Source of the DNA: a virus
Virus record (IMG/VR): IMGVR_UViG_3300030098_007087
Location: 1 to 64,000 of that record
DNA length: 64,000 bases
Strand: one strand, 5' to 3'
Program-made: the position numbers and the translations under genes
Notes under the pieces: generated by a model
What the model was told of the DNA's origin: nothing
Databases searched by the model: none
The model's input: the letters and a program-made list of their open reading frames with translations, nothing else
Shown here: positions 1 to 64,000 of the stretch, in pieces
Layout: each line of letters begins with the position of its first letter
Position numbering within the stretch: position 1 is the stretch's first letter

Positions 1-419
1 CGAGAAGAGAGAATATTTATTTGTCTCTAAAGATTGGGGTTTGCTTAGATGGACCCGAGAAAGAATTGCAGAGATAACAAAAAAAGAATACGATATTCTT
101 ACTTGTCAAACAGATGAATATGGATGGGAAGATATAAAAGATGAAGTACCCCATGTTCTCAGCAGAGAAGTAGTAGAGATGCCATTGGATAAGTAGTTCA
201 TAAAGTGGTAAGAAGTGGGGCAAAGTGGGGGGTAAAAGTAATAAAGTGGGAAAGGGTGTTGTAAGTATGCAAGTATAATGAAGAAAAGAAAGCCCCAGAA
301 ATAATAAGGTAGGAGAAAGGGGCTAGAAATGGGGTAAGACCTAACACACTCACGTTAGCCTTGTCAAGTAAAATCGACATTCCCCTGTATTGTCCTACAC
401 TTAGGCAAGCCCTATAAGT

Positions 420-434
420 TGGCACGGGAATTGC
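420..434 (+). promoter_or_regulatory. sigma54 (-24/-12) promoter-like box
   Basis: TGGCACGGGAATTGC matches TGGCAC-N5-TTGC with exact GG-N10-GC spacing. Confidence 0.6.
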
Positions 435-437
435 CTA

Positions 438-452
438 GCACAAAGCATGCCA
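438..452 (-). promoter_or_regulatory. sigma54-like box, opposite strand
   Basis: Minus strand reads TGGCATGCTTTGTGC, GG-N10-GC. Confidence 0.45.
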
Positions 453-510
453 AGTTTGCCTGTAGAATAAGGCGGAGGGCACAAAACCATCCTTTTTTTA
501 TTGCCAACAA

Positions 511-523
511 TATCAACAACTTA
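511..523 (+). promoter_or_regulatory. IHF binding site consensus
   Basis: TATCAACAACTTA matches WATCAANNNNTTR, with an upstream T-tract. Confidence 0.5.
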
Positions 524-629
524 GTTTACAATCCTCTAGGCGGAGATAGAAAAAGGTCGGAGATAACATTAAAATAAGTTGAATAAAAAGGAAAGGCTAC
601 CGTCTAATAAGGGAAGGTAAGGGGAAGAC

Positions 630-713
630 ATGATAGACATACTTGTATTAGGCACAGTGGTATTAGTAATAGGGACAGTAATAGAAGTGCTAATAGACAT
701 AAGAAAGAAGTAA
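630..713 (+). CDS. putative 27-aa membrane peptide (not in ORF track)
   Basis: MIDILVLGTVVLVIGTVIEVLIDIRKK: one hydrophobic stretch and a basic tail, purine-rich sequence upstream. Confidence 0.35.
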   Translation: MIDILVLGTVVLVIGTVIEVLIDIRKK

Positions 714-795
714 GAGAAAGAAAGAGAGCAGACAAGGAGCAGGGGCCACCCCCCTCCCCCCTACTACCGGAATCCCAATCCTATATATAGCATAC

Positions 796-810
796 TGGCA
801 TAGGCTGTGC
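796..810 (+). promoter_or_regulatory. sigma54-like box
   Basis: TGGCATAGGCTGTGC, GG-N10-GC. Confidence 0.4.
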
Positions 811-946
811 TAAGGCCGTGCGTGATACGGCTGAAAAATTTCCCAGATTTTAGGTAAAAGCTGAAAATGAAACATACTTAGTAGTATACTAAGGGTTGAA
901 AAACCGCGCAAAAAAATTTCACAGATATACAAGGAACGCAAACACC

Positions 947-2629
947 ATGATAATCAGCAAAGGCATACTTAAGCAGATGATAGCCGAAGAGATGGCTAAG
1001 TTCAACACTATGAGCGAACAAGAAGAAGAACAGGGGCAAGACGAAGCAGGTGAAGCCCAACCATCGGCAGGTGGTATTGATGCGAACAAAGCACTCGATA
1101 TGAACCTACCTCAGTTCGTACAAGCGTTGCAATCTAACCAAGAAGACGTTATCAAGGCTGTATTGGGTGGGCTTACAGACGGTGGAGCGGATGATGATAA
1201 GGTCAACATCGTGCCAACAACAGTGCCCATTGCAGACTTGAAGCCAACTCAAAGCGAAGTGGTTTTCAGCAAGTCAATCCCGTTTGCATTAGAGAACCCA
1301 GAGGTCTTCATGAAGTACCTTTCAGGGAATGGACCTTTCAAGGTAGGACCGCCCGGAAATGACGCAATTATCACATTGAATGGGCAGTTCATTTTGGACG
1401 GTCACCATCGATGGTCGTCTTTGTACTCAATCAACCCAGACGCATCGATGCACACATTTGATATTCAAGTACCGGGATTAGAGCCGTTGGATGCGCTAAA
1501 GCTAATGCAAGCCTCAATCAAGGCACATTCAGGTGCGGTGCCTTCTAATAAAGGTGGAGGGGTAAACCTGTTCCAAATTGATACTGATAATTTGACGAAG
1601 GGCGTGAAAAATTCAGCGACCCCCGAAAACTTGCGAAAATTGATCAATTTAGGTTTTCTAAAAGGAGCGCAGGCTGTTGATGAGCAAGAGGGCAACCAAT
1701 TACAGCAAGCTTTGAGAAAGCTGCTTAAGCTTTACGGAGCAAATATTGCTAGAATGAGAGCTAATAATGCCCCAGTATCCGGCGCTAGTTCTAGAGAGCC
1801 TATGCCGCAAACTGATAAACCATCTGGTTCTCAGGTGACTGCGGGTGGCGATACTCCTGCTGCGCTAGAACCTCTGGAAAAAGGACAAATCGATTTCAAG
1901 AAGCCTTTCGCAGAAGGCGATAAAAAAGGAGAACAAAAAATGCAAGAATCAAAGAAAGACCTACTAAAGCGCATCGTGGCAGAGGAAGTCGCCAAGATGG
2001 AAATTGACGCTGTGCAGAAAGAAGGCATTTTCGACTTTTTCAAGAAAAAGAAAAAAGAAGAGCCTGCACCCGAGCCAGAACCAGAAGCTCCAAGTGAAGA
2101 GGAACTAAAGGCACAAGCAATTCAAAAAATCAAAGATGATATCTTTCTCCCAATGGGCTTCAACGCGACGGTAAGGTACTTTAATAAGTATGGCTTTGGC
2201 GGTGGTCACATGCTGCGTGGCGCTTTTGTGGGAAATAAAATGAAATTTGGTCATTATGCCGCTGATTATGTCGCAGATGAGCTTGCTGGAAAAGATGGCA
2301 AAAAGAGTAAACTTGCTTACCTAGCGGATGAAGATTTGGAACTCGCATTGGCTACAGCAATATATAATCAAAACCCGAAAGCTGTCAATGACAAAAAACG
2401 CAATCAAGAAATTGTGAATACAATGGCTGCTGCTGCCGAAGCCCAATATGAATATATGACGAAAGACACTGGTGGAGGGGGTAGTTCTTCATCATCTAGA
2501 AAGTCTGAATTTGATAAATGGCAATCCGGCGAAGGCGATAACTACAATTATATGACCCGCATGGAAAACCTTAGCAAAGAACAATTAGCTAAAATCGTAA
2601 AAGAAGAATTGGCTCAACTAAAGAAGTAA
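947..2629 (+). CDS. ParB/Srx-like domain protein, probable virion-internal protein
   Basis: LKPTQSE and ILDGHHRW ParB-N/sulfiredoxin motifs; three L-x-x-[IM]-[IV]-x-EE helices; start moved to ATG 947 (AAGGA upstream). Confidence 0.7.
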   Translation: MIISKGILKQMIAEEMAKFNTMSEQEEEQGQDEAGEAQPSAGGIDANKALDMNLPQFVQALQSNQEDVIKAVLGGLTDGGADDDKVNIVPTTVPIADLKPTQSEVVFSKSIPFALENPEVFMKYLSGNGPFKVGPPGNDAIITLNGQFILDGHHRWSSLYSINPDASMHTFDIQVPGLEPLDALKLMQASIKAHSGAVPSNKGGGVNLFQIDTDNLTKGVKNSATPENLRKLINLGFLKGAQAVDEQEGNQLQQALRKLLKLYGANIARMRANNAPVSGASSREPMPQTDKPSGSQVTAGGDTPAALEPLEKGQIDFKKPFAEGDKKGEQKMQESKKDLLKRIVAEEVAKMEIDAVQKEGIFDFFKKKKKEEPAPEPEPEAPSEEELKAQAIQKIKDDIFLPMGFNATVRYFNKYGFGGGHMLRGAFVGNKMKFGHYAADYVADELAGKDGKKSKLAYLADEDLELALATAIYNQNPKAVNDKKRNQEIVNTMAAAAEAQYEYMTKDTGGGGSSSSSRKSEFDKWQSGEGDNYNYMTRMENLSKEQLAKIVKEELAQLKK

Positions 2630-2630
2630 C

Positions 2631-2873
2631 ATGAAAAAGCAACCCTACCGAGAAGGCGAAGATCGCTTATTATTGATAATAGGTGCATTTATCGCCTCTT
2701 TTATTTTATTACTATCAATGTATGCGTATTCGCCTATGGCAACTTCAAAAGGGGATAGTTGCATAAAATATTGCCATTCTGAATATGAAAAAAAGAATAC
2801 ATTGTATAGGATTACTGACATGTTTAGAAAAAATATTGAAATGTCTGAGTGTTTCGAGGAATGTATGAGATAG
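2631..2873 (+). CDS. small membrane protein with Cys-containing extracytoplasmic domain
   Basis: N-terminal TM segment, CxxxC twice. Confidence 0.6.
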   Translation: MKKQPYREGEDRLLLIIGAFIASFILLLSMYAYSPMATSKGDSCIKYCHSEYEKKNTLYRITDMFRKNIEMSECFEECMR

Positions 2874-2881
2874 TTATTAAT

Positions 2882-3004
2882 ATGGAAAAACAACAACAAT
2901 GTGATATGACAAAAGGAGAGAAAGTAACAATAGCACTTTTACAAGTTGTAGCTGTATTCTGCTTTATAGAGCTAGTAGTTACTCTCGTACAATGTTATGG
3001 ATAA
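2882..3004 (+). CDS. putative 40-aa membrane peptide (not in ORF track)
   Basis: MEKQQQCDMTKGEKVTIALLQVVAVFCFIELVVTLVQCYG; fills the gap; ATG is 4 nt after the late-type motif ATAGTTAT. Confidence 0.5.
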   Translation: MEKQQQCDMTKGEKVTIALLQVVAVFCFIELVVTLVQCYG

Positions 3005-3227
3005 AAAAATTTTTCTCGAAAAACTTCGCAAAACCTTCCCCAATTTTGAACTGCGCGTGGGCGATGCTCGGTTCGCTGACGGCGAATCAATCTTTGTAAA
3101 CGGCAGTTCAATCAAAATCGCATGGTCTCCAACTTTAGACAAATTAGACTCTCAAACTCTTGAAATATTACTACGCGATGTAGAACCCTATATTCAAGAA
3201 ACCTGCCACATCCTATCAAAAGACTAA
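2997..3227 (+). CDS. hypothetical protein
   Basis: 76-aa ORF in a tightly packed plus-strand run. Confidence 0.55.
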   Translation: MDKKIFLEKLRKTFPNFELRVGDARFADGESIFVNGSSIKIAWSPTLDKLDSQTLEILLRDVEPYIQETCHILSKD

Positions 3228-3235
3228 TTATATAT

Positions 3236-3445
3236 ATGAAGATAGGCGATCTTGTAAAATGGAAAGAAGACAATTCCACTGTCTCTATGCCCCCCGGTTA
3301 CCATAACTGGGAAGACGTAGGTGTCGTTGTGGATTATTTTGATATTGACACCGTTATTGTAAAATGGTGTAGTGGAGAAGAGTTTACCGTTTGGATGGAA
3401 GATTTAGAAATTATATCCGGAATGGAAGACTTAACAAATCTATAA
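3236..3445 (+). CDS. small SH3/KOW-like barrel phage protein (MKIGDLV type)
   Basis: MKIGDLVKW...GVVV...VKW...EDLEII pattern. Confidence 0.7.
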   Translation: MKIGDLVKWKEDNSTVSMPPGYHNWEDVGVVVDYFDIDTVIVKWCSGEEFTVWMEDLEIISGMEDLTNL

Positions 3446-3465
3446 ACTGCCTATATACTCGAAGC

Positions 3466-3693
3466 ATGAATAAACAAAGACCACAACTAAATGTAAATAT
3501 CAACCCTGACTTGGTTGAAGATGTAAAGTGTGAAAAGTGTGAATGTCAATCTTTCACTGCTTGCTACATTATAAAAAGGGTACCCGCTCTGGTTTCTCCA
3601 ACAGGAAAAGAAATGATGATGCCTGTTGAGACCTTTTCTTGTTTGGCTTGTGGTCACATCAATAAGGAATTTATGCCTGATCTCAAAAAATAG
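3466..3693 (+). CDS. zinc-ribbon protein
   Basis: CEKC...CLAC-GH; start moved to ATG 3466. Confidence 0.7.
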   Translation: MNKQRPQLNVNINPDLVEDVKCEKCECQSFTACYIIKRVPALVSPTGKEMMMPVETFSCLACGHINKEFMPDLKK

Positions 3694-3703
3694 GTGTTTC
3701 GTT

Positions 3704-3991
3704 ATGAAAAAAATTTTCTCGGTATTTTTAGTTCTTGGTTTAGCAGCTTGGATAATGGCTTTAGCTAGTGTAACCGGTTGTGAAGTTCACAATTATCACG
3801 ATGAGCCTCATAATTATGTATGTTATGAGGAGCCCCCTTTCTACCAAAGCCCTGATTACTGCGACTATTACTTTGCTGGTAAATGTTGCGGCTGGTACGT
3901 GGGCGGCTCTGCAACGACCGATTGTTTCGACGAATGGTGTGTTTGGGACGAGTGGTGCGGATGGGAACCCGGAGGAACTGTTTGTTACTAA
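3704..3991 (+). CDS. Cys-rich putative lipoprotein
   Basis: MKK, hydrophobic core and VTGC lipobox; Cys/Trp/Tyr-rich mature part. Confidence 0.65.
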   Translation: MKKIFSVFLVLGLAAWIMALASVTGCEVHNYHDEPHNYVCYEEPPFYQSPDYCDYYFAGKCCGWYVGGSATTDCFDEWCVWDEWCGWEPGGTVCY

Positions 3992-4088
3992 GATACATCC
4001 GTTTATCTGGGTAACAATTCTCTATATCGCTCAATTTGTTTCAATTTACTTTTTGTTTTATTAGATCTAGTTATGTTATAAACCATGG

Positions 4089-6260
4089 ATGGGTTATGAC
4101 TTGCAAAAAAAATTCTTTTTCTTAAAAATTTTCTTTTTTTTAGCTGCCATTATCGGCTGCTCTGACCTGTTTGAAAATCCTTATCCCTTTCCCGGTCACT
4201 TAGATACGCAAGAAGAGCCGAAGTATGACCTGACCAATGATGCTGTTACAAACCAAGAAAACAGTCCGGGCGAACTAGAGAAAAATAATATCAACAATCT
4301 TTTCGAGTTGCAGAAACAATATCAGCAAGATTGTTACAAAACAGAATATTTTTTCTGTCCTCCATCATTATTCCTTAATGAGGTGTGGGAATTTCAACTA
4401 ATAACTGATACATGTAAAGATCCTGAAGAGGTTGTTTATAAAGGACCTTGCGAACAAAAGTTTGAATGCGATCCCGCTAACACTGAACCAGAAACAGTTA
4501 TGTGCTCTGTTCCTGTCTCAACGGGTGGTAATGCATATGGATCACAAGAAAAATGGTGTGATAAAGGTGTTTGGAAATATACAGACTGTACAATTTGCGA
4601 ACCAGAGGTATGTGACGGCTTAGATAATGATTGCAACGGGGAGATAGATGATTTACCTATTCAAGAATGCGAAAATGAATGTGGTTTAGGTGATCTAGTT
4701 TGTGTTGATGGTGAAGAGATTTGTTTCGGCGATGAACCACAAGAAGAAATTTGCGATTATAAAGATAACGACTGTGATGGTTTAATCGACGAAGGTCAAA
4801 CAAACGCTTGCGATAGTTGCGGAGACGTACCAGAAGAAGTATGTGATGGTTTCGATAACGATTGTGATGGTAAAACAGATGAAGATCTAGAACAGCTTTG
4901 CGAAACTGACTGTGAGTCAGGGCTTGAATTTTGCGTTCTTGGATCTTGGGTTGGATGCACAGCAAAAGTGCCATTCTTAGAAATATGCAATGGGTTGGAT
5001 GATGATTGCGATGGAAGCGTTGATGAGGATTTGGATTGTCTATGTACACAGCAAATGGTTGGCGCTCTTTTCCCGTGTTATGAATCTCCTCTGATTTGCG
5101 GTCAGGGATATAAAACTTGCGAATGTTTTGACGAGGACTGCGAACAAATATTTATGACCGAATGTTTTGCTATGTGTAGCTATGAAAACCCAGTTCCAGA
5201 AAACTGTGATAAATTCAAAGGGATCAATGTTAATGAGATTTGCAATAATCATGATGATAATTGTAATCAAATGATAGACGAAAACCTTTTCAAGAATTGC
5301 TACACAGGAGAACCTCAAACTTTATATGTTGGTATTTGTGTTCCCGGTGAAATGACCTGTGAAAAAGGCTCTTGGGGAAATTATTATGAAGATGGTGAAA
5401 CTTTTATAGGTGACTATTGCATGGGAGAGATTGTACCTAATGAAAAGGATGAATGTAATGGAGAAGACGATAATTGCGATGGCATTGTAGATGATGGCAA
5501 AGAATTGAAAGATACTGATATTCTTTTTATTATCGATGCATCTGGCTCCATGCAGGATGAGATTGATGCTGTGCTTGTGGCGATGAATCAATTTGCAACA
5601 TATTACAAAGACGAAGAAGTTATACAATGGGGATTGGTTATGGGACCATTTGCTCAATCAAAACCAGATACTTGGGGTAGCAATCAGGTTGTTGAGATAG
5701 TTGCAAACTTGTCTCCTTTTAGTGATTTTATTTCTGCTCTTTCTGGCGTTAATGCTGATTGGGCTACAGGTTTAGAGCCCATGTATGATATAATTTATTT
5801 ATCTTTATGGAATCTAGCTCCAACATCAGCGTTGCCATGGCCAATATCAGATTTAAGCTTTTTAGAGAACTTTGGATCTTGGAATGAGGTCTACACAGAT
5901 CCTAATCCACAAAACTTTGAAATCAATTGGAGAGATGATGCACAACATGTAGTAATAGTATTTACAGATGAGGCAGGGCAAAGTTATATATCGATGCTAG
6001 ATCAACTAAATGTACTATCATCTTTGTACCATGAAGGTATTTCTCAAAATGATTTACAGCAATTAATATCAAATTGTATAGACTTAAATGTTTATACTTT
6101 TACAAAGCCAGCACATAAAGGACCAGCATCATACATGGGCGAGCCTGCTGGATTCGAGCCCCTTACAATCTACGGTGGACAATGGTTTGAGTTAGTTAGC
6201 AATCCTGCTCAACTCTATGAGAATCTCATGCAAATTATTGATGACAACGCTTGCGAATAA
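4089..6260 (+). CDS. lipoprotein with Cys-rich (MopE-type/myxobacterial) repeats and C-terminal VWA domain
   Basis: IIGC lipobox; several E-[VI]-C-[DN]-G-x-D-[ND]-D-C-[DN]-G repeats; DILFIIDASGSM MIDAS motif and VFTDE. Confidence 0.85.
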   Translation: MGYDLQKKFFFLKIFFFLAAIIGCSDLFENPYPFPGHLDTQEEPKYDLTNDAVTNQENSPGELEKNNINNLFELQKQYQQDCYKTEYFFCPPSLFLNEVWEFQLITDTCKDPEEVVYKGPCEQKFECDPANTEPETVMCSVPVSTGGNAYGSQEKWCDKGVWKYTDCTICEPEVCDGLDNDCNGEIDDLPIQECENECGLGDLVCVDGEEICFGDEPQEEICDYKDNDCDGLIDEGQTNACDSCGDVPEEVCDGFDNDCDGKTDEDLEQLCETDCESGLEFCVLGSWVGCTAKVPFLEICNGLDDDCDGSVDEDLDCLCTQQMVGALFPCYESPLICGQGYKTCECFDEDCEQIFMTECFAMCSYENPVPENCDKFKGINVNEICNNHDDNCNQMIDENLFKNCYTGEPQTLYVGICVPGEMTCEKGSWGNYYEDGETFIGDYCMGEIVPNEKDECNGEDDNCDGIVDDGKELKDTDILFIIDASGSMQDEIDAVLVAMNQFATYYKDEEVIQWGLVMGPFAQSKPDTWGSNQVVEIVANLSPFSDFISALSGVNADWATGLEPMYDIIYLSLWNLAPTSALPWPISDLSFLENFGSWNEVYTDPNPQNFEINWRDDAQHVVIVFTDEAGQSYISMLDQLNVLSSLYHEGISQNDLQQLISNCIDLNVYTFTKPAHKGPASYMGEPAGFEPLTIYGGQWFELVSNPAQLYENLMQIIDDNACE

Positions 6261-6261
6261 C

Positions 6262-6290
6262 TTTACTTATTTTCATCTCTATGATATGAT
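6262..6290 (+). promoter_or_regulatory. sigma70-type promoter of purA-cysK
   Basis: TTTACT-N17-TATGAT with extended -10 TG. Confidence 0.55.
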
Positions 6291-6311
6291 GTTTTTATTT
6301 ATGGAGGTGAT

Positions 6312-7307
6312 ATGAAGGCTGATATTGTTATTGGCGCTCAATATGGTGACGAAGCAAAAGGTAAAATCGCTCACCATTTATGTAAAACCGGCGGGTACAC
6401 ACATGTTATTCGCTTCAATGGTGGTTGCAACGCTGGTCATACGATTTATCATGGTGGCAAGAAATTTATAACTCATCATATTCCTTGTGGTGTGTTTTAT
6501 GGTATTCCATCAATTATTGGACCCGGATGTGTTATCGACCCAGAAAGGTTCTTCAATGAAATTGAAGAATTAGAAAGTGCTGGAATTGCAGCAGAAACAC
6601 TTGTTTCAATCGCTAGAAATGCACATGTGATCACAAATTCCCACAGAGAAGAAGACGAAAAAGACGAAAAGATCGGCACCACAAAACGAGGAAATGGTCC
6701 AGCTTACCGTGACAAATATGCTAGAAAAGGTGTAAGGGCTGAGACGTTACCACAGTTTGAAGACTACCTTGTTGATATTTATGAAGAACTTCATTCATCT
6801 CCAAATGCTAAAATTCTTTTAGAAGGTGCACAAGGGTTTGGATTAGATATCGATCATGGAGACTACCCTTATGTGACATCATCACATTGTACATCAGCTT
6901 CAGCACTTCTTAGTGGAATTCCACCGCAATCAGTAGATAAAGTTTGGGGTGTTGCAAAGATTTATGAAACTTATGTTGGGGCTAAAAAATTTGAATCTGA
7001 TGAGGAGATTTTCAAAATTATCAGAAACATTGGGAAAGAATATGGTGCTACAACAGGAAGACCTCGACAATGTAATTGGCTGAACTGGGATTTTCTTGAA
7101 AAATCAGTAAAGATGAATGGTGTCACCGATCTTGTCCTTAACAAAATGGATGTTTTACGGCAAATTAATAAATGGTCACTAATTCATAATGACAAAAAAA
7201 TAACTTTTGATACTGAGGATAATATGAAAAAATGGATCGTGCAAAAAGCAAATCTATTACCAACTGTATCAAATGTTTATTTTTCAGGAGATCCAAATGG
7301 CTTGTGA
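6312..7307 (+). CDS. purA: adenylosuccinate synthetase (short form)
   Basis: QYGDEAKGK, NAGHT, GTTKRGNGPAY, EGAQG, GDYPYVTSS, TTGRPR, NKMD. Confidence 0.95.
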   Translation: MKADIVIGAQYGDEAKGKIAHHLCKTGGYTHVIRFNGGCNAGHTIYHGGKKFITHHIPCGVFYGIPSIIGPGCVIDPERFFNEIEELESAGIAAETLVSIARNAHVITNSHREEDEKDEKIGTTKRGNGPAYRDKYARKGVRAETLPQFEDYLVDIYEELHSSPNAKILLEGAQGFGLDIDHGDYPYVTSSHCTSASALLSGIPPQSVDKVWGVAKIYETYVGAKKFESDEEIFKIIRNIGKEYGATTGRPRQCNWLNWDFLEKSVKMNGVTDLVLNKMDVLRQINKWSLIHNDKKITFDTEDNMKKWIVQKANLLPTVSNVYFSGDPNGL

Positions 7308-8190
7308 TAGATTGGTAGGAAACACGCCCATGGTAAATGTTGCACCAAACGTTTGGGCGAAAATGGAAGCGTATAATCCTACCGGTAGTATAAAAGATCG
7401 CATGGTAAACTATGTTCTAAAGCGTGTAATAAAAGAAGGTAGAGTAAAAAAGGGCGATACGGTTGTGGAAGCTACTAGCGGAAACACCGGCATCGCTTTA
7501 TCTTTTTTTGGTCAAATTCAAGGCTTGAACGTAAAAATAATTATGCCCTCAAACATGTCCGAAGAAAGAAAGAAAATGATGAAATACTTTGGAGCAGAGA
7601 TTATTGAAGTAGATCCCGGCGATTTTGAGGGGGCTATAGATGTGCGAGATAGAATGGCTACAGAAAACGGATGGTACAATTTCAATCAGTTTCATGAGCC
7701 TTTGAATATCGAATGCCATTATGTTACAACCGGAAATGAAATAGTTAGACAAATAGAAGATATTTTTGGATTCACTGAGTATTGTCCAACCTTGATAGAG
7801 GCTATTGTGCTTGGTACAGGTACAGGTGGCACAATAATGGGCGCTGGAAAAAGAATAAAAGAAAATTATCCTAACGCTAAAATAGTTGCTGTCGAGCCGG
7901 CAGAGTCTGCTGTAATGAGTGGTGGTAAAGAAGGCTTGCATGGTATTCAAGGTATTGGCGATGGATCAAAATTTCTAGTTGATCTAGACAAAGTAGATGA
8001 AATCATTACAATTCCTACCGAAGATGCAAAGGAAAAGGCTAGACAATTAGCTAAAAAAGGTTTCTTTGTAGGAATTAGTTCTGGTGCTAATGTTTTGGCT
8101 GCTGAAAAGTGGGCTAAAAAGAATAATCCGCGAGGCTCTGTTATTACAATTCTTTGTGATCGCGGAGAAAGATATATGAGTATTCTCTAA
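7297..8190 (+). CDS. cysK: cysteine synthase (O-acetylserine sulfhydrylase, PLP fold II)
   Basis: VGNTP, KMEAYNPTGSIKDR, EATSGNTG, GTGGT, HGIQGIG, GISSG, DRGERY; start at ATG 7297 after AGGAG. Confidence 0.93.
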   Translation: MACDRLVGNTPMVNVAPNVWAKMEAYNPTGSIKDRMVNYVLKRVIKEGRVKKGDTVVEATSGNTGIALSFFGQIQGLNVKIIMPSNMSEERKKMMKYFGAEIIEVDPGDFEGAIDVRDRMATENGWYNFNQFHEPLNIECHYVTTGNEIVRQIEDIFGFTEYCPTLIEAIVLGTGTGGTIMGAGKRIKENYPNAKIVAVEPAESAVMSGGKEGLHGIQGIGDGSKFLVDLDKVDEIITIPTEDAKEKARQLAKKGFFVGISSGANVLAAEKWAKKNNPRGSVITILCDRGERYMSIL

Positions 8191-8226
8191 TCATATTTAG
8201 TTAATAGCTATTTAGCAAACAAAATA

Positions 8227-8234
8227 CTATTTAT
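8227..8234 (+). promoter_or_regulatory. putative phage late promoter CTATTTAT
   Basis: Identical octamer upstream of genes at 22258, 23301, 23818, 49483 and 61892. Confidence 0.65.
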
Positions 8235-8255
8235 TATGATTTGGAGTCTTTTTTT

Positions 8256-9101
8256 ATGCAAGATCTGAAAAAACACGTCATGTCTTTCTTTCCTTTTGCC
8301 CAAAAACAACTTGGGTTTAAGAGACCACCTAAATTATTTTTTGTTAATGACAAACAAAACGCTGGTGAAATTTTGGGAAAGACTGCTTATTACGAGCCAG
8401 AGACAGAAACTATAAAAATTTATGTTACAAATAGGCACCCCAAAGACGTGCTTAGATCTTTCTCGCATGAACTTGTTCATCATGCCCAAAACTGTCGCGG
8501 AGATTTTGATAACGACACAGTGACAGAAGAAGGGTATGCACAAAACGATCCACATTTGAGAGAGATGGAAAGAGAAGCATACGAAAAGGGAAATATGATA
8601 TTTAGAGACTATTGCGATGGTCTCACTAACAACGGAGGATTAGAACAAATGTCTATGACAGAAGATAAGCTTAGAGAAGCAGTAAGAGCAGCTATTCAAA
8701 GATTAGCAGAAAAAGGTGGTGCAAAACCAGACTTCCTTGATTTGGACAAGGACGGAGATAAAGAAGAGTCTATGAAAGATGCAGCAGCAGACGCCGATGA
8801 TAAGAAGAAAGTTGATGAGGCATCTCTTGCCGATGATCCAACTGCCGCTGAAGAGGCTGAAGCCGCAGAAAGAGCCGCAGAAGGTGGTGAATCTGAAACA
8901 AAAGTGAACGAAGAAGATGAACTGGAAGAGTCCCCATCTCACCCTGCTAGCGACAGATCTCAAGGTCGTGACACTGGTAGGAGAGTAAAGGATGTCAACT
9001 CTGGTGAGAGAAAAGAAGTTGCGGAGTCTGTTGATGAACTCAAAGAATGGTATTTAGGAACACTTTCTGAGAGCTTGATTAAAAAGTTTACACAGAAATA
9101 G
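8256..9101 (+). CDS. zincin-like metallopeptidase domain protein with acidic tail, probable virion protein
   Basis: HELVHH...EREAY; DLDKDGD EF-hand-like loop; LREAVRAAI helix. Confidence 0.75.
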   Translation: MQDLKKHVMSFFPFAQKQLGFKRPPKLFFVNDKQNAGEILGKTAYYEPETETIKIYVTNRHPKDVLRSFSHELVHHAQNCRGDFDNDTVTEEGYAQNDPHLREMEREAYEKGNMIFRDYCDGLTNNGGLEQMSMTEDKLREAVRAAIQRLAEKGGAKPDFLDLDKDGDKEESMKDAAADADDKKKVDEASLADDPTAAEEAEAAERAAEGGESETKVNEEDELEESPSHPASDRSQGRDTGRRVKDVNSGERKEVAESVDELKEWYLGTLSESLIKKFTQK

Positions 9102-9115
9102 GAGAGACGTAAATA

Positions 9116-11833
9116 ATGGGTGGATTAGCAGGACATATGTCCCATCTTTACGGAAATCCAAATCTAACTTTTAGTCAAATAAAAGATGTTTTGCAAAAGG
9201 CTTCCGAAGGTGAACTACAGGGAACAGAAAAAACAGACGGTCAGAATCTTTACATTTCTTACTCTGTAAAGGATAGTAAAGCCAAGTCTGCCAGAAATAA
9301 AGGCAACATCAAGGGCGGAGGTCTAGATGCTAAGGCTTTAGCTCAAAAATTCTCCGAACATTCAAATCCAAATCTAGTAAAAGCATTTGTAGATGCCTTC
9401 ACCGCATTTGAAAAAGCCGTAAGTATGTTTCCTGAAGAGGTACAAATAAAAATATTTGGACCCGATGCCAATATCTTTTACAATGCTGAAATACAAGATC
9501 CTCGAACAGCCAATGTCATAAACTATGACACTAAAAATCTAAATATTCATCGTGTTGGTCATGCTGAATTTGATCGCGAAACAGGCAAAGTTACTGATAA
9601 AGATGTGTCTAGTAACGCAAAAATGCTTGAAGATGCGCTTGAATCAGTACAAGATCGCATGCAAGCCGAAGAATTTGGCGTTCAAATGAATGCGTTCAAA
9701 AATTTGAAAGGCTTGGCGGACGACAAAGCTCTAAAAAGAGCACTAGATCGATTAGAAAAAGAAATTAGTGCTGAAGGTGTTAGCGACTCTCAATCAATTG
9801 GTGAATATTTGATTAGTAGAGTTGATAATATAATAAAAAACAAGGTAGATTTACCTCAACAAACTCGCAAGGAGCTTGTAAGGCGCATACTAAAGCAAAA
9901 AGGGGCAACCGTTCGTACTGTTTTAGCTACATTGCCCAAGGGGGATGAACGAATTCCTGTGGTCAGGCAGTTTATAAACGACGCCGGAATCATTATTAAG
10001 ACAGCTATTTATCCGATTGAAGACATTATTCATGACTTTTCTGTTGAAATGCTTCGTGGCTTAGAGAGTGCGTTTGTTTTGAATAGCGAAGCGGAAGTCG
10101 AAAGACTAAGAGCGGACGTTACAGATGCAATAGAAAAAATTCAAGCCTCTGGAAATGAAGATGCGATGAAGATTTTACAACAACACTTGATGAAGTTGAA
10201 AGATGTAGAGAACATTAGCACTGCTACTGAGGGCTTTGTGTTTGATTATGACGGTCACACATATAAATTTACCGGAAATTTTGCTCCCGTGAACCAAATC
10301 TTAGGTCTTTTTAAGTACGGAAGGGGTAAAGTTCCACCAATTCAGAACCTAAAAGAAGAAATTAGTAAAAAAGCAGACGTTGCTTTGTACCCCGGTGCGT
10401 TCAAGCCACCTCATAGAGGTCACTTGGCTGTTGTAAAAGCCTTGAAAAAGCAAGCAAAGAGAGTAGTGGTGCTCATTTCTAATCCAATGGGTGCAACAAG
10501 AGCGCTCCCTCTCAGTAAAACAGTAATTACAGCCGAAAAAGCTAAAGAAATGTTTGAAAAAATGCTTGGAGGCATGGCTGGAGTTGAAGTTATTATCTCC
10601 CCTGACCCTACTCCAGTAACTGCTGCCTTTCAGTATGTTGAGAATGAGCCGTCTGATGATCTTTCTGCTGCTCCGGAGGGTTCTACAGTTATTTTAGGGT
10701 GCGGAGATAAGGGAAGTGACATAGATAGATACAAAAACATCAACAAATATGCTCGTGATGACGTTAGAGTCAAGATTTTTGGCTGCCCTCTCGACCAAAA
10801 ACACAGCCCAGAGTACGTTAGATCGCTTGTAGCTGCTCCAAATATCTATAATGAGCTACCAAGTGTCAAAAAAGGGCTTGATCCATCTGATTTTCACGCC
10901 TCTGACATGCGATTAATCGCTGACTTGAGTGCAGAAGACGATGTTGCAGACCTTTTGTTCAAAGATTTTGTCCCCGATGGCGTAAATTACAAAAATATAC
11001 TCTCAACATTAGGTGTGCAAAAAAAAAGTCTTACCATGGAGTACCTATTTTCTTTGGTTGAAGAGATCTTGGATGAAAAAATGCGTACAACTAAGGCTGT
11101 GCAAGACGATTACAAAAAACAATGGCAAAATACCATTGATATGGTCAATAAGGGTCCAAATAAAAACGCTGGTGGTGGGAAAGGTCACACAAAAGGCGAC
11201 CCTGATCTAAAAAGTGCTCCACCCGGCGGCGGGGCGATGGAAGAAGAGATTGAAAACGACGAAGAAATAGTAGACGAAATATCCTCGATGGCTGGCGGTA
11301 ACGTTCAAGGCGCTGTTGGCGCTGGTGGGGGTCCGTGGCAGCACACAAATGTTGAAAAAGAGAACGAAGAAGAGAAAAAGCGTTCACAATTGAAGTTAAA
11401 AAAGGCTTTAGTCGGTGAAAAAAACAAAAAAGACCCTGCAAAAGGGACTGGAAAGAAGCCAAAGGGATCTGGAAGGCGTTTGTATACCGACGAGGACCCT
11501 TCAGATACCGTCTCTGTCAAATTTAGCACTGTTCAAGACATAAAAGACACCTTATCAAAGGCTTCTTTCAAATCAAAGTCACATAAAAGGCAATCACAAA
11601 TCATAAATTTGATTCACCAACGCGCCCGAGCGGCTTATAACAATGCAAAAGACCCAAAAGTAAAAGCTAGACTAAAAAAAGCTTATGATTACGCTAAAGA
11701 AAGGAAAGAGGCGTCAAAAAAGAAGACTCAAGCAATGAAAAACAAGAATGAAGCAGTTGATCAGTATGTTGACGAAATTCTAAACTATTTATCGGTGAAA
11801 GATACCTTTTTAGGAGAAAAAAATGCAAATTAA
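9116..11833 (+). CDS. multidomain protein: ligase-like KxDG nucleotidyltransferase + HxGH (cytidyltransferase-like) domain + basic C-terminal domain
   Basis: TEKTDGQN, EGFVF and YKFTG; YPGAFKPPHRGH...HASDMR. Confidence 0.8.
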   Translation: MGGLAGHMSHLYGNPNLTFSQIKDVLQKASEGELQGTEKTDGQNLYISYSVKDSKAKSARNKGNIKGGGLDAKALAQKFSEHSNPNLVKAFVDAFTAFEKAVSMFPEEVQIKIFGPDANIFYNAEIQDPRTANVINYDTKNLNIHRVGHAEFDRETGKVTDKDVSSNAKMLEDALESVQDRMQAEEFGVQMNAFKNLKGLADDKALKRALDRLEKEISAEGVSDSQSIGEYLISRVDNIIKNKVDLPQQTRKELVRRILKQKGATVRTVLATLPKGDERIPVVRQFINDAGIIIKTAIYPIEDIIHDFSVEMLRGLESAFVLNSEAEVERLRADVTDAIEKIQASGNEDAMKILQQHLMKLKDVENISTATEGFVFDYDGHTYKFTGNFAPVNQILGLFKYGRGKVPPIQNLKEEISKKADVALYPGAFKPPHRGHLAVVKALKKQAKRVVVLISNPMGATRALPLSKTVITAEKAKEMFEKMLGGMAGVEVIISPDPTPVTAAFQYVENEPSDDLSAAPEGSTVILGCGDKGSDIDRYKNINKYARDDVRVKIFGCPLDQKHSPEYVRSLVAAPNIYNELPSVKKGLDPSDFHASDMRLIADLSAEDDVADLLFKDFVPDGVNYKNILSTLGVQKKSLTMEYLFSLVEEILDEKMRTTKAVQDDYKKQWQNTIDMVNKGPNKNAGGGKGHTKGDPDLKSAPPGGGAMEEEIENDEEIVDEISSMAGGNVQGAVGAGGGPWQHTNVEKENEEEKKRSQLKLKKALVGEKNKKDPAKGTGKKPKGSGRRLYTDEDPSDTVSVKFSTVQDIKDTLSKASFKSKSHKRQSQIINLIHQRARAAYNNAKDPKVKARLKKAYDYAKERKEASKKKTQAMKNKNEAVDQYVDEILNYLSVKDTFLGEKNAN

Positions 11834-12596
11834 CAGAAAAGAGTTCGCTGAAGAACTAAAACTTAGAAAATATATAAGGAAAGCTATCCAAATTGTCGAA
11901 AATAAAAGAAAAAATGCTAAAAATGAAGTAAAAAAACAAGAAGAAGCGCTTAGAGGCTTTATTAGGCAACTTATCAGCGAAGCCGGTGTTTCGGACGCTG
12001 AAGATGCGCCTCATAAGTCCACCGGTATCAATATATTAGAAGATTTGTTGAAAAAGATTATCCCGATCATTGAAATTGACTTCAAAAAGCTTACAACAAG
12101 TGAAGAACAAAGAGGCTCATACCGAGCACACTTCCTCCAAGGTATCAAGAACCTTTTAGCTCCAGCGGCTGCGGTCGATCAGGCAGATCAGGACGGTGAA
12201 GCGGTTCAAGATGAATTTATATCTGTAAATGAGCAAGATGATGAAATCGAAATCAATATTGGAGGAGACTCTGATCCTGAAGAGTTCATTGATGTTCGTG
12301 GAGACAACAAAGAAGACGAAAAATCAAAAGAGGACATAGAGAAAGACACATTTTCGATCTCTGGTCAAGATGAAACTGGTCGTGACATGTCTTATTCAAC
12401 TTTTAAGAAAGTCCAAGGGTCCATGTTGGATTCTTGGGAAGTTTTATCAAACGCAGATGACAAAGAGTTATTTTATGACTACTTATTAACAAACCTAAAA
12501 CTGTATTTTGACAAGTTTGAGGACGAACTAAAGGCAAACCTTCCCGAGCCTACGACACCTGAATACGAGAAAGCAAAAGGGGAAGACGAATTATAA
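11823..12596 (+). CDS. hypothetical acidic phage protein, probable head-associated protein
   Basis: LRKYIRKAI and LRGFIRQLISE helices; overlaps upstream stop. Confidence 0.7.
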   Translation: MQINRKEFAEELKLRKYIRKAIQIVENKRKNAKNEVKKQEEALRGFIRQLISEAGVSDAEDAPHKSTGINILEDLLKKIIPIIEIDFKKLTTSEEQRGSYRAHFLQGIKNLLAPAAAVDQADQDGEAVQDEFISVNEQDDEIEINIGGDSDPEEFIDVRGDNKEDEKSKEDIEKDTFSISGQDETGRDMSYSTFKKVQGSMLDSWEVLSNADDKELFYDYLLTNLKLYFDKFEDELKANLPEPTTPEYEKAKGEDEL

Positions 12597-12619
12597 CTCA
12601 TATGGGAGACATATAGAAA

Positions 12620-13453
12620 ATGGCAAAAAAGACACCACCTAGAACTAAAAGAGAGATTAAAGCTGCATTATCTGCATCAAAGGCTTCCAGCGTTGAAGTG
12701 GCTAATTCAAATTGCAGTAAAAGTGATACGCTTGAAGCAATAATGGATTACAACGCATTTGGATTCGGAAAAACCGGTCAAACCTATGTCGTTGGCTCTG
12801 TGCATGATTTTGCATCGAATGCAGATCAGGCAAAACAAACCACAGGAAAAAAACCAGATGGTTCACAGGCAAACATAAAAGACGCCTCTGATTTGATCAG
12901 CAGATCACTAAGCAATAACTTGGCAACCAATACTGCTGCTCATTACTATTTTAGTGCGACTGGCACTGGTGTTACCGGTTCTGTCAGCCCTCAGTGTTTT
13001 GTTTTTGGTCAATCAGGTCCACAAGCTGCCTATATTCCACAACTTGTTTACGGATCACAAGGTTTGGAAGCAACCCAAGAGTACGTTTTTCATCTGCCTT
13101 CATCCATTACGGGTGCCGCAGGAGCTAATATGCCACCTCTTCATAGCCGATCTTTTGAGGTGACAATCGCAGGTGCTGTAGCCCCCGGCGAAAGCGTTCA
13201 GGTTTACACTGCTAGTGCGGCTGGTGTGAGAGTAGCCACTGGATCTGCGTTTACATTTAGCTCTTCGTTCTGCACTGCTCCTAACTTTACACACCAAACC
13301 ATGCACATCCCCACTTCTAGTTTGGATGGCACAGGCGGGGGTGGAATCACTATTATTTACACCGCGTCTTATGCATCAGAGGATAATAAAGAAAATACAC
13401 CTTACGCCGGCTTGGTGGTCAATATTTCACCATCAGCGATTGAAGGTAGCTAA
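12620..13453 (+). CDS. putative structural protein (Ser/Thr/Gly/Ala-rich, beta-rich)
   Basis: Composition and repeated TGS/TAS/SAS motifs. Confidence 0.65.
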   Translation: MAKKTPPRTKREIKAALSASKASSVEVANSNCSKSDTLEAIMDYNAFGFGKTGQTYVVGSVHDFASNADQAKQTTGKKPDGSQANIKDASDLISRSLSNNLATNTAAHYYFSATGTGVTGSVSPQCFVFGQSGPQAAYIPQLVYGSQGLEATQEYVFHLPSSITGAAGANMPPLHSRSFEVTIAGAVAPGESVQVYTASAAGVRVATGSAFTFSSSFCTAPNFTHQTMHIPTSSLDGTGGGGITIIYTASYASEDNKENTPYAGLVVNISPSAIEGS

Positions 13454-13510
13454 AAAGTAAATTAGTAAAATAAAATACCTACATATGCTATTGTGTGTGT
13501 AGGTATTTTT

Positions 13511-13849
13511 ATGTCTAAAAAACAAAACAACAGAATTGGCGCTAATAGTAATTTTAGCATCTCTAGAAAACTTAAGAATGATGGCAAGACATCTGAAGAA
13601 TTTGAAGTTATGTTGAACAACCTTTCGTTGGAAGAAATAATTTCTCTAAAATTAGAGCTTGCATCAAAAATAATGAGAGGTAATCTTTTTGGTTTTCCAA
13701 TTATAAAAGCAATGCCCAACATTGTTAGGGACGCCCTTATAACTTTTGCACTGTCAGCCACAAAAAACCAGTCAGAAGCTGCATCTTTGTTGGGAATTAC
13801 CGTTCAAGAATTAAAAAAATATAATTTAGACTCTATAATGAATAAGTGA
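13511..13849 (+). CDS. Fis-like helix-turn-helix protein
   Basis: C-terminal ALSATKNQSEAASLLGIT resembles the Fis/NtrC HTH; start moved to ATG 13511. Confidence 0.7.
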   Translation: MSKKQNNRIGANSNFSISRKLKNDGKTSEEFEVMLNNLSLEEIISLKLELASKIMRGNLFGFPIIKAMPNIVRDALITFALSATKNQSEAASLLGITVQELKKYNLDSIMNK

Positions 13850-13973
13850 TCATGGAAATTGTAAACTACCAACTTTCACCTTCCATGCCTCTAACGAAGG
13901 TCGTAATGTGTTGACGAGAGGCTAGTAATGCAACCAACGAGGGGGTTGTACCTTTTTCATGATCACTTTTTTT
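13844..13973 (+). ncRNA. candidate structured RNA, family unrecognised
   Basis: 15-bp closing stem (13844-13858 with 13954-13968), internal helices and a following U-tract. Confidence 0.45.
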
Positions 13974-13974
13974 C

Positions 13975-14003
13975 TTTACTTTTCAAACATAAATCTATAT
14001 AAT
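13975..14003 (+). promoter_or_regulatory. sigma70-type promoter of the two-lipoprotein operon
   Basis: TTTACT-N17-TATAAT. Confidence 0.65.
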
Positions 14004-14040
14004 AGTCGCACTTTACTCATAACTAAAAGGAGAATATATT

Positions 14041-14430
14041 ATGAGAAATTTATTTATTGCAACAATGCTGGTTTTCAGCGTAGTTGGGTGTCATGAAGAT
14101 GACTGTGATGAGGCAGTAGTTGCCGAAGAAGAGGTTGCTGAAGAGGAATCTGAAGAAGCCGAAGAGGATGCTGACGCTGAAGAAGAAGCTGACACTGAAG
14201 AAGAAGCAGAAGAAGAAGCAGAAGAGTCTGAAGAAGAGGAAGCTGAAGAAGAGGAAGCTGAAGAAGAAGCCGAGGAAGAGGTGGAAGAAGAAGCTGACGA
14301 AGAAGAAGCTGACGAAGAAGAGGTAGAAGAGGAAGTCTCCGAGGAAGAGGCTGAAGAGTCCGAAGAATCTGAAGAAGATGCCGAAGAGGTTGAAGAAGAA
14401 GAGGAAGAGGACGAAGAGGAAGAAGAGTAA
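14041..14430 (+). CDS. extremely acidic low-complexity lipoprotein
   Basis: AAGGAG RBS, VVGC lipobox (Cys17), mature part mostly Glu/Asp/Ala. Confidence 0.8.
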   Translation: MRNLFIATMLVFSVVGCHEDDCDEAVVAEEEVAEEESEEAEEDADAEEEADTEEEAEEEAEESEEEEAEEEEAEEEAEEEVEEEADEEEADEEEVEEEVSEEEAEESEESEEDAEEVEEEEEEDEEEEE

Positions 14431-14453
14431 TTCATTTTAACAAAGGAGAATAA

Positions 14454-16145
14454 ATGAGAAACTTTATTATTGTATCGATGATTGCTTTTGGTTTGATTGC
14501 TTGTGAAAATACAACTGACACAACAACTGAGACTGAAGGTAAAACGACAACAACAACTTTCACAGGAGCTAGTGATAATACAACTACTACTACACCACCA
14601 GCTACTGATGAAACAACGTCTACTCCATCTACAACAACGGAAGAAAGTGGTACAAGTGCGCCCACTGAAACTGAAGGTGTAGAGGAGAATAATGAAACCA
14701 ATACGGTTCCTACTGAGACTGAGGAGGAGACCCCCCAACAGGGGTCAAATCCTTCAGACCCAGTGGAGGTAGATCCCACCAGTGATGAAGTAACCCTTGA
14801 TGATTTGACAGCAGAAGATCTTGCAGATATTGAAATTTTGCGTGACAATATTTTTTCTGGTTTAGATGTAGGCAAAGAGTTGTACTTATCACAGGTGAAT
14901 TTAGCTTTGGAAGACATCGGCTTTGATCCTGTTTATCAGTCTCTAGACAATAACCAAGAACTACCAGAAGTTTCCGATTGTCCTTATGTTGAGTTTTACA
15001 ATAATCAAGTTACAGTTGATGGGTATGAATGTGAATATCTTGTTGATAAAGCAAGGTCTGAAGCGTATTCTAAACTTTATGGAACATTAGTGGCTAATCG
15101 AGAAAACTATGACCCGGATCTTAGTGAGCAAGATTTTTGGTTTGAACAGGGCGCAGTTAGCGGTCTAGAAGAAGCAAGAGTTCTTTTTCGTGTTGATTTA
15201 AAAGCAAAACAATTTTGTAATCAAGTTCCAACACCGGTAAAAAGCTCGGAAGAAAAAGGATTGATTGTTGGACGTCAACATTTTATTAATTCTATGAACA
15301 ATTGGTTGACCACAAATGGGTATGCAGCAGATTATCCAATTATGTCCGATCCAATTGAAGTTTGCCAAGCCAACGAATCTTTATTGGACCCTGTTTATGA
15401 CGATGCTTTGAATTCCATCAGCCAAGCGATGCAAGAAAATCCACTTTGTGAAGACTATATTCCAATGGACGGTGATGATGAAATTATGTTTGCACAAGCA
15501 CAGACAGATTATAGCAACGCACTAAAAGTTGGTATTGAAGATGAGTTTGCATTAGCAGCAGTGAAAATTTTCAAAGTCGTTCCTTGCAATGTATCAGATC
15601 CATTGATTGTTGATGTAAATAAAAATGGAAAATTTGATGTCACTACTATTGAAAATGGCGTCAATTTTAGCTTTACCGGGACTCGTTCACAAGCAACTGC
15701 TTGGCTAAGTGGTGATGGATTTCTTTTTCATGATAGGAACTCAAATGGTGTTGTTGATAATGGCACCGAGCTTTTTGGAACAGATCGATCTTTCAATGGT
15801 GGCTTTACACATTTAGCTCATTTCGATTCAGATAAAAATGGAGTAATTGATCATAAAGATGATGTATACAAGAGTCTTTTTGTTTGGGTTGACACAAACA
15901 TGGACGGCGTTTCAACTAAAGACGAGGTGACAACCTTGCTCAAAGTTGGCGTTATGAATATTGATGTTGTGGCACAAAGTTACAATAAAAGTGTAAATGG
16001 TAATTTAATTAAGAAAGTTTCATATGGTACATTTAATAACGTAACTAAACAAACCCTTATTGGGGATGTGGATTTACGAACCGGTGTTTGGAATAAGCAG
16101 GGCACCGATCTTACCCCCTCTACTACAGAGGAAGAGCGAAACTAA
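14454..16145 (+). CDS. lipoprotein with Thr-rich stalk and C-terminal FrpC-like self-processing (Ca2+-binding) module
   Basis: LIAC lipobox (Cys17); D382-P383 followed by LIVDVNKNG...TAW...DGFLFHDRNSNGVVDNGTELFG...DSDKNGVID...VWVDTNMDGVS. Confidence 0.85.
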   Translation: MRNFIIVSMIAFGLIACENTTDTTTETEGKTTTTTFTGASDNTTTTTPPATDETTSTPSTTTEESGTSAPTETEGVEENNETNTVPTETEEETPQQGSNPSDPVEVDPTSDEVTLDDLTAEDLADIEILRDNIFSGLDVGKELYLSQVNLALEDIGFDPVYQSLDNNQELPEVSDCPYVEFYNNQVTVDGYECEYLVDKARSEAYSKLYGTLVANRENYDPDLSEQDFWFEQGAVSGLEEARVLFRVDLKAKQFCNQVPTPVKSSEEKGLIVGRQHFINSMNNWLTTNGYAADYPIMSDPIEVCQANESLLDPVYDDALNSISQAMQENPLCEDYIPMDGDDEIMFAQAQTDYSNALKVGIEDEFALAAVKIFKVVPCNVSDPLIVDVNKNGKFDVTTIENGVNFSFTGTRSQATAWLSGDGFLFHDRNSNGVVDNGTELFGTDRSFNGGFTHLAHFDSDKNGVIDHKDDVYKSLFVWVDTNMDGVSTKDEVTTLLKVGVMNIDVVAQSYNKSVNGNLIKKVSYGTFNNVTKQTLIGDVDLRTGVWNKQGTDLTPSTTEEERN

Positions 16146-16167
16146 CCCACCTTTATAGAAAACTTTT

Positions 16168-16200
16168 AGCGGGGGAGTCCTTCCCCCGCTTTTTCTTTTT
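16168..16200 (+). terminator. Rho-independent terminator
   Basis: AGCGGGGGA/TCCCCCGCT stem followed by a T-run. Confidence 0.85.
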
Positions 16201-16232
16201 AAGAATATAAAAATTTTGATTATAATTATTTT

Positions 16233-16715
16233 ATGAGCAACTTCCCACAGAAATGGAATTCGGGCAGCGGTCAAAAAACTTCTTTTGAAGACATCATAAA
16301 TATAGTAAAACAACACTCCAAAAACAATGGCACTGTCTATGTCGGTACAGATTCTTTTTTTATAAAGGATCAATGCATATTTTCTAATGCAATTTGTCTT
16401 TATGGAGCCGATGGGCAAAAGGGTGGGCGATACTTCTTTATAAAGAAAAAAGTACCTAAAAAAGCCTTTTCTAACTTAGCTATTCGTATGTTGAAAGAAG
16501 CAGAAGAAACAATAGAGATAGCTAAGATAATTTCTCAGGCTAGTCCCTCAACAAAATTAGAACTTCACCTCGATGTCAGCAGTGCTGATAAAAAAGAAAA
16601 AACAAGCCACTTGGCTAAAATGTTAGTTGGGTATGTGAAAGGATCTGGATATGAATGTAAAATCAAACCTCACGCATTTGCCGCTAACTCCATTGCAGAC
16701 AGGCATTCAAAATGA
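16233..16715 (+). CDS. RNase H-like YkuK (DUF458) family protein
   Basis: VYVGTDS, ELHLDV and AANSIADR motifs. Confidence 0.8.
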   Translation: MSNFPQKWNSGSGQKTSFEDIINIVKQHSKNNGTVYVGTDSFFIKDQCIFSNAICLYGADGQKGGRYFFIKKKVPKKAFSNLAIRMLKEAEETIEIAKIISQASPSTKLELHLDVSSADKKEKTSHLAKMLVGYVKGSGYECKIKPHAFAANSIADRHSK

Positions 16716-17002
16716 AAAAAGATTTACAAAAAGCAAAAAAATTGTGTGAAGAGGCATGTGATGAAGTATACATGAAATACGATGCTGATCTCTCGTATGA
16801 CCATTATGACCCTGAAGTACAAACTTTTTATTTATTTCAAGCTGATCACACTCACAACCAAGCCGAGTTCTATATGCTTGAGGAATTGACAAAAAAAATA
16901 AAAAAGATAAACAAAAGATGGCAGGTTGGTATAAAATACGATGACTTAGAAAAATACGAGGCAGATGTGCATGCCAGTAAAGTCAAAAACAAAGAATTAT
17001 AA
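16712..17002 (+). CDS. hypothetical protein
   Basis: 96-aa ORF overlapping the upstream stop. Confidence 0.6.
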   Translation: MKKDLQKAKKLCEEACDEVYMKYDADLSYDHYDPEVQTFYLFQADHTHNQAEFYMLEELTKKIKKINKRWQVGIKYDDLEKYEADVHASKVKNKEL

Positions 17003-17042
17003 AATAGCGCCTAATTAGAAGGTCAATATAAGGAGAAAAAAA

Positions 17043-18185
17043 ATGGAAGATTTAGACATACCATCATTAGATATTGAAGATTTTGATATGGAAGAAGCTG
17101 CCGCAGCAAAAACAGATGAAATTGAAGATGAATCAGGAGGTGCACTAACATACGCAATTATTGGTTCTGGGCAAGGTGGTGGTCGTATCGCCAAAGCATT
17201 TTATGATTTGGGATATAAAAAGACTGTTGCTATTAATACAGCCAAATCAGATTTAGCGCTGCTGGATCTTCCTGATAATCATAAGTTCCATTTGGATTGT
17301 TTCGGTCAGCAAGGGGCTGGTAAAAATCAGGAAAAATCAAAAGAGGCGTTTGAGCTAAAGGGTCAAGAAATTTTCAATAAACTCAGAGAAGTGTTTGGCG
17401 AAAAAATTGATCGTATTTTGATTTGTGTTGGAGCCGCAGGAGGAACCGGGGGAGGAAGTGTATTGCCCTTGGTTGATATTGCAAAAAGATATTTTACATA
17501 TGTAGGAAAAGAGGATGCATCTGAGCGTGTTGGCGTCATCGCATCGTTGCCAACCAGTGGAGAGTGTGCGTCACCAGTTGTGGCAAACAATGCATATAAT
17601 AGAATTCAATCTCTCTGTGCTAGTGCTGCTAATGGTGATTTTGCTCCCCTTGTAATGATTGATAACGATAAGATTAAAAAACTATATCCCAAATTGACTG
17701 TGAAGAAGTTCTGGCCTACGCTAAATAACACAATCGCTGGTTTGTTTCATGTCTTCAATCTTCTTGCAACTAAAAACTCTGATTATACTACTTTTGACCC
17801 AGCAGACTATGACACTGTTATGAAAACAAAAGGTTGTATGATTTTTGGCGTTACAACAGTAAAGGATGTTGAGCATGAAACTTCTATCGCGACAGCTTTG
17901 AAGAGTAACCTTGAAAAGACTCTTTTGGCAACCGGGTTCGATTTGACAACCGCTCAAGGCACAGCCTGTGTTGTTGTTGGAGGAACAACCATTTATGAAG
18001 AGGTTGCAGGTCTCATGGACTCTATCGAATATGGCTTTGATACGCTGGCAGCTATTACTGGTGGCGCAGTTGTTCATAGGGGTATATACGAAGACCCAAA
18101 AAAGGATAAATTAGTCGCTTATACAATGGTAGGTGGGCTAGATGCACCGGCAAAAAGACTAGAAGAACTGCGTAAGTTTCTATAA
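17043..18185 (+). CDS. tubulin/FtsZ-family GTPase (TubZ/PhuZ-like)
   Basis: IIGSGQGGGRI, AINT, GAGK, GAAGGTGGG signature, IDND, FDPADY T7-like loop. Confidence 0.92.
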   Translation: MEDLDIPSLDIEDFDMEEAAAAKTDEIEDESGGALTYAIIGSGQGGGRIAKAFYDLGYKKTVAINTAKSDLALLDLPDNHKFHLDCFGQQGAGKNQEKSKEAFELKGQEIFNKLREVFGEKIDRILICVGAAGGTGGGSVLPLVDIAKRYFTYVGKEDASERVGVIASLPTSGECASPVVANNAYNRIQSLCASAANGDFAPLVMIDNDKIKKLYPKLTVKKFWPTLNNTIAGLFHVFNLLATKNSDYTTFDPADYDTVMKTKGCMIFGVTTVKDVEHETSIATALKSNLEKTLLATGFDLTTAQGTACVVVGGTTIYEEVAGLMDSIEYGFDTLAAITGGAVVHRGIYEDPKKDKLVAYTMVGGLDAPAKRLEELRKFL

Positions 18186-18194
18186 GGAGAAAAA

Positions 18195-18410
18195 ATGAAT
18201 CCAAGGAAAAGAAAATTAGTGAGGGATGGACGTATGAACAATATGGTTCAAGAAGTAGGCAAACAAGATAAATCCACTTCAAAACATGAAGTTTCAAAAA
18301 ATGATCAAGTTCCAATGGATCCTTTTATTGCTAAAGAGTTAGAGGAAATCGAAAGAATTCCGTCGAACGAAAAAAAAACTACAACTAAAAAGAAAAAAGG
18401 TGGCAAATGA
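18195..18410 (+). CDS. small basic hypothetical protein
   Basis: AAGGAG RBS; Lys-rich termini. Confidence 0.6.
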   Translation: MNPRKRKLVRDGRMNNMVQEVGKQDKSTSKHEVSKNDQVPMDPFIAKELEEIERIPSNEKKTTTKKKKGGK

Positions 18411-19033
18411 AGAAAAATTGGCATTTGAACGCTGCTGAAGAAGAAGGCGAATACGAGGGTCCTACTTTGGCTGCCGGTAATTCAGACGATAGCAAAGTGT
18501 CATCGGAATACAATAAAATTTATTTTTATTCTGGAGTGACACGACAAGACAACCTGCAATTAAATAAGCTAATATTGAACACCGGTCAAAAAATGAAAAG
18601 CATAGAGTTGTGCTATAAATTGCCAGAGCCGCCAAAAGTATATTTACACATCAATTCTTATGGTGGGTCTGTCTTTGCAGGCTTTTCGTCAGTGGATTAC
18701 ATCAAAAACTGCCCTGCACCAGTCACATCTGTGATTGATGGCTGCGCTGCCTCGGCTGCAACAATTATGAGTGTAGTCGCCAAAGAAAGATATATTCACG
18801 AGCATGCCTTTATGCTTATTCATCAACTATCTTCGGGTATGTGGGGTAAGTTTGAAGACATGAAAGACGACATGAAGAATAATGAACTTTTGATGAAAAA
18901 GATTATTGGCATTTATGAAGAGCACACAAAACTTCCAAAATCAAAAATCACACAAATTCTAAAACGAGACCTTTGGTGGGACGCCAAGACCTGCTTAAAG
19001 TATGGGCTGGTCGATGATATCATCACCTCATGA
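18407..19033 (+). CDS. clpP: Clp protease proteolytic subunit (ClpP-like)
   Basis: HINSYGGSVFAG, AASAA (Ser), MLIHQ (His), RDLW (Asp), YGLVD. Confidence 0.9.
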   Translation: MKKNWHLNAAEEEGEYEGPTLAAGNSDDSKVSSEYNKIYFYSGVTRQDNLQLNKLILNTGQKMKSIELCYKLPEPPKVYLHINSYGGSVFAGFSSVDYIKNCPAPVTSVIDGCAASAATIMSVVAKERYIHEHAFMLIHQLSSGMWGKFEDMKDDMKNNELLMKKIIGIYEEHTKLPKSKITQILKRDLWWDAKTCLKYGLVDDIITS

Positions 19034-19527
19034 ATTTAGATAAAGAAAATAAAACAACCATTCTAGTCAGTGGGGGATTTGATGTCCCTCATCTAGGTCA
19101 TTTATTATTATTGAAGCATGCCAGTTCTTATGGTAAGGTATATGTTGCCTTGAACAGTGACGAGTGGATCTTGAAAAATAAGGGATATCTACTTTTTGAT
19201 TATGAAAGTAGAAAAATGAATTTGGAGGACATCCCATATGTGCACAGTGTGGTGGATTTTAGTGACAAAGACGGCACCGTTTGTGACGCACTTGATAAAG
19301 TAAAACCAACTTTTTTTGGAAATGGTGGAGCAGCAAAGAATTCTACTATACCAGAAAAAGAACTTGATCTTTGTTTAGAATTAGATATTGAACCAATATT
19401 TGGTTTGGGTGAATGTGCAGATACAATAGAACAAAAATATCTTATTCTAGTTCAAGGAACTATCTTGAGAGAGTCTATTAAGGAAGTTGATAGATTGCAG
19501 AAATTTAGACAACTTTATAAAAATTAG
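19030..19527 (+). CDS. cytidylyltransferase-like (TagD/RfaE-II family)
   Basis: SGGFDVPHLGH, ALNSDEW, GNGG. Confidence 0.8.
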   Translation: MNLDKENKTTILVSGGFDVPHLGHLLLLKHASSYGKVYVALNSDEWILKNKGYLLFDYESRKMNLEDIPYVHSVVDFSDKDGTVCDALDKVKPTFFGNGGAAKNSTIPEKELDLCLELDIEPIFGLGECADTIEQKYLILVQGTILRESIKEVDRLQKFRQLYKN

Positions 19528-20354
19528 TCTTTATCTGGAGGGAGTGAAATCTCTTTCTTTTTGATTAGTTGCTTCATCAATACATCAACCATGTGATCTC
19601 CTATATGTTTAGTTGTTTTGCTATAAATAAAATCAGTTAGATCATCATAAGTTGGTGATAAAGAAACATGATTGAAATTTCTATAAACTGAGTGAATCAT
19701 TCCAACTAACTCACCTTTGTGGTTGACTATTGGAGAGCCGGAACTACCCCCTATCGCTGGTATAGAATAGATATCCGCATTTCTTTTTTGACCATTATAT
19801 AGTCCTTCTTGTAATGGAATCATGCCGGGATGATAGATACCAAGAGGCGCAGCCATATTATATACTTTATCTCCAATTTCTGGAGGTTGAGGCGAGACAT
19901 TTAGTGCTTTCTTGTATAAATCTTTCACCCAAACAATGCAAATGTCATTTTTTGCATCCTGAGCAACAATATTTATATTATACTTCGTGCCGTCTAACGT
20001 CTTCCCTATAAAGACTAGCTCTTTCTTTACATCTTTGATTAGTTCTGGAGCTTCTGACTTGAAAAAGCTATCAATATAGTTTTGAATTCCTGAGTCGTCA
20101 CAAACGTGAGCAGCAGTTAATACATAAGAACCATCAAATTGATTTCTAATTACAGCACCTGAAGCTGTGGAGCCTAACTCCGTGAAAGGTTTACATTCTC
20201 CGTCTTTGCATAAAGAAACAACAAGTGTTTTCTCCAATTTTATGAACGAGTCTCTATATAGAATATCTTTTTGGCTATTTTGGTTTAGACTAGTGCAAGA
20301 TACTGGGATGATGCAAAGAAAAAATAAAAAAAGCCGCATTAGTTTGTTTTTCAT
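19524..20354 (-). CDS. trypsin-like serine protease, putative lipoprotein
   Basis: TAAHVC, NDIC, GGSSGSP catalytic triad; signal ending IPVSC. Confidence 0.9.
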   Translation of the reverse strand: MKNKLMRLFLFFLCIIPVSCTSLNQNSQKDILYRDSFIKLEKTLVVSLCKDGECKPFTELGSTASGAVIRNQFDGSYVLTAAHVCDDSGIQNYIDSFFKSEAPELIKDVKKELVFIGKTLDGTKYNINIVAQDAKNDICIVWVKDLYKKALNVSPQPPEIGDKVYNMAAPLGIYHPGMIPLQEGLYNGQKRNADIYSIPAIGGSSGSPIVNHKGELVGMIHSVYRNFNHVSLSPTYDDLTDFIYSKTTKHIGDHMVDVLMKQLIKKKEISLPPDKD

Positions 20355-20369
20355 CTTTTATCCTCAGTA

Positions 20370-20404
20370 ATAACTAGACTTATCTAAAATAATGATCTAC
20401 TTAT
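20370..20404. promoter_or_regulatory. divergent pair of late-type promoter motifs
   Basis: CTAGTTAT on minus (20370-20377) and CTACTTAT on plus (20397-20404). Confidence 0.5.
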
Positions 20405-20430
20405 AGAGTGAATTAGGAGTTATATTACAA

Positions 20431-20700
20431 ATGTTTAAACAATATATTTTACTGACAGTGTTATTCATGTTGCTATCTTTTACCTTGATATCTGGTTGTG
20501 TTAAAGAAAAAATTAGTATTAAAAAAGACATCATTGTAGATGTTTTAGAGAGGGTACCTGAAAAAAATGAAAATGTAAAGCCCTCTTATACAGAAAACAA
20601 TTTCGATATCCATATATTTACTAATGAAGATGTGAGAAATAAAACAGTTCCTTGCTATTTCTGGACAGTTAAAAATACTCAACTTGAGATTTTGAAATAG
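20431..20700 (+). CDS. small putative lipoprotein
   Basis: AGGAG RBS; hydrophobic signal ending LISGC. Confidence 0.6.
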   Translation: MFKQYILLTVLFMLLSFTLISGCVKEKISIKKDIIVDVLERVPEKNENVKPSYTENNFDIHIFTNEDVRNKTVPCYFWTVKNTQLEILK

Positions 20701-20726
20701 TCCAGCATTGAAACAGAGAGTCGTGA

Positions 20727-22037
20727 ATGAAAAAAGTATATGTTCTGGACACTAGTGTTTGCCTCACCGATGCAGACTGCATAACTTCCTTTGAAAACAA
20801 TGACATAGTTGTTCCCCTCAAAGTCTTGGAAGAAATCGATCATAATAAAAAAAGACAAGATGGTGCTGGTATCAACGCCAGAAAAACCATAAGAATGTTA
20901 GATTCTTATAGAGAAAAGGGTAGTCTTCATAAAGGTGTGCGTATTGCAAAAGGCAAAGGTATTATCCAAGTGAAGGGATACGATGCTGATGTACTGCCTA
21001 AAGAATACGATCCAAACACTCCTGATAATCAAATTATTGCTACTGCTCTTACAGAGAGGACACTTCATAAAAAAAGAAAAGTAATTGTTGTATCCAGAGA
21101 CATCAACATGAGAGTCAAGTGTGATTCTATTGGACTCCTCTCAGAAGACTATATTGAAGGTCAGGTGGTAAAAGACATGAGCTATGTCTATACTGGTACA
21201 ACCTCTCATTTAGTTGATGAGCAAGTAATCGATAAATTCTATTCCAGAGAAGATGTTATGTTGGAGAAGGATGAAATAAAGCTTTATCCAAACCAATTTG
21301 TGATGCTAGTATCTAATTCAAACGAAAAAAAGACGGCTTTAGCTAGATTTGTAAATTATTCTACACCTCTTCAGAGAATACCGCAGAAAAAAGATGGAAT
21401 CTGGGGTGTGCATGCAAAAAACAAAGAACAAGCATTTGCCCTAGATTTACTAATGAACCCAGATATTGACATCATCACACTAGTTGGTAAAGCTGGGTCT
21501 GGTAAAACTCTTTGTGCAATTGCTGCTGCTTTAGAGCAAACAATGGAAGGCGATAACATTTATAAAAGAGTAATTGTCTCCAGACCCATACAGCCCATGG
21601 GTAAAGATATTGGATACTTGCCGGGAACAATGGAAGAGAAAATGAACCCATGGCTGGCTCCTATAGAAGATAATCTTAGGTTTTTGATGGGAAATGATAA
21701 AGAAACACTACAAATGTACATGGATAGTGGTACAATTGAGATCGAAGCCCTAACATATATCCGTGGTAGATCGATAGCAAACGCCTTTATTATTATTGAT
21801 GAGGCTCAGAATCTTACAATACATGAGCTAAAAACTATTGTTACCCGTGTTGGCGAGGGGACAAAGATCGTATTAACTGGCGATATCGAACAAATTGACA
21901 ATGTGTACACAGATGAGACATCTAATGGATTGACTCATGCTGTTGAAAAATTCAAAGATTATGAATTAGCAGGTCATATCATTCTGCAAAAGGGTGAGAG
22001 ATCAAAGGTTGCAACCCTTGCAGCCAAAGTTTTATAA
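20727..22037 (+). CDS. phoH: PIN-domain PhoH-family ATPase (PhoH2/YlaK type)
   Basis: VYVLDTS PIN N-terminus; GKAGSGKT, IGYLPG, YIRGRS, DEAQN, GDIEQID. Confidence 0.95.
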   Translation: MKKVYVLDTSVCLTDADCITSFENNDIVVPLKVLEEIDHNKKRQDGAGINARKTIRMLDSYREKGSLHKGVRIAKGKGIIQVKGYDADVLPKEYDPNTPDNQIIATALTERTLHKKRKVIVVSRDINMRVKCDSIGLLSEDYIEGQVVKDMSYVYTGTTSHLVDEQVIDKFYSREDVMLEKDEIKLYPNQFVMLVSNSNEKKTALARFVNYSTPLQRIPQKKDGIWGVHAKNKEQAFALDLLMNPDIDIITLVGKAGSGKTLCAIAAALEQTMEGDNIYKRVIVSRPIQPMGKDIGYLPGTMEEKMNPWLAPIEDNLRFLMGNDKETLQMYMDSGTIEIEALTYIRGRSIANAFIIIDEAQNLTIHELKTIVTRVGEGTKIVLTGDIEQIDNVYTDETSNGLTHAVEKFKDYELAGHIILQKGERSKVATLAAKVL

Positions 22038-22043
22038 CTTTAC

Positions 22044-22072
22044 TTGACAAACAAAAATCATTATTATATTAT
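22044..22072 (+). promoter_or_regulatory. sigma70-type promoter of tRNA pair
   Basis: TTGACA-N17-TATTAT. Confidence 0.75.
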
Positions 22073-22084
22073 AGCAAACAACAT

Positions 22085-22161
22085 GGACCTCTAGCTCAAT
22101 AGGTTAGAGCATCCGGCTCATAACCGGCAGGTTCTCGGTTCAAGTCCGAGGGGGTCCACCA
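22085..22161 (+). tRNA. tRNA with CAT anticodon, most likely Ile2 (lysidine, reads AUA)
   Basis: Cloverleaf, CTCATAA loop, encoded CCA; GGACC acceptor stem resembles bacterial Ile2 rather than initiator Met. Confidence 0.9.
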
Positions 22162-22164
22162 AAT

Positions 22165-22238
22165 GCGCCCGTAGCTCAGTTGGATAGAGCAACGGCCTTC
22201 TAAGCCGTAGGTCATAGGTTCGAGTCCTATCGGGCGTA
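22165..22238 (+). tRNA. tRNA-Arg(TCT)
   Basis: ACGGC-CTTCTAA-GCCGT anticodon arm, GTTCGAGTC T-loop; no encoded CCA. Confidence 0.93.
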
Positions 22239-22269
22239 CTAAATTGTATTTTATGGACTATTTATTTGC

Positions 22270-22965
22270 ATGAGCGATTATCATAAAAATTGGCAAACAT
22301 TTCTTATAAACGAGGCTGGGTTAGCAAAGATTAGGCAGGATATGCTTGATTTTGATACAGCCTTCATAACAGCTTTTCGTGGAGACATAAATGATAAATC
22401 TATGTGTGCATACACTCCACCCCCTAAAGATGTCTCTGAGAGATCTAGAATGGGTAGAAAGGGCGTCACAAACCGCAGAAACAATAAAGATCTTTCAGCT
22501 TATATATTGAGCCGAGGATACGGATTGAAAAATGTCCAAGGCTCTTACATTGAGAACTTTGGCTCAATAGATCCAGAAAAGATCCCAAGAGAAGTAAAGG
22601 AAAACAGCTTTTTTGTTGTTAACCTAAACAACGACCCCCAATTTTTTGATGAAATCATCGATTTAGGTAAAAGGTATTGTCAGGATTCTGTTATACTAGT
22701 ACCAAAAGGGGGTGAGGCGTTTTTATACGGTACAAACAATACTTATCCCGGCTTGGACCAAAAGGAAACTGTTGGTAAATTCATGGGTGGAGAAACAGGT
22801 GAATTTATGTCAAGGATTGGGGGTCGTCCCTTTATTATGAAAGAAGACGAGGAAACCAAAATTTATAATGACTACTCTGGTAAGCAGCGACAAGCAATAA
22901 AATTGATGTCAAAAAGAGTATTAGGTGAAATTGAAGAAATGCGTTTAGCATTGGAGGATAAATGA
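22270..22965 (+). CDS. conserved phage hypothetical protein, probable internal virion protein
   Basis: N-terminal WQTFLINE leader; FITAFR...GYG...G.YIEN...ENSF pattern; late-type motif just upstream. Confidence 0.75.
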   Translation: MSDYHKNWQTFLINEAGLAKIRQDMLDFDTAFITAFRGDINDKSMCAYTPPPKDVSERSRMGRKGVTNRRNNKDLSAYILSRGYGLKNVQGSYIENFGSIDPEKIPREVKENSFFVVNLNNDPQFFDEIIDLGKRYCQDSVILVPKGGEAFLYGTNNTYPGLDQKETVGKFMGGETGEFMSRIGGRPFIMKEDEETKIYNDYSGKQRQAIKLMSKRVLGEIEEMRLALEDK

Positions 22966-23224
22966 GAGTTGGAGATTTTGTTAGGAACGAACATCACGGA
23001 TTACAAAGATATGGTAAAATTAAAAAAGTTCTAAAAAATCCAAAAGGAGATAATTGGACTTACTTTATTGTTGATTTTGTTGATGACAAAAGATATCAAA
23101 AAGCGGTAGAGCATATAAGAAAAACATCCAAACGAGATTACGAGCCGGAATTTTACAGAGCCGATCAAATCCACTCTCTTGATATCAATCAAACAATTCA
23201 AACCCTTCTAAAATTACAAAATAA

Positions 23225-23234
<10 letters not shown>
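22962..23234 (+). CDS. small SH3-like phage protein (MRVGDFV)
   Basis: GGAGG RBS; N-terminus resembles the 3236 ORF. Confidence 0.7.
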
Positions 23235-23299
<65 letters not shown>

Positions 23300-23325
23300 C
23301 CTATTTATGATAGAGGTAATATGTA

Positions 23326-23559
23326 TTGTCAAATGATGAATACGAAATAGGAGAGTTGGTGAAGGTAAGGCTTTTTGGAACTAGAATTCACAAAGCGCAC
23401 TATCTAGCTTATCCTTACTTCTCATACGGCGTGGTCATTGCAAAAGGAATTTCAAGTTACGATGACAAAGAAGGGTATTTTGTTTTTGTCCAAAAATTAG
23501 AAAAAGTAGAATTTTTCAAAATTGAATGGATGAAAAAAGTAGTAGGAGAAAAAAAATGA
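23326..23559 (+). CDS. small SH3-like phage protein (YEIGELV)
   Basis: IGELVK...YGVVI pattern; TTG start after GAGGT. Confidence 0.6.
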   Translation: MSNDEYEIGELVKVRLFGTRIHKAHYLAYPYFSYGVVIAKGISSYDDKEGYFVFVQKLEKVEFFKIEWMKKVVGEKK

Positions 23560-23777
23560 ATCAGATGTATAAAGCTTTATTGGCACACTTTCAAGCTCAA
23601 AGAGAGGAAGCATTGGCACTTCTTGCATTGTATATGGGCAGCCCACAAGCGGTCGCAGATCATTCAAACATTTTAGAAGAAATGATCAAGTGGACAAAAA
23701 AACTTTCTGAAGCTGAAGAAGCACTTGAGTGCTTGAAAAGAAACATTAATTTCCAAAACACCTCCGACCAAGATTAG
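23556..23777 (+). CDS. small helical-hairpin hypothetical protein
   Basis: AGGAG RBS before ATG 23556; coiled-coil pattern. Confidence 0.65.
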   Translation: MNQMYKALLAHFQAQREEALALLALYMGSPQAVADHSNILEEMIKWTKKLSEAEEALECLKRNINFQNTSDQD

Positions 23778-23980
23778 ACAATCTTACAAAAATAATTTCT
23801 AAAAGACTTGCTGCTTACTATTTATAGTCGAGAAAACCGTACAACAGGGCGTGTTTTCTAACGACAACCATTTCTTACAATGCCCAATTTTACAGGGCAA
23901 CGCAATCTAAAATAAAATAAATAAAATTCACAACTGTTGAAGTGTTTTCTCAGCTATAACTTTATAGGAGGAAATTTATT

Positions 23981-26900
23981 ATGGCTAATTTTAGTGTTTC
24001 CGATTACGGAAAATACGTGTCCTTGCAGAACGTTTCTGGTTCTGGTGATCCATCCGATGCCCCGAACGGAGGTATTTACCTTTTCGCTTCAGGTTCCGGT
24101 GGATCTGCGAAACTTTACTTACAAAATGAAGGCGTCTCATCTCCATTCGACATTGCCGGTGGTGGTACGCTTACAGTCAAAGGTGACAGCGGTTCAGACC
24201 AAACAGTCAACTTGGACTCAGAAGATGTCACCTTTTCAGGTGGTCAGGGTCTTACAACTGTGATGACTGACGACACTGTTACTATCAATCTTGATATTGA
24301 TGGAATGACTTCAGCTACAACTGCTGTTGTTGATGCCGACCTTCTCATCATTGATGATGGTGCAAACGGAACAAATCAGAAGATTACTCGTGGTAACTTG
24401 CTTGGGTCTGCTCTTGCTGCATTTAGCAATGGCTTGACTTCAACAACCATGTCCGGATCATCTACACTTGCAGTTGGTGGAGTAGCGACTTTTGGTGCAA
24501 ACGTTTTACCACTTGCTGATGGTGGAGTGGATCTTGGTTCTTCTTCAAAAGAGTGGAAAGACCTTTACATCGACGGCGTTGCATATGTTGATGAGCTTCA
24601 AGCTGATCAATTGGGTGCTGCTCTTGATGCTAATAATCAAGCAATCACAAACGTAGACATCAATTCTGGTGCTATGGACGGTGTTGTAATTGGTGCTGCT
24701 TCACAAGCTGCTGGTTCTTTCACAACTGTTTCTGGATCATCCACACTTGCAGTTGGCGGAGTAGCAACTTTTGGTGCTAATGTTCTGCCACTTGCAGATG
24801 GCGGCATGGATCTTGGTTCTTCCAGTGCTGAATGGAAAGACCTTTACATCGATGGGGTTGCTTACATCGATGACCTTCGTGCTGATGCACTTGGTGCTGC
24901 ACTAAATTGTGCAAGTCAAGCAATGACCAATGTGAACATTGACTCAGGCGCTATTGATGGTGCTGTCATTGGTGCTAACGATCAGGCTGCTGCTGAGTTT
25001 ACAACTGTATCTGGTTCTGGCAACTTCTCTGTTGGTGGAACTTTAACTTCTGCTGGCAATGTTTTACCACTCGCAGATGGAGCAGTTGATCTTGGTTCTT
25101 CTTTAAAAGAGTTCAAGGATCTTTACATTGACGGAGTTGCATATGTTGATGAGCTTCAAGCTGATCAGTTAGGTGCCGCTCTTGACGCAAACGACCAAGC
25201 TATCACAAATGTTAACATTGACAGTGGTGCTATCGATGGTGTAAATATTGGTTCTAACTCTGCGGTAACATTCCTTACTGCTTCTAACGCATTGATCACA
25301 AACCTCGATGTCGTAACAATCAACAGCGTTTCTCAAACAGAAACAACTCTTGAAGTTTCTGATAAATTGATCGTTGCTGCTCTTTCTGCTTCTTCTGCAA
25401 ACGCCTCAGATGGTGGTCTTAAGATTGGTGGTGGTGCTAGCTCTGATGGTCACGCTTCCATTCTTTGGGATCATGCAAACGGCGCACTTGACTTCAATGT
25501 TGCTGGATCAACTGTAGTCCGCGTTTCTGGCAGTGTATTCCGCCCAGAAAATGATAATGAAGTTGATCTTGGTGCTTCCGGTGCTGAGTTCAAAGATCTT
25601 TACATTGATGGTGTTGCTTACATTGATAGTCTTCAGGCTGATCAATTGGGTGCTGCACTTGATGCAAACAACCAAGCTATCACAAATGTAGACATCAATA
25701 GTGGTGCTATTGACGGAACTACAATTGGTGCCGCATCGCAAGCCGCTGGTCAGTTCACAACTGTATCTGGCTCTGGCGCTGCAACTTTTGCTTCAACAGT
25801 GACTGCACAAGGGAATGTTTTGCCTTTGAACGACAATGGTGCTGACCTTGGTTCTAGCTCCAAAGAGTGGAAAGACCTCTACATTGACGGTGTTGCTTAT
25901 GTTGATGAGCTTCAGGCTGATGCACTCGGCGCTGCACTAAATTGTGCAAGCCAAGCAATGACTAATGTGAACATTGACTCAGGCGCTATTGATGGTGTAA
26001 ATATTGGTTCTAACTCTGCGGTGACATTCTTGACTGCTTCCAGTGCACTGATAACAACCCTACAGATTGCTAATAGAGCGCTCCCAGACGCAGCAGGCGG
26101 TGCCAACATTGGCTCAACCTCTCTACCATTTGGCGATTTTTTCATTGCTGATGATAAAAAAATCAAATTCGGAAACGATCAAGATGCTTCTATTGAATAC
26201 GATGCAGACGGCACAAGCGAACTTCGCTTCGCTGGCGCTGCTGTAACATTCGAGCAAAACGTTTCTTTTGATGAGGACGTAACCCTTGGCTTATCCAATG
26301 CTGATGTTATCAATGTTGCAGGTATGTTTACTGCTTCTTCGGGACTTCTGGTAACTGGAAACCCACTCTACGTTGCTTCCAGAGCAATCGCCGACGATGG
26401 TGCTCTTGCAATAACTTTTGACGGAAGTGGAAACACAGCCATTCAAAATAACATTACCGGTCCAGCAGGCTATGCATCCGGGGACTTCGCTATCTCAAGC
26501 GGTACTGGAAGTTTTGCAGGTAACCTTGTTGTTGGTCTTAGCTCAAACAATCACGGTGGTGATGCTACATTCCACGGCGACGCGACTGGAGAAAAAGCAT
26601 TCTACTCAAGTGAAAACAACATCTTCCAAGTAACTGGATCTTCCACTGGTCTTCAAGTAAGCATTGGTGGTGACGCTACTAGTGAGTATGCTGTTGACGT
26701 TGTAAATGGATCTAACAACAACAATAAGATCCGTGCTGCCGCATTCGTTACTTACTCGGACGAAAGCCTCAAGAGTGATGTTCAGGTAATGAACTCAGCA
26801 CTTGATACTGTTATGTCCTTGGAAGGTGTGGAGTTTACTTGGAACGATTCTGGTCAGAGAGACTTCGGTTTCATCGCTCAGAATGTTGAAAAAGTAATTC

Positions 26901-27040
26901 CAAATGCTGTTCACACAGCAACAAACGGAGTGCAAGGGGTTGACTATTCAAGACTTACTTCTGTTCTCGTGGAGGCTGTAAAGGCTCAACAAGTTCAAAT
27001 CGAAGACTTGAAGAAAACTATTACGAACCTTAAGAAGTAA
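23981..27040 (+). CDS. tail fibre protein with internal repeats and C-terminal intramolecular chaperone (peptidase S74)
   Basis: YSDESLK...FGFIAQNVEKVIPNAV...VDYSRL...EAVK and terminal coiled coil; five DLG-x4-E[WF]KDLYIDG repeats. Confidence 0.92.
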   Translation: MANFSVSDYGKYVSLQNVSGSGDPSDAPNGGIYLFASGSGGSAKLYLQNEGVSSPFDIAGGGTLTVKGDSGSDQTVNLDSEDVTFSGGQGLTTVMTDDTVTINLDIDGMTSATTAVVDADLLIIDDGANGTNQKITRGNLLGSALAAFSNGLTSTTMSGSSTLAVGGVATFGANVLPLADGGVDLGSSSKEWKDLYIDGVAYVDELQADQLGAALDANNQAITNVDINSGAMDGVVIGAASQAAGSFTTVSGSSTLAVGGVATFGANVLPLADGGMDLGSSSAEWKDLYIDGVAYIDDLRADALGAALNCASQAMTNVNIDSGAIDGAVIGANDQAAAEFTTVSGSGNFSVGGTLTSAGNVLPLADGAVDLGSSLKEFKDLYIDGVAYVDELQADQLGAALDANDQAITNVNIDSGAIDGVNIGSNSAVTFLTASNALITNLDVVTINSVSQTETTLEVSDKLIVAALSASSANASDGGLKIGGGASSDGHASILWDHANGALDFNVAGSTVVRVSGSVFRPENDNEVDLGASGAEFKDLYIDGVAYIDSLQADQLGAALDANNQAITNVDINSGAIDGTTIGAASQAAGQFTTVSGSGAATFASTVTAQGNVLPLNDNGADLGSSSKEWKDLYIDGVAYVDELQADALGAALNCASQAMTNVNIDSGAIDGVNIGSNSAVTFLTASSALITTLQIANRALPDAAGGANIGSTSLPFGDFFIADDKKIKFGNDQDASIEYDADGTSELRFAGAAVTFEQNVSFDEDVTLGLSNADVINVAGMFTASSGLLVTGNPLYVASRAIADDGALAITFDGSGNTAIQNNITGPAGYASGDFAISSGTGSFAGNLVVGLSSNNHGGDATFHGDATGEKAFYSSENNIFQVTGSSTGLQVSIGGDATSEYAVDVVNGSNNNNKIRAAAFVTYSDESLKSDVQVMNSALDTVMSLEGVEFTWNDSGQRDFGFIAQNVEKVIPNAVHTATNGVQGVDYSRLTSVLVEAVKAQQVQIEDLKKTITNLKK
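24497..26050 (+). repeat. ~279-nt intragenic repeats (5 copies) in tail fibre gene
   Basis: Repeated NVLPLADG.DLGSS.KE[WF]KDLYIDGVAY.D.LQAD.LGAAL...SGAIDG units. Confidence 0.85.
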
Positions 27041-27062
27041 TAAAAAATAAATTTACGAAACC

Positions 27063-27089
27063 GAGAGGGGGGATTCGTCCCCCCTCTTT
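27063..27089 (+). terminator. Rho-independent terminator
   Basis: AGAGGGGGGA-TTCG-TCCCCCCTCT followed by T/A-rich sequence. Confidence 0.75.
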
Positions 27090-27100
27090 ATATTTAATAT

Positions 27101-27367
27101 ATGAACAACTCCACAAAAGAACATAATAAGAAAGTTATATTAACCTACCTAAAACAAAGCGGCGCTTTCCACACTATTGGCAATACCTGTCATGCACAAA
27201 AAGCTTTTATAATAAACAGTGTTCTGAAATGGGTATTAGAAAAAGTAGATTCTGGCGAGTATAGCTATAATGATGTCACATTTTATTTGGAATCCATGAA
27301 TGATTTTTTAGATGGAAATCTTAGAATATACTGGTCAGATGACGGAAGTTTAGTTATTGGCGCATAA
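27101..27367 (+). CDS. hypothetical protein
   Basis: 88-aa ORF directly after a TATTTA motif. Confidence 0.6.
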   Translation: MNNSTKEHNKKVILTYLKQSGAFHTIGNTCHAQKAFIINSVLKWVLEKVDSGEYSYNDVTFYLESMNDFLDGNLRIYWSDDGSLVIGA

Positions 27368-27375
27368 AAAAGTAG

Positions 27376-27404
27376 TTGACATGTGTTATAATATAGCCTA
27401 TTAT
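27376..27404 (+). promoter_or_regulatory. sigma70-type promoter of tRNA-Leu/MTase
   Basis: TTGACA-N17-TATTAT. Confidence 0.7.
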
Positions 27405-27419
27405 CTATGTGCCCTTTTT

Positions 27420-27502
27420 GTCGGGGTGGTGGAATAGGTAGACACGACAGACTTAAAATCTGTTGCTCTTTGAGCGTGGGGGTTCAAGTCCCCCTCCCGA
27501 TA
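27420..27502 (+). tRNA. tRNA-Leu(TAA)
   Basis: ACAGA-CTTAAAA-TCTGT arm, long variable arm, GGGGGTTCAAGTCCCCC T-arm; no encoded CCA. Confidence 0.93.
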
Positions 27503-27524
27503 CTAACTTTAGCAAAAGGAAGAA

Positions 27525-28511
27525 ATGATAAATCCCGGTAAAAAAGATTTTCACATTGAAGATGAAGAAGTAAAAGAATTAGAAGATTATCTAAGCACTT
27601 TACAAGGCATGAAATATGAAATGAAAGACTGCTTGGAGTTTCTGAAGTCGTTGCCTGATGAGTCTGTAGATTTAGCTATTTTAGACCCTCCCTATTTTGA
27701 GATCATAAAAGATGACTGGGATAATCAATGGAAAACTGAGCAAGAATATCTTGATTGGTGCATGGAATGGACTAAAGAGTCATTTCGTGTGCTAAAGCCC
27801 GGACGTTGCCTTTATGTTTGGGGAACCACCAAACATGATACATTTCTTCGCTACAAATTGGATGTGCTGAACAACATCCAAGGCGCACATTACCAAAACT
27901 GGATCATTTGGCATTATGATTGGGGTGGGAGAACAAAGAAGAACTTTGCTCGAAAGCACGAAGACCTTATTATGTATTCAAAAGGCAAAGATTTTCTTTT
28001 CAATGCAGATGATGTTTTGGAAGAACGCGCAGTCAAAACCAATATGGCACTCCAGCGAAAAATGAAATTGCTGAAAAATAAAATAGAAATGCCTTATGAA
28101 GTTCAAACTGAAAAAGACATGAAATCTTGGAATACATATAGATTTGACAAACTGAAATCTGATGAATGGAGAGCAAAGCTTGAGGAATTGCAAGCAAAGA
28201 ACATCAAATTTGAGAAAGGCAAAATACCAACTGATGTTTGGAAAAAGAACAACCATACAACAAGTAAAGAATATGCAGGTTGGCACCCCACACAGAAACC
28301 AGTTTCTCTTTTGGAACGTGTTATTAAGGCAAATTCCAATGAGGGTGACGTTGTTCTTGATGTTTTTAATGGGTCAGGATCTACAACAATTGCATGCATG
28401 AAAACAAATAGAACTTTTTTCGGATGTGAGAGAGATAGATCATATTTTTACCCCTCTTTACAAAGAATGAAAGATATGCAAAAATACTACGAGGAGTTAG
28501 AAAATGTTTGA
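27525..28511 (+). CDS. site-specific DNA methyltransferase (N6-A/N4-C, beta class)
   Basis: DPPY...HPTQKP...VLDVFNGSGST motif order. Confidence 0.92.
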   Translation: MINPGKKDFHIEDEEVKELEDYLSTLQGMKYEMKDCLEFLKSLPDESVDLAILDPPYFEIIKDDWDNQWKTEQEYLDWCMEWTKESFRVLKPGRCLYVWGTTKHDTFLRYKLDVLNNIQGAHYQNWIIWHYDWGGRTKKNFARKHEDLIMYSKGKDFLFNADDVLEERAVKTNMALQRKMKLLKNKIEMPYEVQTEKDMKSWNTYRFDKLKSDEWRAKLEELQAKNIKFEKGKIPTDVWKKNNHTTSKEYAGWHPTQKPVSLLERVIKANSNEGDVVLDVFNGSGSTTIACMKTNRTFFGCERDRSYFYPSLQRMKDMQKYYEELENV

Positions 28512-28938
28512 TATAGTAGTTTTGAGTGGAGGATTTGATCCGATCCACATCGGGCATGCCCGAATGATCATTGCAGCTTCTAAGCTAGGAGCAGAAGTTG
28601 TTGTAGGGGTCAATTCTGATAATTGGTTGGAAAGAAAAAAAGGATATGCCTTTATGCCATGGTCTGAAAGGGCTGAGATGGTTGAATCAATCAAAGGCGT
28701 GACAAAAGCAGTTCCTTTTGATGATTCTGATAATTCAGCTTGCGATCTACTTAGAAAAGTTAGGGAAGAAAATCCAACTGCCAGTATTGCTTTTGCTAAT
28801 GGTGGTGATAGAAACACTAATAATATTCCCGAAAACGATGTTGCAAAACAACTTGGAATTTCGCTAGTTTGGAGTGTTGGTGGGGGAAAAATTCAAAGTT
28901 CTAGCGATTTAGTCGAAAAAATTAAAGGAAAGGAGTAA
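28504..28938 (+). CDS. cytidylyltransferase-like (TagD/RfaE-II family)
   Basis: SGGFDPIHIGH, NSDNWL, FANGGDR, KIQSSS. Confidence 0.88.
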   Translation: MFDIVVLSGGFDPIHIGHARMIIAASKLGAEVVVGVNSDNWLERKKGYAFMPWSERAEMVESIKGVTKAVPFDDSDNSACDLLRKVREENPTASIAFANGGDRNTNNIPENDVAKQLGISLVWSVGGGKIQSSSDLVEKIKGKE

Positions 28939-28940
28939 AC

Positions 28941-29246
28941 ATGAAAGTTACATTTGACGACACGGTACATGATATTGAAAAAAATGAGGAATTGACAAAA
29001 GAAATCGAAACAAATTCAGAACTAAAAGATATAATTGTCAGTTATGTCGGTACAAAAAAACAACCAGAAAATGATGAGGTCACACTTCAACTAGTGCTAG
29101 ACACTTTTAGTGAAGAATTTCCAGAATTTGTTTTACCTTTAGCAGAAGAAAATTTTATCAGAGGTTATAATCAAGCTTTGTTTGATATTGATGAGGGTAA
29201 TAAAGCCATGCAGGAAATAGAAAATCAAACAAATGACCAAGATTAA
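28941..29246 (+). CDS. hypothetical protein
   Basis: AAGGAG RBS; 101 aa. Confidence 0.7.
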   Translation: MKVTFDDTVHDIEKNEELTKEIETNSELKDIIVSYVGTKKQPENDEVTLQLVLDTFSEEFPEFVLPLAEENFIRGYNQALFDIDEGNKAMQEIENQTNDQD

Positions 29247-29916
29247 AGAATATCTAAAAAATAAAAAAACTATTCATGAGGAGCAAAATATCTTTTTGCA
29301 CGGTTCTGTTCCTGTTTACGTCAAAGATAAATTGCTAAACGATGGAATAAGCTTATCAAGTGTCATCGCTAAGGTTAGTCAAATTGTACCACAATTTTTC
29401 GTGCATGGCTTGGATTCTATCTATGTTGGAGACTTTCAACAATTTAGAGAAAGGGGTATAAATGCCTTTTACGATGATGGATCACTTTACATTTCCAATG
29501 TTCAAGATGATGAAGATGATATGATTGATGATATTGTTCATGAGATTGCTCATCATGTTGAAGAAAATCATGGGATGGACATTTATGGAGATGGGCGTCT
29601 TGAACGAGAGTTTTTAGGCAAGAGAAAAAAACTTTATTTTTTATTGGATGCCGAGGGATATGATGTCCGAATGACAGACTTCCTAAACGCAGATTTTTCT
29701 AGAGAGTTTGATGAATTTTTATCTCAAGATGTTGGTTATGTAAACTTAAGAGGTGTCACCCAAGGTCTTTTCTATTCTCCCTACGCTGCCACCTCCCTTC
29801 GAGAGTATTTCGCAAATGGTTTCGAGAACTTTCACATAAAAAAAGATTATAATTACTTGCAAATCATGTCCCCTGTGTTGTATAATAAGATAGAAAACTT
29901 ATTAGACAAGGCATAA
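29233..29916 (+). CDS. zincin-like metallopeptidase
   Basis: HEIAHH and downstream YA..S..EYFA. Confidence 0.75.
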   Translation: MTKIKEYLKNKKTIHEEQNIFLHGSVPVYVKDKLLNDGISLSSVIAKVSQIVPQFFVHGLDSIYVGDFQQFRERGINAFYDDGSLYISNVQDDEDDMIDDIVHEIAHHVEENHGMDIYGDGRLEREFLGKRKKLYFLLDAEGYDVRMTDFLNADFSREFDEFLSQDVGYVNLRGVTQGLFYSPYAATSLREYFANGFENFHIKKDYNYLQIMSPVLYNKIENLLDKA

Positions 29917-29917
29917 A

Positions 29918-30694
29918 ATGACACACATTTCGTATTCTGAGTTGAAAAACTGGTGGACATGCCCCCACAAGCATAAGCTAACTTATATAGATAAAATTGA
30001 TGGCTTTCAAGGGAATCAATACACTGCCTTTGGGACTGCGCTCCATGACGTGTGCGAAAGTATGCTTTTAGATCCAAAAGTCGAGAGCGAAGCTGTAAAG
30101 CTTTTTGAATCAAATTTCTTTGATCAGATCAAGTCCCTAAAAGAAAAAGACATCTCATTCGATAAAGAAATGACTAGGGATATGTATACTCAAGGAAAAG
30201 ACATTATCCCAGAGATAATGCCAGCAGTTGAAGACTATTTTGAAGAATATGAAGTTTTTTCAACCGAAGAAAAGATATATGAAGATATTGAGGATGTTGA
30301 GGGCGATTATAAGTTCAAAGGCTATATTGATCTCGTAATCAAAACTAGTGATAACAAGTACCATATCATTGATTGGAAAACTTGCTCATGGGGTTGGAAT
30401 GCCAAGAAGCGAGCAGATCCTCAAATTACTTATCAATTGACATTCTACAAACACTTTTTTGCCAAAAAACATGGCATTGACCCTAATATGATTGAGACTC
30501 ATTTTGCTTTACTAAAAAGAACTGCGAAAAAAAATAGAGTTGAGATATTTAGAATCACGAGTGGTAATATAAAAACCAAGAATGCCCTTAACATATTGCA
30601 CAAGGCAATACATAATATTGGCAGAAAGGTTTTTATAAAAAACCGCTTATCCTGTAAATACTGTGAGTTTTATGGGACAAAACATTGTACATGA
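29918..30694 (+). CDS. PD-(D/E)XK nuclease, Cas4/AddB-like
   Basis: ISYS..CP, GTALH, GYIDL, IIDWKT, QL..Y, C-terminal CKYC...C. Confidence 0.88.
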   Translation: MTHISYSELKNWWTCPHKHKLTYIDKIDGFQGNQYTAFGTALHDVCESMLLDPKVESEAVKLFESNFFDQIKSLKEKDISFDKEMTRDMYTQGKDIIPEIMPAVEDYFEEYEVFSTEEKIYEDIEDVEGDYKFKGYIDLVIKTSDNKYHIIDWKTCSWGWNAKKRADPQITYQLTFYKHFFAKKHGIDPNMIETHFALLKRTAKKNRVEIFRITSGNIKTKNALNILHKAIHNIGRKVFIKNRLSCKYCEFYGTKHCT

Positions 30695-30701
30695 GGTAAA
30701 C

Positions 30702-31970
30702 GTGAGCGATAAAAAAACGATCCTAGTCCTTAGTGATCACCCCTTAAGTCCTTCGGGCGTCGGAATTCAAACAAAATATATGATAGAAGCAATGCTAAAA
30801 ACAGGAAAGTATAGATTTTTCTGTCTTGGAGGTGCAATCAAACATGAGGATTATCGTCTTGTAAAGACGGAACAATGGGGAGATGATTGGATAATTCAAC
30901 CTATTGACGGCTATGGGACTCCCGATATGATCAGGTCGATCATTAGGAATGAAAAGCCGTGCATGTTATGGTTTATGACAGACCCTAGATTTTGGGGATG
31001 GCTGTGGCAGATGGAGGATGAGATTAGACCTTTGGTGCCAATGATTTATTATCATGTTTGGGATAACTTCCCAGCACCAATCTATAATAAGCCATGGTAT
31101 GAGTCAACTGATTCCATCGCTTGCATATCAAAAGTTACGGAACAAGTCGTCAATGAGGTTGTGCCAGACCACAAAGATGTTTGTTATTTACCACACACAG
31201 TAGATACAAATATTTTTCAAAAGCTAGATGATAAAGAGATACAAGAGCGTAAAGAAAATGGGTTCTCTGCTCTAGACAACGTGAAAGATAGAGTTGTTTT
31301 CTTTTGGAATAATAGAAACGCTAGGCGTAAGCAAAGCGGGTCGCTAATATATTGGTTCAAAGCATTTTTAGATGAAGTGGGGCATGATAAGGCAACATTA
31401 TTGATGCATACAGATCCTAAAGATGTCCATGGACAAGATCTTGAATACATCATTCACCATTTAGGATTGGATGATGGGCAAGTATTTCTTTCAAGACAAA
31501 AAATTGGACCAGAGGAATTAGCTATAATGTATAACATCTCTGACTGTACAATTAGTGTGTCAGATGCAGAAGGTTTTGGTCTTGCAACTTTAGAGTCTCT
31601 TGCATGTGAAACGCCCATTGTGGTCACTATGACAGGTGGACTTCAAGAGCAGGTAACTGATGGAGAAAATTGGTTTGGAATTGGATTAGAGCCAACCTCA
31701 AAAGCAATTATTGGATCACAAGAAATCCCGTTCATTTATGAAGATAGGCTATCACAAGAGGTCGTGGTAGATGCCCTAAAGAAAATTTACAATATGTCAA
31801 AGCAAGACAGGGCAAAGCTGGGCAAAGCCGGAAGAGATCACGTATTAAAAAACTACAGCCCAGAAAAATACGCCAAAGAATGGGAAGAGACTTTAGATAG
31901 AGTTATTGAAAAGCACGGCTCTTGGGATACGAGAAAAGGCTACAAAGCATGGGAGTTGATCGAGGTATAA
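30702..31970 (+). CDS. glycosyltransferase, GT-B (GT4-like)
   Basis: NRNARRK, EGFGLATLESLAC; GTG start after GAGGT. Confidence 0.9.
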   Translation: MSDKKTILVLSDHPLSPSGVGIQTKYMIEAMLKTGKYRFFCLGGAIKHEDYRLVKTEQWGDDWIIQPIDGYGTPDMIRSIIRNEKPCMLWFMTDPRFWGWLWQMEDEIRPLVPMIYYHVWDNFPAPIYNKPWYESTDSIACISKVTEQVVNEVVPDHKDVCYLPHTVDTNIFQKLDDKEIQERKENGFSALDNVKDRVVFFWNNRNARRKQSGSLIYWFKAFLDEVGHDKATLLMHTDPKDVHGQDLEYIIHHLGLDDGQVFLSRQKIGPEELAIMYNISDCTISVSDAEGFGLATLESLACETPIVVTMTGGLQEQVTDGENWFGIGLEPTSKAIIGSQEIPFIYEDRLSQEVVVDALKKIYNMSKQDRAKLGKAGRDHVLKNYSPEKYAKEWEETLDRVIEKHGSWDTRKGYKAWELIEV

Positions 31971-31971
31971 A

Positions 31972-33243
31972 ATGAAAAAAAAGATTTTAGTGAAAGGACC
32001 AATATTGTCTAGAAGTGGATACGGAGAGCAAACAAGGTTTGCGATAAGATCTCTCCGAAGTTATGAAAAATATCTTGATATTTTTATTATTCCTACTTCG
32101 TGGGGAAAAACTGGCTGGGTGTGGGAAGAGAGCGAAGAGAGAGAGTGGATAGATGAGAGGATCAAACAAACTGCGTTTTATATCAATCAAGGAGGCAGCT
32201 TTGACATCTCCTTACAAGTTACAATTCCAAACGAGTGGGAAAAGCTAGCTCCTATAAACATCGGATACACTGCTGGAATTGAAACAACAAAGGTAGCACC
32301 TCATTGGATTGAAAAGTCTTACTTGATGGATAAAATCATCGTGGTATCTAATCACGCAAAAGAGGTTTATGAAAACACCAGCTATACCGCCCATGATAAA
32401 AGCACCGGAAAAGTTGTCAATGATTTCAAATGCCAAACACCAATCGAAGTTGTAAACTATCCAGTTCGAGAACTAGGCAGTCCTGATGGCTTAGACATCG
32501 AATTAGAGACAGATTTTAACTTCCTAGTTTCATCTCAATGGGGTCCAAGAAAAAATATAGAGAACACAATTAAGTGGTTTGTTGAAGAATTTCATGATCA
32601 AGAAGTTGGTCTTGTTGCTAAATTGAATTGGCACAATGATTCTCTGAATGATAGAATCGGCACCACAACTAGACTTAAGCGCCTTCTATCCACGTATGAA
32701 GGTAGGAAGTGTAAGGTGTATCTCTTGCATGGATCTTTCAAAGATCAGGAAATGGCTAATCTTTATGTCCACCCAAAAATCAAGGCTTATGTTTCCCTAA
32801 CTCATGGTGAAGGGTACGGATTGCCCCTTTTTGAAGCAGCATATCACGGGTTACCAATTATCGCACCAGATTGGAGTGGACATTTAGACTTTCTCTATAT
32901 GCCAGTAAAAGATAAGAAAACTAAAAAAGAAAAAATGAAATCAATGTTTACAAAGGTTGATTACAAACTTGCTCCAATTCCACAAGAAGCTGTTTGGGAC
33001 GGCGTTCTTCAAGAAGATTCTATGTGGTGCTATTCGGACCAAGGTTCTTATAAAATGAAATTGCGAGAGATGAGAAACAAATACACTCACAAAAAGAAGC
33101 AAGCTGAAAAGTTACAACAATGGATTTTAGAAAATTTTGAAGCCTCTAGGATGTATGATAAATTTGCTAATGCTGTTGTTCCATTCAAAGAGTTTGAAGA
33201 AGCTGAAAAAGAAATCGACTCTCTTCTAGAGGGTATTATATGA
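31972..33243 (+). CDS. glycosyltransferase, GT-B (GT4-like)
   Basis: SGYG, RKN, HGEGYGLPLFEA, WSGHLDF. Confidence 0.9.
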   Translation: MKKKILVKGPILSRSGYGEQTRFAIRSLRSYEKYLDIFIIPTSWGKTGWVWEESEEREWIDERIKQTAFYINQGGSFDISLQVTIPNEWEKLAPINIGYTAGIETTKVAPHWIEKSYLMDKIIVVSNHAKEVYENTSYTAHDKSTGKVVNDFKCQTPIEVVNYPVRELGSPDGLDIELETDFNFLVSSQWGPRKNIENTIKWFVEEFHDQEVGLVAKLNWHNDSLNDRIGTTTRLKRLLSTYEGRKCKVYLLHGSFKDQEMANLYVHPKIKAYVSLTHGEGYGLPLFEAAYHGLPIIAPDWSGHLDFLYMPVKDKKTKKEKMKSMFTKVDYKLAPIPQEAVWDGVLQEDSMWCYSDQGSYKMKLREMRNKYTHKKKQAEKLQQWILENFEASRMYDKFANAVVPFKEFEEAEKEIDSLLEGII

Positions 33244-34100
33244 GTAAAAAATATATTTTCATAGCCGATATGTTTTCCAGTGATTATATCGGCGGCGCTG
33301 AATTATCTACTGAAGCTTTGATGCAAAAGGCAATCAACTCTAAACTGCCGGTATTTAAAATCCATTCGCATAAAGTTACTAAAGATTTTTTAGAGGAAAA
33401 TAAAGATTATCATTTTGTAGTTTGCAATTTTTCTAATTTAGGCGACCTAGAAAAAGTGCATATGTGTAAAAACAATTCATATTCAATAGTTGAATATGAT
33501 TATAAGTTTTGTAAATATAGATCTATAGAAAAACACTTTGCAGCAGAAAACAAAGAGTGTGACTGTATCTCTGATAATGCTATGAAATCGAACATTGCAC
33601 TGTACGCATATGCAGAGAAAATTTGGTTTATGAGCGCAAAACAAAGAGAGATTTTTATTGAAAGAATGAAGTTTCTATCTGACAGAGAATCCGAGGTGCT
33701 TAGTTCTATTTTTCACGATGGAGACATTAGATTCATAGAATCTTTATCTCATAATGAAAAAAATAATAAATATATCATTTTAGATTCGGATTCTTGGATC
33801 AAAAACACCAAAAAAACTATTGAATTTGCTAAACAAAACAATATAGATTATGAGTTGGTAAAAAACCTCCCTTACCATGAATTGCTCATTAAATTATCCA
33901 CCTCAAAGGGACTCATATTTTTACCATCAGGCGGTGACACTTGCCCCAGAATAACGATAGAGGCAAGATTGTTAGGTGCTGATGTTATTGTAAATGATAA
34001 TGTTCAACATGCAAAAGAAGATTGGTATCAAACAAGTGAATCATGCTTAGAGTATGTAAAAAATACTTCACAAAGGTTTTGGGATTTTTATGAAAAATAA
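33240..34100 (+). CDS. glycosyltransferase-like (GT-B) protein
   Basis: GGAE N-terminal motif; DTCPRITIEARLLG. Confidence 0.7.
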   Translation: MSKKYIFIADMFSSDYIGGAELSTEALMQKAINSKLPVFKIHSHKVTKDFLEENKDYHFVVCNFSNLGDLEKVHMCKNNSYSIVEYDYKFCKYRSIEKHFAAENKECDCISDNAMKSNIALYAYAEKIWFMSAKQREIFIERMKFLSDRESEVLSSIFHDGDIRFIESLSHNEKNNKYIILDSDSWIKNTKKTIEFAKQNNIDYELVKNLPYHELLIKLSTSKGLIFLPSGGDTCPRITIEARLLGADVIVNDNVQHAKEDWYQTSESCLEYVKNTSQRFWDFYEK

Positions 34101-34788
34101 AACAATAGTTGTTATGGGAAATGGTCCATCTCTAAAAGATGTTGATTTTAACATGCTGGACGGTTTTGACACCTTTGGACTCAATTCGGCTTACCGCGCT
34201 TATGAGAGAATGAATTGGTGGCCGACTTATCACGGGTGTTTTGATTATCGCGTAACAGATAACCATAAAGAAAGTTTTCAAAACTTAATAAACAATAGTC
34301 CAATAAAAAAATGTTTTTATATAAGAGATTATTTTGGTCCACATGAAAAGTTTCAACACATAAATTTACAAGAATTTGGATCTACAAATAAAATAAATCA
34401 AAGCCCCCAAGATTTTCCATTGTTTCACGATAATGGAAACTCTGGAGCCAATGCAAGCTCTGTGTCAATTTGTATGGGGTATAATAAAATTATCTTACTT
34501 GGGGTTGATTGCAACTATGTTGAATTTATTGATGGTTGCGAAAAAGACGGGGTAGGGCTGAAAATAAAAGAAACACCAAAAGAAAACCCGAATTATTGGT
34601 TTGATGATTATCAACAAGCTGGCGACGAATACAATGTTCCAAGAGGGTTGGATTTTCACTTGCCAACTTGGAACATGTTCGCTTATCGCGCAGCTTATGC
34701 CGGAATAGAGGTTGTAAATTGCAGTCCAGTCACAACTCTCAGATGTTTCAGGAGGCAGGACCTAAAAGAGGCGTTGAATATCTCATGA
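34090..34788 (+). CDS. DUF115/Maf- or GT42-like putative ulosonic acid transferase
   Basis: VMGNGPSL, FGLN, NSG, MGYNKIILLGVD. Confidence 0.75.
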   Translation: MKNKTIVVMGNGPSLKDVDFNMLDGFDTFGLNSAYRAYERMNWWPTYHGCFDYRVTDNHKESFQNLINNSPIKKCFYIRDYFGPHEKFQHINLQEFGSTNKINQSPQDFPLFHDNGNSGANASSVSICMGYNKIILLGVDCNYVEFIDGCEKDGVGLKIKETPKENPNYWFDDYQQAGDEYNVPRGLDFHLPTWNMFAYRAAYAGIEVVNCSPVTTLRCFRRQDLKEALNIS

Positions 34789-35207
34789 GTGTTATAGAGA
34801 TTTATTCTAAAATTGAAGAAGACAAACTTCTTCATAAGATAGTAAAAAAAAGTTTATTCGATGAAACTTCTAGACTTGATGTTATTGAAGGCGACAATTT
34901 TTTGCAACTCGCTGTATTGAAAATGGATGAGGGAAAGACTTTTATTCCTCATAAACACATTTACAAGGATTTTGATGATCAAATCATCGCCCAAGAGTCT
35001 TGGGTTGTTGTTAGAGGATCAGTAGAAGTCATATACTATGATTTGGACGACACCATCATATACAAAGAGGTGATAAGGGAAGGAGACTGCTCAATAACTC
35101 TTTTTGGCGGTCACAACTATAAAGTTTTGGAGAATGATACTTGCGTCTACGAGTTCAAAACTGGACCTTATTTTGGTCAAAAGCTGGATAAACAATTTAT
35201 AGAGTAA
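34785..35207 (+). CDS. WbuC-like cupin
   Basis: PHKH...QE...GGH...EFKTGPY. Confidence 0.8.
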   Translation: MSVIEIYSKIEEDKLLHKIVKKSLFDETSRLDVIEGDNFLQLAVLKMDEGKTFIPHKHIYKDFDDQIIAQESWVVVRGSVEVIYYDLDDTIIYKEVIREGDCSITLFGGHNYKVLENDTCVYEFKTGPYFGQKLDKQFIE

Positions 35208-35211
35208 TGTT

Positions 35212-35751
35212 ATGAAAATAAATATGGGTTGTGGCTGGAGAGATTTTGGTGCTGAATGGATACACATCGATGGGGGTGATTATCCTCATTTAGATTATAA
35301 AGATGTCAATGACCTGCAACAGATTAACGATGAAACAATCGAACTTATATATGCTTCTCACGTCATAGAATACTTCGACCGCAATGAAGTAATTGATTTA
35401 TTGAAAGAGTGGAAAAGAGTGCTCAAGAAGGGCGGCATACTGAGAGTGGCTGTGCCAAACTTTGAGATAATCGCAGACCTCTATAATAGCGGAGCATATG
35501 AGTTAGATAGTTTCATTGGACCCTTGTATGGCAAAATGGAAATGGATGGTAAAAGCATATTTCACAAAACGGTTTATGACTTTAGATCGATTGAAAAAGT
35601 GCTAAAAAGTGTTGGATTTACAAATATAAAAAAATACGATTGGAGACACACCGAGCACAGCCACCACGATGACCACTCACAGGCATACTTGCCTCATATG
35701 GACAAGGACAATGGAACTTTGATAAGTTTGAACGTGGAGTGTATAAAATGA
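35212..35751 (+). CDS. class I SAM-dependent methyltransferase
   Basis: INMGCG, IYASHVIE, WKRVLKKGGILRVAVP. Confidence 0.88.
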   Translation: MKINMGCGWRDFGAEWIHIDGGDYPHLDYKDVNDLQQINDETIELIYASHVIEYFDRNEVIDLLKEWKRVLKKGGILRVAVPNFEIIADLYNSGAYELDSFIGPLYGKMEMDGKSIFHKTVYDFRSIEKVLKSVGFTNIKKYDWRHTEHSHHDDHSQAYLPHMDKDNGTLISLNVECIK

Positions 35752-36350
35752 GCTTTGAATTAGTTAGAGAGTTTGAAAAGCAAATTGCTTCTTTTTTTGG
35801 TTCTCCATATGCTGTTGCCGTGGATTGTTGCACACACGGGCTAGAGCTTTGCTTGCGATACCAAAAAGTGAAGTCTATAACTGTTCCAAAGAGAACATAT
35901 CTTTCTGTTCCAATGTTGGCAAATAAGCTAAATATCGAATTGAAGTGGAAAGATGAGAATTGGGAAAGCTTTTATTATCTAGGTGACACAAACATTATAG
36001 ACGCCGCAGTTTTATGGCAACAAGACAGTTATATCAAAGACACCTTTATGTGTGTTAGTTTTCAATTCAAGAAGCACCTTAGTCTTGGTCGTGGCGGAAT
36101 TATCTTGACAGATAATGAAAAAGCATCTAAAATTTTAAAGAAAATGAGTTATGATGGTAGAGAGGTAAATGACGTGCCTTGGGTGAAACAAGATATAGAA
36201 ATGATGGGCTATCACTATTACATGACTCCCGAGACAGCAAAATTGGGATTAGAAAAGCTACCAGACGCAATTGCAAGCCCAGCAAGGATCTGGGACATTA
36301 ATGAATGGGCTGATCTGACACAAATGAAAATTTTCAAGGAAAACAAATGA
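35748..36350 (+). CDS. short DegT/DnrJ/EryC1/StrS-family PLP enzyme
   Basis: FE...FFGSPYAVAVDCCT, DAA, SFQFKKHL..GRGG. Confidence 0.82.
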   Translation: MSFELVREFEKQIASFFGSPYAVAVDCCTHGLELCLRYQKVKSITVPKRTYLSVPMLANKLNIELKWKDENWESFYYLGDTNIIDAAVLWQQDSYIKDTFMCVSFQFKKHLSLGRGGIILTDNEKASKILKKMSYDGREVNDVPWVKQDIEMMGYHYYMTPETAKLGLEKLPDAIASPARIWDINEWADLTQMKIFKENK

Positions 36351-37315
36351 GTAAAAAAGCTTTGATCACAGGTATATCCGGACAAGACGGTAGTTACCTA
36401 ACTGAATTATTACTATCCAAAGGCTATGAAGTGCATGGTCTTGTCAGGAGGCATTCGGTTGCAGAAAATCAGGATGCCAGACTTCAAAAAATTGAAGGTG
36501 AAGTAAATTGTCATTATGGTGATCTTTTAGACTATCCATCCCTACACAGAGTCATTTCTGATGTAATGCCGGATGAGATATATAACTTGGGGGCTATGAG
36601 TCATGTTAGAATTAGTTTTGATATGCCATCATTCACTATACAAACAAATGCTCTAGGCGTGTTGAACATGCTAGAAGTGTATAGAACAACATGCCCAGAT
36701 GCAAAATTTTATCAAGCTAGCTCTTCTGAGATGTTTGGAAATTCTGTCGATGATGATGGGGTACAGCGCCTGTCAACACCGATGACACCAGTTAGCCCAT
36801 ATGGATGTGCAAAAGTGATGGGCTTCAACCTTGTTCGCCACTACAGAGTTGCTTATGGTCTGCATGCGTGTAATGGCATTTTATTCAACCACGAGTCACC
36901 CCGGAGGGGGTCAAACTTTGTGACAAACAAAGTCGTCAAAGGTGCCGTCGCAATTAAAAAAGGGTTGCAAGACAAGTTGGAACTTGGCAATATGGATTCA
37001 TATAGAGACTGGGGTCATTCCAAGGACTACGTTAGAGCCATGCACATGATTATCAATCATGATAAAGCTGACGAGTTTATTGTTTCTACTGGAGAAACAC
37101 ATTCAGTTAGAGAATTATGTGAAGTTGTTTTCTCAAAACTTGGAATGAATTACGAAGATTATATTGTTCAAAATCCAAAGTTTATGAGACCTGAAGAGTT
37201 GAAGTATCTGAAAGGAGACTCAAGTAAGGCAAGAGAAATATTGGGATGGAAGCCTGAGTACACTTTTGAATCAATGATGGAAGAAATGATAGAAAGATGG
37301 CAAAAAGAATTATAA
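36347..37315 (+). CDS. gmd: GDP-mannose 4,6-dehydratase
   Basis: ALITGISGQDGSYL, YQASSSE, SPYGCAK, GILFNHESPRRG, RDWGH. Confidence 0.95.
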   Translation: MSKKALITGISGQDGSYLTELLLSKGYEVHGLVRRHSVAENQDARLQKIEGEVNCHYGDLLDYPSLHRVISDVMPDEIYNLGAMSHVRISFDMPSFTIQTNALGVLNMLEVYRTTCPDAKFYQASSSEMFGNSVDDDGVQRLSTPMTPVSPYGCAKVMGFNLVRHYRVAYGLHACNGILFNHESPRRGSNFVTNKVVKGAVAIKKGLQDKLELGNMDSYRDWGHSKDYVRAMHMIINHDKADEFIVSTGETHSVRELCEVVFSKLGMNYEDYIVQNPKFMRPEELKYLKGDSSKAREILGWKPEYTFESMMEEMIERWQKEL

Positions 37316-39222
37316 GAAAAAGGCTTTGTGTTTTACAAGTAGCGCCTGAATTTCCAAATCAGGACCATGTAGAGTATTTTAAGGATAAAGAGGACTGTGA
37401 CTTTTATTTTGTCACCCACGACGCTGAACATGAGGATGCGCTAAAATTTTGCCCTGATACAAAATGGGCACAGACTAGAGATACACTGTGCGAGTTGGTT
37501 CCTAAAGAATATGATTATTACGCATTCATAGATTATGATTATATTTTACGACCACAAAGAAACCTTAGTGTCAAAGAACAGATAATAGAAGATCTTGAAT
37601 ACAACCCAGCAATTCTGACTTATTATCCCGGCAAAAACCTTCAAACTCCGTATGCAACTGATAAAAAGTATTATGAGAGTAGAGATTATTCTTGTATTCC
37701 TTTTACGCACTTTGGATTAAAGGTAATTCACCACTCATTGTTGCAATGGTTTTTCCCTCTTTGTACAAACTTTTCTGTTGATGTTGATTCTTGCCATATG
37801 TTCAATATACAAGAACTGCCATTCATGAAAAATGTAATATGCAGCCACAAAATGATCTACGACAACGGATACAGTAATGAGGAGTCCGAATACAACAAGG
37901 ATGGGGCGTATAGTAAATACAAAATGGATGAAATGTGGAAGTGGATAAAACCTTCTTTCAAAAAACAGAAAGTGTTGAGCATGTTCGCATCACTGCCCCA
38001 AGAGTATAATGACAGCTTGCTTATAAAAAAAGCTTTTGTAAATATCTTTAGAGACAAAGATGTAACACCAGCCTCTTCTCCGCCCGATGTAAATTATTTC
38101 AATAAAGAAAAAATAGAGAACGTTTTTGATCTAGAGCATGAATTCTTTTCAAATAAAGAATTTGATATTGAAAAACAATTCATGGACTTGCATCCAGAGT
38201 TTAGGAGCAAGGTTGAAAATATATTGCGAAGGGATGTTACTTTTGAAACTCTGAAAACCAAAGAAGACCCATGGATAAACATAGTAAAAAATATAAATGA
38301 TGAATTAGGAGAATATAGAAATATAAGTGCGAATGAGTGTGTTGACATTTATCAAACGATGGAAAACAACAATTCTTTATTTATAAAGAATGCACAAACC
38401 AACAAAGATCTGCAAGAATACCTTAGAGGCAAAAGAGTCGCTTTTGTAGGACCTGCGCCGTGTCTTTCTGGGAAAGGCAAAGGAAAGCTAATAGATAGTT
38501 ACGATGTTGTGGTCAGAGTCCAACCAGAAATATGGGACACAAATGATTTTGGAAGCAGGACTGATATTGTTCAAAGTTGCCTAAATTCTAGCTACAGCCC
38601 CAAAGTCGCCAAATTTCTTGAGAGCACCGCTATCGACGAAAGACCAAAATTTATTATTTGCAATGACACTGTTGCGAGAGAATATCCCCACCCCGGCAGC
38701 GGAAATTGGTATTCTGTTGTTAAGGAATACAATGATTATTTAAAAAAATATGGCGTACCTTTAGCACACTTGGAAAATAAAGATGGTACGTGGGAAAGAT
38801 GGGCTTTATACTGGGAGGTATATGCAAAGCCGCATATTGAAAAAGTTGGCAAAAACATGTACACTCATTATAGCGGCAATTTCAACTCAGGTTATGGAGC
38901 ACTAAATATGTTATTAAGTTGCCCACTGAAGGAATTAGCTGTGTTTGGAGTGAATTTTTATAATTTTGGAGTTGTAAAAGACATAAAAGACAAGTATAAT
39001 CCAGCATACATTAACGCGCAAGGAAATGATGGTGCTTATTTAGGACCAGACAAGATCTTGCATGATCAAATATCCCAAATCATGCATTGTGTAAATGTTT
39101 TAGAAAAGGATGATAGATTTATAATGGACCCCGATGTGAAGGGGGGATTGTACGATGATGAATTACACAAGAGAATAAATAAGTTCAAAAAATTACCAAA
39201 AATTTTACACACTACACAATAA
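37297..39222 (+). CDS. two-domain glycosyltransferase; C-terminal GT29 (sialyltransferase)-like domain
   Basis: N-terminal FIDYD DxD motif; C-terminal GKRVAFVGPA...GKLIDSYDVVVRV...DFGSRTD resembles sialylmotif L. Confidence 0.65.
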   Translation: MAKRIIRKRLCVLQVAPEFPNQDHVEYFKDKEDCDFYFVTHDAEHEDALKFCPDTKWAQTRDTLCELVPKEYDYYAFIDYDYILRPQRNLSVKEQIIEDLEYNPAILTYYPGKNLQTPYATDKKYYESRDYSCIPFTHFGLKVIHHSLLQWFFPLCTNFSVDVDSCHMFNIQELPFMKNVICSHKMIYDNGYSNEESEYNKDGAYSKYKMDEMWKWIKPSFKKQKVLSMFASLPQEYNDSLLIKKAFVNIFRDKDVTPASSPPDVNYFNKEKIENVFDLEHEFFSNKEFDIEKQFMDLHPEFRSKVENILRRDVTFETLKTKEDPWINIVKNINDELGEYRNISANECVDIYQTMENNNSLFIKNAQTNKDLQEYLRGKRVAFVGPAPCLSGKGKGKLIDSYDVVVRVQPEIWDTNDFGSRTDIVQSCLNSSYSPKVAKFLESTAIDERPKFIICNDTVAREYPHPGSGNWYSVVKEYNDYLKKYGVPLAHLENKDGTWERWALYWEVYAKPHIEKVGKNMYTHYSGNFNSGYGALNMLLSCPLKELAVFGVNFYNFGVVKDIKDKYNPAYINAQGNDGAYLGPDKILHDQISQIMHCVNVLEKDDRFIMDPDVKGGLYDDELHKRINKFKKLPKILHTTQ

Positions 39223-39237
39223 AAAGAGGTTATAAAA

Positions 39238-40377
39238 TTGTCAAAAATAGTAGCAATGATTCCCGCTCGAATGGGAAGCAAAAGAATTCCAAAGAAAAAC
39301 ATACGCCTTTTGAATGGCAAGCCACTGATCCAGTATGCTATTGATGCCGCTAAAGAGGCGGGATGTTTCGATGAGATCTGGGTCAACTCAGAGTCAGATA
39401 TTATTAAAGAGATAGCATTAGAGTCTGATGTCAATTTCTACAAAAGACCAGATGAATTTGCTTCTGATACAGCTAGCAATGATCAATTTACAGAGGATTT
39501 TTTCAACAACGTTGATTGTGATATTGTGATACAAATATTGCCAACATCTCCGTTTATCTCTACGGAAGAGATACAGCAATTTGTACAACAATTTGTCTAC
39601 AACGGCTTAGACACTCTTATATCTATGATTGATGTACAGATTGAGGCGATGTATGATGGTTCGCCAATCAACTTTTTCCAGAAAAAGCAAACACCACCAT
39701 CACAAACTCTAACACCCATCAAGGCATACGGGTGCTCTTTAATGGGGTGGAGAAAAGATAACTATTTGGAAAATATTGAAAAATATGGCGCTGCCTACCA
39801 CGGCGGCGATGGAAAAATAGACTTTTTTACTCTCAAAGGGTATTCGACTGTTGACATCGATAATGAGGAAGAGTTTCAATTAGCTGAAACCGTAGCTCGC
39901 AGCCTTTCTAAAAATAGAAGTTTTGCAAAGCGATACTATGGTCAAGAACACACCGAGGTTGACGTACCAGAAATTTTGTCAAAAGACGGTGTTAAATCAG
40001 CCAGCTATAATTTGGCTAATCAAAAAATTGTAAATATAAAGGATATTGTTGGATCAAACGATGCAAACTCCAGTTGGTGCTACAGGGCGATCAATACGGA
40101 AAACAATAGCGCCACCTTGATTGCTCAAATGCCCGGAGAGGGGAACAGAAGACACTACCATCCAGATTGGAATGAGTGGTGGTATATTCTCAAAGGAGAG
40201 TGGGAGTGGGAGATCGACGGAGAAGTATCTATCGTGAAGGAAGGTGATTTTGTTTTTATACCAAAAGGTGTTGTGCATAAAATCACTGGTCATGGGAAGG
40301 AACAATCTATCCGTTTGGCTGTGAGTCGAGACGATGTTGAGCATACCTATCCGGAAGGAGATCACCACAATGAATAA
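39238..40377 (+). CDS. CMP-ulosonate synthetase (NeuA-like) fused to a cupin
   Basis: IPARMGSKRIPKKN, PTSPF, DIDNEEEF; cupin RHYH...EWW...PKGVVH. Confidence 0.88.
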   Translation: MSKIVAMIPARMGSKRIPKKNIRLLNGKPLIQYAIDAAKEAGCFDEIWVNSESDIIKEIALESDVNFYKRPDEFASDTASNDQFTEDFFNNVDCDIVIQILPTSPFISTEEIQQFVQQFVYNGLDTLISMIDVQIEAMYDGSPINFFQKKQTPPSQTLTPIKAYGCSLMGWRKDNYLENIEKYGAAYHGGDGKIDFFTLKGYSTVDIDNEEEFQLAETVARSLSKNRSFAKRYYGQEHTEVDVPEILSKDGVKSASYNLANQKIVNIKDIVGSNDANSSWCYRAINTENNSATLIAQMPGEGNRRHYHPDWNEWWYILKGEWEWEIDGEVSIVKEGDFVFIPKGVVHKITGHGKEQSIRLAVSRDDVEHTYPEGDHHNE

Positions 40378-41554
40378 TATAGCTAGGGGTAGCATTTTCA
40401 ATATAAAAATTGATTTTGAAAGAAGCTCTGGCGCATACATATATGATAAGAATTCTGATAGAAAATATCTAGATTTTTTTGGTATGTATGCATCCTTGCC
40501 TCTTGGATATAATCATAAAGTTTTTAAGTCTGAACAATTTCAAGATGAGATAAGCAGATGCTCGCACGTAAAAGTTACTAATTGTGAATTCATTTCTGAT
40601 GAAACAGAAGAGTTCGACAAGCAGTTTAGCTCCTACTGCTCTTTGGATAACACGTTTTCTAATTTTCATTATTGTTCTACAGGGGCTTTGGCAGTGGAGG
40701 CGGCAATAAAAATAAGCCTTCACTATAAGAACTATAAAAACCTCAATGTCCTATCTTTCAACAACAGCTTTCATGGTGTGAATAGTTATGGAGGCTTCAT
40801 AACAGGAAGATTTTCAACTTCTCTAAAAAGATTAAAGGGGCTTCCGGAACTCTTTTCAACAAAATGCAATTACGACATACAGGAAGTTGAAAAAATAATG
40901 AGCAACAAGGACAACCCTGTAACTTGTATCGTTGTTGAGCCAATACAGTGCACTGCGGGTGACATTCATCATGATAGGGAGTTCTTTTCCAAACTTAGAG
41001 ATCTGTGCAATACATATGATGTGCCAATGGTGTTCGATGAGATTCAGGTAGGATTCGGAGCCACAGGGAAGTTATGGTATTTCGAGCATCTCGGAATAAC
41101 CCCAGATATAGTTGTGTTTGGTAAAAAGACACAGGTCTCTGGGTTGATGGTGACCAAAAAATTTAGCGATATTTTCAACAGAGATGATGTGCCCCGATTG
41201 GAAGTCACTTGGAATTCAGACACGCTCGACATGATTCGGTGCAAATATATTATTCAAGAATTTCAAGAAAGCTCTGTATTAGAGAATGTCAATAAAAGAG
41301 GAGAGCAAATAAAAAATTTGTTATCGAATGTTTCTGGGATTGATAATTTTAGATCTAAAGGGCTAATAATAGGGTTTGATCTAAAAAATACCGAAACTAG
41401 AGATAGATTGATGAAAGTTCTTTACAACAAAGGCATGATTTGCAACTCAACAGGGGCAAATTCAATACGCCTAAGACCAAATCTTGCTTTGAGTGAGCAG
41501 GACGCAATTGTAGGCTGTAACATGATCAAGGAAGCCCTGCAAGAAATAGAATGA
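40370..41554 (+). CDS. class III PLP aminotransferase (lysine epsilon-aminotransferase-like)
   Basis: YLDFF, LGYNH, TGALAVEAAIK, SFHG, VEPIQ, FDEIQVGFG, FGKK. Confidence 0.88.
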   Translation: MNNIARGSIFNIKIDFERSSGAYIYDKNSDRKYLDFFGMYASLPLGYNHKVFKSEQFQDEISRCSHVKVTNCEFISDETEEFDKQFSSYCSLDNTFSNFHYCSTGALAVEAAIKISLHYKNYKNLNVLSFNNSFHGVNSYGGFITGRFSTSLKRLKGLPELFSTKCNYDIQEVEKIMSNKDNPVTCIVVEPIQCTAGDIHHDREFFSKLRDLCNTYDVPMVFDEIQVGFGATGKLWYFEHLGITPDIVVFGKKTQVSGLMVTKKFSDIFNRDDVPRLEVTWNSDTLDMIRCKYIIQEFQESSVLENVNKRGEQIKNLLSNVSGIDNFRSKGLIIGFDLKNTETRDRLMKVLYNKGMICNSTGANSIRLRPNLALSEQDAIVGCNMIKEALQEIE

Positions 41555-42198
41555 AAATATTCGTACCTATAAAACACAACTCTCAGCGTGTCCCCCAAAA
41601 GAATTTTAGAATTTTCAAAGGCGAACCTTTATACAAGTATTCTCTCTTGAAATATAAGGGTCTAGAAGTCTATGTTGATACCGATAGTGATGAAATATAT
41701 GAAAGTATCAACAGCGATGCGCGGTTTTCAAATGTCAGTGTTTTCATGAGAGATAAAAAATTAGTGGGAGATTCCGTATCAGTGTGCGATCTAATCCTAA
41801 ATTTTATTAAGAAATATAATGTAACAGTGCCAATCGCTCAGGTGCACGTAACAAGCCCTTTTTTGAATGCAAGCATTATAAAGGATGCCTATAAGTATAT
41901 GAGCAAGCACGATTCAGTTATTTCTTGCAATACTTATAATTCTAGATTTTGGAGAAAAGAAAAATATGGCTTTTGCCCAGTTAACCACAACCCTCTAAAG
42001 TTGGAACAAACTCAAGATTTGCCAATTATTTATGAGGAGAATTCTGCGTTTTACATATTTAAACCTTCTGTGGTATTATCAACGTCTAGTAGAATTGGTC
42101 AAAACCCATATTTTTATTCTATATCTAAGCCGTATAATATGGACATAGACACGGAAAGCGACTGGGAAGATGTTCTAAAGGAGGCTGATAATAAATGA
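41551..42198 (+). CDS. second NeuA-like cytidylyltransferase
   Basis: VPIKHNSQRVPQKNFR, HVTSPF, TQDL, EENS, DIDTESD. Confidence 0.85.
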   Translation: MKIFVPIKHNSQRVPQKNFRIFKGEPLYKYSLLKYKGLEVYVDTDSDEIYESINSDARFSNVSVFMRDKKLVGDSVSVCDLILNFIKKYNVTVPIAQVHVTSPFLNASIIKDAYKYMSKHDSVISCNTYNSRFWRKEKYGFCPVNHNPLKLEQTQDLPIIYEENSAFYIFKPSVVLSTSSRIGQNPYFYSISKPYNMDIDTESDWEDVLKEADNK

Positions 42199-43124
42199 AA
42201 AATATAAAAATATATATTGTTACCTACAGAAGAACAGAAATCTTAAATAAAACTTTGGATACCCTTTTCAACAAAACAGACTTCCCATCTATAGAGAATA
42301 CAGAGGTAAACATAATCAATAACCACTCAGAATTTTCTATAGAGGACCGCTTTAAGGACAGGGTAAACGTCATACACAACAATGCACGACCCGATTGGGA
42401 TACTGGCAACTTAGCAAGAAACTGGAATCAAGCTTTAGTTCATGGATTTGTTGACTTGAACAACCCTGATAGCAAAATTGTAGTCACTATGCAAAACGAT
42501 ATTGTTTTAGATTCAAATTGGGCTACAAATTTACTAAAAATGCATCAAAAGTATACCTTCATTACAGGTCGTTTGGGAGATAACATTGTCAGCTATCGAC
42601 CCGATGCAGTGAAAAAGATTGGCATGTGGGATGAAAGATTTTTGACTCCCGGCAATAAGGAAGCCGACTATTATATCAGGGCTCTTATTTATAATAAAGA
42701 ACACTCTCTGATCAACGATATAGTTCATGGAAGGTTGCTAAATGAAGCCGATGCGCTGCCATTGGACACCCCAGAATACCAAGGAGGAAACAGTGATTGG
42801 CTAGAGATAAAGTCTAATCCACTTTGGGATGAAGCTTGGTATCACACCACGCAAATATTTTACTGGAAATGGAAAGACACATGGAAAACACAGCCATCCT
42901 ACCTCGGATGGCTGACTAAGTGGTCTAAAGATTTTGTTGATAATCCCCCTTCTCCTCCAAAGGTGCCAAACTTTGTTCAATATTATTATTTTGAAAAAGA
43001 TATACAACTAAAAGACAAAAATTACATTGGTTGGAATGAGGGTGATATTTGGCTAGATTTGGGCAAACAGGGGGATATTGACCAGCACCCAATAAATAAA
43101 GAGGAGCGTTTTAGAAGTGATTAA
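42195..43124 (+). CDS. GT-A (GT2-like) glycosyltransferase
   Basis: YIVTY, IINN, LARNWN, QND, IGMWDERF, EADY. Confidence 0.75.
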   Translation: MKNIKIYIVTYRRTEILNKTLDTLFNKTDFPSIENTEVNIINNHSEFSIEDRFKDRVNVIHNNARPDWDTGNLARNWNQALVHGFVDLNNPDSKIVVTMQNDIVLDSNWATNLLKMHQKYTFITGRLGDNIVSYRPDAVKKIGMWDERFLTPGNKEADYYIRALIYNKEHSLINDIVHGRLLNEADALPLDTPEYQGGNSDWLEIKSNPLWDEAWYHTTQIFYWKWKDTWKTQPSYLGWLTKWSKDFVDNPPSPPKVPNFVQYYYFEKDIQLKDKNYIGWNEGDIWLDLGKQGDIDQHPINKEERFRSD

Positions 43125-44484
43125 ATTTGTTGTTTTTGATTTAGACGGAGTTTTAGTAAACGCTAGAGAGATTCACTATGAAGCTCTCAACGCAGCCTTG
43201 GCAGATGTTGATGAAAAATATGTAATAAATAAAAAAGAACATTTATCAATTTTTGATGGTCTTTCTACCACAAAAAAACTGAATTTATTGTCTGAAAGAA
43301 AAGGTTTAGACAAAAACTTGCATAATATCATATGGAAGACTAAACAAAAAAAGACAATTGAGATAATTGATAATTTCTCTAGAGATGAGAGAGTTTGCAA
43401 AATACTGAAAAAAATAAAATCTCAAGGTTTGATGGTAGCATGTGCCACAAATTCAATTAGAGAAACTGCAAAACTTCAACTCTTAAGGAAGGGCTTTTTT
43501 GAACACATTGATTTTTTGTATTCAAATCAAGATGTGCAGAGACCAAAGCCAAGTTCAGAGATATATCTAAAATGCATGCTAAGAGCTAATGTGGACCCTC
43601 ATGAGACGCTAGTTATAGAAGATTCTCATCATGGTAGAACAGCAGCTATTAATAGCGGTGCACATTTACATGCTGTAAAAAATTGTGAAGATGTACAATA
43701 CGACAAAATAATCAATCATATAAAAAGAATAGATAAACAAAACAATACAAAACCAAAGTGGCAAGGAGGAAAAATGAATGTTCTTATACCGATGGCTGGA
43801 GCAGGATCTAGATTTCAACAAGCTGGATACACATTCCCAAAACCTTTGATTGAGGTAAATGGAAAGCCAATGATACAGGTTGTTGTTGAAAACCTAAACA
43901 TAGATGCAAAACACATTTTTGTGGTTCAAAAAGAGCATTATGAGCAGTACAATTTGAAACACCTTTTGAATTTGATATCACCAGATTGTGAAGTCGTTCA
44001 AGTTGATGGAATGACTGAAGGCGCAGCATGCACCACACTATTAGCTAAAGAATTCATCGACAATGATGAGCCCCTATTATATGCGAATTCTGATCAATTT
44101 TTGGACTGGGATAGTAATGAATTTATGTATTCTATGGAGGCTGATGAAATCGACGGGGGAATGCTAACTTTTACAGCGACTCATCCCAAGTGGAGCTTTG
44201 CCAAACTAGACTCAGATGGGTATGTGACTGAGGTAGCTGAAAAAAAGCCAATTAGTGATATTGCGACCACTGGTATTTATTATTGGAAAAAAGGTTCTGA
44301 TTATGTAAAATATGCAGAACAAATGATTGAAAATAATACTAGAGTAAATAATGAATTTTATGTTTGTCCGGTTTTCAATGAGGCTATAACAGATGGTAAA
44401 AAAATAAAAACTTTTCACTTTGATGGAATGTGGGGGATTGGAACGCCTGAAGATCTAAGAAATTTCTTGGAGAACCACAAGTGA
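43117..44484 (+). CDS. HAD phosphatase fused to sugar-phosphate nucleotidyltransferase
   Basis: FDLDGVL, KP, IEDS; IPMAGAGSRF...PKPLI...NEFYV...GTPEDL. Confidence 0.9.
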   Translation: MIKFVVFDLDGVLVNAREIHYEALNAALADVDEKYVINKKEHLSIFDGLSTTKKLNLLSERKGLDKNLHNIIWKTKQKKTIEIIDNFSRDERVCKILKKIKSQGLMVACATNSIRETAKLQLLRKGFFEHIDFLYSNQDVQRPKPSSEIYLKCMLRANVDPHETLVIEDSHHGRTAAINSGAHLHAVKNCEDVQYDKIINHIKRIDKQNNTKPKWQGGKMNVLIPMAGAGSRFQQAGYTFPKPLIEVNGKPMIQVVVENLNIDAKHIFVVQKEHYEQYNLKHLLNLISPDCEVVQVDGMTEGAACTTLLAKEFIDNDEPLLYANSDQFLDWDSNEFMYSMEADEIDGGMLTFTATHPKWSFAKLDSDGYVTEVAEKKPISDIATTGIYYWKKGSDYVKYAEQMIENNTRVNNEFYVCPVFNEAITDGKKIKTFHFDGMWGIGTPEDLRNFLENHK

Positions 44485-44924
44485 TTCTTATATCTCATAG
44501 GGGTAATATTGATGGCAAAAAACCATTGCTTGAAAATAGCCCACCCTATATTGAGAAAGCTTTGAAAAAAGGATTTGATGTCGAAATAGATGTGTGGTAT
44601 CATAGTAATCAATGGTTTTTAGGTCATGACGAACCTCAACATTTAGTGAAAAGTGATTTTCTAACCAATGATAAGCTTTGGTGTCACGCAAAAAACTTAC
44701 AGGCGCTTGAACAGTTATTGAAACTTGGCGCTCATTGTTTTTGGCACCAAGAAGACGACTATACTCTGACCAGTCGAGGGGTTATATGGGCTTATCCGGG
44801 CAAAGATCTAGTAAAGAATTCAATCTGCGTCATGCCAGAAAGATGTGAATTCAAAATCGAAATCGAATGTTTAGGGATTTGCTCAGATATAATAGAGGAA
44901 TATAGGAAGAAATATGGCAGTTGA
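44481..44924 (+). CDS. short GDPD-like (PLC-like phosphodiesterase fold) protein
   Basis: ISHRGN, EN, DVEIDV, WCHAKN, GICSD. Confidence 0.8.
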   Translation: MILISHRGNIDGKKPLLENSPPYIEKALKKGFDVEIDVWYHSNQWFLGHDEPQHLVKSDFLTNDKLWCHAKNLQALEQLLKLGAHCFWHQEDDYTLTSRGVIWAYPGKDLVKNSICVMPERCEFKIEIECLGICSDIIEEYRKKYGS

Positions 44925-45615
44925 ATTAAAGAATTTGGAAATTATAAGTCAAAGTCAGGACTTATACGACAGCTTCAACAATTTTATACTAAGTTCAGAT
45001 ACGAAAGTTTTTGGCAAGTTATTGGCTCGATCCTTACTATTTGATAAAGTAAAAGATATCCCCGGAGACATCGTTGAATGTGGAGTTTTCAAGGGGACTG
45101 GTATAATGACATTTCTAAAAATAAAGAAATATCTCGCTCCCAACTCTGGTAAAAAGGTTATTGGTTTTGATTTTTTTGATACTGATTCTTTACTAGAAAG
45201 CTTATCCGATCAGGATCAAGAGGCTATGGAAGTTCTCTTCAAGGATAGAGGATTCTCCCACAGTGATTCTTTTTGCGAATATTTGAAAAACTTGATTTCT
45301 GAGTCTGGATTTCAAAATCATGAATATGATCTGGTAAAAGGGAATGTTTCTGAAACTTCACATGAGTACGTCTCTTCTCGACCGGGAATGAAAATATCCC
45401 TTTTATATCTAGATTTAGATGTTGCAGAACCAACTTACGATGTGCTATGCGCCATGTGGGATAGGGTATCAAAAGGAGGCATTGTTGTTTTTGATGAATA
45501 CGCATTTCACGAGTGGTCGGAATCAAAAGGGGTTGATAAGTTCTTTTTAGATAAAGAAGTAGAAATAAGAAGCTTAAATTACATTTGCCCATCCGCGTAC
45601 ATTATAAAAAAATAA
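44914..45615 (+). CDS. TylF/MycF-family O-methyltransferase
   Basis: PGDIVECGVFKG, GFDFF, LYLDLD, GGIVVFDEY. Confidence 0.85.
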   Translation: MAVELKNLEIISQSQDLYDSFNNFILSSDTKVFGKLLARSLLFDKVKDIPGDIVECGVFKGTGIMTFLKIKKYLAPNSGKKVIGFDFFDTDSLLESLSDQDQEAMEVLFKDRGFSHSDSFCEYLKNLISESGFQNHEYDLVKGNVSETSHEYVSSRPGMKISLLYLDLDVAEPTYDVLCAMWDRVSKGGIVVFDEYAFHEWSESKGVDKFFLDKEVEIRSLNYICPSAYIIKK

Positions 45616-45626
45616 AGGAAATTATT

Positions 45627-46373
45627 ATGGACATAAAATCTTTACGAAAGATGAAAAAAAACTTAAAGTTTGATAACGCAATGACTTTTCATTTTAACTG
45701 CAAAACAAAAGACCAAGAAAAGTATTATGACGAATACAGTATTCCAGATGAAATAGAAAAAAATGTTTGCATAGATCTGGGGTGTAACATTGGGCTTTTT
45801 ACTTTGGATCACTGCGATAAATTCAAAAATGTTTATGCAATTGACGCCAGTTATCAAAATTTTCTTATAACAACAAGAAAAGTAATTTATGAGGCAATTC
45901 GCAATAAAAGGGCGGAAAATGTTACATGCTTTAATTTTGCTGCCGCCAAAGAAAATGGACAAATAATAAAAATTTATAAACATGAACGCAATGGCGAATC
46001 TGTTAGCCCTGTAACAGTCAAAGAGATATTAGAAACACAGCATGAAGATTGGAATGAATCAGAGGAAACTTTCCATAATGTTTTTACAATTTCCCTAGAA
46101 GGATTGTATGAATTTTTTAATACAGATTACATTGACTACTTGAAGATGGATGTTGAAGGGGCGGAGTATGATTTTCTTTTAGATAAAGATCTAAGCCGAG
46201 TTGGATGTCTAGCTCTTGAAATGCACGGCACTTTAGGTGCTGAAAAAAAAGAGCAAATGAAAAAACACTTAAAAAAGTATTTCAACATATACCACGTTAC
46301 ATACGATAACCCTGCGCCCGACCATTCCGTTATAACTTATATAAATAAAAGCTATAAATGGTCACCCGCATGA
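45627..46373 (+). CDS. FkbM-family methyltransferase
   Basis: IDLGCNIG, IDYLKMDVEGAEY, EMH. Confidence 0.85.
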   Translation: MDIKSLRKMKKNLKFDNAMTFHFNCKTKDQEKYYDEYSIPDEIEKNVCIDLGCNIGLFTLDHCDKFKNVYAIDASYQNFLITTRKVIYEAIRNKRAENVTCFNFAAAKENGQIIKIYKHERNGESVSPVTVKEILETQHEDWNESEETFHNVFTISLEGLYEFFNTDYIDYLKMDVEGAEYDFLLDKDLSRVGCLALEMHGTLGAEKKEQMKKHLKKYFNIYHVTYDNPAPDHSVITYINKSYKWSPA

Positions 46374-47047
46374 TACTATCGTGGCAACAAATACCCTCAC
46401 CATTAGTGAGTGAATTGCTTTGTATAAATTCAAAAGGGGTTGTTCTAGATACAGAACATGGATGGTATAATAATGAAACGCTTTTTTCTTGTATACAAGT
46501 TATAAAGTCCAAAAATAAACTATGCCTTGTTAGGCTGACAGACGTAGACAAGAAGTCAATTAGGTATTGTTTAGATTCTGGTGTTGATGGTATTATATTT
46601 TCAACAATTGAAAACGAGAAGCAGTGTGAAAAAATAAATGATTATTGTTTTTATGCTCCGAAGGGAAAGCGAGGGTTGGGTCTAGTGAGACAAAATATGT
46701 GGGGATGCGAAGATCTTATAAAAGACAATCCAATTATCATACCTCAGATAGAGACAAAAGAGGGAATCAGCAATATAGAGAAGATTTTTTCATTTGGATT
46801 TGACTTTTATCTAATTGGTCCGTATGATCTTAGTATGAGTGTTGGAGAACCGGGTAATTTTGAGAATGATGATTTTTGTTTACAAATAGAAAAATTTAAT
46901 GATATCATTCCAGAAGAAAAAAGAGCAATACACATACCCAATGACGTAAAAGCTAATATAAAAAGGTATGAAAATTACGGTATAAAATGCTTAGGAATGG
47001 ACACGGTGTCGATTATTGAATACCACAGAGAGGTTAATAAATGTTAG
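46370..47047 (+). CDS. HpcH/HpaI-family class II pyruvate aldolase
   Basis: DTEHG, LVR, P.GKRG, QIET, IGPYDLS. Confidence 0.88.
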   Translation: MILSWQQIPSPLVSELLCINSKGVVLDTEHGWYNNETLFSCIQVIKSKNKLCLVRLTDVDKKSIRYCLDSGVDGIIFSTIENEKQCEKINDYCFYAPKGKRGLGLVRQNMWGCEDLIKDNPIIIPQIETKEGISNIEKIFSFGFDFYLIGPYDLSMSVGEPGNFENDDFCLQIEKFNDIIPEEKRAIHIPNDVKANIKRYENYGIKCLGMDTVSIIEYHREVNKC

Positions 47048-48030
47048 ATTTTGAAAATATTGGTGAGTTATTTACACAAGTAGTACACTCTAAAGAATGG
47101 GAGGAATTGCAGACAAAATTCAATGACTGCAATGACATATACGTTTTAGGGCACGGAGGAAATTTAGCAATTGCTGATCATGCAGCCGTAGATATCACAA
47201 GGTTGTCAAACGGGAGTAAGAACGCAATGTGCCCCGGCTCTGCCGTCGTTGCAACGTCACTAATCAATGACACTAATTTTGATCAATGGATGGTAAGCTG
47301 GCTATCAGCAGTAACTTCTACAAGAACTAAAAGTCAAATGAAAAAGTCTCTAGTTCTTGGCGTATCATCTTCGGGAGGATCAAAAGATGTGATAAAAGCA
47401 CTTCAATGGGCGGCTGATCACGACATGCAGATAGCTGTTATCTCTTCTAATGATATTTCAACGGATATAAAGGGGTTGACTAAAGTTCTGTTAGGAGCAA
47501 AATATTACCACACAGCAGAGGTGGCAACACTCTTACTATCATATGAACTCACCCATGGCTCTGGAAATATCTGTCCGCCAATCGGATCAAACTCACCAGA
47601 AGATCTAGAGAAGCTAAATTGGAAAGGCGGAAAGATAAGAAAGCATAGTTACCCAGACGAGAAAATCAATGTTGGAGTTGATTTTGATGGAGTCATACAT
47701 AAGAACTCAAAAGGATATTTTGATGGAACTATATACGACGACCCAATTGAAGGAGCGCGAGAGTTTCTAAAAAAGCTGTCATCTAAGTATACAGTGATCA
47801 TCCATACATGCAAGGCAAAATCAGATAGAGGTCTTGTTAGTGGAAAAACTGGAACTGAATTAGTTTGGGAATGGCTAAAGAAACACAATCTAAACGAGTA
47901 TGTTAGCAAAGTTACAGCGGAAAAGCCTCGTGCTTTGTGTTATATTGATGATAAATCTGTCAAATTTGATGGCGATTGGAACAAATTGAAAAATGAAATT
48001 CACAACTTTGGAGTAAACTTAAATGACTAA
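47041..48030 (+). CDS. SIS-domain sugar isomerase (GmhA-like) fused to HAD domain
   Basis: LGHGGN..IADH, ND, VSSSG.S; VDFDGVI...KP...YIDD. Confidence 0.82.
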   Translation: MLDFENIGELFTQVVHSKEWEELQTKFNDCNDIYVLGHGGNLAIADHAAVDITRLSNGSKNAMCPGSAVVATSLINDTNFDQWMVSWLSAVTSTRTKSQMKKSLVLGVSSSGGSKDVIKALQWAADHDMQIAVISSNDISTDIKGLTKVLLGAKYYHTAEVATLLLSYELTHGSGNICPPIGSNSPEDLEKLNWKGGKIRKHSYPDEKINVGVDFDGVIHKNSKGYFDGTIYDDPIEGAREFLKKLSSKYTVIIHTCKAKSDRGLVSGKTGTELVWEWLKKHNLNEYVSKVTAEKPRALCYIDDKSVKFDGDWNKLKNEIHNFGVNLND

Positions 48031-48235
48031 TGAAGATAAAAACATGTACATGAACGACCAAGCAGTGGGAGCAGTAATGATGGCTCTGCAAAAAAGCCTA
48101 ATGGAGCAATCTGACATTGTTCCAGTCTTGAAGGGCTTTCAATTTAGATTATCTGAGGCAGGACTTGTTGTTATGAACCCACCTCTTGTGAGAGCCGATA
48201 GCGACACGACAACGGAAACCACCGAGGATGCCTAG
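48023..48235 (+). CDS. hypothetical protein
   Basis: GGAG RBS; overlaps both neighbours. Confidence 0.65.
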   Translation: MTNEDKNMYMNDQAVGAVMMALQKSLMEQSDIVPVLKGFQFRLSEAGLVVMNPPLVRADSDTTTETTEDA

Positions 48236-48491
48236 ATACACTTATTCATGTGAAGCGTGTGAAGAAACTTTTGAGTCAACACACTCCATGAACATCAAGC
48301 TAGAGGATTGTATCGTATGCGAGGCGACAGGTTCCGTAACCAGAGTGCCAAGCACAACCTTTATAACAACTACCACAATTTCAACTAAAAACAATAAAAA
48401 AGTTGGAGATGTTGTAAAAGGGCATATTGAAGAGTCAAAAAAAGAACTCAAGGCTGAACAGCAAAAGCTGAAAGGTATAGAATATAAATGA
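48228..48491 (+). CDS. FmdB-family zinc-ribbon protein
   Basis: MPRYTYSCEAC...FE...CIVC. Confidence 0.85.
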   Translation: MPRYTYSCEACEETFESTHSMNIKLEDCIVCEATGSVTRVPSTTFITTTTISTKNNKKVGDVVKGHIEESKKELKAEQQKLKGIEYK

Positions 48492-48802
48492 TGATTTGGA
48501 TAATCGTAGCCCTAATACTGAGTTTGGCACTAAATGCTTTGTTGTTTTGGTATATAAGACAAACCTTGAAGAAGCTTCTTTTTGCATCTGAAAATTTTGG
48601 ATGGCTTGCAGATTCACTGAAAAACTTTAGCAACCATGTACAAAAATTGCATGAGCTAGAAGTGTTTTACGGAGATGCAACTTTAGGACACTTGATAGAG
48701 CACTCTAAACAATTGGTTGAGGATATGAAAAATTTTGAAGACATATACACATTATTGGAAGACGAATTAGAAGATGGAGAAGAAAAAAAAGAAGCGGAAT
48801 AA
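48488..48802 (+). CDS. membrane-anchored coiled-coil protein
   Basis: N-terminal TM helix, helical remainder. Confidence 0.7.
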   Translation: MMIWIIVALILSLALNALLFWYIRQTLKKLLFASENFGWLADSLKNFSNHVQKLHELEVFYGDATLGHLIEHSKQLVEDMKNFEDIYTLLEDELEDGEEKKEAE

Positions 48803-49466
48803 AAATTATTATTTTACAAAGATTCATGAAGAAGCAGTTGTAAAATACGCATCGACAGACGATCTAAAGATTAGAACAGATCTTTACATCGAATTGATCG
48901 AACCAGCCTTCAGCGAACTAGTTGATAAAATTATATATACATATAAATTTACAACCCTTCCAAATATAGAAGTATTAAAAGATGAGTGCAAGATATGGCT
49001 TACAACCATCTTAGACAAATATGATCCAAACAAGGGCTCAAAAGCCTTTTCATATTTTTCAGTTATTACTAAAAACTGGTTTATTCATCGCGTAAAAAAG
49101 AACTCACAAAAGACAAGGCGCGAAATAAATTATGATGATATTACAAAAGATCTAGAACAAGAGCATCTTTCAGCCAGAAACCCTTATGAAACTAGAAGGG
49201 AGGACGCAGAGTTTTGGCACTATCTGTGGAAAGAGATAGAAGATTGGGAAAAAGAAGATCTTAAGCCAAATGAAAAAAAAGTTCTTATGGCTGTCCGAGT
49301 TCTTCTAGAAAAGTCAAATGAAATAGAGATTTTCAATAAAAAAGCTGTTTACCTCTACCTAAGAGAACTTACCGGTCTAAACACCAAACAAGTGGTAAAC
49401 AACCTCAATAAATTGCGTTCTAGATACCGTGTTTTCAAAAAAACATGGAATGATGGAAAGATATAA
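48774..49466 (+). CDS. phage sigma-like factor (gp55-like late transcription factor)
   Basis: KNYYFT N-terminus; KYDPNKGSKAFSYFSVITKN resembles sigma region 2; lies before structural genes. Confidence 0.72.
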   Translation: MEKKKKKRNKNYYFTKIHEEAVVKYASTDDLKIRTDLYIELIEPAFSELVDKIIYTYKFTTLPNIEVLKDECKIWLTTILDKYDPNKGSKAFSYFSVITKNWFIHRVKKNSQKTRREINYDDITKDLEQEHLSARNPYETRREDAEFWHYLWKEIEDWEKEDLKPNEKKVLMAVRVLLEKSNEIEIFNKKAVYLYLRELTGLNTKQVVNNLNKLRSRYRVFKKTWNDGKI

Positions 49467-49494
49467 AAAAAAAGCGCATTCGCTATTTATAGGT

Positions 49495-49791
49495 ATGAAG
49501 AAAGACCTTGAAAACTTAGATAAATATTTACTCGATGCTATAGAGAATATCAACAATGATAGGGCAGTTACAAAAATGCTCTTGTTAGATGTTATTGAAC
49601 TAATAAAAAAAACCAAAGAAAATCATAAAGATGTAGGTGCAATTGCCGCTAAATATGTTGAAACATTGCAAAGATCAAATGAACAATTGGTAAAAATCGC
49701 ATCTCTCATGCAAAAAAAGAGTAATGAGAACGCCAATTTGACTGAGAACGATAAAAAGGAGCTTTTTGATATAATAAAGGAGGCTTCATGA
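49495..49791 (+). CDS. conserved helical phage protein
   Basis: ATG 4 nt after CTATTTAT; KYVETLQRSNEQLVK. Confidence 0.65.
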   Translation: MKKDLENLDKYLLDAIENINNDRAVTKMLLLDVIELIKKTKENHKDVGAIAAKYVETLQRSNEQLVKIASLMQKKSNENANLTENDKKELFDIIKEAS

Positions 49792-49792
49792 G

Positions 49793-52408
49793 ATGGCAGA
49801 CAACCAAAATATTGATCCAACTAAAATACCGTTTAACACATTAAATGATGTAAGCCAACCTATTGGTGGCAAAAGAGAGAGAATGGATGCCGGCACCGAT
49901 TTTATGGATGCCGTAGTAAATGCTTCTCAAAATCAATTCATATCTGACGCTCTCCAAAACACCGGTCCTTACAAAGCAATCGTTCTTAGGGTTGAAAAAA
50001 ATAAAACAACACCTGAGCCGGGAAGCTGGCTGTCAAATACTTTTAGTTCGTTTTTTGGTGATCCCCCTGAGTTTGTAAAAATCAAAGCAAGAATTCCAGA
50101 AATCCACGCAGCATTGCCAATACCAGACAGGGTTGGCAGCGATGAAGGTCCACACCAACCAATAATTGACCTGTATCCAACATTCATAGCAGAAACTGCT
50201 CCTATGGAGGAACCCAAACCGGGAGATATCGTAAACGTAGATTTTGGTAATAAAAATACCTATTCTGACCCAATCTACTTGGGTCCACTCATAAATAATT
50301 CCGGATTTCCCGGCGCACTTGGACCCCAAAGCGGAGCAGACCTTTTTGGGGACTGTGGAGCTTCAGTGCCCGTGCCTCCGGTGACTTTACCGCAGCCAAC
50401 TGCTTCACCAACAACGCAGATTACCGGAACACTTGATCCAAACGCTGAATTGCTTATTGATCCATTTACTGGGCTACCAACAAACGCTAATAATCCAGAT
50501 GCAGAATTAATAACAATTGAAGAATTCACTGGTTCTGTGCTTGCTCGTACTCCTGAATTTATTTTTGGATTTCAAGGAGGTGTTTCAGACCCTGACCTCA
50601 TATCTGCCGAGGGCGTCCCTAAACTTGGAAGTGTTTATGTTTTTGGAGATTCCAATACACAGGGTCAACATGACGCCATGGGTACCTACTTTTCCAGCCG
50701 TGGGTTTGAATTTTATCTCAACTCTTGGTATGGGGGCGCTTATAGGATGGCATATACTGACACTCCCGAAGAAAAAGTGAAGGGTGAGAACTTAGGAAAG
50801 TCAATTGAGTCCTACAAAGATCAATTTCAATACGGTGACACTATTATTATAGGTTCCATCGGAGGAAATGCCTCTTTCAACGCGAGAGATAAATACTCAT
50901 CTACAGTGCCAATTGAAGAACTCGCATCACCATTGTTTGGACCTGTGGAGGAGCCTTTGCTTGGACCCGTGGAGGAGCCTAAACACCCAAAAGAAGCAAG
51001 TGAGTACAACTTACAAAAAATAATTTCAGATGAAGAGAACACTTTTGAAAAATTTTGTGAGACATTACTAGAGCTAAAAATGATAGGTGTCAATGTAATC
51101 ATATTTGGATTACCTTATGGTGGGAGCGAAGGAAGACAAGAAGATAGAGAGTGGTTTGATTATGTTCAATTAGCTAGCCTTTCTGCTTTTGGGCTTGGTC
51201 AAAATTATGTTTCAGTGATGCAACTTTCAAAGTTGGTGCAAGCTGGTGAGAATGATGTGCATTATTTTACTGGCAACGGAGGCTCAGGGTATCAAACATA
51301 TTTTGACCTACTATTACGACCTTATTTAGATAGCTATTACCAGCTATACGAAGAAATGATAGCAGCAGCGTCTCCTATACCTTTTTTTCTGCTTGAAGAT
51401 CCTTCCGAAACAGGATTTGAACTATCCTTACCAGACACTGAGAAACCGTCTGAAAACACAGATGCAGCACTTAAAAACCTTCTTAAAGAGATTCAAGACT
51501 CTAATGCCGCACCAGCCACTCCTCCTACATCTCCAGCGGTACCGTCTCAAGCTTGCATCGGTCCTGTCGGCGGAGCCGGCGGCGCAGGCAATAGCACAGC
51601 CGGCGGAAGCGGAGGAAGCGGATTTACTGGCGGCGGAGGCTCTGTTGGCAAAGCAACTAACTTCTCTACAGAGCCTTTCAATGGTGGCAAAACTGATGTA
51701 ATTGTTCTGAATGGCGTTGAATACGCTTTTTCAGGAATTCGCGGCGCAGACCAGTTCAAGACTAACGGCAGGAAAGAGCCCGTAAAATATTTAGTTATAC
51801 ACAATTCAGTTACGCCTTATTATAGCATGATGGTACACTGCTTGAGATATAAAAAAGATACAGATGAAGAGTCTCCAACATTTGGGCAGACACTTTTAAG
51901 GGGTCTAGGAGTGCACTTTACAGTGGATACTGATGGTTATATGTTTCAACATGCAGACCCGATGACTCACATGGTTAGCCACGGTACCCCTCTAAACGCA
52001 AAAAGTGTTGGGATAGAAACAATAACATCTTTTTATTGGAAAGACGGCGTGAAAAAGGGAAGCAAAGCTCCATGGCACGAAAAACATCAAGTAGGAAAGG
52101 GCTTTACACCAAGTGAGCCACACTGGTGGATGGGCACCAATAAAGGTTATTTGTACGCCCGACCACCGGAAGTGATGATCCAATCTTGTAATAGGCTAAT
52201 GGATTTCTTGTTCAACCATATGCCAGACTTGCAATTACAATATCCATCAAAGGACCTCCCACGCACTGATGATAATTCAAAAGTATCAGGCGATCCGGGC
52301 GCAGGTCTTTTATCCCATAGAGATTATGTGGCTAAGTCAGATGGCAGGTATTTCATGGAAAGATACATAGAGCATAGAACAGGACAAAAATTATTAGAAT
52401 TTCACTAA
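49793..52408 (+). CDS. baseplate hub/spike-associated protein with SGNH-like domain and C-terminal N-acetylmuramoyl-L-alanine amidase
   Basis: N-terminal OB-like P.PGDIVNVDF; VFGDSNT...GGN...DVH; LVIHNS...VHF.VD.DG...Q...SH...N..SVGIE...SHRD. Confidence 0.7.
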   Translation: MADNQNIDPTKIPFNTLNDVSQPIGGKRERMDAGTDFMDAVVNASQNQFISDALQNTGPYKAIVLRVEKNKTTPEPGSWLSNTFSSFFGDPPEFVKIKARIPEIHAALPIPDRVGSDEGPHQPIIDLYPTFIAETAPMEEPKPGDIVNVDFGNKNTYSDPIYLGPLINNSGFPGALGPQSGADLFGDCGASVPVPPVTLPQPTASPTTQITGTLDPNAELLIDPFTGLPTNANNPDAELITIEEFTGSVLARTPEFIFGFQGGVSDPDLISAEGVPKLGSVYVFGDSNTQGQHDAMGTYFSSRGFEFYLNSWYGGAYRMAYTDTPEEKVKGENLGKSIESYKDQFQYGDTIIIGSIGGNASFNARDKYSSTVPIEELASPLFGPVEEPLLGPVEEPKHPKEASEYNLQKIISDEENTFEKFCETLLELKMIGVNVIIFGLPYGGSEGRQEDREWFDYVQLASLSAFGLGQNYVSVMQLSKLVQAGENDVHYFTGNGGSGYQTYFDLLLRPYLDSYYQLYEEMIAAASPIPFFLLEDPSETGFELSLPDTEKPSENTDAALKNLLKEIQDSNAAPATPPTSPAVPSQACIGPVGGAGGAGNSTAGGSGGSGFTGGGGSVGKATNFSTEPFNGGKTDVIVLNGVEYAFSGIRGADQFKTNGRKEPVKYLVIHNSVTPYYSMMVHCLRYKKDTDEESPTFGQTLLRGLGVHFTVDTDGYMFQHADPMTHMVSHGTPLNAKSVGIETITSFYWKDGVKKGSKAPWHEKHQVGKGFTPSEPHWWMGTNKGYLYARPPEVMIQSCNRLMDFLFNHMPDLQLQYPSKDLPRTDDNSKVSGDPGAGLLSHRDYVAKSDGRYFMERYIEHRTGQKLLEFH

Positions 52409-52429
52409 ACATAAGAAAGAGGTTACTAG

Positions 52430-53362
52430 ATGTCAAACTTTAAAAAACCAATATCATTCAAAGGTGCAAACAAAAAAGTTCAAGATTTTTTGGGGAAGCA
52501 GAGCGAAATAGCAAAAGCTGCTGCAAAAGGCATCGCTGGCGACAAACTATACGAGGCTGTGCCTAACTTTCTATCAACTCCGTCCGAAAACGTGATGACA
52601 AACGAGAATAACTCATGGATTATTCTTGGTCGTGATAGGAATGCTAGCAGGATGAGTGGGTATGGAGGAAAAGGGGATACACAATGTGCCTCTATTGATA
52701 TTGTCGCAGGTCGTATGGGCAGCGAAGTTGAAGCTTATAACGACAACGGAGATAGCCTCTTTATCAATCCAAGCTTCAAGAAAGATGCTGCAAGAATATA
52801 CCTAAGCCAAAAGACTGACATTGATAAATACTTTGATTTAGCTGCTGGAAAAGTTGGCAACGCGGTAACAAAATCTGGAGTTGGAATAAAAGCAGACAAT
52901 GTAAGAATAATTGGTAGAGAGAGCATTAAGCTTGTGACGACAACAGATAAGAAAAACTCCCAAGGCGGCGAAATTAAAAGTGTCATTGGCATTGATTTAA
53001 TTGCCGGAAATGATGATTCAGACCTCCAGTCTATGGTCAAAGGTGAAAATTTAGTAGATGGTCTAAGTGAACTTGTAGATCATATGGATAATCTTACAGG
53101 AGTTGTTGACACTTTGCTAATGGCTCAATTTGAATTCAATGAGGCAATAACATCACACTTTCACACATCACCCTATTTTGCAGCACCTACCACACCATCA
53201 ACAGTTTTGATGTCAAAAGGCATAAGAACAATGATTAGTCATTTGCAAAAAACAAAAGCTTCATTATTGAAACAAAAAATCAATTTAGGATTGTTCAAGC
53301 AAAACTATTTAAGTAAATCTGGTGGTAAATATATCAACAGTAGATTCAACAGTGTAAACTAG
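52430..53362 (+). CDS. gp5-like baseplate spike protein (C-terminal part)
   Basis: IDIVAGR, DAARIYLSQKTDID, KADNVRIIGR, VKGENL, HFH tip motif; upstream of gp25-like gene. Confidence 0.65.
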   Translation: MSNFKKPISFKGANKKVQDFLGKQSEIAKAAAKGIAGDKLYEAVPNFLSTPSENVMTNENNSWIILGRDRNASRMSGYGGKGDTQCASIDIVAGRMGSEVEAYNDNGDSLFINPSFKKDAARIYLSQKTDIDKYFDLAAGKVGNAVTKSGVGIKADNVRIIGRESIKLVTTTDKKNSQGGEIKSVIGIDLIAGNDDSDLQSMVKGENLVDGLSELVDHMDNLTGVVDTLLMAQFEFNEAITSHFHTSPYFAAPTTPSTVLMSKGIRTMISHLQKTKASLLKQKINLGLFKQNYLSKSGGKYINSRFNSVN

Positions 53363-53375
53363 GTAGAGGATAATA

Positions 53376-56300
53376 ATGGCTACAAACTTTGATGATCAAA
53401 ATCCAACGTCAAAAATTTACAAGAGTAGTGGTGGCTACATTCCCGGCATACCTGACTCTACTTGGTATGGGGTTCCAAAAGAACTTTTTGAAAAAGTTGT
53501 AACAGTAACCACCAATGAAACAGCCGTATATACCAGTTTTATTGATCCCGATGGCACACAGTATAATGGAAATCATGCCCTGCAAAATAAAGGAACAGCA
53601 GAACCCCCACCAACAATAACAACAGCAGTTCTAGGTCCAGACGGTGAGCCAATGTACACCGAGAAAAAATTAGTTTCACTAGACGAAGCAGGCACTGGAT
53701 TTGTAGTAAATCAAGATATCGAGCCAATCTTCACATGCAAGTCACGAGGGTGGGGAGAACTTTACGCAGGGTACGGTGGTTCCCCCGATTTGTATGGCAC
53801 CACCACAGAGCAGCTAGCAGAAGCTGGCTTGGCTGATATCAGTGCCGAGGTAAACCCGACAACCACTGCTGCTAAAAGGGCTCTAGTCAATGCTTCGATG
53901 GCAATGTATGCTAGTGAAGAATTTTATGTTTATATGTTGTCGAAAGGATATGTTTATAAAGATGTTCCATCATATGCAACCGAACCACCGATAAACTGGG
54001 TAGAGTCAGTTAGACAAGAAATTGAAGAAGAATTTGATGTACCATCAGCTATAATTGATAATGTTGAGCAGCTAGTAATAGTAGATAAACCAATAACAGA
54101 CGGCTTTGGAAATCCAGACACCGTACCAGAGGGCGAAACTATAATTAGAGATGTTTTACTTCCAGAAAAACACCCTGCATATGGAACAAAATATGATCCG
54201 AGTTCTCAATCTGCATTAGCTACTCAAGAAGGCTATTATGAAAAGCTTGAACAAGGAGTGCTCCAATCAGTCGGCGGCTTTCAACCACAAGATTTCCCTA
54301 GTCAAAAAGCCCCATGGGCGCAGACATGGAAGGCTGTGTGGACAGAGGACATCTCTATAGGGGTAAATCAAGAAGAATTTAACAATGATAATTCTAGCGC
54401 CAATTTGGAAGCACCCGTTTATGCAGGGGAAATAAAAATACATGCAGAGCAATTTATTGTTAATTTCTTAGAGCCCAAGGGCTTAGTGGAACATCATAAT
54501 GGAAAAGCTTTGATCGCGTATAACGAATTTATAAATACGCTGCCAAAGTTCAACCCAGAAACTGGAGAAACAATTACTAATGCTCCCCCTCTGCTGATTA
54601 TTCCCGGTAGTGCGAAATCAAAACCACTACAGAATTTTGTAGACATGGAGGGAGAACCAGAAGTCGATATATTTGCTTTTGCTAAATTGGATCAAATAGC
54701 AAAAAATTTACAAACTAACATAGCAGAATTTGAACCTGATAAAAAGGAGCCTTTTGAAATTGGTCAAATATTCCCCGGATCAACGCATTATGCTAACAAT
54801 TTGGCGATAGATAAAGTGCTCAATGGTGATTTTGACGAGAGGCAATTTTATGCTAGCTTTTTACAGCAAAATAAAATAAAAATTCTAAAAAAACCAATTG
54901 AAAGTTCAAATTCTGAGGACGTTGCTACCGTGTTGGAGATAGGGGAGACTGTAAAAGTTTTTGAAGAGTATATTGCCCGAGGAAAGGGGAAATACCACAG
55001 GGTGCAAATTACAAACCCCGCTTCAAAGTATTATCAATCAAAAACACCACTTTTTGTGCGAGCATGCAATCTTAGCAAACTGGCAAATCAGCCCCCATCC
55101 CTAAAAAGGGTTTACAAAGAATACCAATCAGCAGAAAAACCAGTGAATTGGACAAAGATGGATGATGAGACAATATTTTTTGACAACTATCATAAAGCAT
55201 ATTCGATAGTTGTAGAGCCCATAGACCCCACTACAGGACAAAAAATAACATCTTTAGGTAACAAAGATTGCCCCATCAAAGTGCAAGACTTAGAGCCCAT
55301 CGCAGTGCGCCATGGCTTGGAGGCGATGTTAAAATGCCATAATAAAGCCCCGCTATTTGAAAATGATGAAGATCTTACAAAAACTTTAGATTTTATAACA
55401 AGCGGAGTTTTTCAGACTGCGTACAGCAAATCAAAAACAGTTTTTACAAATCAACCAAATTGGTACTTAGGAACAAGACCGGAATCCAAACTGAGAATGA
55501 TTGTGAGAATGCCAGCAAAATATTTTGATGCGCTTTTAGAAAATTCGGTCCTTACAAATCAAATATTTGCTCCCAAAGCAATAACACTTCTAACTTGCAA
55601 CCTTGAGCACAAAATAGCAAAAGCTATAGAGGTTATGAGAGTGCACAAGCAACAAATTGACAGGTTTAGTGGCACTATAGAGTTCCTCAATTTAGATAAA
55701 GAGATACAAAGACTTAAGAAGTTTCCACTAACTTTAGAAAAGTTTATTGAGGAAAATAACGTCAAATATAACAGAGCCGCAGAGGATGAGATAGAAATAG
55801 GAATCGTCCCCAATAATTACTCAGTTTTGTATGTGGAATATTCTACGGCAGGCATGCCAATTCGGATGCGTAAATGTTTTAATAAGTTTGTTAAATCTGA
55901 TCCAATACGATTTTCTCGTACAATAGCGTATATATCCTTTTTAGATGAAATAATCGAACTAGGAAAACCTAACACCTCACAAAGCAATGGTTGGATAACA
56001 TTGGCTGAACAGTATACTTACCCAACTCCGATTATTAAGTCAGCCGCACCAGTGTCAGTTGGGGAGATAATAAGTAAAAAAACCCCCGATGAATTAGCAG
56101 CAAAGCTCGATCTGCTAGACGTATTGACATCAGTAGGTAAATTTTCACAAGATAAAGAAATAAGCATTCCAGAACTCAAACTAAGGTTTGCCTCTATGAG
56201 GTTGAAACAGAGGGATTTTATTGGTGACCCCTTTGTTGGATCCATACCAGATTTATTAGATTTAATTGGCGACTTGCCAAGAAATAAAACTGGATTACTA

Positions 56301-59300
56301 GAACTGTTTTCTTTGGTATTTGATAAAATTGATATACCCACGTTAGGATCAATTGGGTCTAGCTCGCTGATGAAAGACATGCCTTTTGCAAACATGGAGG
56401 CATCATTCGCCCTAGCTTCTTTAGATTCCCCTGACTTTGGTGAACTTAGTCTTGGAAAACTGTTCTCTTCACTTCCATCACCATTACAGGGAAAAATTGA
56501 ATTGGCAGAAGGCTTCTTAAACGGCGATATAGATATCGATGGCTTAGAGGGCTTTTCTGACTCTGTTGTTGACCAACTTTTAGATTATTTTGATATAAAT
56601 TTACAAATACCATCAAATGAAAAACAACAGCCGGCGAATGACACCAAATACACAACAATGCCTGTTGAAGATGCTAAGTGCCTTAGTGAAAAAAATCCAC
56701 AACAATTCCCGGCAGAAAAAAACACTTTGACAAAGGATAGCTCAAAAAGATTAGACCTAATAAAAATTATAGCATCAGGCGAAGAACTGCTTGGGGCAGT
56801 AAAAGAAGCGGTGCCTGAAATATTTGATGCAGTTAGCGCAATAGGCTCTGCCGATAGTATTGACATGCCAACCCCCGGAGGTTTATCTCTAACAATTCCA
56901 GCAGTAAAAATGCCAAAACCGCCAACGTTATCATTGCCTAGTTTAAAGATAGACGACACGATGCCCGGAATAACACAGGATTTGACGTCATCGTTAGAAG
57001 AGATATTAGCAACTGTTTTTATTGAACTAACTTCAGGGCTTTTGGAATCAGTTTATGATTCTATTTTTTCTACCTCGTTAGATGTCGGTCAAAATGGAAC
57101 TGATGGTCCCTCAATAGATTTTGGCGGTCAAGATATAAATGACATTATACAAGACGGAGTTACTGATTTATTTTCTTCTGTTGGAATTCCACTTCCAATA
57201 ATAAAAGAAAACCCACCAAAAGAAGTGGTAACAAAAGTATCAGAAGTTATTACTCCCTTAGAGGCATTCGATTTATTAGAGGGCAGAGCTAGAAAAGAAA
57301 CAATTGATGCAGTCGAGCAAAAAATAAATGAAATTAATCCCAAAATGCTTCAGGCGATAAACACTAATTCATCCACTAGTGATCTCTTTCGAGGAATGGG
57401 AAAGCTAGCAGACCCAAGCACGTTGGAAACCGCAAGAGCCGCTTTGACACAAATACTGCCAAATGTTACTGGTTTATTATGTGAGGACGAAAAAGAAACA
57501 TTTATAGGCAGAGAAGGAATTACATCATCTCGTTCAGCAAGGGAAACAGTGTTGGCAGAGAAGCTAGATGACGAATGTATCAATACACAACTAAATGATC
57601 AAGAAAGAATTAATAAAGAAAAATTAGCTGAATTATTGAGTTACGCTCAGGGAGCGAATATTTTAGATGGAAAAATACCAAATCCCATAGACAATTGTGG
57701 AATTGCTGCCAAATCTGATCCGAGCGGCGGGTCTATTCCAACAAGCGGAATTATAAACAAAAACCATGAAACGGTAGACTATCTCAATAAAAAAATAGTC
57801 AAAGCTATATTTGACCCAATTAAGATGAATTTTTCCGAAGAAGCAAATTCAATTATGAGCATATATTCGGAGCAAGAATTTAGAAATCCATTTGAGGGTG
57901 AAGAACAATATGAACTAATAAAGCAGCAATTGGACATTAACAGTTTTGAAGGTGATTTTGCCAAGGGGCTTTTAGGAGAACTGGATAGCAACCTCCAGTC
58001 GCAATTTGATCAGATTGCCGCACCACTAAGAAGATTAGATATTCAAGTTGCTCCAAAAATAAAAAAGCTTTTGAGTAGTAGGACAGCACTCACATATGAA
58101 CAGGAATCGCTTTCACCGGCGCTTCAAAATAAAGGGTTAAAGATCGTTCCAAGCGCCACAGGGTCCGTAAAATCAGAAAATTTTGAAGCTCTAGAAACTG
58201 CACAGAGAGAGTTAAGCTCTCTAAAGCAAACAGCACAGACTTTGAAAAACAAGATAAATTTCATAGAGAGTAACCCGTCATCTCCGTTTTCAATTGATTT
58301 TGATAATATCAAAAAAGAGTTCGACGAGTTGTCAGGAGTCGGAGGACTAATAACCATCGCAGAAAACAATGTGAAAGTGGCAAATGAAGCCTTTGATGAC
58401 ATTGCAGAAACAGTTGCTGCTGGAGCCCTCCCCGGAGCAACTCCCCAACCACAAGAATACCCTTTTTATTACTTTTCTAAAAAATATCCTGAAAATTTGA
58501 GTAGTGAAAATTTCACACTTAGTGACACTTGGACATTTGTTGTACCACAATCAACCGCTAGAGGACTCATAAATATAGACACTCGGACAACAAACACCGA
58601 TCCAAATTTCTCAATGTTATCGGACATATCAACTAAAGATACAGCGCAGTTGAGCAAAATAGCCGCCAACTCCCTCCTAGATGTGCAAGAAATCCCAATG
58701 GGAATTCAAAAGGAACAGTGTGAAGATGATCCATCTGAGCCAACATTCTCTATAATGCCCGTAGGGACTCTTCCCCCTGTAACTGGAAGAGATACAGGTG
58801 AAGACACTTCGGAGCCAACATTTTCCACTATGCCCGTAGGACAAGGCGCTTCGGAGCCAACATTTTCTACGATGCCTGTAGGAGGTAATAATAGCTCGTT
58901 CAATCCACAAGGGGATGCTCTTGGCGGCGCACTAGATGTTATAGGCACTATAGGCGGTAATAATGTTATTATACAGGGCAGTTCAGATATTGATCCTGCT
59001 ATAAGCGAAATGGTAGAAAATTTTGTTTTCTTTCCTAACTTCACTGAGAGAGATCAAGTTTTCGCAAACCTGTTCAAAGAAAAATGGGAGTCTGTAAATT
59101 CAAACATGAACGTAGATTATGATTCTGTCGCCGGACAAAAGTTTTTTACTTTCTTTAGAAATAAAAGACCACTATATTTTTCAGCTTTAGTAAACATGCT
59201 TGGTGCACAAATAACTCAATCAAAACTTTTTGATATAAACAACTTTGCAAATCTAGAGTTTGGAGAAAGCATGCAACTGAAAAAAGATTTGTGTGATAAT

Positions 59301-61439
59301 TTATTAGTGCTTGAAGACCTCAAAGATTCAGCTAATAAACAATACGACAATACATGCGATGACAATCAATCCTCTTCAAAGCCGGGGGCAATAGAAGAGG
59401 CAAATATAGCGAACCTAATCAAAGCTTCTATCAGAACAATTATAATTCAGCTAGTATCAAAATCAATTTTCTTATTTAGTCAGTATAGCTTTGAAAAATG
59501 CCTCAAAGATTCAGCATTAATTCAATTTGTTGTAGAGTTCGTAATTCACGATTTGCAAAAACAAGGCGAAGAGTATTATGTTGAAACAATGAAATATAAT
59601 GAAGAGTATCTTGTAAAAAGAAGAGAAAAGGGGGAAACACTTGTGGATCCTTTTTCAGATTCTAGTGACACAGACCCTATGTTAGAAGGGCAGGCGATTG
59701 CACCAATAACTTATTTACAATATACAATAAAAGAGGAGTTGAAAAAGCTAGCACCGCTAATAGATAAAAAAATAAACCCACCAACGGACGAGTTGGAAGA
59801 TATATTTTTGAATAACGTTGTACCCAATATTGATGTTGCTTACCACAAAGACCAAAATAGGTTTCAAACAATTGTGCCACTTGAAGTTAATGAAGAGGGA
59901 GAAGAGTCAATAACAACTAAAGCAGAGGCTCGAAAACAATTTAGCTTCTTAGACCCTAAAGATCCACTCTTTAATAATTCTGGGGGCTTTGTCCTAGAGA
60001 GATACATTAGGATTGAAGATTCTGATTTAGTTCTAGAGAATAACGACTTTTTGAATGAAAAAGAAAAAGCTTTTGGAGAATTATGGTTCAACAGAGAGGG
60101 AGGGAGGGACAATAAAGAAATAGATGCTACAATATCTGAATCAATAGTGTTTGGTGAAGAACCGCCAACGCCTGAAAGCTTCTCCTATACTTCAGGAGCA
60201 GTGAATAAAACTGCACTGATACAAAAAATAAGCAGCATTATGGAACAGACAGGGTTGGAAGTTGATGATGTGAATTTTGCTAAATTTGTAAAAAATTTCA
60301 AATTCGGCATAAGACTTGTTTATATCCCACCCGCCAGCGGAGACAAATACCAAGCAGGAACTGAAGCTGCCACAGGATGGTTTGATGTTGCTAAAAAAAG
60401 CAATTCGGAAAAGACTCTACTTTTTGATGATGCGGCACTAGAAGATTTAAAAGCACAGGCAGCAGATACTTTGTCTGATATAGAGCAAATAACAGATTTT
60501 GAAACTGTCTATAATGAATCTATCTCAACGCCGGCTTTTCCCGAAATAAAAGAAGAAGTTGTAGATGCTGTGGCGAGAAGAGAAAAACTGTATAAAATAA
60601 ATGAAACTGTAGGCAGCATTGAACCCGACGAACAAAATGAGGGAGTAGCTACAATAATTGGAAACTCAGTCGATTTATATCCTGTTGCGCTAATAGAGAT
60701 AGAGGAAGACATGGGATTCTTTGAAGCAGTTTCAGGAAACAGCAATCAAGCACCGCTAGCTCCTTTGCTTCTCGGTCTTGAATCGCAGTTTATTGATAAC
60801 ATTATCTTTACTGCGTTGAAAAAAAAGCTTGTAAAATCAAAAAAGTTCAAGCTTTTATTTGATTATGACATTCCCTTAAAAAGAGTTATGACACTTTTGT
60901 TTACTCACAACGTTATAGGGGCTGCAAAAAATTACCCAGAACTTTCAAAGTCATATGATCAGACAAAAGAGTTGATTAGAGCAAACTTCTTCAATATGAT
61001 TCCCGGTGACCCATGGTGGTCAAAGCAGGACAAAGAAATTGAAGAAGCAGGTGGCAACGCTGGCTTGATGGCAGATGCAAATAATTCAATGACATCAACT
61101 GGTCCAAGCGGAAGCGCAATAGCAGCCAAAATTGCATTCAAAGCAGCACTAATATTAGTAAAAGCATATGCAGAAAAAACAGATCCTCATTATGGTCTGA
61201 TGAAAAAGTTAGATGATTTTGGTCTTACAATTGATGGAATGACATGGAAGTCTGTACCAGCTTTGTATCCTGTCAACTTTCCACCCCTCTTTGGTCTCCC
61301 CGGCTGGGGTCCCCCAATGACACCAACTGGCATGTTAGCATATAGCTTACCACTATTGCCCGGAGAGATCAAAAAGAAAAAGAAAAAACAAAAAGAAGAA
61401 GGCAAAAGCACTGATGATTCAAGTTGTAAAGATGAATAA
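53376..61439 (+). CDS. very large (2687 aa) probable virion/baseplate-associated protein
   Basis: Single long ORF with GAGG RBS between spike and gp25-like genes; C-terminal WGPP.TP.G. Confidence 0.75.
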   Translation: MATNFDDQNPTSKIYKSSGGYIPGIPDSTWYGVPKELFEKVVTVTTNETAVYTSFIDPDGTQYNGNHALQNKGTAEPPPTITTAVLGPDGEPMYTEKKLVSLDEAGTGFVVNQDIEPIFTCKSRGWGELYAGYGGSPDLYGTTTEQLAEAGLADISAEVNPTTTAAKRALVNASMAMYASEEFYVYMLSKGYVYKDVPSYATEPPINWVESVRQEIEEEFDVPSAIIDNVEQLVIVDKPITDGFGNPDTVPEGETIIRDVLLPEKHPAYGTKYDPSSQSALATQEGYYEKLEQGVLQSVGGFQPQDFPSQKAPWAQTWKAVWTEDISIGVNQEEFNNDNSSANLEAPVYAGEIKIHAEQFIVNFLEPKGLVEHHNGKALIAYNEFINTLPKFNPETGETITNAPPLLIIPGSAKSKPLQNFVDMEGEPEVDIFAFAKLDQIAKNLQTNIAEFEPDKKEPFEIGQIFPGSTHYANNLAIDKVLNGDFDERQFYASFLQQNKIKILKKPIESSNSEDVATVLEIGETVKVFEEYIARGKGKYHRVQITNPASKYYQSKTPLFVRACNLSKLANQPPSLKRVYKEYQSAEKPVNWTKMDDETIFFDNYHKAYSIVVEPIDPTTGQKITSLGNKDCPIKVQDLEPIAVRHGLEAMLKCHNKAPLFENDEDLTKTLDFITSGVFQTAYSKSKTVFTNQPNWYLGTRPESKLRMIVRMPAKYFDALLENSVLTNQIFAPKAITLLTCNLEHKIAKAIEVMRVHKQQIDRFSGTIEFLNLDKEIQRLKKFPLTLEKFIEENNVKYNRAAEDEIEIGIVPNNYSVLYVEYSTAGMPIRMRKCFNKFVKSDPIRFSRTIAYISFLDEIIELGKPNTSQSNGWITLAEQYTYPTPIIKSAAPVSVGEIISKKTPDELAAKLDLLDVLTSVGKFSQDKEISIPELKLRFASMRLKQRDFIGDPFVGSIPDLLDLIGDLPRNKTGLLELFSLVFDKIDIPTLGSIGSSSLMKDMPFANMEASFALASLDSPDFGELSLGKLFSSLPSPLQGKIELAEGFLNGDIDIDGLEGFSDSVVDQLLDYFDINLQIPSNEKQQPANDTKYTTMPVEDAKCLSEKNPQQFPAEKNTLTKDSSKRLDLIKIIASGEELLGAVKEAVPEIFDAVSAIGSADSIDMPTPGGLSLTIPAVKMPKPPTLSLPSLKIDDTMPGITQDLTSSLEEILATVFIELTSGLLESVYDSIFSTSLDVGQNGTDGPSIDFGGQDINDIIQDGVTDLFSSVGIPLPIIKENPPKEVVTKVSEVITPLEAFDLLEGRARKETIDAVEQKINEINPKMLQAINTNSSTSDLFRGMGKLADPSTLETARAALTQILPNVTGLLCEDEKETFIGREGITSSRSARETVLAEKLDDECINTQLNDQERINKEKLAELLSYAQGANILDGKIPNPIDNCGIAAKSDPSGGSIPTSGIINKNHETVDYLNKKIVKAIFDPIKMNFSEEANSIMSIYSEQEFRNPFEGEEQYELIKQQLDINSFEGDFAKGLLGELDSNLQSQFDQIAAPLRRLDIQVAPKIKKLLSSRTALTYEQESLSPALQNKGLKIVPSATGSVKSENFEALETAQRELSSLKQTAQTLKNKINFIESNPSSPFSIDFDNIKKEFDELSGVGGLITIAENNVKVANEAFDDIAETVAAGALPGATPQPQEYPFYYFSKKYPENLSSENFTLSDTWTFVVPQSTARGLINIDTRTTNTDPNFSMLSDISTKDTAQLSKIAANSLLDVQEIPMGIQKEQCEDDPSEPTFSIMPVGTLPPVTGRDTGEDTSEPTFSTMPVGQGASEPTFSTMPVGGNNSSFNPQGDALGGALDVIGTIGGNNVIIQGSSDIDPAISEMVENFVFFPNFTERDQVFANLFKEKWESVNSNMNVDYDSVAGQKFFTFFRNKRPLYFSALVNMLGAQITQSKLFDINNFANLEFGESMQLKKDLCDNLLVLEDLKDSANKQYDNTCDDNQSSSKPGAIEEANIANLIKASIRTIIIQLVSKSIFLFSQYSFEKCLKDSALIQFVVEFVIHDLQKQGEEYYVETMKYNEEYLVKRREKGETLVDPFSDSSDTDPMLEGQAIAPITYLQYTIKEELKKLAPLIDKKINPPTDELEDIFLNNVVPNIDVAYHKDQNRFQTIVPLEVNEEGEESITTKAEARKQFSFLDPKDPLFNNSGGFVLERYIRIEDSDLVLENNDFLNEKEKAFGELWFNREGGRDNKEIDATISESIVFGEEPPTPESFSYTSGAVNKTALIQKISSIMEQTGLEVDDVNFAKFVKNFKFGIRLVYIPPASGDKYQAGTEAATGWFDVAKKSNSEKTLLFDDAALEDLKAQAADTLSDIEQITDFETVYNESISTPAFPEIKEEVVDAVARREKLYKINETVGSIEPDEQNEGVATIIGNSVDLYPVALIEIEEDMGFFEAVSGNSNQAPLAPLLLGLESQFIDNIIFTALKKKLVKSKKFKLLFDYDIPLKRVMTLLFTHNVIGAAKNYPELSKSYDQTKELIRANFFNMIPGDPWWSKQDKEIEEAGGNAGLMADANNSMTSTGPSGSAIAAKIAFKAALILVKAYAEKTDPHYGLMKKLDDFGLTIDGMTWKSVPALYPVNFPPLFGLPGWGPPMTPTGMLAYSLPLLPGEIKKKKKKQKEEGKSTDDSSCKDE
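58734..58883 (+). repeat. three in-frame copies of SEPTFS[IT]MPVG
   Basis: Near-identical 33-nt units at about 58734, 58809 and 58851. Confidence 0.85.
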
Positions 61440-61475
61440 TCAAACTAAATAATATTTATAATCGAGGAAAATAAA

Positions 61476-61883
61476 ATGGCTCGCGGACTAACCCCTAAAT
61501 TACCAATTGCTTTAGATGAAGTTGATGGCATAAAATTAATCAAAAACTTTCCGGATTTGGTCGAACAAAATTTGAAAAACTTAATTTTGACAATGCCCGG
61601 AGAAAGAATCATGGATCCACTTTTCGGAGTTGGTCTGCCAAGTTTCTTATTTCAGCCGAACAACGCTACAACATTCGCTGAGATAAGGGCTAAAGTGATA
61701 CAGCAAGTTAATAAATACATGCCTTTTGTTCGCATAGATGGCATAGAATTTTCAACCGAGTCAACTGAAGAACCAGATGGGTTCCTTGCAGTTCCCGGCA
61801 CCAATTCAGATCCCAATTTTGTTGGCATGAAAATAACTTATACCATAGTGCCACTAAAAGCTACAAGGAATCTAAAATTATAA
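61476..61883 (+). CDS. baseplate wedge subunit, gp25-like
   Basis: QNLKNLILT.PGERIMDP.FGVGL...YMPFV. Confidence 0.92.
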   Translation: MARGLTPKLPIALDEVDGIKLIKNFPDLVEQNLKNLILTMPGERIMDPLFGVGLPSFLFQPNNATTFAEIRAKVIQQVNKYMPFVRIDGIEFSTESTEEPDGFLAVPGTNSDPNFVGMKITYTIVPLKATRNLKL

Positions 61884-61918
61884 AAATACACCTATTTATT
61901 TGAAGAGGGCACTCCAAC

Positions 61919-63727
61919 ATGGCAAAAAAGAGAGACAATCGATTAGTACCGATTAAATACACTAGCAGAGAATTTGATACAATCAAAAATGATTTAGTCG
62001 AATATGCAAAAAGATATTATCCAGAAAGTTTTCAAGATTTCAATGAAGCTGGCGTAGGTGCTATGTTACTCGATACAGTAGCTTATATTGGCGACATTCT
62101 GTCTTTTTATACCGACTTTCAGGCAAATGAATCATTTTTACCAACAGCGCTGGAATACGACAACATAATAAAGCTAGGAAAACAGATGGGTTATAGATTT
62201 AGAGGCAACCCAACATCTTCAGGAGTTGCAGCTTTCTTTGTAATAGTACCAGTTGCTCCAACAGGAATTGGACCAGACACTAGGTACATGCCAATTCTCA
62301 GAAAGGGTAGTGAATTCAGAACAGTGCAGAATGTTGGGTTTATTTTAGATGAGGATGTTAATTTTGGAGACTCTAATAATCAAGTCATCGTAGCACAGGT
62401 GGACGACACGACAGGGAGTCCAACTTCTTACGCGGTAAAAGCTTATGGCAATGTTGTTTCTGGCGAGCTAAGTAGAGATATTGTAAATGTCCCCGGTTAT
62501 CAAAAGTTCCTAAGAATCGAATTATCATCTGACAGGGTGACAGAAATTATATCAGTCATTGATCAAGAAGGTCACACGTATTACGAAGTCGATAATTTAT
62601 CACAAAATGTTATATACAAGCCAGTAACAAATAGAAATTCTGATACCGATAAAGTTGGTGCACTAATGAGACCATTTGTGGTTCCTAGAAGGTTTGTAGT
62701 TGAGCAAGATAGTAGAAACAGCACATTTTTGCAATTTGGCTTTGGATCTGAAACAGAACTAAAAACAGAATCTGTGCTTGATCCAAGAACTGTAACATTA
62801 CAAAGAAATGGAAAAAATTATGTCACTGATCCCTCTTTTGACCCCGGAAAGCTAACCGAATCTGATAAGTTGGGAATTTCACCAGCGAACACAAGACTGA
62901 CAATAATCTATAGAACTAATACTAGAAATAATGTAAATGTAGCAACAGGAAGATTGACAAAACCTTCCAGAGCTATTTTAGATTTTGATAATATAATCGA
63001 ACTGAATCAAGACACAATTAGGACAGTTAGGCAATCTATTGAGGTGAATAATGAATCTCCAATAATAGGAGATGTAAGCTCGCCGTCTTCTGAAGAGTTG
63101 AAGAGGAGGATATATGACCACTATGCTTCTCAAAATAGAGCAGTCACTAAATTAGACTACATTTCAACAATCTATTCAATGCCTCCACAATTTGGCGCAA
63201 TAAAAAGAGCCATGGTCGTAAGAGATGACGATTCTTTCAAGAGAAATTTGAACATATATGTTATCGCCGAAGGCTCAGGGGGCAAATTAGCTCAGGCTAG
63301 CACAAACTTGAAAAGAAATGTAAAAACATGGCTTAACAAGAATAGGATGATAAATGATACAATAGATATTCTGAATGCTAGAATTTTAAATATTAGCATT
63401 GATTTTGCAATAGTAGCAGATCAGGAAACAAATAAATTCGACATACTTGCTAGTTGCATAACAAAACTTAGAGAAAGATTTGCTGTATTACCTGATATTG
63501 GCGAGGCTTTTTATATTACAGACATATACAAGACAATTAACGATGTGGATGGTGTTGTTGATACAAAAAGAGTAACAGTGAAACAGAAAAGCGGAACTGG
63601 TTATGCTGATCTAAGTTATAACATACATGAAAATATGTCTGCTGATGGACGCTACTTTGTAGTGCCTGAAGATGTAATTGTAGAAATAAAATTTCCCCTA
63701 GAGGATATAAAAGGAGTCATTTTATAA
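61919..63727 (+). CDS. baseplate wedge subunit, gp6-like
   Basis: YTSREFDTIK..L, DFNEA, AYIGDILSFY.D, LQFG.G, QNRAVT..DY. Confidence 0.92.
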   Translation: MAKKRDNRLVPIKYTSREFDTIKNDLVEYAKRYYPESFQDFNEAGVGAMLLDTVAYIGDILSFYTDFQANESFLPTALEYDNIIKLGKQMGYRFRGNPTSSGVAAFFVIVPVAPTGIGPDTRYMPILRKGSEFRTVQNVGFILDEDVNFGDSNNQVIVAQVDDTTGSPTSYAVKAYGNVVSGELSRDIVNVPGYQKFLRIELSSDRVTEIISVIDQEGHTYYEVDNLSQNVIYKPVTNRNSDTDKVGALMRPFVVPRRFVVEQDSRNSTFLQFGFGSETELKTESVLDPRTVTLQRNGKNYVTDPSFDPGKLTESDKLGISPANTRLTIIYRTNTRNNVNVATGRLTKPSRAILDFDNIIELNQDTIRTVRQSIEVNNESPIIGDVSSPSSEELKRRIYDHYASQNRAVTKLDYISTIYSMPPQFGAIKRAMVVRDDDSFKRNLNIYVIAEGSGGKLAQASTNLKRNVKTWLNKNRMINDTIDILNARILNISIDFAIVADQETNKFDILASCITKLRERFAVLPDIGEAFYITDIYKTINDVDGVVDTKRVTVKQKSGTGYADLSYNIHENMSADGRYFVVPEDVIVEIKFPLEDIKGVIL

Positions 63728-63728
63728 A

Positions 63729-64000
63729 ATGCCAATACACAGATTTACAGCCAGTTTAGACAACACAATAACCAACGCACTCAAGCTCGGCTTACAGACC
63801 AGAGCTACTGGCTCCAACCAAGGGGCAGCGGATTCATTGCAAGTATTTTCTATTTACGGGCAGGCTAGTGGATCTGATGTTGGGAACAGGACTGTGGAGA
63901 AGTCAAGAATCCTAATACAATTTCCGGTGGACGAAATTAGTGCCGCAAGAGACAACGGCACTATCCCTGCCTCTGGAAGTGTAAACTTTTTTCTTAGAAT
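63729..64000 (+). CDS. structural protein, truncated by window end (not in ORF track)
   Basis: MPIHRFTASLDNTI...KSRILIQF...; open to the end of the window, directly after the gp6-like gene. Confidence 0.75.
   Translation, partial: MPIHRFTASLDNTITNALKLGLQTRATGSNQGAADSLQVFSIYGQASGSDVGNRTVEKSRILIQFPVDEISAARDNGTIPASGSVNFFLR

Follow-up and report, generated by a model that had tools for sequence, protein, structure and literature searches.

What would a phage gain from a lipoprotein that ends in a self-processing module (SPM) of the kind known from the Neisseria protein FrpC, and on which protein would it act? The question is raised by an open reading frame (P0001) in a window of 64,000 nucleotides, which is the whole stretch of DNA analysed and comes from an IMG/VR virus record. 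PMC7078468 treats the SPM as the mark that sets apart one subclass of the RTX proteins exported by type-I secretion. The original prediction had read the locus as a lipobox, a Thr/Glu-rich stalk, a Cys-containing helical domain and an Asp-Pro bond followed by an FrpC-type module, with no RTX repeats, and had proposed that the lipid-anchored fragment could be stapled to envelope proteins, for instance to block the receptor, trap virions or glue cells together. The features considered below are, in window coordinates:

13929-13950: terminator-like hairpin just upstream of the promoter-like site (consensus-type match)
13975-14003, + strand: promoter-like site TTTACT-17-TATAAT ahead of the cassette (consensus scan, 10/12 matches)
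14041-14430, + strand: small polyanionic lipoprotein of 129 aa, encoded by the first of the two cassette genes
14454-16145, + strand: SPM lipoprotein ORF (P0001), 563 aa plus stop
14454-14504, + strand: signal peptide with lipobox L-I-A-C, Cys17 being the predicted lipidated residue (sequence pattern)
14505-14795, + strand: disordered Thr/Glu/Pro-rich stalk, residues 18-114 (composition, pLDDT < 50)
14796-15596, + strand: helical head domain, residues 115-381, with six invariant Cys, ending in the invariant junction P-C-N-V-S
15597-15602, + strand: Asp382-Pro383, predicted scissile bond (aligns with FrpC D414-P415)
15600-16088, + strand: SPM, residues 383-545, the predicted leaving group (sequence and fold match to the FrpC SPM)
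16089-16145, + strand: short C-terminal tail, residues 546-563, and stop (low pLDDT over residues 543-563)
16168-16200, + strand: terminator-like hairpin with a 10-bp stem (7 G-C pairs) and a T-run, closing the cassette

A lipoprotein with a complete FrpC-type module

The N-terminus of the SPM lipoprotein (MRNFIIVSMIAFGLIAC) consists of a basic n-region, a hydrophobic core and the lipobox L-I-A-C, which fits the signal peptidase II pattern [LVI][ASTVI][GAS]C. The putatively lipidated Cys17 is invariant in 33/33 aligned relatives (alignment A1, 33 rows with 37-93% identity). The stalk that follows contains 34 Thr and 17 Glu in its 97 residues (35% and 18%, respectively), with Thr, Ser, Pro, Glu, Asp, Asn and Gly together making up 88% of it. 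In the AlphaFold2 model, residues 1-118 have a pLDDT below 50, and the stalk differs among the relatives in A1 both in sequence and in length. The C-terminal tail is absent or variable in the same alignment.

The head was predicted as a bundle of eight helices when modelled alone (pLDDT 81.5, pTM 0.80), and its six invariant Cys are C176, C193, C255, C304, C332 and C378. The junction with the SPM, P-C-N-V-S-D-P, is invariant in A1; its Asp382-Pro383 pair is encoded by the codons GAT CCA. A profile search of the head against PDB sequences gave 0 matches. With the head alone, Foldseek returned nothing informative (best E 0.28) and VIA-align reached at best a Z of 7.9, with generic helical membrane proteins. 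With the full-length model, Foldseek matched the SPM only and the best VIA-align match to the head had a Z of 7.3, while an Atlas search with the head, SPM clusters being excluded, yielded no usable match; such a failure to match the PDB does not make the fold new. The head family counts only 65 representatives among 1.84 billion proteins. The SPM comes directly after the head in 40 of the 65, and five have no SPM and stop at the junction in C-x-x-G-P.

Neither a GGxGxD nor a GxGxD motif was found in the SPM lipoprotein, in which only 18 residues follow the module, and a Pfam search gave no HemolysinCabind match. The short tail contains no type-I secretion signal region, and type-I secretion genes were absent from the ten proteins scanned around the gene. 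Hence, the layout originally proposed, from the lipobox, the stalk and the Cys-containing helical domain to the Asp-Pro bond and the lack of RTX repeats, was borne out in all its parts. The Pfam-A scan of the protein, in a copy searched without PF26745, returned only EF-hand_6 (E 0.19), and the NCBIfam scan nothing meaningful; the precomputed Pfam label on the protein and its homologues is PF26745, named "SPM" in Pfam 38.1.

The motif order from which an FrpC-type module had been proposed extends to a match of the whole module. Residues 381-538 matched the PDB entries 6sjw_A (E 1.4e-20) and 6sjx_A (E 2e-20) in a phmmer search, the identity to the FrpC SPM being ~33%. The predicted structure matched the same two entries in Foldseek (E 8.8e-9 and 1.5e-8, target TM 0.68 and 0.71, respectively, probability 1.00), and VIA-align superposed 144 residues with an rmsd of 1.9 Å and a Z of 19.6, the next match having a Z of 7.3. 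The match to FrpC is therefore far above chance, and the fold is that of the SPM, which PMC7078468 describes as two perpendicular beta-sheets plus a helix-turn-helix and calls novel.

We have then mapped the functional residues by hand, from the phmmer alignment to the PDB SPM and the residues named in PMC7078468. Asp382-Pro383 is invariant in A1 (33/33 rows) and in a wider alignment, A3 (23/23 rows); the 6sjx mutant has Ala at the FrpC P415 position. FrpC has four calcium sites, formed by D419/D421/D423/G424 with D456, by D462-E474, by D499-D510/511 and by D521-E532 (PMC7078468). The first corresponds to D387/N389/N391/G392 with D421 of the phage protein, and D427-E439, D458-D469 and D480-E491 correspond to FrpC D462-E474, D499-D510 and D521-E532, respectively. 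The Trp pair W417/W478 corresponds to W451/W519. Both Trp and the first and last residues of each calcium loop are invariant in the 33 rows of A1, and so is D538, the counterpart of FrpC D579, whose replacement by Ala abolishes cleavage (PMC7078468). Nearly all functional residues named by Kuban et al. 2020 are thus present.

The only mapped functional residue that differs is T443, at the position of FrpC D478. In FrpC, D478 and D579 are ligands of a transient fifth calcium site; D478A strongly slows cleavage and D478N slows it only moderately (PMC7078468). Bacterial relatives have Asn at this position (A3). In 70 wider SPM loci, E-[LF]-F-G was followed by Asn in 55 cases and by Thr in 19, a circular count, as the loci were fetched with a pattern demanding T or N. 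The residue preceding Asp382 is Ser, where FrpC has Tyr, and lies outside the poor set D, G and P. The length of the module matches that of FrpC 414-591, a construct that cleaves, although more slowly than longer forms. For the FrpC SPM, PMC7078468 gives a calcium Kd of ~150 µM. Taken together, the domain is a true and complete FrpC-type SPM.

A phage copy of a bacterial lipoprotein

The window carries genes for a tail fibre, a baseplate wedge protein, a head protease and PhoH, as well as four tRNAs, and belongs to an uncultured, marine, myovirus-like phage; that the gene lies in a phage agrees with the original prediction. Regarding the host, PhoH found its best match among cultured phages at 39% identity, and a tubulin-like protein had no match there. 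Searching phage databases, as had been suggested, gave ten related viral loci. The phage collection yielded one other match, MT835772.1, an unverified gut record; its protein is large and of the classical kind, RTX-like repeats coming after the SPM, and was set aside as a different architecture. In PHROG, the single match of the SPM lipoprotein was phrog_3677, over the SPM part.

At E <= 0.001 we found 130 homologues, and the 120 listed are mostly 540-570 aa long. The family is small, comprising members in marine phages and full-length relatives in Myxococcota-type metagenome-assembled genomes (MAGs). Ten MAG loci encode proteins with 34-44% identity over most of the length, collinear with the phage protein in signal, stalk, six-Cys head, P-C-N-V-S-D-P junction and SPM (A3). 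In a tree of 44 rows, the 10 viral rows formed one clade (SH-aLRT 99) nested among bacterial rows, so that a single change suffices; the truncated locus L011 was left out of this tree, and its 24 unlabelled rows could hide more captures by phages. In the phylum of the MAG holding L016, the head was present in 6 of the 201 genomes sampled. Judged from its sequence relationships, the SPM lipoprotein is a phage copy of a bacterial lipoprotein family and no phage invention. The MAGs found are probably not the hosts of these phages, because the GC content is 35-42% in the phage loci and 53-66% in the MAG loci.

At least 11 phage loci, with identities down to 45%, have kept the gene intact, and it is under strong purifying selection. 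In the closest phage pair, the head had a dN/dS of 0.016 and the SPM one of 0.034; that of the stalk was 0.11-0.28, and the range over the phage loci 0.02-0.3. Only close pairs are quoted, since several pairs were saturated with dS undefined, and the head dS of the pair L003-L004 (2.0) is itself near saturation. The gene neighbours differ in most of the related phages. By the conflict of SPM types with starred branches of the head tree, SPM modules are swapped between phage heads; as the type labels are defined by SPM similarity, their monophyly on the SPM tree is circular, and the test lies in the conflict with the head tree.

Directly upstream of the SPM lipoprotein gene lies that of the polyanionic lipoprotein. 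Following its signal (MRNLFIATMLVFSVVGC), the mature part comprises 112 aa, with 71 Glu, 10 Asp and neither Lys nor Arg. The two genes have the RBS AAAGGAGAAT in common, their signal peptides are similar, and they make up what, from the sequence, is a two-gene cassette between promoter-like and terminator-like sites, these sites being consensus matches only. An equivalent of the polyanionic gene is directly upstream in 6 of the 11 phage loci (the window, L002, L003, L004, L006 and L008); in 12 bacterial loci, the ORFs whose acidic-residue content reaches 33% include no such lipoprotein.

At the DNA level, the stretch was present in runs of three studies (shares 0.73-0.98), of which three runs may be its source, and contigs of X4 matched it exactly over long pieces. 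In one marine metatranscriptome (X20), two contigs matched: 15876-16149 was covered by one of 276 nt with 12 differences, and 14233-14448 by one of 241 nt with 10. X21 contained pieces of the GAA-rich repeat only. These contigs come from relatives in RNA libraries and thus do not demonstrate transcription of the phage gene itself. A high depth at 14216-14452 was discarded as an expression signal, for it results from low-complexity cross-matching.

The predicted bacterial partner and the proposed reaction

In 5 of the 10 bacterial loci, the gene directly downstream encodes a lipoprotein with an Ig domain (Big_7) and a PQQ-type beta-propeller, the other half being without it. The same Ig + propeller gene adjoins second copies of the SPM lipoprotein gene in two further MAGs, which brings to seven the bacterial loci with the SPM lipoprotein gene directly upstream of it. 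A model of the complex of a cognate bacterial pair gave an ipSAE of 0.70, as compared with 0.00 for the best of three controls; the mark used was reached by 58/80 solved complexes and 2/110 mismatched pairs, both rough counts obtained with our own alignments. Three runs agreed in at least 94% of the contacts, and the pLDDT of the partner was at least 87. Since the head has no relative in the PDB, it is unlikely that the score reflects memory of a solved complex. This supports the Ig + propeller lipoprotein as the predicted binding partner of the SPM lipoprotein in bacteria. The core of the predicted interface helix (E194, Y195, D198, Y205, S206 and L208) is kept in the phage clade, and only 6 of 15 predicted interface residues are identical between the bacterial and the phage head, which is not above the head-wide identity of 46%.

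The propeller partner was not found in the phage record or in five related viral records (37-78% complete), and one weak propeller match occurred among the phage records (E 0.002, 116 residues). Thus, the phage copy would act on a host-encoded partner, which is assumed to exist. With the bacterial operon partner and the complex model, a specific host envelope protein is a better-grounded target than the envelope proteins generally that had been suggested before.

The reading that we lean towards, and hold to be true by a modest balance of probability, is that the SPM lipoprotein is a phage-borne copy of a bacterial envelope lipoprotein and a natural "binder-SPM" probe, which is cut and linked by an isopeptide bond to a propeller lipoprotein of the host. 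By analogy with FrpC and NeissLock chemistry, Sec would export the protein unfolded and Cys17 would be lipidated; outside the cytoplasm, calcium would make the SPM fold. Folding would strain and break the Asp382-Pro383 bond, so that the protein probably cuts itself after export, and the SPM of ~20 kDa would leave. The lipid-anchored stalk and head would retain a C-terminal aspartic anhydride, which fits the earlier proposal that the reactive fragment is the anchored one, the anhydride of FrpC chemistry lying on the N-terminal fragment. The anhydride would be hydrolysed or be attacked by a nearby amine of the protein bound to the head, giving an isopeptide bond; hence, the head may become covalently bonded to a host envelope protein. 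Based on the bacterial relatives, the bound protein would be the Ig + beta-propeller (BamB-like) lipoprotein, and during infection the phage copy would lock onto, or block, its host-encoded version. Seawater contains ~10 mM calcium. In such a calcium-rich medium, the SPM may fire before the head docks, which would favour hydrolysis. In NeissLock, ligation needs prior non-covalent binding (PMC7846742, PMC12538545). What the phage would gain is guesswork, with envelope remodelling and superinfection exclusion as examples.

Cleavage might also take place with no ligation. The SPM would then be a self-removing C-terminal pro-domain, by which the head stays competent for export, or inactive, up to its arrival in a compartment rich in calcium; the anhydride would be hydrolysed and the lipoprotein would act non-covalently. 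Hydrolysis is a normal fate of the SPM anhydride in the NeissLock papers (PMC7846742, PMC12538545), the five head-family members ending at the junction suggest that the head can work without a ligation module, and with a Kd of ~150 µM seawater calcium may fire the module right on export. We consider this reading doubtful, albeit a serious candidate, in view of the SPM directly following the head in 40/65 representatives, the invariance of P-C-N-V-S-D-P and the conserved operon partner whose supported interface suits proximity ligation; a plain pro-domain, moreover, would have no need of anhydride-forming Asp-Pro chemistry. A reaction between the anhydride and the protein itself, either with a Lys of its own head to give a stabilising lariat or with a neighbouring copy to give a cross-linked lipoprotein layer on the membrane, would be in line with the intramolecular cyclisation known for engineered binder-SPM fusions (PMC7846742, PMC12538545) and with the 11 Lys of the N-terminal fragment, of which K268 is kept in 33/33 rows of A1 and 22/23 rows of A3. 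It appears improbable, as no conserved Lys lies near the C-terminus in sequence, with K371 and K374 varying in the bacterial rows of A3.

Two further readings carry still less weight. An outer-membrane-anchored protein with a stalk of ~97 residues could span the periplasm, and its anhydride could acylate the diaminopimelate amine of peptidoglycan, in the manner of Braun's lipoprotein but with no enzyme. Lipidation, the length and flexibility of the stalk and the reactivity expected of the C-terminus would suit this, and anhydrides react generally with alpha- and epsilon-amines according to the NeissLock papers; a conserved, structured head and a predicted protein partner would, however, be superfluous, and Pfam-A and NCBIfam gave no peptidoglycan-binding domain in the protein, so that such a tether is very improbable. 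We give next to no credence to an inactive passenger, whether a gene that was captured from bacteria recently and does nothing for the phage or an SPM killed by the replacement of D478 by T443. That replacement and the differing neighbours in most related phages would agree with it, but the gene is intact in at least 11 phage loci (to 45% identity) with a dN/dS of 0.02-0.3, and the remaining mapped functional residues are invariant. Furthermore, bacterial relatives have Asn at the position in question, and FrpC D478N is only moderately impaired (PMC7078468).

An elaboration of the preferred reading, in which the lipoprotein is cut and linked to a host propeller lipoprotein, is that of a one-shot covalent "stapler". 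The head would dock on the host propeller lipoprotein or on the phage's receptor complex, the SPM would fire and the weld would be irreversible. The polyglutamate lipoprotein, amine-free and with 81 charges, would serve as a calcium sponge that times the trigger, and the SPM would be a leaving group swapped between heads. We regard this elaboration as speculative and unlikely.

Known systems and implications

The lipoprotein Llp of phage T5 mediates superinfection exclusion by blocking the receptor FhuA, and to our knowledge the known exclusion lipoproteins bind non-covalently. Like Llp, the present lipoprotein is phage-encoded and would be made in the infected cell and sent to its envelope; its cassette, flanked by promoter-like and terminator-like sites of its own, resembles a moron. 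In sequence the two are unrelated, phrog_3677 over the SPM part being the only PHROG match, and that the protein acts in exclusion is a guess. Braun's lipoprotein Lpp is joined to peptidoglycan through its C-terminal Lys by L,D-transpeptidases. The analogy lies in an envelope lipoprotein attached covalently through its C-terminal residue, but the bond here would be made by an Asp anhydride with no enzyme.

With FrpC/ApxIVA-class proteins, the phage protein shares a homologous domain and fold, the position of the Asp-Pro bond, four EF-hand-like calcium sites, the Trp pair and the essential C-terminal Asp. In those proteins, the SPM is internal to large type-I-secreted polypeptides and RTX repeats follow it, whereas here it is C-terminal in a Sec-type lipoprotein of 563 aa. 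Other differences from FrpC are the identity of ~33%, Thr at the D478 position, Ser instead of Tyr at -1 and the phage-borne gene. In N. meningitidis, the outer-membrane lipoprotein FrpD binds the clipped, anhydride-bearing fragment FrpC(1-414) (PMC5233953, PMC7078468). The product would be analogous, a lipid-anchored species whose reactive C-terminal Asp can form a link with a further protein, but Neisseria uses two proteins, associated non-covalently, for the anchor and the reactive fragment, and here a single polypeptide comprises both. A phmmer search of the PDB matched the SPM only, with no similarity to FrpD or to the FrpC N-terminus.

The layout is the same as that of the engineers' NeissLock design, with a binding domain, an Asp-Pro bond and a C-terminal SPM as leaving group (PMC7846742, PMC12538545). 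NeissLock is a laboratory design with the FrpC/FrpA SPM, while here the arrangement is natural and lipid-anchored and the partner is predicted. Our literature search found no paper describing the lipoprotein-head-SPM layout. The earlier statement that no such phage system had been described therefore stands for the literature searched, yet the SPM label is already attached to these viral proteins in Pfam 38.1.

The SPM lipoprotein family is predicted to place the same chemistry in another setting, a Sec-exported lipoprotein with the module at its very C-terminus. The bacterial relatives and their conserved, modelled partner make up a system of only two proteins that lends itself to work on natural clip-and-link ligation and on what makes it specific. 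That phages keep and spread the gene and shuffle its module suggests that it is of use during infection. If phages use it to block a host envelope protein covalently, this would represent a new kind of phage-host interaction, and protein engineers would gain a varied supply of SPMs that are C-terminal by nature. Should the "stapler" reading prove true, it would be the first natural proximity-ligation weapon of a virus against the host envelope, providing, for example, permanent superinfection exclusion.

Architecture of the lipoprotein and identity of its C-terminal module

The open reading frame at 14454-16145 (+) encodes a 563-residue protein, P0001. The elements that the original prediction had read from it (the ORF, a lipobox, a Thr/Glu-rich stalk, a Cys-containing helical domain and D382-P383 at 15597-15602) were all confirmed in the sequence and in the structural model.

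Features of P0001
N-terminus (+), MRNFIIVSMIAFGLIAC: signal peptide of the classical type, ending in the lipobox L-I-A-C
Residues 18-114 (+): stalk, 35% Thr and 18% Glu, unstructured in AlphaFold2
Residues ~115-381 (+): helical head, a long-helix bundle with six invariant cysteines
Asp382-Pro383, codons 15597-15602, GAT CCA (+): inside the invariant junction P-C-N-V-S-D-P, directly after the head
End of P0001 (+): C-terminal domain of ~165 residues, then a tail of 18 residues

The lipobox Cys17 is invariant (33/33 aligned relatives). The C-terminal domain is almost certainly homologous to FrpC's self-processing module (SPM). Among all PDB chains, the sole sequence matches of P0001 were the FrpC SPM entries, 6sjw at E 1.4e-20 and 6sjx at E 2e-20, aligned over residues 381-538 of P0001, and the same two entries were retrieved by Foldseek with the P0001 model (E ~1e-8, TM 0.68-0.71). 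Sequence alignment and structure prediction both upheld the earlier assignment to the FrpC type. Superposition by VIA-align on the FrpC SPM gave a Z of 19.6 (rmsd 1.9 Å, 144 residues), with the runner-up chain at 7.3.

Residues were mapped by combining the printed alignment of the PDB search with the functional residues named by Kuban et al. 2020 (PMC7078468).

Correspondence between P0001 and FrpC residues, with roles as in that paper
D382-P383: FrpC D414-P415
D387 / N389 / N391 / G392 + D421: FrpC D419 / D421 / D423 / G424 + D456
D427...E439: FrpC D462...E474
D458...D469: FrpC D499...D510
D480...E491: FrpC D521...E532
W417 / W478: FrpC W451 / W519, a T-shaped pair
L440, G442, G450: FrpC port residues L475, G477, G491
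D538: FrpC D579, whose Ala mutant is dead in FrpC
T443: FrpC D478

At every mapped site the anchoring residues are invariant across 33 sequences, with identity down to 37%. The sole departure in P0001 is T443, a position occupied by Asn in the bacterial relatives. In FrpC, cleavage was strongly slowed by D478A and only moderately by D478N (PMC7078468); T443 is a caveat for the P0001 SPM and need not disqualify it. The residue preceding Asp382 is Ser; in the NeissLock study the native residue is Tyr, and D, G or P at this position nearly abolish cleavage (PMC7846742). In length, the P0001 SPM equals FrpC 414-591, which does cleave, if more slowly than longer constructs.

Sequence motif and domain scans of P0001 found no RTX repeats, as had been proposed, and the SPM is followed by no segment able to act as a type-I secretion signal. 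For these two reasons P0001 is an SPM-domain protein outside the clip-and-link RTX class.

Phage setting and the two-gene cassette

That the gene is carried by a phage was borne out by the IMG/VR virus record (119.6 kb, estimated completeness 66%, with the window covering its first 64 kb), by the tail fibre, baseplate wedge protein and ClpP-type head maturation protease genes found in the window together with PhoH, and by full-length relatives on ten other IMG/VR contigs (35-267 kb; identity 45-67%). Nearly all ORFs lie on the same strand, and a DNA methyltransferase, glycosyltransferases and four tRNAs are also encoded. No close cultured phage was found for the window, and the stretch recurs in marine metagenomes from three studies.

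Two lipoprotein genes make up the cassette, the SPM lipoprotein gene coming second; their ribosome-binding sites are identical and their signal peptides similar.

Features of the cassette around the SPM lipoprotein gene
13975-14003: promoter-like site preceding both genes
14041-14430: first gene, mature lipoprotein of 112 residues (71 Glu, 10 Asp, 0 Lys, 0 Arg)
16168-16190: strong terminator-like hairpin after both genes

Lacking Lys and Arg, the polyanionic lipoprotein therefore has no amine for attack on an anhydride. An equivalent lies directly upstream of the SPM lipoprotein gene in 6/11 phage loci and in 0/12 bacterial loci. One may speculate that it serves as a local calcium buffer.

Two more ORFs, at 4089-6260 (+) and 20431-20700 (+), begin with a lipoprotein-type signal ending in a lipobox Cys, so that at least four putative lipoproteins are encoded in the window. 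The 331-aa product of 6312-7307 (+) matches phrog_1211 (E 1.2e-74), a family of PurZ-type, adenylosuccinate-synthetase-like proteins whose annotation is 2-aminoadenine synthesis, and A may be replaced by 2-aminoadenine in the DNA of this phage. A tubulin/FtsZ-like GTPase at 17043-18185 (+), with a GGGTGGG-type signature and a weak match to phrog_17961, had no tblastn match among 50,697 phage records and is kept at 78% identity in a related phage locus (L002). In the 267-kb related phage (L010), the SPM lipoprotein gene is followed downstream by a gene, 7681-9372 (+), for a secreted protein of 563 aa bearing putative metal-binding motifs of the MopE type (PF11617, E 1e-8), which are typical of Myxococcota-style envelope proteins.

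Distribution, origin and module exchange

P0001 has 130 homologues among 5.8 billion clustered proteins; among the 120 listed, most have 540-570 residues and come chiefly from marine metagenomes. An exhaustive search with the head only (1.84 billion representatives) returned 65 proteins, the SPM directly following the head in 40. Five others (P0139, P0165, P0170, P0172 and P0175) lack an SPM and stop right at the junction position, in C-x-x-G-P; to judge from their sequences, they represent a naturally occurring head without the module, with a conserved C-terminus of its own.

Full-length relatives in GTDB occupy ten MAG loci (34-44% identity) titled Myxococcales, Myxococcota, Deltaproteobacteria or proteobacterium, with cellular genes as neighbours (Ser/Thr kinase, TetR, CpeT, mannosyltransferase). 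In the phylum to which one such MAG belongs, the head profile matched 6 of 201 sampled genomes, so the head-SPM family is rare even there. Matches to the SPM only are very widespread, with at least 518 stretches, e.g., in Massilia, Acidobacteriota, Campylobacter and Lachnospiraceae. At the putative cleavage site, Ser-Pro or Thr-Pro replaces Asp-Pro in many of the SPM homologues of Acidobacteriota and other bacteria (loci L022-L091); of their 67 motif matches 10 read x-D-P, and x-S-P was the most frequent. An unverified gut "Bacteriophage sp." record (MT835772.1, 2090-5425) encodes a protein of more than 1112 aa with the classical architecture, RTX-like GGxGxD repeats coming after an SPM (V-D-P-L-V-L-D).

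The ten viral rows of a 44-row tree grouped into a single clade (support 99). Because this clade is nested among bacterial and unlabelled rows, the topology fits capture of a bacterial head-SPM gene by phages, and one capture would be enough for this sample.

Strong purifying selection acts on the gene: the dN/dS of the closest pair is 0.016 in the head, 0.034 in the SPM and 0.11 in the stalk. Identities in head and SPM diverge between phage proteins: 82% and 49% for P0001 vs. P0016, 85% and 50% for P0056 vs. P0077, 61% and 80% for P0077 vs. P0068. When head and SPM were each given a tree of their own, three SPM types (supports 97, 92 and 99) were scattered over well-supported head clades (supports 100, 99 and 96), and the starred head-tree branches require at least three changes for one SPM type. 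Since the two histories differ, SPMs of at least three types have evidently been exchanged between phage heads (P0001-P0093) at or near the invariant junction. Such swapping is the behaviour expected of a generic leaving group.

Candidate partner, proposed mechanism and novelty

In 5/10 bacterial loci the gene directly downstream of the head-SPM gene is for a lipoprotein that combines Big_7 Ig domains with a beta-propeller of the PQQ/BamB type. In two more MAGs the first head-SPM copy has no propeller neighbour and a second head-SPM paralogue adjoins a propeller gene that is 46-47% identical. For the cognate pair of one MAG, head residues 103-381 modelled with propeller-protein residues 120-645 gave a complex score of 0.70 (three runs: 0.70, 0.72, 0.69), the best of three controls scoring 0.00. 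This mark was reached by 58/80 solved complexes and 2/110 mismatched pairs, counts that are only rough because the alignments were our own. The runs agreed in at least 94% of contacts, with a partner pLDDT of at least 87. The model supports binding of the bacterial head to the Ig-propeller lipoprotein. In the predicted interface, the conserved helix that follows the second Cys (residues 191-210 of the phage protein) lies on the propeller top face; the core residues of this helix are retained in the phage clade, but the bacterial and phage proteins have the same residue at only 6 of the 15 predicted contact positions. No Ig-propeller gene was found in the incomplete record of the window's phage or in five related, likewise incomplete phage records; such a partner, if any, would therefore be host-encoded.

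The P0001 precursor would be exported by Sec and, as its lipobox suggests, lipidated at Cys17. Seawater contains ~10 mM calcium. Outside the cytoplasm, calcium would far exceed the ~150 µM affinity of the FrpC SPM (PMC7078468). An SPM is unfolded without calcium, a state that suits Sec export. By analogy with FrpC and NeissLock biochemistry, the SPM would fold round four calcium ions, strain the Asp382-Pro383 amide and cleave the bond. The released SPM (residues 383-563, ~20 kDa) would diffuse off, and the lipid-anchored stalk and head would keep an aspartic anhydride at residue 382, which could be hydrolyzed or be attacked, either by a lysine in its own head or by an amine on a bound partner. 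In the NeissLock reports, efficient ligation needs prior non-covalent docking and lysines up to ~14 Å are tolerated (PMC7846742, PMC12538545). We consider the P0001 SPM likely to be cleavage-competent. Functional ligation to another protein is a tentative proposal, slightly more doubtful than probable, and a host propeller-type lipoprotein is a possible target, though less likely than not.

The closest functional parallels are the FrpD:FrpC(1-414) assembly, which comprises two proteins where P0001 is a fused single chain (PMC7078468), and the engineered NeissLock probes. The SPM domain and its chemistry were already known from FrpC, FrpA and ApxIVA, from which P0001 differs as a Sec lipoprotein with a C-terminal SPM, no RTX repeats and a phage-borne gene; the dedicated candidate partner of its bacterial relatives is a further contrast. 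The earlier statement that no such phage system had been described holds for the papers searched, none of which described an SPM in a phage or in a lipoprotein, but not for annotation, since the viral proteins already bear the SPM label in Pfam 38.1.
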